From Oligoflexia bacterium (GTDB lineage Bacteria > Bdellovibrionota > Bdellovibrionia > JABDDW01), in contig JAYTHU010000058.1 of NCBI GenBank assembly GCA_043732305.1, positions 1 through 38,291 of the forward strand: a stretch of DNA of 38,291 bases, in the 5' to 3' direction. Positions 1 through 38,291 of the stretch are shown piece by piece; position 1 is the stretch's first letter; each line of letters starts with the position of its first letter. A program made the translations under genes and the position numbers. Below the pieces are notes generated by a model. That model saw only the letters and a program-made list of their open reading frames with translations, was not told where the DNA came from and did no database searches.

Positions 1-627
1 GAAATAGGACGAAGCAAACGGGGTGTTGCTTTAGGAGATGTGTTGATTGGACTTTTGCCAGGAAGTCGGAAGTCTGAACTCAAACATAATTTTCTCACAC
101 AACTTGAGGCTGCTAAAGTCATCCATACTAAAAATCCTCGAACAAAATTTATGGTTGTCGTGGCTCCTTCGCTTGATATCGATTTTGTAAAAACATTTAT
201 TCCTGAAGGATTCAATATTCCATTCAGCTTGGTCAAAGACGAGCCCTTGAAGCTGATCCAAATCTGCGATGCCTGCATTGTGGCAAGTGGAACGGCTACA
301 TTGATCACAGCATTGGCCGGAACTCCCATGGTGATCATGTATAAAATGAATGCCCTGACGGCAAGCATTGCCAGAAAATTAGTTAAAGGTGACTTTTTTG
401 GCATGCCTAATTTAATTTCCGGAGAAAAAATTGTTCCCGAACTTTTTCAGGAAGCCGCAAATCCTGAAAATTTAGCCGTAAAGATATTAAAATTTGTCGA
501 TAACAAACCTTATTGCCGTGAGACCAGAACCAAGCTTGATCTTGTAAAAGCAAAACTTGGCTCGAGTGGCGCTGTGAAAAAAGTTGTCGATGAAATTGAA
601 AAAGAACTATCAGGATCTCAGGCGTGA
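1..627 (+). CDS. lpxB: Lipid-A-disaccharide synthase, 5'-truncated by window edge
   Basis: Frame is open from base 1. Motifs LLPGSRKSE, ASGTATL and PNLI...IVPELFQ are typical of LpxB. Lies upstream of lpxK. Confidence 0.95.
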   Translation, partial: EIGRSKRGVALGDVLIGLLPGSRKSELKHNFLTQLEAAKVIHTKNPRTKFMVVVAPSLDIDFVKTFIPEGFNIPFSLVKDEPLKLIQICDACIVASGTATLITALAGTPMVIMYKMNALTASIARKLVKGDFFGMPNLISGEKIVPELFQEAANPENLAVKILKFVDNKPYCRETRTKLDLVKAKLGSSGAVKKVVDEIEKELSGSQA

Positions 628-1667
628 AATTCCTCCTTGCGCCTTTCGCATTTATTTTTGGCGTCATCGCGCGTTTGAGAATCACTCTTTATGATCGCGG
701 TTACCTTAAATCAATGAAACTTGCGAAGCCCGTGATCAGTGTGGGTAATATCACTGTCGGTGGCACAGGCAAGACTCCGTTCGTGGACATTCTCCTGACT
801 CAACTTGAAAGTGAAAATAAAAAAGTAGGCGTGCTGACCCGAGGATACGGCAGAAAAAGTTCTGCGATATTAAAAGTGGAAATTGATTCTGATCCGCACA
901 TGGTCGGTGATGAGCCTTTATGGCAGAAGCGACGTCACCCCCATGTGGATATTGTTGTCGGGGCGGACCGCGTGGCCGCATCCAAGCTTTTATCAGATGT
1001 TGATGTTATAATTCTCGAAGACGGAATGCAGCATCTTAAGATTCAGCGTGATTTGGAAATCACTTTAGTCGATAGCACTCAGGCTGACTCCGATTACAAA
1101 TATCTCCCGCAGGGACGGGCGAGAGAAAACTGGAATGCACTCAATCGCTCAGATGTTGTGGCAATCACAAAAGTGAATTTCACAACCGAAGAACGCGCAG
1201 ATTTACTGTTGGACCGGGTCATAGAATTTGGAGTCTGGGAAATTTTAGAAAGCCAGACTGTTTTTGAATGTCTTTGGAATCTGACCGATGGATCGGCAGT
1301 TTCAGAAATTCTCAGGGGAAAGAAAGTATTGCTTTGTTCTGGAATAGCACGACCAGAAAATTTTGAAAATCTTGTCAAGATTGAAGGCGCCTTTGTCATT
1401 GATCATATCAAACTTGAGGACCATGCTCACTTTGGTGATGACGCTAAGCAGGTAAATAAATTCCTTGAGAATCTTCAGGCGAAAGCTAAACTAAAAAAAG
1501 CTGATATGATTCTGGTGACTGAAAAAGATGGTGTTAAATTGGGCTTAGGAATTGCTTATGCTGAATCGCCCGATTTAGGAATCCCCATCTATGTGGTTTC
1601 GACAAAAATGACTTTTTCCCAGGAGCTGCCGTCGTTTTATGAATTGGCTACTTACAACTTTAATTAG
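624..1667 (+). CDS. lpxK: Tetraacyldisaccharide 4'-kinase
   Basis: PVISVGNITVGGTGKTP P-loop, plus RGYG, GDEP, DGMQH and TEKD motifs. GTG start overlaps the lpxB stop (GTGA). Confidence 0.95.
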   Translation: MKFLLAPFAFIFGVIARLRITLYDRGYLKSMKLAKPVISVGNITVGGTGKTPFVDILLTQLESENKKVGVLTRGYGRKSSAILKVEIDSDPHMVGDEPLWQKRRHPHVDIVVGADRVAASKLLSDVDVIILEDGMQHLKIQRDLEITLVDSTQADSDYKYLPQGRARENWNALNRSDVVAITKVNFTTEERADLLLDRVIEFGVWEILESQTVFECLWNLTDGSAVSEILRGKKVLLCSGIARPENFENLVKIEGAFVIDHIKLEDHAHFGDDAKQVNKFLENLQAKAKLKKADMILVTEKDGVKLGLGIAYAESPDLGIPIYVVSTKMTFSQELPSFYELATYNFN

Positions 1668-2517
1668 AGCATTTTCTTTTTTACTCAACCTCACTCCAAG
1701 ATTTTTCCAAATGAAGCTTGGACAGTTTTTGGGACTGATTTGGTTTCACGTTGTGAGAATCCGGCGTGATGTCGTTTTCTCGAACCTTAAATTAGCTTTT
1801 CCTGAAAAGTCCGATCATGAACGTTATAAAATCGCTCAAGCCAATTACATGAATTATGGATGTGGATTTATCGAGGCGATTCTACTTCCGTCACTTCCAT
1901 CCAGGTTTTTTAAAAAGTGGGTGATCATTGAAGGAATGGAAAACTACAACGCAGCGATGGCGGAGGCCAGAGGTCTATTTTTCCTCACCATGCACATCGG
2001 AAGTTGGGAGTTCATGAGTGCCGCCGGTATTTGGTTGGGTGTCCCTCTGCATGTCATTGTAAAAAAATTCAGAATGGAAGGCATAAATAAGGCTTGGGTC
2101 AAAGTGCGAACGGGCACTGGGTTAAAACTCATCAGTGAAGAAAAATCTAGTTTTGAAATCCTTCGAATTATAAAACGCAAAGAAGTTGTAGGTTTTATTC
2201 TTGATCAATTTATGGGGCCGCCTCCAGGCGTCCGAACTCAGTTTTTCAATGTCGAAACTGGCACTGCCGGTGGTTTGGCGCTTTTTGCAGATCGAACGCG
2301 TGTCCCCGTGCTCGCTGCTTACAATATTCGCGAAAAATCGGGCCATATTCGCATCGTTTTCGGAAAACCGATTGAATTTGTGGAACAGGGCAGCACCGCG
2401 CAAAATATTTCTTTCATGACTCAGGTTTATACAAGTAAGATTGAGGACATAGTGCGCAAGCACCCTGAGCAATGGTTGTGGCTACACCGACGGTGGAAAC
2501 CATTCCGAGACGCTTAG
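1639..2517 (+). CDS. lpxL: Lipid A late acyltransferase (LpxL/HtrB family)
   Basis: HIGSWE (HxxxxE), DQ and PEQWLWLHRRWK motifs. Lipid A operon context. Confidence 0.88.
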   Translation: MNWLLTTLIRAFSFLLNLTPRFFQMKLGQFLGLIWFHVVRIRRDVVFSNLKLAFPEKSDHERYKIAQANYMNYGCGFIEAILLPSLPSRFFKKWVIIEGMENYNAAMAEARGLFFLTMHIGSWEFMSAAGIWLGVPLHVIVKKFRMEGINKAWVKVRTGTGLKLISEEKSSFEILRIIKRKEVVGFILDQFMGPPPGVRTQFFNVETGTAGGLALFADRTRVPVLAAYNIREKSGHIRIVFGKPIEFVEQGSTAQNISFMTQVYTSKIEDIVRKHPEQWLWLHRRWKPFRDA

Positions 2518-2552
2518 AGCGGTTAAAAGCAGCCAAACATAAGGACGCGAGC

Positions 2553-3614
2553 ATGATGATAAAGCAGATTATAATCCCAGTTGTCACAGTGTTTACTTTG
2601 ATCGGCTGTGCGAGCAAAATGCCGAACCTTTCTAATCCCGTGGAAATGGGCACCATGAAAGAGTACGACTCTAAAGTGGCAATCAAAGATCTGGGCAATT
2701 CTCCGGAAGCTACGACGTCGGCGCTCAAGGACGATGGAAAGCCAATTCCCAAACTAGGTTTAGAGCCGATTATCAAAAAAGAACTTAAGGGCAGGAAGAA
2801 AAAGAAGATTGAGAGTAATCCTATGACACCTCCAGAAGTCAGCGCTACCGATGCCAAACGTTTGCCAGAAATAGAAGACTCCGTTGGGTTCAATGGTCGT
2901 CGGCCAATTGTTGATCCTTTTCACGTTGGCGAAAAAGTCACCCTCATGCTGACCTATTTTGGTGTTTCAGCTGGCGACGCAACTTTGGAACTTAGGCCCT
3001 TTGCCGAAGTGAACGGCCGCAAGGCTTACCATTTTTATTCTAAACTCACCAGCTCCTCTGTCTTTGCGATGTTTTACCGCGTGGATGATTTCGCTGAAAG
3101 CTATATGGATTTCGAACAAATGGTTCCGCTAAATTTCACGATGTCTGTAAAAGAATCGAAGCAACTTCGCGAAGTCAGAACTTTTTTTGATTGGAAAACT
3201 CAGAAAGCAAATTTTTGGGAACAGCGGGTCACATCTGAGGATGGGAAAAAAGAAACTAAAAAAAGTTGGGATCTTGTTCCGTTTGCGCAAAATGTTTACA
3301 CAGCTTTGCATTACTTCCGAACCTTTCAACTGGAAGATGGAAAAACATATTCCTATCACGTGAGTGACGACGGAAATACTTGGGACGTGCACGCAAAAGT
3401 TCTGCGACGAGAAATTCTCAAGACAGATCTAGGGAATTTTAAAACGGTAGTGATTAGTCCAGAAGTAGCCACCAACGGTATTCTTAAGCCAATGGGTGAG
3501 GTTTTATTTTGGTTCACTGATGACGATCGCAAATTTCCAGTGAAGTTCGAAGCTAAAATTAAAATTGGTAAAGTCGTGGGATATCTCAAAGCTTTGGAAA
3601 AAGGAAATCCCTGA
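2553..3614 (+). CDS. DUF3108-like lipoprotein
   Basis: AAGGA RBS precedes ATG 2553. Lipobox LIGC. The GEKVTL..YFGVSAG and WFTDDDRKFPVK patterns resemble DUF3108. Confidence 0.7.
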   Translation: MMIKQIIIPVVTVFTLIGCASKMPNLSNPVEMGTMKEYDSKVAIKDLGNSPEATTSALKDDGKPIPKLGLEPIIKKELKGRKKKKIESNPMTPPEVSATDAKRLPEIEDSVGFNGRRPIVDPFHVGEKVTLMLTYFGVSAGDATLELRPFAEVNGRKAYHFYSKLTSSSVFAMFYRVDDFAESYMDFEQMVPLNFTMSVKESKQLREVRTFFDWKTQKANFWEQRVTSEDGKKETKKSWDLVPFAQNVYTALHYFRTFQLEDGKTYSYHVSDDGNTWDVHAKVLRREILKTDLGNFKTVVISPEVATNGILKPMGEVLFWFTDDDRKFPVKFEAKIKIGKVVGYLKALEKGNP

Positions 3615-3616
3615 GC

Positions 3617-4642
3617 GTGTTCTCAAAAGTTATGGTCGTCCAGACCGCTTTTTTGGGGGACGCGATTTTGGCTACTCCTTTGCTCACAGCTATTAAAAGA
3701 AAATTTCCCAGATCGAAACTGGCATTGGTTTGTCGCAAAGGCGTAGGCGAATTCTTTTTAAAAACGGGCCTTGCTGATGAGATTTTTGAAATAAATAAAA
3801 ATGATCCTGCTTCTATGGCTCAAACTTTCAGTGCTGGACGGGCATTCAAGCCTGATTTGATTTTGTCTCCTCATCAGAGTTTTCGGACGGCACTATTTGT
3901 ATGGAGCTGTCGTGCTCCATACAGTATTGGCTTCAAAAATTTCTGGAATTTCTGGGCGTTTAAAAAAACAATTTCACGCGACATGAAACTTCATGATGCC
4001 CTTAGGCAACTCTCACTGATGCAATCTCTTGAGAGTTTAGGAGAGACGGTCTCACTACAAGATCCTGAGATTCTCTTTCCACACATTTCGCCCTCAAAAT
4101 TAATTCAGGGAACTGATTCTAAATTCACAGAAATCAAAGGGGCGGTTGCCCTCGCTCCGGGGAGCCAGTGGGCCACTAAGCGTTGGGCTCTTTCTGGGTT
4201 CATAGGTTGCGCACGTGAATATCTGAAGCACGGAGAAAAAGTTGTCCTCGTTGGAAGTCCGGATGAAATTTTAATTGCGAATGAAATTATAAAAGAAATT
4301 CCTGAAGCCATAAGTTTAGTGGGAAAGACCAGTGTCACTGAGCTGGCCCAAGTGCTTTCGCAATGTCGCTTGCTCATCACCAATGACAGTGGGGCTATGC
4401 ATGTAGCAACCGTTATGGGAACTCCTGTGGTGAGTGTTTTTGGCCCAACAGTGCCGTCGCAAGGTTACTCTCCTTGGTCTCTGCAATCGTCAATCGTGCA
4501 AACAGATTTAGATTGCCGGCCGTGCGGAGCTCATGGCCACGAAAGATGCCCACTCGGCCATCACAATTGCATGAAATTTGTAACCTCTGAGATGGTCATT
4601 GCGGCCGCAAATAAGTTACCGATGAAAGTCGTGGGTGATTAG
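3617..4642 (+). CDS. GT9 LPS heptosyltransferase (WaaF-like)
   Basis: QTAFLGD, APGSQWATKRW, TNDSGAMH and FGPT motifs. C-terminal CRPC...C...C. Confidence 0.9.
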   Translation: MFSKVMVVQTAFLGDAILATPLLTAIKRKFPRSKLALVCRKGVGEFFLKTGLADEIFEINKNDPASMAQTFSAGRAFKPDLILSPHQSFRTALFVWSCRAPYSIGFKNFWNFWAFKKTISRDMKLHDALRQLSLMQSLESLGETVSLQDPEILFPHISPSKLIQGTDSKFTEIKGAVALAPGSQWATKRWALSGFIGCAREYLKHGEKVVLVGSPDEILIANEIIKEIPEAISLVGKTSVTELAQVLSQCRLLITNDSGAMHVATVMGTPVVSVFGPTVPSQGYSPWSLQSSIVQTDLDCRPCGAHGHERCPLGHHNCMKFVTSEMVIAAANKLPMKVVGD

Positions 4643-5775
4643 TGAGGGTCGGTTTTGATGCAACAACAGTGGCTTTCGCTAAGAAAACTGGCACGGGTGT
4701 ATACTCTGAAGAATTAATGAAAGCCTACGCACGCTCTTTCCCATCGGATCAAGTTTTCCATACTTATCGGTTGGCTCGGGCCATCAAAGGGCAGAAATAT
4801 TTTTTACCGCTGGTGGAGAGTCGCAGTGAACGACATGTTCTTCAAGATCCTTGGACATTTTGGCGTGGTGGGAATTACGATGTTTTTCACGGCTTAAACG
4901 CGCGCTTGCCAATTCTGAAGGGCGCAAAAAAAATCGTCACTATCCACGATCTCTTTTCGCTCTTTGGAAAATTCTCCAATGCGAAGTTTCTAGCCGATCA
5001 AAAAAAGAAAACTTTTGCCACGCTCAATCGTGCGGATCACATTATTGTCCCAGCCGTATTCACTAAAAATCTTTTGATCGACAAGCTTGAAGTCCGAGCT
5101 CAAGACATCACTGTTGTGGGTGAAGGAGTGCGTGAGATTTACTTGCGAGAATTCAATCGAGAGGCTGAAAAATTAAAGCTAGAAAAAAAATATAATATTT
5201 TGAAGCCTTATTTTCTTTTTGTGGGGACGTTAGAAAAAAGAAAAAATGTGACGGGAATTTTAGAGGCTTTTGCGCGTTTTGATTCTGAGTCCCCTGGGTC
5301 CCATCAATTGATTCTTGTCGGTGGCCAAGGATTTGGTTTTGATGATATCGAATCTAAAATCTTGCAACTTCAGTTGGGCGACAAAGTTAAAATTCTCGGT
5401 CATATGGAAGAAGAATGGCTTGCCAGTCTTTACCGCGCGGCAGCAGCTTTGATGTTTTTATCATGGGAGGAGGGTTATGGAATTCCAGTGATTGAAGCCA
5501 TGGCTTGCGGAACTCCAGTGATATCTTCTGATACCACAAGCCTTCCTGAAGTTGGCGCCGGACTCACGCATTTGGTTTCGCCGATTGATTTTCCAAGGGC
5601 CGCACAAATCATGCTCAACATATCTGCAGCGTCTCTCACCAGATCGGGCGAAAATCATGAACTTTCTTTTATCAAATACCAGACCGACCAAGCGCAGAAA
5701 TATGCTCGAAAGCTCACCTGGGAAAAAGTCGCCCGCGACACCCGTGATGTTTACTCTAAAGTCTTAAAAGTTTAA
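4642..5775 (+). CDS. GT4 glycosyltransferase
   Basis: TIHDL, VGTLEKRKN and EGYGIPVIEAMACGTPV motifs. Confidence 0.9.
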   Translation: MRVGFDATTVAFAKKTGTGVYSEELMKAYARSFPSDQVFHTYRLARAIKGQKYFLPLVESRSERHVLQDPWTFWRGGNYDVFHGLNARLPILKGAKKIVTIHDLFSLFGKFSNAKFLADQKKKTFATLNRADHIIVPAVFTKNLLIDKLEVRAQDITVVGEGVREIYLREFNREAEKLKLEKKYNILKPYFLFVGTLEKRKNVTGILEAFARFDSESPGSHQLILVGGQGFGFDDIESKILQLQLGDKVKILGHMEEEWLASLYRAAAALMFLSWEEGYGIPVIEAMACGTPVISSDTTSLPEVGAGLTHLVSPIDFPRAAQIMLNISAASLTRSGENHELSFIKYQTDQAQKYARKLTWEKVARDTRDVYSKVLKV

Positions 5776-5845
5776 CAGATTTACTACAGTCAGAAAAAGT
5801 TTGATATCTATCGGGTGCTCTGAAAAAGAAGAGAGCGCGTTAAAG

Positions 5846-6169
5846 TTATACGGCGAAGCTACTTCCGCAGCCGCAGGATTTTTTGGCGTTGGGGTTTTGA
5901 AAATTAAAGCCGGTGCCGTTCAGGCCATCGGAAAAATCGAGAGTGGTGTTCATAACGTAGAGATAGCTCTTGGGATCGACAACCACGGTCACACCATGCT
6001 CGGAAAAAGCCTTATCATTGTCTTTGGCAATTTTGTCGAAATCGAGTTTATAAGACATGCCGGAGCAACCCCCGCCGATGACTTGCACGCGCAAAAGTGA
6101 TTCCCCCTCGTTTTTTTGAGCAAGAATTTTCTTAATTTCTGATGCTGCTTTTTCGGTCACATGAATCAT
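5846..6169 (-). CDS. iscA: A-type Fe-S cluster carrier (IscA/HesB family)
   Basis: GGGCSG and NPNAKKSCGCGSSF motifs. Downstream of iscS. Confidence 0.92.
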   Translation of the reverse strand: MIHVTEKAASEIKKILAQKNEGESLLRVQVIGGGCSGMSYKLDFDKIAKDNDKAFSEHGVTVVVDPKSYLYVMNTTLDFSDGLNGTGFNFQNPNAKKSCGCGSSFAV

Positions 6170-6228
6170 ATCGATCTACTTTCCTAAAAGTTATTCACTC
6201 TAACTTCTATGCCCTATTATAGTTACTC

Positions 6229-7401
6229 TTAGAGCTTTTGTCCAGGCCGCAACCCAGAACGTAGGTTGGAAATGGCTGCCACCAAGGATTTAGAGGCTTT
6301 ATCTATCTCTTCGCGGGTGGTAGTGCGGCCTAATCCAAAGCGCAGTGTACCGCGAGCTTCTCTTTCAGTCAGTCCAATGGCCGTTAAAACGTGGCTGGGA
6401 TCGTTCGTCGAGGTGCAGGCAGCTCCGGTAGAGACAGCTAAGTCACGAGCCTCACGTAAGATCTCGGTCGCCTCTAAATCCGAAAAAGTGACGCTCATAT
6501 TGTTTGGTAGGCGCTGCTCACGGTCACCATTGAAAGCACAATGCAAACCTTGGAGAGACTCTTCAAAATAATTTCTCAAAAATTTAATACGCTCAAATTC
6601 ATTGGAGCGTTTTTCCATAATCATTTTGCAAGCATGTCCTAATCCCACAATACCCGGAACATTTAAAGTTCCCGAACGCATACCGCGTTCTTGGCCGGCC
6701 CCTAAAGTCTGTGAATCTATTTTGACTCTTGGATTTGCAGAACGAATGTAAACGGCTCCAACGCCTTTCGGACCATTCATTTTGTGGCCCGAAAGTGTGA
6801 GCATGTCTATGTTTTGTCTAATCACGTCTATCGAAATGTACGGTAAAATTTGAACCGCATCAGTGTGAAATAAAACGCGATGTGAGCGCGTGATTTTTCC
6901 AATCTCCCCTAAATTTTGAATGGTGCCGATCTCATTGTTTGCTGCCTGTATTGAAACAAGAACCGTTTCAAATCGAATTGCTTTTTCAAGTTGTCCTGTG
7001 GAAATCAAACCTTGGGCATCGGGTTCCAGATAAGTGACGTGATGACCTTGCTTCACTAAATCGGCACAAGGTTCCAACACAGATTTATGCTCAATGCGAG
7101 TCGTGATGATATTATAAGGACCAGGTTTTGCCAATTGGGTCAGCGCGCCTTGCAGAGCCAAGTTATTGCTCTCAGTGGCTCCACTAGTAAAATAAATATC
7201 TTTAGTTTGTGCGCCAATAAGTTTGGCCACTTGTTTACGCGCTTCTTCTACAGCTTCTTTAGCTTTCCAACCGTAGGGATGAATGCTTGAAGCATTTCCG
7301 AAATCTGACGTGAGATAGGGCATCATGGCCGCCAACACCTCTGGATCCAAAGGTGTTGTGGCGTGATGATCGAGATAAATCAGTTGATCTTCAGTTTTCA
7401 A
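6229..7401 (-). CDS. iscS: Cysteine desulfurase (IscS/NifS group I)
   Basis: YLDHHATTP, TSGATESNN, NNEIG, HTDAVQ, SGHK (PLP Lys), RSGT and STGAAC (catalytic Cys). Confidence 0.9.
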   Translation of the reverse strand: MKTEDQLIYLDHHATTPLDPEVLAAMMPYLTSDFGNASSIHPYGWKAKEAVEEARKQVAKLIGAQTKDIYFTSGATESNNLALQGALTQLAKPGPYNIITTRIEHKSVLEPCADLVKQGHHVTYLEPDAQGLISTGQLEKAIRFETVLVSIQAANNEIGTIQNLGEIGKITRSHRVLFHTDAVQILPYISIDVIRQNIDMLTLSGHKMNGPKGVGAVYIRSANPRVKIDSQTLGAGQERGMRSGTLNVPGIVGLGHACKMIMEKRSNEFERIKFLRNYFEESLQGLHCAFNGDREQRLPNNMSVTFSDLEATEILREARDLAVSTGAACTSTNDPSHVLTAIGLTEREARGTLRFGLGRTTTREEIDKASKSLVAAISNLRSGLRPGQKL

Positions 7402-8127
7402 TTAAGGGGCAACCTCAAATTCACGAGTTGTTTTATTGAACTCACCTTTGACTGATTTTCCTTTTTTATTAACCAGGTCAATCATCAGCTTGTGTTTGCC
7501 AGCGGTGAGACCTTCAAAAAACAGGGGTTTCCATTCAGTGATCATTTGTGCAGGGAGCTTGTCGAGTGTGTATTTCACTTTGTAGCCATCAGCAGACAGA
7601 ACGACGTTTTTAATCCAAAAATCGAAAATGATTTTCTTGGCTTTTTCGCCTTCGTATTTTCCTTTAGGACGACTGTAGGTAAGCACCATGTCTTTTTCAA
7701 AATTAACAGTGCTTTTGCCTTCTTTCTTTTCGACATAAAATTTCACATCAGCAAAAGCTGTGGGATCTTTGATGCTCTCGTGCCATGCCGTTGATGGAAA
7801 CGCGCGAATAGTGTGAATTCCAGGTTTAAGATCTTTTAAAATAAAGGGCTGAGAAACATCAAAACAAGGTTGGTAGGGTTCATTGTCCAAAATGACATGG
7901 ATGTGAGCGCCGCCAGGTTTTACTTCATAATTTTTCAATTCAAATGTCACAGGGACATTCGTGTCAGTGATTATGTCGCCTTCTTTAGGGGAAACGATAG
8001 TCAGTGAAACTGGTCCTTTTTCCACTATGGCTGTAGACGACTGGTCTGCAGTTGTGGATTTTGAAGCACAATTTGTGATCATGAGAGTTGAGGCAAGTGC
8101 CAAGAATGAGAGGGTTATTTTTTTCAT
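7402..8127 (-). CDS. Putative His-containing beta-rich lipoprotein of unknown function
   Basis: AGGAG RBS. Signal peptide with lipobox-like ITNC. HIHVILDN and GIHTIRAFP..WHES motifs. Confidence 0.75.
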   Translation of the reverse strand: MKKITLSFLALASTLMITNCASKSTTADQSSTAIVEKGPVSLTIVSPKEGDIITDTNVPVTFELKNYEVKPGGAHIHVILDNEPYQPCFDVSQPFILKDLKPGIHTIRAFPSTAWHESIKDPTAFADVKFYVEKKEGKSTVNFEKDMVLTYSRPKGKYEGEKAKKIIFDFWIKNVVLSADGYKVKYTLDKLPAQMITEWKPLFFEGLTAGKHKLMIDLVNKKGKSVKGEFNKTTREFEVAP

Positions 8128-8231
8128 GTTTCAGCTCCTTTTTTGTTTAGGCGGTCATAATGCTCCTGTGGCCTTACTAAATCAAGAGGCAATGCTTGAC
8201 CCCAGAAGGGGCGCAACCTAGTCTCAAAGGC

Positions 8232-9401
8232 ATGAAAGTAGTTTTGCTTCATGATTGGTTGACGGGTATGCGCGGTGGGGAACGCGTGCTTGAGGCATTT
8301 TGCGAAATTTTCCCCGAAGCACCTATTTACTCGCTGATTCATAAGCCGGGATCGACTAGTCCCGTGATAGACAGTCACGAAATCAAAACGTCTTTTTTGA
8401 ATCGAATTCCGGGCATTTACGAAAATTATCGTAAATTTCTGCCACTTTTTCCAACTGCCGCTGATTCTATAAATATCACCGAGAAACCAGCTTTGATTTT
8501 GAGCAGTTCACATTGCGTTATCAAAGCGGTCAAGAAACCTGCAGGTTCTCGGCACATTTCTTACATTCATAGTCCCATGCGATACATTTATGATCAATTT
8601 GACGCCTACTTTGGACCCACAGCTCCTTTGTCCCAGCGATTAGTTGCGCCTCTCATTCGTGGTTATCTCACTCGATACGATTTAGAGAGCAATAGAAACG
8701 TTGACGGATTTATTGCTAACTCCGAATTTGTGCGTGATCGAATTCGTAAATTTTACGATCGTGAAGCAAACGTGGTTCATCCTTTCGTCGATCTGGTAGA
8801 TTTTTCCGAGGTGGCCGCTAACCCTCCGCCTCGCGAAAATTATTTCCTGATGGTCTCAGCTTTTGCTCCAAATAAACATGTTGAAGTAGCTATTCGCGCA
8901 TTCAATGAGCTCGGAAAAAAATTGGTTATTGTTGGAAGCGGACAGCAAGAAAATTATTTACGTTCGATGGCAGGGCCCACAATTGAGTTCAAGGGTTCTT
9001 GTAGTAGAAAAGAAATCATTCAACTGTTTGCTCGGGCTCAGGCATTTATTTTTCCTGGAGTAGAAGATTTTGGAATCACGCCACTTGAATCTTTAGCTGC
9101 CGGAACACCTGTGATTGCACTTCATGCAGGTGGGGTTCTTGAAACTTTAAATGATGATGTGGCAGATTTTTTCGAAGGCAATGATACCGTTTTACCCTTC
9201 AAAAAAGAAACTACTGTAAATTTAAACGAACCCACTGACAGCAACTTTCATCCGCACTCCAAATATCCAAAAACACTGACAGAAGCTGTACGTCGATTTA
9301 AACCCGCGCGTTTTGATCGAACCAAGCTTTTGGCACGTGCAGCGGAATTTTCTAAGGACACATTCAAGAGGAACATTATCTCGCAGCTGGCCATAAAATA
9401 G
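8232..9401 (+). CDS. GT4 glycosyltransferase
   Basis: MKVVLLHDWLTGMRGGERVL, HSPMRY and EDFGITPLES motifs. ATG 8232 follows AAGG. Confidence 0.9.
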   Translation: MKVVLLHDWLTGMRGGERVLEAFCEIFPEAPIYSLIHKPGSTSPVIDSHEIKTSFLNRIPGIYENYRKFLPLFPTAADSINITEKPALILSSSHCVIKAVKKPAGSRHISYIHSPMRYIYDQFDAYFGPTAPLSQRLVAPLIRGYLTRYDLESNRNVDGFIANSEFVRDRIRKFYDREANVVHPFVDLVDFSEVAANPPPRENYFLMVSAFAPNKHVEVAIRAFNELGKKLVIVGSGQQENYLRSMAGPTIEFKGSCSRKEIIQLFARAQAFIFPGVEDFGITPLESLAAGTPVIALHAGGVLETLNDDVADFFEGNDTVLPFKKETTVNLNEPTDSNFHPHSKYPKTLTEAVRRFKPARFDRTKLLARAAEFSKDTFKRNIISQLAIK

Positions 9402-9436
9402 TTGCCAAAAACTCCTCGGAAAACTATCACTTAGCC

Positions 9437-10471
9437 ATGCATATTTTACTTTTCCATGACTCTATTTTACCTGCCCCAAACTACGGCGGAATTGAACGCA
9501 TCGTTGTCACTTTGGCCGAAGAATATTCGCGCCTTGGTCACAAAGTCAGTGTCCTTTGCAAAAAAGGATCGAAGCTGCCGCGGCCTTTGCATGTGATTGA
9601 AGTTCCAGAAAATTGGGACGGGCAAGATGTAGAGTTCATTTTAAAATCGCAGAAAAATCTAAATCCTCATGGCGATGTTGAATTCATTCACTCTCATCAG
9701 CCGCTCGTGAAAGAACCCGCGCGACCTTATCTTGTGACGATTCATGGAAATGGCAGGCCTGCTGAGCACTATCATGCAAACACTAATTTTCTAAGCCGAA
9801 GTCATGCGCACAATCACAATTCAGAAATATGCGTTTTCAATGGCATCGATACCAAGCGCTATACCTACTGTGCGGAGAAAGAAGATTATTATATCTTCTT
9901 GGCCAAAACCACTTGGCGCGTGAAAAATTTAAAAACGGCCTTGAATTGGGCACGTGATCTCAATGTGAAATTGAAAATTATCGGCGGTGATGGAAAATCT
10001 CGCGGCAATATCGAGTACCTCGGTTTTGTGGACGATAAAATAAAAAATCATGTTCTTGGTCATGCGAAAGCTTTGATCTACCCCACCAATTGGGACGAAC
10101 CTTGTGCAGGAGCTCCTCTGGAAGCTTTGTCTTGCGGAACTCCAATTATTTCAACGGCCAATGGTTGCATGCCCGAAATGGTTTCTGATGACACCGGTGT
10201 GATTTGCAGAAATTATCAAGAACTTTTACAAGCTCCCCAAAAGCTTGTTCGAGTCAGCACTTTAAAATGTCGCCAGCGCGCCGAAACTGATTTCAGTGTG
10301 GAGAGAATGGCCGAAGATTATCTCGCGCTTATGGGAAAAATTATTCAAATTGGAAAGCTCGTCGATGACAAACATCGCCCACGTTATAATTTCAAAAAGA
10401 CATCAGTGGACCTGATGTTCAAACCTAGTTTTAAAAACAAATTGCAAGTCATGATCACAGGAAAAATATGA
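9437..10471 (+). CDS. GT4 glycosyltransferase
   Basis: PAPNYGGIERIV, TIHG, FNGID and WDEPCAGAPLEALSCGTP motifs. Confidence 0.88.
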   Translation: MHILLFHDSILPAPNYGGIERIVVTLAEEYSRLGHKVSVLCKKGSKLPRPLHVIEVPENWDGQDVEFILKSQKNLNPHGDVEFIHSHQPLVKEPARPYLVTIHGNGRPAEHYHANTNFLSRSHAHNHNSEICVFNGIDTKRYTYCAEKEDYYIFLAKTTWRVKNLKTALNWARDLNVKLKIIGGDGKSRGNIEYLGFVDDKIKNHVLGHAKALIYPTNWDEPCAGAPLEALSCGTPIISTANGCMPEMVSDDTGVICRNYQELLQAPQKLVRVSTLKCRQRAETDFSVERMAEDYLALMGKIIQIGKLVDDKHRPRYNFKKTSVDLMFKPSFKNKLQVMITGKI

Positions 10472-10502
10472 AAGTCACATTTGAGATTTTGAGGTTCAAT
10501 AA

Positions 10503-11456
10503 GTGAAGGTTTTAGTGACCGGTGGTGCCGGATTTATTGGTAGTCATCTTTGCCTAAAGCTTTTAAAAAAGGGCCAAAAAGTTATCGCGATTGATGATTT
10601 AAGTCTTGGGCAGGAAAAATTCTTGGCGGCTTGCAGAGATTTTAAAACTTTTAAATTCGTCAAAAAAGACCTGCTGAATTTTTCTGACATCAAAAGTGAA
10701 TTTGCGGGAGTGAATCGCGTTTGGCATTTGGCTGCAAACTCTGACATTTTAGCCGGGGCCAATTCCACCGATCGTGATTTGAAAATGGGAACGCTTGCCA
10801 CATACAATGTGTTAGAAGCGATGCGATTGAACGAAGTGAAGGAATTTATTTTTGCTTCCACTAGCGCCATTTACGGTGAAGCTAGTATCAAGCCCACCCC
10901 AGAGAATTACGGACCTTTGCTTCCCATTAGTTTCTATGGAGCAAGCAAATTGGCATGTGAGGCTTTGGCTACCGCTTTTGCTCATAACTTCGGGATGAAG
11001 ACTTGGATTTATCGTTTCGCAAATATTGTGGGTCCGCACTCCACTCACGGTGTGATTCATGACTTTATCAAAAAATTGAAAAAGAATCCTGCCGCTTTGG
11101 AAATTTTAGGAAATGGACTTCAAGCAAAAAGCTACGTTCATGTGACAGACTGCTTGGATGCAATGGAATTGGGTTTGCAAAAATCTAACGAAGAAGTGAA
11201 TCTTTTTAATCTTGCAAGCAGTGGTCAGTGTCAAGTGAGTCGCATCGCGGATTTTGTGATTCGAGAGATGAAACTTGGTGCGGAAAAGAAATTCACTGGC
11301 GGCACTCAAGGTTGGAAGGGCGATGTGGCTCAGGTGATTTTAGATGGTAGTAAAATTCAAAGTATCGGATTCAAACCCAAGTTTGATAGCGAAGGCGCCG
11401 TCCACCAAGCCGTAAAAGACGTGATCAGCGACTCTTCACTAGGAATCAGTGATTAA
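10503..11456 (+). CDS. NAD-dependent nucleotide-sugar epimerase/dehydratase (extended SDR)
   Basis: TGGAGFIGSH, HLAA, STSAIYG and YGASK (YxxxK) motifs. Confidence 0.93.
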   Translation: MKVLVTGGAGFIGSHLCLKLLKKGQKVIAIDDLSLGQEKFLAACRDFKTFKFVKKDLLNFSDIKSEFAGVNRVWHLAANSDILAGANSTDRDLKMGTLATYNVLEAMRLNEVKEFIFASTSAIYGEASIKPTPENYGPLLPISFYGASKLACEALATAFAHNFGMKTWIYRFANIVGPHSTHGVIHDFIKKLKKNPAALEILGNGLQAKSYVHVTDCLDAMELGLQKSNEEVNLFNLASSGQCQVSRIADFVIREMKLGAEKKFTGGTQGWKGDVAQVILDGSKIQSIGFKPKFDSEGAVHQAVKDVISDSSLGISD

Positions 11457-11474
11457 AGAAATGAGATTTTTTAA

Positions 11475-12455
11475 ATGATAATTTCTAGAACACCTTTGAG
11501 ACTTAGTTTTGCTGGTGGTGGATCAGATCTACCAGCGTTTTTTGAAAATCAAGAAGGAGCTGTGTTGTCCACTTCAGTGGACAAATACATGTACCTGACA
11601 GTCAATCGACGCTTTGATTCGAGCATTCGATTGAGTTATTCCAGAACTGAGATTTGTTCAAACGTGGACGAGATTCAACACAGCATTTTTAAATACGTTC
11701 TTAAAAAGTATGCTCCTGAAGGTGGACTTGAGATCATCTCTATGGCCGATGTTCCTTCAGGAACTGGACTCGGATCCAGTTCGAGTTTTACCGTGGGACT
11801 GCTCCATGCACTCAATAGTTTCTTCGGGAAGTTTAAACCTAGTGAAGAGCTCGCCCGCGAAGCCTGTGAAATCGAGATCGAAAAACTCAAAGAGCCCATC
11901 GGAAAACAAGACCAATATATTTCTGCTTACGGAGGCCTTCAATTCATTCGCTTCATGCCCGATGGCGAAGTGTTTGTGGACCCGGTGGTTTGCTCGAGCA
12001 AAACTCGCAGCGAATTGGAAGCGAGTTGCATGATGGTTTTTACAGGTGTCACTCGAGATGCCAAATCCGTTTTGAGCGAACAAAAGACGAACACTCAGTC
12101 TGATCCTAAAAAGCAAGACGTGCTCAAAGAGATGGTCAAACACGCCCACCAAATGAAGAAAATTCTGGAAAATGGCGAGCCACTTTCCAGATTTGGAGAG
12201 CATCTTCATGAAGCTTGGACCCTGAAAAAATCAATGGCGTCTAATATTTCGACACCTGAGATAGACGATTGGTACAACATGGCTCGTGAAGCGGGCGCTA
12301 TAGGCGGAAAAATTTTAGGGGCTGGTAGTGGCGGCTTTCTCATGTTATTTTGTGAACGATCAAAGCAAAAGCGTGTGCTTGAAGCTGTAAAGGGCTTAAA
12401 GCTGTTAAACACGAAGTTTGAAAAACAAGGCAGTAAAATTATTTTCATGGAGTAA
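11475..12455 (+). CDS. hddA: GHMP sugar kinase, D-glycero-alpha-D-manno-heptose-7-phosphate kinase (HddA)-like
   Basis: RTPLRLSFAGGGSD, PSGTGLGSSSS, IGKQDQY and GGKILGAGSGGF motifs. Confidence 0.8.
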   Translation: MIISRTPLRLSFAGGGSDLPAFFENQEGAVLSTSVDKYMYLTVNRRFDSSIRLSYSRTEICSNVDEIQHSIFKYVLKKYAPEGGLEIISMADVPSGTGLGSSSSFTVGLLHALNSFFGKFKPSEELAREACEIEIEKLKEPIGKQDQYISAYGGLQFIRFMPDGEVFVDPVVCSSKTRSELEASCMMVFTGVTRDAKSVLSEQKTNTQSDPKKQDVLKEMVKHAHQMKKILENGEPLSRFGEHLHEAWTLKKSMASNISTPEIDDWYNMAREAGAIGGKILGAGSGGFLMLFCERSKQKRVLEAVKGLKLLNTKFEKQGSKIIFME

Positions 12456-12461
12456 AAATCT

Positions 12462-12836
12462 ATGCTTCACGGCGCAGAGATGATCAAGAATAACAAATTG
12501 GAAAGTTTCGATAATCGCACGACACATCGTCGTTACTGGGTTGAATTTTCTTGTCCTGAGTTCACTTGCCTTTGCCCCAAGAGTGGGTTTCCCGATTTTG
12601 CAACTATCAACATTCGTTATTCTCCTGACCTAAAATGCGTCGAGCTCAAAAGTTTGAAACTTTACATCAATCAATTTCGTGATAAAAATGTTTTTCATGA
12701 AGACGTCACCAACAATATTATGGATGACCTCGTGAAACTTTTAGATCCTTGGGAAATTGAAGTTGTTGGAGACTTCAATGTGCGCGGCAATATCAAGACT
12801 ATCATTCGCGCTAATCATAAAAAAGCTGGCGCCTGA
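12462..12836 (+). CDS. queF: preQ1 synthase (7-cyano-7-deazaguanine reductase), short type I
   Basis: PEFTCLCPKSGFPDFA, VELKSLKLY, HE and FNVRGNI motifs. Confidence 0.93.
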   Translation: MLHGAEMIKNNKLESFDNRTTHRRYWVEFSCPEFTCLCPKSGFPDFATINIRYSPDLKCVELKSLKLYINQFRDKNVFHEDVTNNIMDDLVKLLDPWEIEVVGDFNVRGNIKTIIRANHKKAGA

Positions 12837-12897
12837 TTGGGTGGACTTGACGCAGCGTTTTCTGGACGTCGCGGAACTTGAAGAGAAAACTATTCGT

Positions 12898-13545
12898 TTA
12901 AATACTTATCCAAAATCCACGCAGGACGGTGTCTCGTTCGAGAGGAAATTCAAAATCCAACGGCGGTTTGACTTTTTCCAATCGCACAAACGTAAAACCA
13001 AGTTTTAGCGCCACTTCTTCAATAATTTTAGCAACGTGTGATGGTGAAAGTTCTTCATCATTGTAGGTGAAGAGAATTCGACCTTCTTTTTCGAGACATT
13101 TCAGTGAAGTTTCGATCATGGGGGCCAGTTTTTCAGCGAGGCGGAAAATTTCGCCTTTAGCGCGTGAGAAGGTGGGTGGATCCAAAAGGATCATGTCGAA
13201 CTTTCGGCCACGTTTCATGCAAGAATTTAGAAAAAACAAAGTGTCCGCAGTGAAGAATTCATATTTTTCAGGATCTAGACCATTCAGTTTGAAATTGTCT
13301 TTTCCCCAATCCAAAGATTGTTTGGAGGTGTCCACACTGACTACTTCGGCGGCTCCACCCATTGCGGCAGCAACGGAAAAACCACAGGTGTAGCTGAAAA
13401 AATTTGCTACTTTTTTACCGTGTGTGGTTTCTCTCACTTCTTCGCGGTTTTCTCTTTGGTCTAAAAATAATCCAGAGCTCATTCCCTGAGAATGTCTTAG
13501 GTCAAACGAAATACCATTCTCGGTAATAGTCCATTGCAAAGGCAT
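12898..13545 (-). CDS. SAM-dependent rRNA methyltransferase (RlmI/RlmK-like) domain, probably the C-terminal half of an interrupted fusion
   Basis: GLFLDQRENR, NFFSYTCGFSV and LDPPTF motifs. Same frame as the upstream ORF, separated only by TAA-AAA. Confidence 0.85.
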   Translation of the reverse strand: MPLQWTITENGISFDLRHSQGMSSGLFLDQRENREEVRETTHGKKVANFFSYTCGFSVAAAMGGAAEVVSVDTSKQSLDWGKDNFKLNGLDPEKYEFFTADTLFFLNSCMKRGRKFDMILLDPPTFSRAKGEIFRLAEKLAPMIETSLKCLEKEGRILFTYNDEELSPSHVAKIIEEVALKLGFTFVRLEKVKPPLDFEFPLERDTVLRGFWISI

Positions 13546-13548
13546 TTT

Positions 13549-14496
13549 TTATGACGCTTGTACTCGTAAATCAGTTTCTTCGGTCATACTTTTTGTATTT
13601 CCACGATTGACCATCTGACGTAAAAACCAGTGTGAGCAGAGGGTCACGTCCGCTAGAAAATCTAGGAGTTCAATAGACAAATAAGCTGACGCCGACTGAT
13701 GCGGGGAATAGGTCATGACTTGTAAAATATCGCCAAGTTTTTCGATCACTATAGGCAGTCGGGGAAACCACTCGCGATGACAAAGTCTAAATGCATTTGT
13801 CCCGCCATTTGGCTGCGCCATCAAAAACCGTCTGCGATCAAAACTGATCATAAATTTTATAGCCGCGTCTTGAATCGGTGGAACGAGAGCGAGATATTTT
13901 TTTTCAATCCGCTGATCCATCAAAAACGCTATGGGCAGGGGAGACTGAATCTTAGTGTTGTCGATGGTGAGTTCCCAAGAATGAAGCATCAGCCGATGAA
14001 AAGGTTTTCCACCGTGCTCGGGATCTCCCAAAATGGGCAAACCTGATTTCTGCGCGTGAATTCTAATCTGGTGAGTTTTTCCAGTGGAAATTTCTGCTTC
14101 ATAAATGTAGCCGAGGCAATTCTTTCCAATTTTAGCAAAAGTTGTTTTGCTATTTACCTCGCCATCGACCAAATCGAATTTGTGACTTCCCACCTTTTCA
14201 ATTCTGCCTTCAAAGGACCAAACACTCTGAGGAGAATCATTGGGAGAAATAAAAACATATTTTTTGATGCTGGCTTTGAGTTTTTCTGACCAGGCTTCGA
14301 CACCTTCAGAACTAGTGCTACAAATGATGCAGCCTGAAGTGTCACGGTCCAAACGGTGCACGGCCCAGAGTTTTTCTCCGAGCAAGCGTTCTGCTGACTC
14401 AGTGAAGCCTGCAGTCACACCACTATCAGGGGTGTGTGTGGACATTCCGGCAGGTTTATCTAGAATAAGGGCACTTTTGAAACTACGTAGAATCAT
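13549..14496 (-). CDS. RluA-family pseudouridine synthase plus N-terminal part of an RlmI/K-type methyltransferase
   Basis: DKPAG, HRLDRDTSG, TGKTHQIRIH, PILGD and LMLH motifs. The C-terminal AFRLCHRE...IEKLGD resembles the RlmI/K pre-catalytic domain. GAGGA RBS. Confidence 0.85.
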   Translation of the reverse strand: MILRSFKSALILDKPAGMSTHTPDSGVTAGFTESAERLLGEKLWAVHRLDRDTSGCIICSTSSEGVEAWSEKLKASIKKYVFISPNDSPQSVWSFEGRIEKVGSHKFDLVDGEVNSKTTFAKIGKNCLGYIYEAEISTGKTHQIRIHAQKSGLPILGDPEHGGKPFHRLMLHSWELTIDNTKIQSPLPIAFLMDQRIEKKYLALVPPIQDAAIKFMISFDRRRFLMAQPNGGTNAFRLCHREWFPRLPIVIEKLGDILQVMTYSPHQSASAYLSIELLDFLADVTLCSHWFLRQMVNRGNTKSMTEETDLRVQAS

Positions 14497-14630
14497 GACT
14501 ATTCCTCAATGAATTTGGGCCGATACTGTCATGCGGCATAATTCTAAGCAATCCTTAAATAAAATACTTACCAACCCGCAAAATATTCTCTTTACCTAAT
14601 TACAATTTACCTTTCTAATAATCTCAACTG

Positions 14631-14785
14631 GCAGCATTTTTGTCGGGGGGACGCCCGGCACTACTTTCTCGAGACACTTGAGTAGAGGTGAGTAGCCCGG
14701 CGTATGACAAAATTTGAAACTGCAGGGAGAGGGGTTTACGGGGGGTAATAGCCTCGGTGCCCATGGATGGGCTTCTCTTCTTTTT
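14631..14785 (+). ncRNA. Candidate structured non-coding RNA or 5' leader of unrecognised family
   Basis: GC-rich island in an AT-rich intergenic region. Nested stems: GCAG/CTGC, TTTTGTC/GACAAAA, ACGCC/GGCGT, CTACTT/GAGTAG, CTCGAG/CTTGAG. These are followed by a branched domain and a U-tract. G-U pairs favour the + strand. Confidence 0.6.
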
Positions 14786-14821
14786 AACCGGCTCTGCCGA
14801 AGATAAACCGGCTCTTGCCGG
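14786..14821 (+). repeat. Two tandem mini-hairpin repeats AACCGGCTC(T)TGCCG
   Basis: aaccggctctgccg (14786-14799) and aaccggctcttgccg (14806-14820). Each folds as CGGC/GCCG. Confidence 0.8.
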
Positions 14822-14848
14822 AATGTATTTAACAGATGGAATAACACA

Positions 14849-15343
14849 ATGCCGAACACACACGCAAATGCCGCGACATCCGAAAACAAAGCTCTCGTCT
14901 TTCAAAAAGTTGGAATCTTTGTCGATGCCGAAAATATTGAAACTTCGGGCCTGAAACATCACAAAGGCCGAACCGATTATAAAAAAGTTTTAGAAAATGT
15001 TGGCGATAGAGAAATTCTCCGGATTATTTATTACAAGCCAGAATTTAAAGAAATTTCCGAAGAGTTTAAAACTTTTTGGGGACGCCTTGGCGGAGAAATA
15101 AAAACTCCCGTTAAAAATGCCGATTGTTTCTTGATTATTGATGCCGTCACCATGGCAGATAAACTCGATGTGGTTATCATTCTTGGCGGAGATAAGGATT
15201 ATCTCCCTTTGATCTGGTATCTAAAGAGCCGCGGTTGCAAAGTGGAAATTTGGGCTTGGCCTGAAGCCACCAGTGACAGTGTCAAAGAATCAGCCGATGT
15301 CTTTGTCGCTCTCGATAAAAAATATATCATGGCTTCTCGCTAA
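14849..15343 (+). CDS. Stand-alone NYN-domain (LabA/DUF88, PIN-like) ribonuclease
   Basis: IFVDAEN, KNAD..IID, GGDKDYLPL...GCKV and ADVF motifs. The acidic active-site residues are retained. Confidence 0.9.
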   Translation: MPNTHANAATSENKALVFQKVGIFVDAENIETSGLKHHKGRTDYKKVLENVGDREILRIIYYKPEFKEISEEFKTFWGRLGGEIKTPVKNADCFLIIDAVTMADKLDVVIILGGDKDYLPLIWYLKSRGCKVEIWAWPEATSDSVKESADVFVALDKKYIMASR

Positions 15344-15347
15344 GATA

Positions 15348-16994
15348 TTATTTCTCACTCGCGATACCGCGAATATCATCTTTATTATGATCACCTGACA
15401 ATTGATCGGGCATCATGCCGAGCGATTCTGCGTTGTTTTGCTCACGAGTTGAGATGAGTGAGAGCCATTGAGCGCCGTAGCGACGAATGGCTGGACTATG
15501 CGCCCAACCCCAGAGTGGGTTTTCATTGTCTAAAAATTTTGATTTTTCTAACAATGTGACTGGCTTTTCTTCTTGTGAAGCGACGTAAAAATCCATAGCC
15601 GTGAAAATTTGCGATTCAAAGCCTGAGGATGGTGAGATGTCTTTTTTAAACCCATTCCATTGGTTTTTAGAAAACTTATCCGATTTGATTTTTTTCCAAA
15701 CCCATGCCAATTTTGCAGCATTGGTAGTGAGTTTTGGATTTTTTGAATTCTCACAGCCCTGATTCCAATTTTTCCAAAAAGGATTTTGCCCACAATAAGA
15801 AACATCAGCGGTATTGCATTTATGAAAAGCAGTTGCCTGGCAGCTCACTTCGGTCAGTTGATCTTGAATGATTGGTGCGAGCGGGTTGGCGTGAGTTTCT
15901 TGAGTCATTTCTGAACTGACTAAATTTGCTGCCTGTTCAAATTCGCCACGTTTGCAAAGTTTGCGGATGAGATGAGTTTTTAGAGCCATATAGGCCACTG
16001 TGTTAGGACTCATCGTGTTGAGCGCTCGCTCCAAAACATCGAGTTGCAATTGATAATGATTGTCACCAACGGATACTTCCGCTTTGTACAATAGTTGAAT
16101 CACTTCTAACGCTTTTCCAGTTTTTCCCACCTTGGTTTGCATCTCACTCAATAATGCGCCGAGAAGCTGAGATGTTTGGCAAAATTCACTCTCTGCATAT
16201 TGTTTCCGGCAGAGGAAATTTTCATTTGAGAGCATGCGCGTTTTATAAAAATGAAATCGATCACTGACTGGAAGTTTCTTGGCTTGCGCGAAGTAAGCCA
16301 ACTGTGCCGCCATTTTTTCCTCGTCTATTGAAGAGGATTTAATAAAGTGCGGATCGAATTGGTCTATTAAAATGAGCCATGATTCGTCCTGTAACGTCAC
16401 AAGATTGGTGAAGTGACTGCGATCGAGTTTCTGAAATTGGAAAAATATCAGCAAGGATAAAACTGAGAAAAATACCATCGACACAAGAGCTGCCCAGCTG
16501 TGGCCAATTGCCTTTTCAGTCAATCCTGCAGGGGACGAAACATGAATTTTCTCAACATCGATGACAATGGTTTCAGAAACAATGTCATGCCACGCGCGTC
16601 TATCACTTCGAGACAATATAGTGCTCCAGCCCGCTCCAATAGAGAGCGCGCCAAGCCACCAGATGGATTGTCTCGCCAAGATTTGCCAGGCACTGAGAGG
16701 AGCGTCGGGATTAGCGTTTTGAATCTGCATCGCAAACGCTTTTTTACCAAGTGTGGTTCCTGTGAAATAAATCATCACACACTGATAAACAAACGTAGCC
16801 ATCGGCCACAATACAGCTACCAAAATAATCCATTGTGCCGTCCATGATTTTTCTCTGAATAAAAAAGTGAGGAAAAGCAAAATTGCTGAAAGAACCAATG
16901 CTTGATCTATAAGTTGCGATGCAAGGCGAATCCAAGGGTTCGCAACTTTCCATTGGTCAAAAGCGCGTCTGCGGGGAGATGTGGGTTCGGACAT
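15348..16994 (-). CDS. RDD-family membrane protein with large C-terminal soluble domain
   Basis: RLASQLID, GTTLGKKAF and RRAWHDIVSET RDD motifs. GGAAGG RBS favours ATG 16994 over 17009. Confidence 0.8.
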   Translation of the reverse strand: MSEPTSPRRRAFDQWKVANPWIRLASQLIDQALVLSAILLFLTFLFREKSWTAQWIILVAVLWPMATFVYQCVMIYFTGTTLGKKAFAMQIQNANPDAPLSAWQILARQSIWWLGALSIGAGWSTILSRSDRRAWHDIVSETIVIDVEKIHVSSPAGLTEKAIGHSWAALVSMVFFSVLSLLIFFQFQKLDRSHFTNLVTLQDESWLILIDQFDPHFIKSSSIDEEKMAAQLAYFAQAKKLPVSDRFHFYKTRMLSNENFLCRKQYAESEFCQTSQLLGALLSEMQTKVGKTGKALEVIQLLYKAEVSVGDNHYQLQLDVLERALNTMSPNTVAYMALKTHLIRKLCKRGEFEQAANLVSSEMTQETHANPLAPIIQDQLTEVSCQATAFHKCNTADVSYCGQNPFWKNWNQGCENSKNPKLTTNAAKLAWVWKKIKSDKFSKNQWNGFKKDISPSSGFESQIFTAMDFYVASQEEKPVTLLEKSKFLDNENPLWGWAHSPAIRRYGAQWLSLISTREQNNAESLGMMPDQLSGDHNKDDIRGIASEK

Positions 16995-17082
16995 GCTGTT
17001 TCCTTCCATGGAATAGCGAGGTGAGTACCGCTATTCAGTCTACACGATTTCAAAATTTATTTGAACGTGACGAAGGTCGAGA

Positions 17083-17742
17083 TTAATGGGAGGCGGTGCT
17101 CCGGGATGGCTCTTCAAAAGCACCGTAGATTTGGGGGTAAACCAAATTGTAGGTGGCCGAAACTTTGAGAGCATTTCCCGATTTTTTTAGAACGCCCACA
17201 AGCAAGGAGTCTTTGTACCAATATTTCAACTTTTTGACTTTTCCACGGCAAGTGAAATGTGCTTTCACTTCCATGCGAGGTCCTAAAGGCTTCTTGGTTG
17301 AGCATTCGTGGACTTGGATTTGTGTATCTACAGGAGCGCAAGTAGTAGCGTTTGGTGATTCAAGAGGAATCATCGAGAAGCATTTGCTGCCTTTGACGGC
17401 GGTTATTTCCGACGCAATAGATCGTTGAGGGAGCATTGAAAACGACTTTGACAATATCAATTGGGAAACGCCGTCGAACTTTGCGAACTCGCCAACAAGC
17501 ATTTTGTTTTTATATTGGAGGTTAATACTGATGGGCACGCGAAGGCAATCTACCCCCCAGGTAGCATCGAAAACCTTTGCGACCTGATTGGTTTCACAAT
17601 TTTTAATCTCCGCGTGTCCCTGTACCGGTCCGCAAGTTTTGTCTGTGACTGGCTGAACCGTTTTGACGTTGAAACAAATCTGCTGATCCGCAAATGCTGG
17701 CAAAGAGAGGAGTGTGACCAAAATGAGTAGTGGTGTCTTCAT
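17083..17742 (-). CDS. Exported Cys-rich protein with two internal repeats
   Basis: Signal peptide ending AFA. Two ~95-aa modules, each with four Cys. Confidence 0.75.
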   Translation of the reverse strand: MKTPLLILVTLLSLPAFADQQICFNVKTVQPVTDKTCGPVQGHAEIKNCETNQVAKVFDATWGVDCLRVPISINLQYKNKMLVGEFAKFDGVSQLILSKSFSMLPQRSIASEITAVKGSKCFSMIPLESPNATTCAPVDTQIQVHECSTKKPLGPRMEVKAHFTCRGKVKKLKYWYKDSLLVGVLKKSGNALKVSATYNLVYPQIYGAFEEPSRSTASH

Positions 17743-17864
17743 GTATTAAGTTTCGGAGCTTGTCAGAGGAAGCTGAAAAAGAAATCTCAGAAACTCCTAA
17801 TTTCTGGTGATTTCTGGACTTTAATCCTTTAAATTGCCGGGATCCTCTTAAATTTTCCACATGT

Positions 17865-17941
17865 GGAGCCGTAGCTCAGCTGGATAGAGCATCAGACTTC
17901 GAATCTGAGGGTCGTAGGTTCGAATCCTACCGGCTTCACCA
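17865..17941 (+). tRNA. tRNA-Arg (anticodon TCG)
   Basis: Acceptor stem GGAGCCG/CGGCTTC. D-arm GCTC/GAGC. Anticodon arm TCAGA-CTTCGAA-TCTGA. T-arm GTAGG-TTCGAAT-CCTAC. Encoded CCA. Confidence 0.97.
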
Positions 17942-18178
17942 CTTGTTAACGAAATACTTCAAATTGAAAGTAGAGCCAATCCCATCAATAGGCACGCGAG
18001 ATTTAAATTTCTCACTCTCAAAATAGTGAAAATTACTTAGAAAATCTGGAGTCTCTTAAGCGCTTGATATCTATAGTAATTCGAGTATTTTAATTTATTC
18101 CGCATGCAGAATAAATGTGTAACGCAAAAATTATCTGTGTTTTGACACCAACGGTATAACAATAACACTGGCTCATTT

Positions 18179-18196
18179 GGCCTATAGGCCTATAGT
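18179..18196 (+). promoter_or_regulatory. Palindromic operator-like site overlapping a -10-like TATAGT
   Basis: GGCCTATAGGCC (18179-18190) and CTATAGGCCTATAG (18182-18195) are perfect palindromes. Located upstream of the XRE HTH gene. Confidence 0.45.
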
Positions 18197-18238
18197 TAGG
18201 GGATGTCATAATCGATAGAACATAGGTGCAGTAAGTAA

Positions 18239-18433
18239 ATGCTAATGCTTCCCAAAAATATAAAACGAATTCGTAAAGAACATAAGCTTTCCCAAGTGGG
18301 AATGAGTGATCTTGCGGGTATCGATTTGAAAAATTACCAAAAGCTGGAGTCGGGTAAATATTCTCCTAGCATTTACACTTTGCATAAGCTTTCGATTTGT
18401 TCCAGGGCTCACATTAACCAGTTTTTCCTTTGA
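18239..18433 (+). CDS. XRE/Cro-C1 family HTH protein, possibly N-terminally decayed
   Basis: IKRIRKEHKLSQ...YQKLESG..SPSIYTLHKL pattern. Its TGA overlaps the next ATG (TGATG). Confidence 0.75.
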   Translation: MLMLPKNIKRIRKEHKLSQVGMSDLAGIDLKNYQKLESGKYSPSIYTLHKLSICSRAHINQFFL

Positions 18434-20709
18434 TGACTATTTCCCTTGCGCCATCTCAGCTTGACGACTGCGAAAATGAACCTATCCATATCCCTGGAGT
18501 TATTCAGCCTTTTGGAATTCTAGTCGCGCTCGATGCCAAATTAAAAATAATTCATTTGAGTGAGAATGTTGAGCGAATACTTAATCGTAAAGTTGATTCT
18601 CTTTTGGGCGAGTCCATTATGAGTTTGGTGAGATTCAACAATTCTAGTGATCTTGACTGCCTCTCGTATGGCGGAGAAATTCAGACCGATATTAGGACCT
18701 CACTTGACCTCAAAAAAAGTGATGGATCATTCGAAACTTATGATGTTTCCATTCATTCCAATCAATCAAAACTAATTTTAGAATTTGAAGCTAAACCTAA
18801 AAAATCCCTGCCAAAGGGATTGGGATTTATCAAAGAATTAGAAAAATCAATTCTTCAAATCCAAAAATCGAGGACCTTTAAAAATCTCTGCGATGCCACG
18901 ACCAGAGAAATCATAAAACTCACCAATTTCCATAGAGTGATGATTTATAGGTTCGATCCCGAATGGAATGGGGTTGTCATATCCGAATCTCGTTCCGGGC
19001 AAGGCGTAGATTCCTACCTCGATCATCATTTCCCGTCTGCTGACATTCCGGCACAAGCCAGGGCAGTATTCCTTAGAAACTGGGTACGCATGATTCCCGA
19101 TGTGAATTATTTGTCAGATAAAATAGTTCCCACTCTGGGCCCTGTGAAACAGACTCCACTCGATTTGGGTAGATCGCTGCTTCGAGGGGTTTCTCCGTTG
19201 CATATTGAATATTTAAAAAATATGGGTGTAGGCGCGACCATCACAATTTCTCTTATCAAAGATGATCGCCTTTGGGGACTCATTGCTTGCCATAATCTAA
19301 CTCCACTTTGGCTAGACGGCGATGTGCGAGCGGGATGTGAATTTATTGGTAAACTGGTTTCTTCTCAACTGAGATTGCGAGAAGAAAACGACACTGATTT
19401 ATATCGCCAACGATTGCGGGTCGTCCAAGCTTCTTTCATAGAATCCATTCGGTCTGAAGAAAATATTTCGTTAGGACTTCTCAATCAAGGTCCTAGCCTC
19501 TTGGGTCTTACAGGAGCAAGTGGGGCCGCTATTTATTTTGAAGATGAATGGACTCTCGTTGGGAAAACTCCTTCTTTGTTGCAATTAGAAGACCTCAGTG
19601 CTTGGTTGGTTGCACAGACCGGCGAATTTGACGAAGGAGTATTCTGCTCCAGTCATTTGTCCGATTTATTTCCTGGCGCGAAAAGATATGTCGATGTGGC
19701 TTCCGGAATGCTCGCCATTTCTCTTCCTAAAGCCGTTCGAAGTTACATCATGTGGTTTAGACCAGAAGTTATTGAAACTGTCACCTGGGCTGGCAATCCT
19801 GGTATACTCCTCAGACATTTAACTCCGCGCACTTCATTTGAAAGTTGGAAGCAAACTGTCGTTCACACTTCAAAAAATTGGCACGAATCAGAGATTGACG
19901 CAGCTTTAGAACTTAAGCACTCGGTGATAAGTTTTGATCTTCAATGTAAGTTTCGTTTGGAACAAAAAGCACGGGCCACGGCAGAGCGAATCACTTTGGA
20001 AAAAGAAATTCTTTTGAACACCGTCTCTCATGATTTGAAAACCCCACTTACTATTATCGACTTGGCCCTTCAATTGTTTCTACGACAATATCCAAATGAA
20101 GAATCCACACAGGGTGATCGAAAAAAAATATTTGGAGATTTTAGAAGAGTCATTAAAAGGGTCAGTGATGCAAGTCGCCGAATGCAAGGACTTATTCATG
20201 CACTTTTAGATATGGCACAAATTGATGGCGGTAAATTTCCTCTCACTATGAAGCTTGGGGACATTCAGGTTATCATTGCTGAAACAATAGATACGATGAA
20301 ACAAATCGCTCAAGAAAAAGAAATCAGCCTGACATTTCAACCTTATTTAGGGAGATGCGAGCGGATGATCGATGCTGATCGCCTCATTCAAGTGACAACA
20401 AATTTAGTTGGTAACGCCATCAAATTTGCGCCAGTCAAAGGCAGGGTTTCTATGTCTGTTAAAATCAAAGATAATAATTTTGTAATATCCGTCATTGATA
20501 ATGGGCCTGGAATTATTTCCGAGAATCTCCCTCACGTTTTTGATCGGTTTTGGCAAGCCAAAGCAACTGGGCGCACTGGATCTGGATTGGGTTTAGCTAT
20601 CTGCAAGGGAATCATTGAGGCTCATGGTGGCAAAATCTGGATTGAGAGTGAACCTGGTTACGGTACCGTTGTTTCATTTACACTTCCTTATTACCCGGAT
20701 GCCAAATAG
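18433..20709 (+). CDS. bphP: Bacteriophytochrome histidine kinase (PAS2-GAF-PHY-HisKA-HATPase)
   Basis: N-terminal bilin Cys in DCENEPIHIPGVIQPFG. Also RVMIYRF, DIP, SPLHIEYL, LWGLIACH, WAG...PRTSF, SHDLKTPL and N/G1/G2 boxes. Confidence 0.95.
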   Translation: MTISLAPSQLDDCENEPIHIPGVIQPFGILVALDAKLKIIHLSENVERILNRKVDSLLGESIMSLVRFNNSSDLDCLSYGGEIQTDIRTSLDLKKSDGSFETYDVSIHSNQSKLILEFEAKPKKSLPKGLGFIKELEKSILQIQKSRTFKNLCDATTREIIKLTNFHRVMIYRFDPEWNGVVISESRSGQGVDSYLDHHFPSADIPAQARAVFLRNWVRMIPDVNYLSDKIVPTLGPVKQTPLDLGRSLLRGVSPLHIEYLKNMGVGATITISLIKDDRLWGLIACHNLTPLWLDGDVRAGCEFIGKLVSSQLRLREENDTDLYRQRLRVVQASFIESIRSEENISLGLLNQGPSLLGLTGASGAAIYFEDEWTLVGKTPSLLQLEDLSAWLVAQTGEFDEGVFCSSHLSDLFPGAKRYVDVASGMLAISLPKAVRSYIMWFRPEVIETVTWAGNPGILLRHLTPRTSFESWKQTVVHTSKNWHESEIDAALELKHSVISFDLQCKFRLEQKARATAERITLEKEILLNTVSHDLKTPLTIIDLALQLFLRQYPNEESTQGDRKKIFGDFRRVIKRVSDASRRMQGLIHALLDMAQIDGGKFPLTMKLGDIQVIIAETIDTMKQIAQEKEISLTFQPYLGRCERMIDADRLIQVTTNLVGNAIKFAPVKGRVSMSVKIKDNNFVISVIDNGPGIISENLPHVFDRFWQAKATGRTGSGLGLAICKGIIEAHGGKIWIESEPGYGTVVSFTLPYYPDAK

Positions 20710-20769
20710 ACCTGGATCCATTTTTGCAAAAGAGTCAATTTGAATTTAGGCTGTTTTGAAGGAGGATCT

Positions 20770-21129
20770 ATGAATTTAAATACTGAAATTTCGATGTGCC
20801 AAGCTGGAACGGGATTCATGTCTTCATTGGCTGAAACGATTCAACGAATGGAAGCGGAAGGCTACGACGAGAGCATGCGCGCCGAGTACGACCATTTTGA
20901 ATGTTGCTCTGGCAGGATTAAATTATTTGCTGCTGATTTCTCAGTTGATCAAATGTTTCGATTCGAGAATACTTCTGACCCAGATGATCAAGCCATTGCG
21001 TATGCAATTACATCAGATGTATATGATATTAAAGGGATTTACGTGGATAGTTACGGGCTTTATCATGATGCTCTGTCACATGGGATGATCTTGAAATTAC
21101 TCTCTTGTCCAACATCGGACATGAAGTAA
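20770..21129 (+). CDS. Conserved hypothetical protein; the family is often auto-labelled 'phosphoribosylpyrophosphate synthetase' but has no PRPP synthetase motifs
   Basis: GGAGGA RBS precedes ATG 20770. Pattern FRFENTSDPDDQAIAYAI...KGIYVDSYGLY. Confidence 0.65.
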   Translation: MNLNTEISMCQAGTGFMSSLAETIQRMEAEGYDESMRAEYDHFECCSGRIKLFAADFSVDQMFRFENTSDPDDQAIAYAITSDVYDIKGIYVDSYGLYHDALSHGMILKLLSCPTSDMK

Positions 21130-21164
21130 ATTATCCACTTTAAACGTCATTAATTTCCACTTTG

Positions 21165-21860
21165 TCATAATGAGGCAATGAATCTGTTTATGCCGGATAT
21201 AACTTCTTGAGGGATTTCGTGACCGCCCTCAAAACTTTGCAAGCGGCCTTTTAGGCCCGCATCAGTTAAAACTTTTTCAAGTTTGAGAGCTCCGTCCAAA
21301 GATAAAATCTCATCTTCTGTTCCATGGCTCTGGAAAAACTTTAGTCCCACTTTTGTTTTCGCTTTATCAATCCATGTTCTTTGATCAATCAAAGCCCCAG
21401 ATAAAATAATTAAACCCTTTGGCATTTCCTTACACATGAGGGCTGTCATGGTTGCAAGCATCGCACCCTGACTGAAGCCTCCTAGTATTACGTTGGACCA
21501 AGGGACTTTCAATTCTTCCACAAGTTGAAAAATTTTTTCCCGTGCGTTTTTCATACCGCCCGGAGTAGTGTTTGCAATATCAAGATGCCTGCCTTCAGCA
21601 GTTGCTTTTTCCAAAGCTTTGACATCCGTTTGAAACCACGCTTGAGCTTTGTTGTTTCCATCTACTAAAACTTCAATTGTACCTTGCGGAAAAATCCATG
21701 TAGCACCAGAAGGAGCTTTGATCACATTTGCTAATGAAACTAAATCTGTTGCATCGGAACCATATCCGTGAAAAAAAATAACAAGAGGGCCTCCTGGTTT
21801 ACCGGGAATCTCAATGCCTTCGATCGGGCCAATTTTTTTGAGTTTACTTTGTCTTGCCAT
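21165..21860 (-). CDS. Phospholipase/carboxylesterase (alpha/beta hydrolase)
   Basis: HGYG, GFSQG nucleophile, HGTED and GGHEI motifs. Confidence 0.9.
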   Translation of the reverse strand: MARQSKLKKIGPIEGIEIPGKPGGPLVIFFHGYGSDATDLVSLANVIKAPSGATWIFPQGTIEVLVDGNNKAQAWFQTDVKALEKATAEGRHLDIANTTPGGMKNAREKIFQLVEELKVPWSNVILGGFSQGAMLATMTALMCKEMPKGLIILSGALIDQRTWIDKAKTKVGLKFFQSHGTEDEILSLDGALKLEKVLTDAGLKGRLQSFEGGHEIPQEVISGINRFIASL

Positions 21861-22653
21861 TTTAAATTGTAGTCCTATTCAGATAAGATTTGATTCGAAG
21901 AAGCGACAGAGTGTCGAAAGTTCAAAAGATTTTGTAAATAGCCATTGGCTCCGGCGGTTTCAATAATCAATAAATTCTTCGTTTCCATATTTATGTCACC
22001 TAAGTTTGATAGTATATTTTTTTACTATTTAAAATCTATTCGGTTCATGACCTCAAAAATTGCATCCATTGGTTATCTATATCGTAGGAGATTGATAAAT
22101 GCTTTAGCAATTTTTAGAGTCTCGCCGAGTTGGAATTCTGCAACTAGTTGTAGAGAAATCCTTGAAGCTAGCGGGCCCATTGCGTAGTTCTGCATGCGCT
22201 TTTTCTCATGTATGTTGATTTAACCATTGCTTCGCCCGTAAGGGTTTTTGTTCATGAGTTTCGCAATGCGAATCTTTCACTTATGCGAGATCTCATCGAT
22301 AATCGGACTGGATAGGGTTAGGACTGACCTTCATTCGTAAAGCCTCAACTTTACTTCAAGGTACGGATTCTATTCAAAATTTTACCGGGTGGGGTTTTTT
22401 GTTTCAAATTGATATTCCATAAACATTTTTACCTGGACTATTAGGGCAAGCGGCAGAGTGAGTATGTTTTATTTAACCTGAGAAATAACGCGCCCTAACT
22501 ATCAACTAATTTAGTTAATCATCAAAAAAATCCTGGTATATAAAACAATTGAAGTTACAATTAAGGCTAGAGCAATTAAAAACAAAATTCTGGAAAACGA
22601 TCTCTATTCCTTTTCTAACCCTTTGTGCTTTTACGCTAACGTGAGGTTCACGC

Positions 22654-24240
22654 ATGGTGCCTTTAATCAGAATCCTATTTATCGAGGATTCAACAAATGA
22701 TTGCGAAGTTTTGTTGGCGCATTTGCGAGACAATGGTTATACTCCCGAAGCTTTTCGTGTGGAAACTGAAGCAGAGATGCGCGCAATTGCGACGGATGCG
22801 AAAATCGATGTAATCTTATGCGATCTTAATCTTCTTCAGTTTGAGGTATATATTGCTTTAAGAATTGCCAAAGAAAATTTTCCTCATGTTCCGTTTATTA
22901 TTGTTTCTGGAACAATGACTGAAGACCTAGCTGTCAGAGTTCTTAAAGCTGGCGCGAACGATTATGTTCTGAAAGATAAATTATCTCGCTTAATTCCGGC
23001 AATTGAACGAGAGTTGTTGGACGCCTCCTCGAAAGCTCTGCATCTTAAAATGCAAGAGGAATTAAAAGCGAGAGAAGACGAGCTTCGCCAGTCCCACAAA
23101 CTTGAGGCCGTTGGCCAGCTTGCCGGCGGGATCGCACATGATTTCAATAATATTCTTGCTGTCATTCTGATTCAAGCTGAAGTGTCCCTCGATTTCCTTG
23201 ATGGCGACCCTGAGAGAAGAAAGCATAACGAAAATCTTTATCAGAGTTTTGATCAAATAAAAAATGTTGCCCTTCGCGCCGCAAATCTCACCCGCCAGCT
23301 TCTAGCTTTCAGCCGAAAACAAGTCATTCAGCCTCAGGTGATTGATTTGAATGAGTCTGTTCGGCAAATGGCGGAGATGTTAGGGCGCGTTATTGAGGAG
23401 AATATAAAGCTAGAGTTAGAACTTGATAAGCAAATCAAAAACATCAAAGTTGATCCAGGGCATTTCGAGCAAATTATTATGAACCTGGTCGTAAATAGTC
23501 GAGACGCCATGCCTGAAGGCGGCAAGCTGACGATGAAAACTGAGAATTCCTCTATCGATGAAACCGTTGCTTCCAAGACCAGGACCATACCGGGTCCTTA
23601 CACTTTGCTTGAAATCTCGGATTCTGGGTCAGGAATGTCTGAAGAAACTCAGAGAAAAATATTTGATCCTTTTTTTACAACCAAGCCCGTGGGCAAAGGC
23701 ACTGGTTTAGGACTTTCGACGGTGTACGGGATTGTGAAGCAAAACAAAGGCCTTATTTTTGTCGAGAGCGCCATCGGTATGGGAACTAAATTTAGAATCT
23801 TTTTTCCGCAGACAGACGAAAAGGTAAAAGTTTCTGCAATCATGAACACTGAGATGAATAAGCTGAGAGGCTCTGAAACTGTCTTAGTTGCAGAAGATCA
23901 GAGCGAGCTAAGAGATCTCGTTTGCGAAACGCTAAAATCAAGCGGTTATAACGTCATCCAGGCCAAAGATGGTATTGAGGCTTTTAATCTCATTGCTTCA
24001 AATAAAGTCAAAATTGATCTCGTTTTGACGGACGTCGTTATGCCCCATATGGGTGGACACGAACTCTCTCAAAAGGCGAAAAGTGTCGAATCGAAAGCAA
24101 AATTTTTATTCCTTTCCGGGTACACTGAAGATGTTTTAATGCAGCAGGGAATCACTTCTGGCCAAACGTATTTTATGGAAAAACCGTTTGCTATGAAGTC
24201 CCTGTTGAGTAAAGTTCGTCATATTTTGGACTCTCGGTGA
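22654..24240 (+). CDS. Hybrid sensor kinase (REC-HisKA-HATPase-REC)
   Basis: N-terminal REC domain. LAGGIAHDFNN, NSRDAM and PFFTTKPVGKGTGLGL motifs. C-terminal REC with TDVVMP. Confidence 0.93.
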   Translation: MVPLIRILFIEDSTNDCEVLLAHLRDNGYTPEAFRVETEAEMRAIATDAKIDVILCDLNLLQFEVYIALRIAKENFPHVPFIIVSGTMTEDLAVRVLKAGANDYVLKDKLSRLIPAIERELLDASSKALHLKMQEELKAREDELRQSHKLEAVGQLAGGIAHDFNNILAVILIQAEVSLDFLDGDPERRKHNENLYQSFDQIKNVALRAANLTRQLLAFSRKQVIQPQVIDLNESVRQMAEMLGRVIEENIKLELELDKQIKNIKVDPGHFEQIIMNLVVNSRDAMPEGGKLTMKTENSSIDETVASKTRTIPGPYTLLEISDSGSGMSEETQRKIFDPFFTTKPVGKGTGLGLSTVYGIVKQNKGLIFVESAIGMGTKFRIFFPQTDEKVKVSAIMNTEMNKLRGSETVLVAEDQSELRDLVCETLKSSGYNVIQAKDGIEAFNLIASNKVKIDLVLTDVVMPHMGGHELSQKAKSVESKAKFLFLSGYTEDVLMQQGITSGQTYFMEKPFAMKSLLSKVRHILDSR

Positions 24241-24256
24241 GTAGAGCGGAAGGCCT

Positions 24257-24979
24257 ATCGTCCCCCCACAATTCCATAAGCAACATATATTTAAAAAAAT
24301 AGTGGCATGTGTTGTTCTGGGTGTTTTGATTGTTGTTGTATGGACCAGAATTTCTAATCTTCATCATGTCGAGCTTCTTATTGGCCGCGCCGGTTCGGTT
24401 AGTCATTCGTCAGAAGTGCTAGCAGAGATAAGATCTGCAGCACTTGATGTTCAGGGATCTAATTTTGCGCAAACACAAAAAGATATCAAGTATTTGTCTT
24501 TGTTAACCCAGGAAAATCCTAGCCAGTCAATTAAAGTCAAAATGTTAGACGGATTAATCGGGGCGAACCTACTGGCGTTTTCAAAATCGAAAATGGAAAT
24601 GATAGGGATTCTTTCCGAGATGGAAGTGGAAAAGTAAAGGTTGCTTGGTCTAAGGGTAACAATGGCAAAACAGCAAGAAAAAGCCACTTTTTGAAATATT
24701 GGATTTGGTGCGATAGTTGTGATTGTTTTTCTTTTTCTCTTAATATTTGTCGCGAACGCCATTGTTCGACGAAAATCAAATCAACACGCTGAATTGCAAG
24801 AAAGAAATGCGAAAATTTAAATTGCTATCGATAGCATTGGCGACGCCGTGATTGCCTGCGATCTTGAAGGAAACGGTATCGGATTAGCAACGGTTCAAAG
24901 AATCATCAGTCGACATGGCGGTAGTGTTTGGGCCGAAGGAAAAATTGGCGGCGGCGCTACATTTTATTTTACTCTTTAA
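24257..24979 (+). pseudogene. Decayed membrane sensor histidine kinase (TM-CHASE3-like-TM-PAS start fused to HATPase end)
   Basis: One frame with internal stops at 24635, 24692 and 24818. [13 protein letters not shown] joins directly to [31 protein letters not shown]. Confidence 0.85.
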
Positions 24980-26619
24980 GCAATTTTCTGGACGTAGGGG
25001 AGTGTGATAACAAATTGAGTGTTCGGACAGTCATGATTGACGGTGATTGTTCCATTGTGTTTTTCTAAAATACTTTTTGATACCGTAAGGCCCAAACCAG
25101 TTCCCATACCAATAATTTTTGAAGTGAAAAATGGCTGGAATAATTTTTCTCTAATTGTAATCGGAATTCCAGGTCCACTGTCAGTGACGGTGACATCCAT
25201 CGCATATTCGTGCTCAATGACTTGTATCTTTACCCATTTTTCTGAGAACATTTCTACTGCGTCGCAGGAATTATTCAAAAGATTAAAAATCACCTGACCT
25301 ATTTGCGCTGATTGGCACTCAAGAAATATGTTGACTGGAACACCCGAAAGATCAAGTTGAATACTATGATTGAGGAATTTGTCTCCGCAGAGTACTAACG
25401 TGTTATCGATAACTTCCTTTAAAGAAATGTTAACAAATAAATCGTCTTCGCCACTGCATGCGAAAGTCTTAAGTGCTTTAATAATTTTTGCAATCCGGGC
25501 AGATGTCAGCTCAATTTTTTCAGTGAGTTTGATTACCGTATTGGAATCGACGGGTCCAAGTGAAGCCAAATCTTTTAATTGTCCCGCTCGTCCGTGAATC
25601 ACCGTCAGAGGGTTATTGATCTCGTGGGCTATTCTTCCAGCCATATCTCCTAGAGCCGAAAGTTTTGAACTTTGAACTATTTTACGTTGCTGGTCATGAA
25701 TAGTATGTTCAGCAATTTTTCTCTCAGTGTTATCGATGACAACTGCTTTAAATTTCTCGACTTCGCCTTTTTCATTTCTAAACGATTCATATCTGCAAGT
25801 GACGTAAAGAACTTTTCCATCCTCTCTCACTATTTTTCGTTCATACTCTCCCGTTTTTCCTTCTAAAATTAATTTTTCGCGTTGTAGGTCTATTAGCGCC
25901 ATGTCTTCCTCAAGAAAAATAGCCCTATATCTACTATAAGTGATCGGATTCTCGGTAACCGGTATCCCGAAAATTCGCAAACATTCATCGGAGCAGTCAA
26001 ACATTCCTGTACTATTTGTATATTCAAAGTTACCGACTTTTGAAAGTTTCTGAGCGTTGAGAAGTCGTTCCTTTGATATGGCTAGTTCATCGTTGGCTTC
26101 ACGCAGTAGATTCTGCGCATGATCTTTATTAAAAGCGGCAATAAATAGAACGATGAATGTAGTGGCTAATCCACTCAAGAAAATACTTATTGGAAAAAGA
26201 GGGTCGGCAGTTACAACCAGTCCTCCAGTCATAATCAATGACGCCACAACGTAAATTAGAAGGGACCGCATAGAATAAAAAGTTGAGGCCACGCAATAGA
26301 TAACGATATAGATCATCACGACATTCACTGGTTTTAGACTATTTAGATATCCCAAATAGAAAATATGTGCGGAGATAAGGCAGCAACACGCGATATAAAG
26401 ATTTGCAATATGTTTGTCTATGACCTTGAATAGGCGACCTCCTCCTGCAACTAAAAGAAATATCCCTGCAATTGTCAGTCGGACTGGCAAAGAATCTTCC
26501 AGATCGGGCATGGTGTGATGAAGTATAAACCACCAAAGAGGGTTGACTATCGCCCCGAAAATTAGGGTTCGATAGTAAATTTGATTTTTGTAAGAATTCT
26601 CTCTGTCGATGCTTTTCAT
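24976..26619 (-). CDS. Multi-TM PAS sensor histidine kinase
   Basis: Hydrophobic N-terminus, [24 protein letters not shown] and PFFTSK..GTGLGL motifs. Confidence 0.92.
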
Positions 26620-26631
26620 TTATCCCGGATT

Positions 26632-27351
26632 TTATTTCGGGATGAATGAAAGGAGATTGTTTTTGCCAATGTAATCTACAACAAAAGTTAGGCTTTTTTC
26701 TTTCAGGAATGAAAATTCAAGGCCTACGTCGATCGCTTGAGATCCGCCACTTTCCTTTCTGATCCAATTTATTTTTCCGTCCCCTTCAATTATAGCGGAA
26801 GAGTCATTTTCGAAAACAATTTCAAAAGAAATTTCTTCTCCCGTTTTAGTTTTTATGTCTTGAGACAAAATGGAAAGCCCTCCTCTGCCTATTTTTAATT
26901 GCCCATTTAATAGGGCTGAATCAAGCGCGGGGAGGTTGAATATGAGTTTATTGAGTTTGCTATTTTTCTGCTTGCGCCAACGCTCTGTCATTGGGAGTAA
27001 AGCGTTTTTGATAGAGGCTATTAAGGCGCGACGGTCAAAAGGTTTTGGAAACATCCCGTTAGCCCCAAGATCCAATGCGTTTTCAAGTGTGCTATCACTG
27101 AAGGCAGAAACAAAAACTACGGGAACTGTTTTGTTCTGGCTTCTTAGATTTTTCAGAAAATCAATGCCCGTCATAACCGGCATTCGAATATCGCTGATAA
27201 TGGCGTCAAAGTCAGATTTAAGGGCTAAATCGAGAGCGATCTTTCCATTTTCGGCAGGCGTGACTTCAAATCCTGCGGCTTCGAAATCGTAGGAGATCAA
27301 TTCTCTTAATTCTATTTCATCGTCAACAATTAGTATTTTTGGTGCATCCAT
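26632..27351 (-). CDS. Response regulator with C-terminal PilZ-like domain
   Basis: REC domain begins at MDAPKILIVDDE (ATG 27351), with SDIRMP and KPF. The C-terminus GRGG...INWIR...GLEF resembles PilZ. Confidence 0.8.
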   Translation of the reverse strand: MDAPKILIVDDEIELRELISYDFEAAGFEVTPAENGKIALDLALKSDFDAIISDIRMPVMTGIDFLKNLRSQNKTVPVVFVSAFSDSTLENALDLGANGMFPKPFDRRALIASIKNALLPMTERWRKQKNSKLNKLIFNLPALDSALLNGQLKIGRGGLSILSQDIKTKTGEEISFEIVFENDSSAIIEGDGKINWIRKESGGSQAIDVGLEFSFLKEKSLTFVVDYIGKNNLLSFIPK

Positions 27352-27418
27352 ACTAGACTCTCGGTATAAATAAGGTTTCTTTAGAGTCTTTTTAGAAAAT
27401 CCATTAACAGGAAGAAAA

Positions 27419-27886
27419 TTGAAAAAGTCTAGGCTAGTTTTCCTCATCATATGTTTTTGGAGTGCCATTACTCTTGGCGATGCTGATCGCTCTAGCAAAG
27501 CTTCCTTCGATCGATTTCAACAATCAGTAATCTTTGGCGTTGGCGCTGGCGCGCTATGTGGTATTGCGGCTATTACAAATTTCAAAACTAATTTCAGTAA
27601 AAACTCAGATCCCCAAAATGTATTTCGTGGCATGAGTTACGGTCTTTACGCGGGAATATTACTTGGACTATATTTAACTTTTCATCATGATAAATCTTAT
27701 ATCTACGAAAACCCTGATTACCGACCCGATATCGAAAATCCTCCAGCAGATTCGCAGTATAGAATCCGTATAAGAGATTCAAATAAATTTCGATTGGGAT
27801 CTTTTATCCCGGTCGAAGTTAGCCCAATCCTATCGGCGTCCACAGTTACTGGACTTTGGGGCCAATGGAATGTTTTTTTGTTCTAA
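27419..27886 (+). CDS. Hypothetical exported/membrane protein
   Basis: Signal-like N-terminus and Gly-rich hydrophobic helices. Upstream of the efflux operon. Confidence 0.55.
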   Translation: MKKSRLVFLIICFWSAITLGDADRSSKASFDRFQQSVIFGVGAGALCGIAAITNFKTNFSKNSDPQNVFRGMSYGLYAGILLGLYLTFHHDKSYIYENPDYRPDIENPPADSQYRIRIRDSNKFRLGSFIPVEVSPILSASTVTGLWGQWNVFLF

Positions 27887-27933
27887 TCAAAAATACATGT
27901 ATCTCTTTGTAGGCTTGATGACGATAGGTCTTC

Positions 27934-29247
27934 ATGATACGCCCCAAGTTGAAAAACTTTGCACTCATTTTTCTGATTTTCAGCGCTGCCGTTGCTGGTA
28001 ATGCGGATCTTACAAAAAGAGAAGCGTTCGAAATTTTAAAAACAAATAGTTTTAAATGGCATCAGACCGAAATGCTAACGCAAGAATCTGCCGGTCTTAA
28101 AAAACAAGCAGAAGGCGCTGATTCTTTTCACCTTGGTTTTGTTAGTCGAGAATATTTGGCTCGTATCAATCAGGTGCAGTTTGGTTTTACTGAGACGGGA
28201 CCTTTAGGATTCATAAGTTTAGGCGAGACAGCCTTCCAATTCACCATGCCAATTATAGATAAGGTTTCTCTCGCTCGCCTTCAAGCCGCCATTGAAAATG
28301 AAAAAATGAGTGCTGCGACTCAGAAGCAATATCAATCGGATCTTACCTATTACATGTTACTCACATATTTAAACACTCAGCGACTGAAGCGAAAGACTCT
28401 GGTTGTAGACTCATATTTGACACGTGATTTGCAAATATTAAATATTGCTAAAACACGAGTGAGAGTCGGGCAGGGATTGCGAGTAGATCTATTGCGTGCT
28501 CAAGGTTTGTATGAAAAAGACGGTTTAAAGAGAATGGACGCTAACTCGTCCTACTTAAAATCCAAGCAAGATTTGGCGACAATCATCAGTAAAGCGAACA
28601 TAGAAGGGGATCTAGAGCCGCTAGAAATTCATACATTCATTTCTCCTCAATCAGCAGAAAGCCTCCTTAAGCATTTAGATTTGCGCCCTGACGTGCGTGC
28701 GGCCAGACAAATGGTATTGGTCACAGGCAATCTACAATCTGAAGCGGAAAAACAAACTCATCTAAAATTAGAACTCATGGGTCAAGTAGGGGTATTCGGA
28801 ACCACCATTTATGGCGGACAAAACAGTGCCGTCACTGGAACTATAGGCGTACAGCTTGCTTTCCCAATATTAGATGGTGGATATTTCTCCGGCAAAGTTC
28901 AGGAAGTAGCTGCAAAACATATGACCGCCAGTTTACAGGTGAATCAAGTCGAACTCGAAGCATCATCACAAATTAAAACCGCGTGCACACAATTGACTGA
29001 CGCAAGAACCGTTCTAGACGCATCTAAAACCTACAGCCATGTGGTTGAAGAAGAGTTTCGTTTAATATCAAATAGATATTCCAGTGGCGCAACCTCGGGA
29101 CTGGAACTCTCTAATGCCCACGTGAATATTTCTTCCGCTCAAGAATCAGAGACGGATGCCATTTTTACTTATGAAGTGGCCAAGGTGAACTATTACAAGT
29201 CAATAGGATCCTTCGACGAATATTTCATTCAGGAAAAGGTAAAATAA
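27934..29247 (+). CDS. TolC-family outer membrane efflux protein
   Basis: Signal peptide, OEP-like repeats (FPILDGG; RYSSGATSGLEL) and operon context. Confidence 0.85.
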   Translation: MIRPKLKNFALIFLIFSAAVAGNADLTKREAFEILKTNSFKWHQTEMLTQESAGLKKQAEGADSFHLGFVSREYLARINQVQFGFTETGPLGFISLGETAFQFTMPIIDKVSLARLQAAIENEKMSAATQKQYQSDLTYYMLLTYLNTQRLKRKTLVVDSYLTRDLQILNIAKTRVRVGQGLRVDLLRAQGLYEKDGLKRMDANSSYLKSKQDLATIISKANIEGDLEPLEIHTFISPQSAESLLKHLDLRPDVRAARQMVLVTGNLQSEAEKQTHLKLELMGQVGVFGTTIYGGQNSAVTGTIGVQLAFPILDGGYFSGKVQEVAAKHMTASLQVNQVELEASSQIKTACTQLTDARTVLDASKTYSHVVEEEFRLISNRYSSGATSGLELSNAHVNISSAQESETDAIFTYEVAKVNYYKSIGSFDEYFIQEKVK

Positions 29248-29248
29248 A

Positions 29249-30130
29249 ATGGATCAAGCGAGAGTTTTATTGCACGAGATCAAACCTGAAGAAGCGCCGG
29301 AACCCGCGAGAAATAATTTTCCATTGAAAAAGATTCTTATTTTCGCCATGCTCATCATGGCTGTTGGACTTGCATTCGTGCTTTCTTACTCCTGGTTTAT
29401 TTATTCCGCTTCGCATATTTCAACAGACAACGCTTTCATCGATTCAAACTTGTACCCTGTCAGCGGCAGAATTATGGGATATGTTAAAGAAGTTGTTGTA
29501 AGTGAAAATCAAGAAGTTAAAAAAGGGCAATTGTTAGCAGTTCTTGATGACACGGATTTTGGCGTGGAGCTGACTTTCAAGAAAGCAAAACTAGCCAAAG
29601 CTGTTGCTGATATGGGGCGCGCCAATCAACTTCTAAAATCTAGAGCCATTTCTCATTCTGATTTTGAACTAGCCGAAGCAAATCTCATTGCTAACCAAGC
29701 AGACTACGATGGCACTATGCTCAAATTGAAATACACCAAAGTCTTGGCTCCCGCGAATGGAATCATCGGCAAGAAGACCGTAGAGATTGGTCAGTTTATT
29801 CAGCCTGGCCAGGCCCTGTTTGTTATTGTCGCGAATGATTCTTTTTGGATAAAAGCCAATTACAAGGAAACTCAGCTCTCAAAAATAAAAATCGGTCAAA
29901 AAGTAGAAATCTTCATTGATGCCTTTCCCAAAGTAAAGTTTTACGGTCATGTGGATAGTATTTACCCTTCAAGTGGATCTAAACTCAGCCTTTTACCACC
30001 AGAAAATGCCACTGGAAATTTCACTAAAATTGTTCAACGTGTGCCTATCAAAATTGTTTTTGATGGAAAACAAAAATCTCAAGTTCGCTCAGGGATGTCA
30101 GCTTCCCCAACTATTATTGTGGAAGATTGA
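29249..30130 (+). CDS. EmrA/HlyD-family membrane fusion protein
   Basis: STDNAFI, ANYKETQL and SLLPPENATGNFTKIVQRVPIKI motifs. Confidence 0.93.
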   Translation: MDQARVLLHEIKPEEAPEPARNNFPLKKILIFAMLIMAVGLAFVLSYSWFIYSASHISTDNAFIDSNLYPVSGRIMGYVKEVVVSENQEVKKGQLLAVLDDTDFGVELTFKKAKLAKAVADMGRANQLLKSRAISHSDFELAEANLIANQADYDGTMLKLKYTKVLAPANGIIGKKTVEIGQFIQPGQALFVIVANDSFWIKANYKETQLSKIKIGQKVEIFIDAFPKVKFYGHVDSIYPSSGSKLSLLPPENATGNFTKIVQRVPIKIVFDGKQKSQVRSGMSASPTIIVED

Positions 30131-30132
30131 AA

Positions 30133-31734
30133 ATGAAAAAACAAACGCCAGCTCTTGAGCTAGCGCCAGAGGCTATGGCTCCCGATTGGGAGATGACGAC
30201 GCAAGATTGGTTTGCGGTGGTAGGTGCTTCGCTTGGAGCATTCATGGCGATATTAGATATTCAAATCACCAATGCCTCAGTCCGCGAAATTCAAGGCGCT
30301 CTAGGTTTGGACTTTTCCGAAAGTGGTTGGATTTCTACAGCGTATTTAATCGCCGAAATTATTATAATTCCACTTACGGCTTTTTTCTCTAAAGTCTTTG
30401 GCATGCGCCGTTATGCTTTATATAATTGTTTCTTTTTTATTCTTTCCTCCATATTTTGCGGGATGTCTTGGAATCTTCACTCGCTTATTTTCGCACGAGT
30501 GCTCCAAGGTCTTTCTGGTGGGACTCTCATTCCACTCGCGTTTCAAACACTCTTGCTCTACATGCCTCCGCATCGTAAGAACTTTGGTCTCGCCATATTA
30601 GGAATTATCGCGACTTTAGCACCAACGCTTGGTCCGTCCATTGGTGGTTGGTTGACGGACACATATAGCTGGCGGTCAATATTTCTGATCAATATATTTC
30701 CCGGTATTCTTATGATGGGAGCAATTCGTTACGGAATGCCCGACGCAAAAATTGCACTCGCAAGACTTCGTTTGATAGACAAGTGGGGAGCGATCACTCT
30801 TATTTTGGGTTTAGGGGCGCTCACTTACGTGCTTGAAGATGGCGCAAGGCTCGAATGGTTTGAAGATGATTCCATAAAAATTTGTTTTCTCATGGCATTA
30901 GTGATGATTCCGTCTTTCATTGCGACTCAAGTGTTAGGTAAAAATCCATTGTTGAATTTAAAACTTTTGGCGCAGAGAAATTTTGGATTTTCGGCGGTTA
31001 TCACCATGCTTGCAACGACAGCACTTTATGGTGGGGTTTACACACTCTCGCTTTATCTTGGGCAAATACAAGGTTACACGGCTCAGAATATTGGAAAAGT
31101 AATGATGTGGGTGGGATTGCCTCAGCTTTTGATTATGCCACTCATTCCGGCGCTTCTCAAACGGGTGGATGCGCGCATACTAGCGGTTATTGGCTTGAGC
31201 CTTTTTGCCTTTAGTAATTTTCTTAACACGCACTTGAATACAGATTATAGCGGCGATCAATTTATATTTTCTTTGGTGATCAGAGCCATCGGACAGCCTC
31301 TTTTTATTATTCCGCTGTCTTCGATTGGCATGGCCACTATCACCGCGTCTGAAGTGGCGAATGCGTCGTCAATTTATAATGTGTTGAGAAATTTAGGGGC
31401 GTCCCTGGGAATTGCTTTAGCTGGGACTTTTGCGATCAGTCGCCAAAACCTACATTTTCAAAGACATATGGACCAAATTGCAGCAACTGATTTTGCTTTT
31501 ATGGATCGATTGAGGTCGCTCCAACTTTATCTCATGTCACAAGGTGGCACGGATATGGTCCAGGCAAAAAATCAGGCGCTTGCTTTATTGATTGGTTTGT
31601 CTCACCGGGAATCACTCATCCAGGCATTCAGCGATGTGTTTTTGATCCTTTCGCTGGGTGTTGGCGCTTGCATTGTATTCACACTTTTTATTAAAAAAAT
31701 CAAGAATTTCTCCGCCGATCATTCAGTGCACTGA
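30133..31734 (+). CDS. DHA2 (EmrB/QacA) MFS efflux permease
   Basis: FMAILDIQITNAS, WISTAYL, RVLQG, APTLGP.IGGWLTD and RNLG motifs. Confidence 0.93.
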   Translation: MKKQTPALELAPEAMAPDWEMTTQDWFAVVGASLGAFMAILDIQITNASVREIQGALGLDFSESGWISTAYLIAEIIIIPLTAFFSKVFGMRRYALYNCFFFILSSIFCGMSWNLHSLIFARVLQGLSGGTLIPLAFQTLLLYMPPHRKNFGLAILGIIATLAPTLGPSIGGWLTDTYSWRSIFLINIFPGILMMGAIRYGMPDAKIALARLRLIDKWGAITLILGLGALTYVLEDGARLEWFEDDSIKICFLMALVMIPSFIATQVLGKNPLLNLKLLAQRNFGFSAVITMLATTALYGGVYTLSLYLGQIQGYTAQNIGKVMMWVGLPQLLIMPLIPALLKRVDARILAVIGLSLFAFSNFLNTHLNTDYSGDQFIFSLVIRAIGQPLFIIPLSSIGMATITASEVANASSIYNVLRNLGASLGIALAGTFAISRQNLHFQRHMDQIAATDFAFMDRLRSLQLYLMSQGGTDMVQAKNQALALLIGLSHRESLIQAFSDVFLILSLGVGACIVFTLFIKKIKNFSADHSVH

Positions 31735-31752
31735 TTTTGCGAACTGCGAATG

Positions 31753-32847
31753 TTATTTTTGATCTGGGTCAACTAAGTTTTGATCAGGCTCTGGCCATAG
31801 GCCCTTCCTCATGATGCCGACTGAATTAAATAAACTAATGGCAGCATTTCGGGTTTCGGTTTGAATTCCCTCGTTTTTGTCTAAATCCTCATGACTTGTG
31901 GCATACGGTTTCAAATATCCAATATATCTATCGAACACTGCCGAATCTCCGGCTTGCACCAGTTCCATGTCGTTGAGCCAATCAGTCAAAATTCTTCGAA
32001 GATTTTCCGTACCTGCGGCATCACCATGGACAATGACTGAAAAAACTCGGCCCTTTAAATGTTTGGGATAATCCCAGCCTTCGAGTTCGAGAGCTTTTGC
32101 TTTTTTTGGATCTTTTCCTCCAGTGGACGAGGGATCGGCGTTTCCACCATCGGCACAAACAAGACGATCAATCATAAGTTTAAGAACACTGGGTGCTTGG
32201 TACCAGGCGACTGGAGTGACAATCATAACTCCGTGTGCGGAAACCCACTTTTCATAAATCTCCGCCATCCAATCGCCAGCTTGATCACGCGCGTGATTGG
32301 GATAGCAGGAACATGGCCAGTGACAAAGAGCCATCGAAGTTGAAACGCAGGATTTGCAAGGATAAATCTTTTTCCCGTATTCTGAAGTTAAACCACTTAA
32401 ATCCAAAAATTCAATCTCGGTATTTTCATTTTTTGAGATGGCTTCTTCGGCAATTTTCGCCAAACGATAAGTCTTGGACATTTCACCTGGGCAAGTTTGA
32501 TCATTTCGAGAGGATGCACAGATGATTAAAATTTTATTCGGAGACGCAGGGTCTTTCTGTTTTTGCTCTGCCACTGCGAGTTTATTTTTAGTGGCGATCC
32601 ACTCAATAGCTGCTTCATATTCTGGATCAGCATGTCCGGGACCAATTTTTTCTGTCCGCGGGGATTTTCGATATTCTTTGTAACCATCCCATGCGATTTC
32701 CATTACTTTTTCTAATTCTGCGGAAACTTTGTCAAAAGCCGGGTCATAATAACGGGTCAAAAAACTCTCTCGGAATTCTTCTTTGGTGAGGACATGATCT
32801 TTTTGGCCCCTGCGTACATCAGAGGCTTTAGTTGTAAAAATACTCAT
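31753..32847 (-). CDS. Flavodoxin-family / iron-sulfur flavoprotein (FMN reductase-like)
   Basis: CKSCVSTSMALCHWPCSC Cys cluster and TPVAWYQAPSVLKLMIDRL motif. Confidence 0.85.
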   Translation of the reverse strand: MSIFTTKASDVRRGQKDHVLTKEEFRESFLTRYYDPAFDKVSAELEKVMEIAWDGYKEYRKSPRTEKIGPGHADPEYEAAIEWIATKNKLAVAEQKQKDPASPNKILIICASSRNDQTCPGEMSKTYRLAKIAEEAISKNENTEIEFLDLSGLTSEYGKKIYPCKSCVSTSMALCHWPCSCYPNHARDQAGDWMAEIYEKWVSAHGVMIVTPVAWYQAPSVLKLMIDRLVCADGGNADPSSTGGKDPKKAKALELEGWDYPKHLKGRVFSVIVHGDAAGTENLRRILTDWLNDMELVQAGDSAVFDRYIGYLKPYATSHEDLDKNEGIQTETRNAAISLFNSVGIMRKGLWPEPDQNLVDPDQK

Positions 32848-33265
32848 GAGATGAAACTAGGAGTAATGTCTCATTTGTGCAACTCAAATCATGGGATAGT
32901 AAACTAAGTTTATTGCATGTTGCAAATTCCAACTAAATTTAAACCTCAACGTGATCTGAATAGATTTCAACCAAACGTAAAAAATTCTAGTCTGCCGTTG
33001 CCAGTCCACCCAGAGAATCAAGCACGGGCACTAAGGGGAATATCAATTGCATTTACAAAATGAAAAACACACGATTGCACCATTTGACGATTTTAATTTT
33101 CCGCAAACCGCGGGCAACTCGTTTAAGTTGTCCCGTGACTAAAAATACTGTGGCAAAATCCCACACAAATCCTAATTTGCAAAAAAATAATTTTCTCACC
33201 TTTAAGCTGTCGCTTGCCGATGTTTGCGCGGAATGCTATATCTGATATCGGAGGATGGAGAATAT

Positions 33266-33712
33266 ATGAAATGCAAAAGTATTTTAGTGGCAGATGATAA
33301 CAAGGACATTCGAGACACACTTGTCGAGGCTTTGCTCGATGAGGGATATCAGGTCATTGGCGCAAGGGATGGTAAAGATGCTCTTGAAAAGCTAGAAAGT
33401 ATGCCCGCTCCAACATTGATTTTGCTAGATTTAATGATGCCCGTCATGAGTGGGTGGGAATTTTTAGATGCTCAAAAGAAAAATGTCAAATTTGCTTCTC
33501 ATCAGGTTGTTACTATTTCAGCTGTAAATCCAACTAAGACTTTAGAGAAAAGCGAACCTCTAGATGTGGCAAGCTCTTTACAGAAACCGATTTCATTTGG
33601 AAGCCTGTGGGAAAAAGTGCAGGAATATTGTGAAGTGCCAATTCCTAAGTCGGACGATTCGCTTTCAGGAAATCTAGGAGCGTTTGGAAATTCTCCTGAA
33701 ATTAATCTTTAA
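33266..33712 (+). CDS. Single-domain response regulator
   Basis: GGAG RBS precedes ATG 33266. ILVADD, LDLMMP and QKP motifs. Confidence 0.9.
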   Translation: MKCKSILVADDNKDIRDTLVEALLDEGYQVIGARDGKDALEKLESMPAPTLILLDLMMPVMSGWEFLDAQKKNVKFASHQVVTISAVNPTKTLEKSEPLDVASSLQKPISFGSLWEKVQEYCEVPIPKSDDSLSGNLGAFGNSPEINL

Positions 33713-33714
33713 AA

Positions 33715-34812
33715 ATGCGGTCGCTGGGTTGTCTCTATTTCTTTTTGGGGTTAGCACTCGCTTACTTTGCAAAAGCTGTTTTTATCCCTTTATTTCTTGC
33801 CGTGTTTTCGGCCATTTTGCTGGAACCTATTATTGCGAGGCTAGCTCATCGAAACATCTCTAGGCACTTAGCCACCATTCTGATCATTGTGATTTTTGTG
33901 GTGATATCCGCAGGTGCTCTTTGGTTAGGCTATATTTCATTTGCAAATTTGGCAGGTGGGATTTCGAGCTTTAAGAGCAAACTTGGACTCGCATCAGCTT
34001 GGTTTCAAGCTCACATGGAAAGATTTGACTTGTCTTATAGTTCTAACTTACTCTTAAAAAGTACGGCCGTTCCAATTCAGAAAGTGCAAATCGTAGAAAC
34101 ATATCCCTCATGGACGGGATATCTGATCAATGGAGCAGGATCTCTATTTCAAGTTATAGCCATCGCTATTTTTGTTCCACTGCTTCTATTTTATTTTCTG
34201 TATGACAAAGAGAATTTAGTGGAAAGTTTCAATGCAGTGATTGGAAAGTATTGTTACCTCCCTAAACTTAATTATGAACTTCCTAAAATGATTAGAACAT
34301 TTATTATGGGAAACATTCTTACGGTTTTAATTTTACTTTTCTGTCATGGCATAGTGCTTTATTTTTTAGGCTTCAACAATTGGATTCCGCTCACGGTGAT
34401 CAGTGCCGTCGTGGCCATGATTCCAATCGTAGGTTTACCAATTTCTATTTTACTTCCAATCACGCAAGGTCTCTCCGGACCGGAAAGCCTTTTCCCTTAC
34501 GTGACAATGATTGTTTCATTTCTAGTTTTTCAGTTGATAGCGAACAATCTCATACTGCCTCAGCTCATTGGTTCAAAAATAAATGTGAACACTGCGGCAC
34601 TTTTATTTGGTTTGTTATTTTGGGGATGGCTCTGGGGAGCTATGGGATTTATTTTAGCGGTTCCAATGACGGCGTTAGTTAAAATTATTTTGGAAAGCAA
34701 TCCTGAGACGGTTCCGCTTGCCAATCTCTTGGCGGCGAAACCTCGGCACATTCTTCCAGGATCAAACTATAAACATCGCGATCGCGGCTCCGAACATCAT
34801 AAGAATAGTTAG
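33715..34812 (+). CDS. AI-2E family transporter
   Basis: Multi-TM protein with IPIVG, NLILPQLIG and FWGWLWGAMGFILAVP motifs. Confidence 0.88.
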   Translation: MRSLGCLYFFLGLALAYFAKAVFIPLFLAVFSAILLEPIIARLAHRNISRHLATILIIVIFVVISAGALWLGYISFANLAGGISSFKSKLGLASAWFQAHMERFDLSYSSNLLLKSTAVPIQKVQIVETYPSWTGYLINGAGSLFQVIAIAIFVPLLLFYFLYDKENLVESFNAVIGKYCYLPKLNYELPKMIRTFIMGNILTVLILLFCHGIVLYFLGFNNWIPLTVISAVVAMIPIVGLPISILLPITQGLSGPESLFPYVTMIVSFLVFQLIANNLILPQLIGSKINVNTAALLFGLLFWGWLWGAMGFILAVPMTALVKIILESNPETVPLANLLAAKPRHILPGSNYKHRDRGSEHHKNS

Positions 34813-36039
34813 CCCGACCGTTATTCTTGAGAGCGTAGACGATGTATTGCCAAACATTATTTTTTTATCGACTGCAATAATGAGAATTCCGACGAGCAGA
34901 AATGGCGCAAGTAAACCATTGATGACTGCTGACCAGTAAAGTGCTTTTACCGGATTGATAGATGAGAAGTCCAATGCTACGGCCACTAGCGTAGAAATAA
35001 TTATCACTGCATAAAATGCGCGAGCTTTTCTCCATTTTTCATTCAGACCTTGGTTCCAACTGAAAGTGTCGGTGAGCGCATAAGCCGCTGATCCTGTCAG
35101 AGTAGGAATGGCTAGAAAACCTACACCCAATATTCCAAAGGTATATAGAAGATAGGCGAAATGACCTGCCAGAGGTTCCAGTGCCCTGGCCACCTGCTGA
35201 GATGTTTCAAGGTCCGTTACTCCATGCTTGTGCAGTGTTAGAGCCGTGGTGAGGATGATAAAAAACATAACGGCGTTTGAAAAAAGAGTTCCGGTTCCTA
35301 CGTCCAGTTTTCTTAAATAGATTTCTCGGGGTGTGGTTGTCGTTCGTTGCAAAATCGTTTTCTTGCCGCAAGCTTTTGCTTCCTCTACCTCGAGTGAGGA
35401 TTGCCAAAAAAACAAATAGGGACTGATGGTTGTTCCTAAAATAGCGACCACCGTGGCCCATGCGCCTGGTGTGTGCGGGACCGAAGGAATGAAGGAGTCA
35501 TGCAGGACTGTTTTCCAATTGGGTCCCAAGTAAAAAGCGGCGATGACATAAGCAAATAAAAATACACTGAGCCATTTTAAAACCCGCGCGATCTCGGGAT
35601 ATTTCCAGAAGACTGTGGCGAGAGATATAACAATCGCAAATAGAATTACAAAAAAGTGACTGTTGAGTCCTGTGAGCATTGCTGCGGCGTCAGCCATGGC
35701 GGCAAGATCAGCACCGACATTCAAAATATTTGCAATCACGAGCGAGAAACAAATCACAATCAAAACAGATTTGGGAAATTTTTTCTTGAATGCGGAAGCC
35801 AAACCTTCGCCGGTGACCATTCCGATGCGCGCACACATCATTTGAACGGCAGCCATAAGCGGCCAAGTGAGCCATGCTAACCAAAGCAGTGCAGAACCGA
35901 GTTGTGCGCCCGCAATTGAATAGGTTCCAATACCGGAAGGGTCGTCATCGGCTGCCCCGGTGATAAGTCCCGGCCCAAGAGCCTTTAGATACTCTTTGAT
36001 TTTTCCGTCTGTAGATGATTTTGGTTTAACCTGCTTCAT
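34762..36039 (-). CDS. NRAMP-family divalent metal transporter
   Basis: LGPGLITGAADDDPSGI and GTTISPYLFFWQ motifs. Confidence 0.9.
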   Translation of the reverse strand: MKQVKPKSSTDGKIKEYLKALGPGLITGAADDDPSGIGTYSIAGAQLGSALLWLAWLTWPLMAAVQMMCARIGMVTGEGLASAFKKKFPKSVLIVICFSLVIANILNVGADLAAMADAAAMLTGLNSHFFVILFAIVISLATVFWKYPEIARVLKWLSVFLFAYVIAAFYLGPNWKTVLHDSFIPSVPHTPGAWATVVAILGTTISPYLFFWQSSLEVEEAKACGKKTILQRTTTTPREIYLRKLDVGTGTLFSNAVMFFIILTTALTLHKHGVTDLETSQQVARALEPLAGHFAYLLYTFGILGVGFLAIPTLTGSAAYALTDTFSWNQGLNEKWRKARAFYAVIIISTLVAVALDFSSINPVKALYWSAVINGLLAPFLLVGILIIAVDKKIMFGNTSSTLSRITVGLTILMMFGAAIAMFIV

Positions 36040-36490
36040 AGTCGAAATGCTTGAGCATATCTTGAACTAAGGCAAGTAAGGTTTGTCCCGTTTCTTTTGC
36101 TTCGGGAGCCGCCGCACAGCATTCGAGATATTTGATCATTGGCAAAAAATCAATTTTGCGTTTGTTTTCTATCAACCATCCATGAAAATAATTTGTTGAA
36201 GATATCCAATCTGCGAGGGAAAACGGATAGCTGTTCACGTATCTTAAAAGCAATTCTAATATCTGATCACCATGGGGATAGGATTTTCCATGTTGATAGA
36301 TGAGCCGAGCAACAACAGTAAATTCGGCAGGAGACGAACTTGCCTTCGCAATGTTTTCCATTGTTTGCTGGTCTACTTTTAAAACTCCGAGGCTGTGACG
36401 GGCACTTTCTAAACTCTTAAACCATTCTTCTTCCGAATGTTGAGTTTTAAGACTCATGCGAGACGAAAGCTCATGAGGGTTAAATATCAT
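36026..36490 (-). CDS. Hypothetical protein
   Basis: 154-aa ORF that fills the gap exactly. It overlaps the metH stop (TAATG) and the NRAMP start. Confidence 0.65.
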   Translation of the reverse strand: MIFNPHELSSRMSLKTQHSEEEWFKSLESARHSLGVLKVDQQTMENIAKASSSPAEFTVVARLIYQHGKSYPHGDQILELLLRYVNSYPFSLADWISSTNYFHGWLIENKRKIDFLPMIKYLECCAAAPEAKETGQTLLALVQDMLKHFDYEAG

Positions 36491-38291
36491 TATGTTTTTT
36501 CCGGATCATAATCTAAGTTCGGAGCGAGCCATTTTTCGACCATAGTCACGGGCATGTCTTTTCTAATAGCATAATCTTCCACTTGATCGCGGCCGATATT
36601 TCCGACCTGAAAGTACTTGGACTTTGGATGAGAAAAGTAAAATCCAGAAACTGAACTTGGAGGGTTCATGGCAAAGTTTTCGGTGAGAGACACCCCGGTT
36701 TTGACTTCAGCATCTAAAAGTTCCCAGAGAAGTTTCTTTTCAGTGTGGTCTGGACAAGCTGGATATCCAGGAGCTGGACGAATGCCGCGATATTTTTCCG
36801 CCAACAGGTCTTCCCGAGAAAGTTTTTCGTCTAAGCCGAATCCCCATTGTTCCCGAATTTTTTTGTGTAGATATTCGGCGGAGGCCTCAGCGAATCTATC
36901 GCCCAAAGCTTTAACCATGATGGAAGAGTAATCGTCATTATTCAACGCAAATGTTCTAGCATACTCCTCAACTTCGACACCTGCGGTCACAACGAATCCT
37001 CCAACGTAATCGCGTTTGCCCAAATCTTTTGGTGCCACGTAATCGGCCAAACATAAATACCCACTAGGATCTTGAATTTTTTCTTTTTGCTGTCTCAAAA
37101 AATGCAAAGTTCTGAGAACTTTTGAAGCGCTTTCATCAGTGTACAGTTCAACGTCATCTCCCACACTGTTGGCCGGCCAGAACCCTACTTCAGCGCGAAG
37201 TTTAAAACGATTTTCGGAAATTATATATTTGAGCATTTTCTGCGCGTCGTTAAATAGTTCGGTGGCTTGCGTTCCCCATTTTTCGTGGGTAAGAATTTTG
37301 GGATAGATTCCTTTTAGTTCCCACGTCCAAAAAAATGGCGACCAATCAATAAACGGAGCAACATCCTCAAGTGGAATTTCCTCGAAAACTTGGCGTCCTA
37401 GTTTAAGAGGTTTTGCAATCTCAGTTTTTTGCCAATCTGTTTTGAAACTATGTTCCCTGGCAGTTTTAAGAGAAACCAATTTGGCGCGATTAGATAAAGT
37501 GTCATTGTAGCGGGTGCGTACCACTTCACTTTCGTTTTTCAGTTGCAGAGTATAGCTTTCTCGAGTGTTTGGATTGAGCAGTTGATTGCAAACTCCCACC
37601 ACAAGCGAAGCATCACCAACACGAGCCATCGGTCCATTGTAATGCTGAGCGATTTTAACTGCTGTGTGAATTTTGCTGGTAGTAGCGCCGCCAATTAAAA
37701 GTGGAACCGTGAATCCTTGTCGCTGCATCTCTTTAGCGTTGTGAATCATCTCGTCTAGTGAGGGGGTTATGAGACCGCTCATTCCAATGATATCGGCTTT
37801 ATGTTCACGCGCGGCTTCGAGTATTTTCTCACACGAGGCCATGACACCAAGATCAATCACTTCATACCCGTTGCATGCGAGGACCACGCCTACAATGTTT
37901 TTACCGATGTCATGGACATCGCCTTTGACAGTGGCGATTACAAAAACGCCATGCCTGCGGGCATTTTTATTTTTTGCTTTTTCTTCTTCCATGAAAGGAT
38001 TTAAATAAGCCACGGCTTTTTTCATGACTCGTGCGCTTTTCACCACTTGAGGTAAGAACATTTTTCCTTCGCCGAATAGTTCGCCAACAACTTTCATTCC
38101 ATCCATGAGAGGGCCTTCGATCACATCCAGTGGTGCCCCGTATTTTAAGCGCGCTTCTTCCGTGTCGATTTCAATGTGTGTGACAATCCCTTTCACCAAC
38201 GCGTGAGCCAAGCGAGATTCTAAACTTTCGCTTCTCCAAGCATCATCAACTTTTTCTGCTCGTTTGGAATCAGTTCCTTTGAGATTTTCGG
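36490..38291 (-). CDS. metH: B12-dependent methionine synthase, C-terminal part (runs off the window edge)
   Basis: [34 protein letters not shown] and [12 protein letters not shown] motifs. Confidence 0.97.

Follow-up and report, generated by a model that had tools for sequence, protein, structure and literature searches.

A conserved RNA element of about 70 nt was found in the leader of a gene for a stand-alone NYN-domain protein within the window, that is, the whole stretch of 38,291 nt analysed here. It is a new conserved leader motif with no Rfam match, and it is smaller than the RNA described in the initial annotation. Sequence comparison supports the conclusion that this core is genuine and structured, evolves under purifying selection and is linked to the NYN gene. 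As for its function, we somewhat favour the view that the core is a cis-regulatory mRNA leader at which a CsrA dimer is predicted to occupy two sites and thereby to control a predicted RNase of the housekeeping type.

Organization of the locus and copies of the leader

The core is located 5' of the NYN orthologue in 6/6 genomes of one Bdellovibrionota family. A pattern scan of metagenomes gave eight matches, five of them upstream of an NYN orthologue with a divergent RluA gene; the matches L036, L038 and L042 had neither an NYN gene nor the flanking conserved letters and were dropped as chance matches. The loci L037 and L043 duplicate L005 and L040, respectively (each was counted once), which left nine distinct copies, three of them closely related; L025, a repeat of L009, was excluded. 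Each copy has the same order, namely the promoter motif, 14–108 nt that cannot be aligned, block 1, stem-loop P2, block 2 (14756–14772) and the pyrimidine tract. The features of the locus are listed in Table 1.

The TTTACN and TCTAAT motifs were present in 9/9 distinct copies with a spacing of 17 nt in eight and 18 nt in one. This putative promoter is absent from the output of the consensus scan because its −10 element carries C at position 2. A run of at least four G was observed near the predicted start in 8/9 copies (14645–14650 here; further in for L005). In most copies it lies within the first 2–25 nt of the predicted transcript and could take up a freed pyrimidine tract. The NYN reading frame begins 64 nt past the U-tract, as had been annotated, and no toxin–antitoxin partner gene was found downstream of it. 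The RluA gene (13549–14496) is separated by 3 nt from a gene for an RlmI/RlmK-like methyltransferase (12898–13545), both on the minus strand. In the stretch that separates the core from NYN, a 10-nt word occurs twice, 20 nt apart (14786–14821), forming small hairpins that were not seen in the homologues.

Table 1. Features of the NYN locus (positions in the window).
Feature	Position	Strand	Remarks
Putative sigma-70-type promoter	14591..14619	+	TTTACN-17 nt-TCTAAT; predicted start site ~14626
Rod-like hairpin (domain 1 of the initial annotation)	14631..14713	+	Genome-specific, variable 5' part of the leader; z −2.71, no homologue
Conserved block 1	14716..14736	+	CsrA-type site 1 lies here, as does the 5' strand of basal stem P1; 17/21 columns invariant (9 copies)
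Putative CsrA site 1, CA-N-GGAG-R	14723..14730	+	N = G, A or C among copies; pairing within P1 predicted for the free leader
Stem-loop P2	14739..14756	+	Length and sequence vary, pairing retained
Hairpin P3 with hexaloop AUGGAN, putative CsrA site 2	14759..14772	+	N = U, C or G
Pyrimidine tract	14773..14785	+	3' strand of P1; terminator-like in some copies only
NYN (LabA/DUF88) stand-alone protein, predicted ribonuclease, 164 aa	14849..15343	+	PF01936, E 7e-19
RluA-family pseudouridine synthase gene, divergent neighbour	13549..14496	-	PF00849; position kept in 9/9 distinct copies
RDD-domain gene, convergent neighbour	15348..17009	-	PF06271; beside NYN in 7/9 distinct copies within the DNA examined

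Conservation and distribution of the core

The initial annotation had described a structured non-coding RNA of 155 nt with two domains next to the NYN gene. The pairing arms that it listed are all present in the sequence where it placed them. Across the copies, the conserved part is the 3' half only (about 14716–14785), so that the structured RNA beside the NYN gene holds for this core and not for the two-domain unit. The long rod of domain 1 lies in a region that is unalignable in the nine copies, is a single copy within the genome and had its best BLASTN match elsewhere among the fetched loci at an E-value of 3.5; it was rejected both as a conserved RNA and as a dispersed repeat. In folding, domain 1 (14631–14723) was more stable than its shuffled versions (z −2.71, 2/200); the values were z −2.08 (5/200) for domain 2 (14723–14785) and only z −1.37 (13/200) for the whole 181 nt.

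In the conserved blocks, 33 of the 38 columns are invariant among the nine copies, including 16 of 17 in the block 14756–14772. The pattern of this block had one exact match per genome in 6/6 family genomes and 0 control matches. At the fourfold-degenerate sites of the NYN gene, 0/30 were invariant and the mean pairwise identity was 0.30, i.e. these sites are saturated.

A covariance model of the core recovered the six family copies with E-values from 5e-15 to 2e-11. In a search of 151 class genomes, the model gave three weak matches in 2 of the 145 outside genomes, none of them beside an NYN gene. The core was found in none of the leaders at 38 NYN loci searched outside the family; two weak matches (E-values of 0.25 and 0.59) were situated elsewhere in their loci. 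The conservation expected upstream of NYN homologues is thus found within the family, with covariation in P2, and is missing from 38/38 outside leaders. Two exact-core patterns were also used to scan 401 and 301 genomes of the phylum: among the matches listed, those with zero mismatches occurred only in the family, and near matches to block 1 were at the control level. Viral contigs contained no match to the element. As far as the search reached, the element is confined to one uncultured family, which limits its general weight.

A search of the whole window against Rfam at gathering scores revealed tRNA-Arg only, and at 14450–14900 with E-values up to 10 there was one chance snoRNA match and nothing else. 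This agrees with the initial annotation, in which the RNA was not recognised as a tRNA, SRP, 6S, tmRNA or common riboswitch. A disguised housekeeping RNA (6S, SRP, RNase P, tmRNA or tRNA) was considered and rejected: no model matches here and each is encoded elsewhere, with 6S, SRP, RNase P and tmRNA each located in the source genome. Two matches to RNase P RNA above the Rfam cut-off were observed (G000:C9:3315–3681 and G000:C47:6–367; with an identity of about 80% across 178 nt); of the two, the latter is on a contig of 1584 bases and may be contamination. In the literature searched, neither this leader nor an NYN protein regulated by RNA was found to be described.

Secondary structure

In a model with three helices, 91% of the cells pair; 0/500 shuffles reached 91% and slid controls gave 54–72%, all these percentages being inflated by related sequences. 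Pairs 2–4 of P2 are formed in 27/27 cells with a two-sided change at each pair; the first pair was used as an anchor and left uncounted, and three copies have an identical P2. Since P2 is displaced by a single column in three rows of the MAFFT alignments, the pairs were also counted from anchors. This covarying stem (14739–14743 with 14752–14756), which is capped by UUCG in L003, replaces the middle stem TTAC/GTAA around a G5 loop drawn in the initial annotation. In P1, 89% of the cells are paired and the register slides among the copies. The sequence of P3 is invariant, and the hairpin therefore has no covariation support. It consists of a 4-bp stem and a 6-nt loop AUGGAN; of the previously proposed GCCCA/TGGGC hairpin, four pairs are kept and the fifth, the A-U pair, is lost in 4/9 copies, in which it is A·C or A·G.

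A terminator-like match was found at 14759–14772 in the source genome. The 9 nt after P3 contain 3–7 U, with at least six U in 2/9 copies. The suggested leaky terminator before the NYN gene fits the source genome and is not a conserved property of the leader.

The numerous invariant letters surrounding the three-way junction, the covariation of a peripheral stem, the 5' leader position and alternative folds that are nearly isoenergetic (0–4 kcal/mol) would also suit a small-molecule riboswitch, or an RNA recognised by an sRNA or by a protein other than CsrA, with the junction letters as the site of the ligand or partner. We consider this improbable: there is no Rfam match, the element was found in one family only, and the predicted gene product is an RNase and neither a transporter nor an enzyme of a pathway.

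A role of the conserved letters at the level of DNA or in an upstream ORF is very improbable. The P3 loop does contain an invariant AUG, and the third base of the second codon varies. However, the ORF starting from this AUG has a length of 10–100 codons and, depending on the copy, is in any of the three frames with respect to NYN, on which grounds it was rejected. In addition, block 1 contains a 1-nt indel among the copies, and the G-U pairs in P1 and P2, together with the UUCG loop, favour an RNA of the plus strand.

CsrA-type motifs and the CsrA system of the host

The core carries two CANGGAN(G/A) motifs that match the CsrA-site consensus in 9/9 copies and were absent from the initial annotation. 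The CsrA consensus is given as (A/U)CANGGANG(U/A); for E. coli, SELEX gave the consensus RUACARGGAUGU (PMC6692469). Site 1 reads UACARGGA in 3/9 copies and has A instead of G as its last letter in 5/9. Only two columns hold three different letters, one per site (the first N in site 1, the second in site 2); random placement of both at consensus N positions has a probability of about 1%, which is a post hoc estimate subject to the caveat that loops vary more than stems in any RNA. The two sites are spaced 37–49 nt apart and neither overlaps the ribosome-binding region.

The csrA gene (PF02599) was found in 6/6 family genomes, and fliW and rho are present in the source genome. When intergenic C-[ANxyzN]-G hairpins of the source genome were counted, GGA ranked first among the 64 trinucleotides with 12 hairpins (AAA 11; median 2), an enrichment that is confounded by Shine-Dalgarno hairpins and depends on crude ORF calling. 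There are 14 intergenic motif pairs (a second CANGGANR within 60 nt), and two of them include a C-[ANxyzN]-G hairpin: a flagellin leader and the NYN leader. Among the flagellin leaders of the source genome, 1/5 has the two-site hairpin layout. The flagellin leader at G000:C51:30740–30780 contains a perfect 5-bp hairpin with the hexaloop CANGGANG and a second site over the Shine-Dalgarno sequence, and is predicted to be a classic CsrA target. In B. bacteriovorus, CsrA was reported to inhibit a hag reporter with a GGA stem-loop leader (PMC13443453).

The invariant letters GAAACU and GGU are not accounted for by the CsrA sites alone. Invariant letters beyond the CsrA motifs are consistent with autoregulation, in which the NYN protein would bind or cleave the core and limit its own mRNA, the GGA motifs being incidental or secondary. 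Several RNases limit their own mRNA, the linkage between the core and NYN is strictly one-to-one, and the NYN proteins whose genes carry the element fall together on one side of a tree branch with a support of 80/99. Nevertheless, the variation sits at the N positions of the CsrA motifs, NYN orthologues outside the family that are 65–73% identical lack the element, and the protein has no RNA-binding accessory domain; we regard autoregulation as a minority possibility.

The NYN protein and its distribution

The profile search assigned the protein to PF01936 with 69.2 bits against a cut-off of 24.2, as a stand-alone domain. No other domain was found in this search, and NCBIfam contained no family for the protein. 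Its gene is the sole PF01936 gene of the source genome. The structure model had a pLDDT of 87.8, with 2qip (TM 0.76) and the NYN domain of MARF1 as the best structural matches. In agreement with the initial annotation, the acidic residues are intact: D26, E28, D92, D98, D115 and D117 are invariant in 28/28 aligned proteins, which were picked from 120 listed hits. The fold and these residues allow us to predict that the protein is a ribonuclease. LabA-like NYN proteins are described as a large family whose function is unknown (PMC5499597).

A close NYN orthologue was found in 66/251 class genomes, with one copy in each, and is distributed by whole families (f1 5/5 plus the source genome, f6 5/5, f7 19/19, f11 3/3, f3 26/76 and f2 1/118). 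In a tree of 46 NYN proteins, the families f1 and f7 are each located on one side of a branch, and a single gain of the leader element may be compatible with this tree. Within the family, the identity is 76–86% for NYN, 51–66% for the adjacent RluA protein and 29–40% for the RDD protein. A tRNA-Arg was found at 24/37 NYN loci outside the family, many of which also contain a queF or RluA gene. This profile seems to be that of a vertically kept, slowly evolving gene and not of a toxin in an arms race.

The initial annotation had proposed that the locus is an RNA antitoxin with its RNase or a ribonucleoprotein module, in which the core RNA would bind and neutralise a toxic NYN nuclease as in type III or AbiF systems. 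A type III locus is characterised by three components, namely repeats, a terminator and a gene for the toxin (PMC12283969); in AbiF, the RNA contains two motifs and neutralises a toxin related to HEPN (10.1101/2025.04.15.648962). The order of promoter, structured RNA, pyrimidine tract and small predicted RNase with intact acidic residues is similar to that reported for the ToxIN, TenpIN and CptIN loci and for AbiF, the source genome has the terminator-like site described above, and the AbiF RNA was reported to regulate in cis as well (10.1101/2025.04.15.648962). Other evidence weighs against this proposal. Tandem repeats are absent: the only repeat is the 10-nt word in two copies downstream of the core, and none was seen in the alignment of copies. 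The intrinsic terminator is not conserved, NYN is better conserved than both neighbours, and it is a single-copy gene carried by whole families, grouped by family in the tree and often accompanied by tRNA-Arg with queF or RluA. Most orthologues lack the RNA, and the leaders of the outside NYN loci searched are without the element (38/38). The protein has the NYN fold, not a ToxN or HEPN fold, and no toxin of the ToxN, TenpN, CptN or HEPN/Abi_2 families was found; viral contigs gave 0 matches, and PADLOC gave weak partial matches only. We therefore consider an antitoxin function unlikely, with a slim probability left to it because NYN orthologues outside the family may depend on an RNA of another kind.

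Proposed CsrA-dependent switch

The preferred reading, control of NYN through CsrA, can be stated as a sequence of predicted steps. Transcription would begin at about 14626 at the promoter-like motif. In the free RNA, P1 would pair site 1 with the pyrimidine tract and bury it, and the hexaloop of P3 would display site 2. Bridging of both sites by CsrA would open P1 and free the tract. The freed tract would then most likely lead to pausing or Rho-dependent termination before the NYN gene is reached, in the manner of E. coli pgaA. The output of NYN would in this way follow the level of free CsrA in a host with CsrA and FliW. Leaders that are switched by CsrA away from the Shine-Dalgarno sequence have precedent, and at pgaA CsrA exposes rut sites (PMC7652899). 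CsrA-dependent attenuation was chosen because pgaA, the nearest precedent, has rut sites exposed in this way. In direction, we give a slight preference to repression over stabilisation or activation.

Folding of the full leaders is consistent with the first steps. The GGA of site 1 has an unpaired probability of 0.01–0.39 in 9/9 copies, and that of site 2 of at least 0.74 in 8/9. The opening of both sites costs 1.4–5.2 kcal/mol and increases the accessibility of the pyrimidine tract in 8/9 copies, while the predicted accessibility of the ribosome-binding site changes by at most 0.17. The state with both sites in loops is 3.7–9.4 kcal/mol above the ground state; the energy model contains no term for protein binding. 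A rival GGGU/GCCC rod is 0–4 kcal/mol from the ground state, and it outweighs P3 in 7/9 copies in folds of the nascent RNA that were constrained to keep both sites open. Downstream of P3, the first 60 nt contain more C than G in 7/9 copies. In view of the rival rod and of an intrinsic terminator that is not conserved, the step at which the switch would act and its direction are proposed tentatively. A site-1 hairpin (AACU/GGUU) was considered as the CsrA-bound fold and rejected; it is possible in 9/9 copies and energetically favoured in 1/9 nascent folds.

The core could also combine two roles, as a switch that senses CsrA and as a direct ligand of the NYN protein, with an RNA domesticated from a repeat restraining the nuclease until it is remodelled by CsrA. 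CsrA would be freed or sequestered via FliW and flagellin, and the two-site RNA would have been domesticated in one predator lineage. This double role has, in our estimate, little chance of being correct. If true, it would couple an RNA-neutralised NYN nuclease to the flagellar checkpoint, a combination that was not found in the literature searched.

Comparison with known systems and related repeats

The NYN leader likely works as known CsrA-switched leaders do. The leaders of E. coli pgaA, moaA, ymdA and flhDC, switched by CsrA/Rsm, likewise have two GGA-type sites, one of them in a hairpin loop, according to PMC7652899; at pgaA the rut sites are paired as a pyrimidine-rich segment, and in the NYN leader the pyrimidine tract is predicted to bury one of the sites. 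Unlike the E. coli leaders, the NYN leader has a fixed three-way junction across six genera, its target is an uncharacterised NYN protein, the host has CsrA-FliW and the binding of CsrA is a prediction. The hag/flaA leaders of CsrA-FliW bacteria also have two sites, one in a hexaloop closed by C-G (PMC13443453). However, the sites of the NYN leader are not over the Shine-Dalgarno sequence, and P3 ends 17–84 nt before the first in-frame AUG.

The protein shares its Pfam match, fold and acidic residues with the LabA/DUF88-like NYN proteins (PF01936, NYN.COG1432, 2qip; PMC5499597), and its neighbours (RNA modification genes and tRNA) agree with the context of tRNA/rRNA processing suggested for LabA/DUF88 in that source. 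In comparison with LabA/DUF88 at large, it belongs to a tight Bdellovibrionota subfamily. No conserved regulatory leader for the LabA/DUF88 NYN family was found in the literature searched. If the proposed control by CsrA is true, this new conserved motif would provide a candidate for a native CsrA target of Bdellovibrionota that is not part of motility, and would open a way to study the LabA/DUF88 NYN proteins through their regulation. In this phylum CsrA has been implicated in predation, and its regulation is described as little known (PMC13443453).

The core also resembles the TwoAYGGAY elements (RF01731; PMC2864571, PMC4333381, 10.64898/2026.09.22.753630), which have two hairpins on a basal stem, a loop of the AUGGAY type and proposed CsrA binding. 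In contrast to them, the NYN leader has the motif in one loop only and the second site in the basal stem, and it is a single copy fixed in the leader of one gene. The RF01731 model had no match in 14450–14900 at E-values up to 10 and none in the source genome at E-values up to 1, and AYGGAY is missing from the P2 loop in 9/9 copies.

Multicopy palindromic rods tipped by GCCC-ATGGAT-GGGC were observed in G017 (29 matches), G015, G248, G329 and other genomes, and at the loci L074–L093. In many cases a further ANGGA motif lies some 40 nt upstream of them, and a scan of 14 rod loci with RF01731 gave no match. The TwoAYGGAY elements have been proposed to be CsrA-binding and mobile-like (PMC4333381; 10.64898/2026.09.22.753630). 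The rods resemble these elements, and it is possible that the NYN core was domesticated from such a repeat. In the genome G004, a sub-threshold TwoAYGGAY match (L142:1501–1635; 38.9 bits, E-value of 1e-4) is located within a long inverted repeat.

The question arises whether the core could be a CsrA sponge, i.e. a short RNA ending after P3 that is a single domesticated relative of TwoAYGGAY with two sites, the NYN gene being expressed by read-through. The occurrence of the P3-type hairpin at the tips of rods in other Bdellovibrionota, the match in the family member G004 (the RF01731 cut-off is 43 bits) and the proposal that TwoAYGGAY loops are Csr sites (PMC4333381; 10.64898/2026.09.22.753630) all point in this direction. 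On the other hand, RF01731 does not match here, the P2 loop lacks AYGGAY, there is one copy per genome, the terminator is not conserved and site 1 is predicted to be buried. A sponge thus appears rather unlikely.

In G406, a mraZ leader (L108:1445–1620) combines a TATAAT box with a CAGGGAT motif as a second site, a P3 hairpin identical to that of the NYN leader and a tract rich in U. This arrangement is missing from the mraZ leader of G000.

In other families, a different conserved element was observed between queF and NYN on the strand opposite to NYN (L009, L016, L021, L022, L027, L029/L132, L121 and L130), with no convincing copy in G000. It contains a GGCA(T/C) motif, which presumably resembles a sigma-54 promoter, then, 40–55 nt on, a GGG(C/T)C(C/T)TGC box and, after it, a terminator-like hairpin shared with queF. 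This element is a candidate small RNA.
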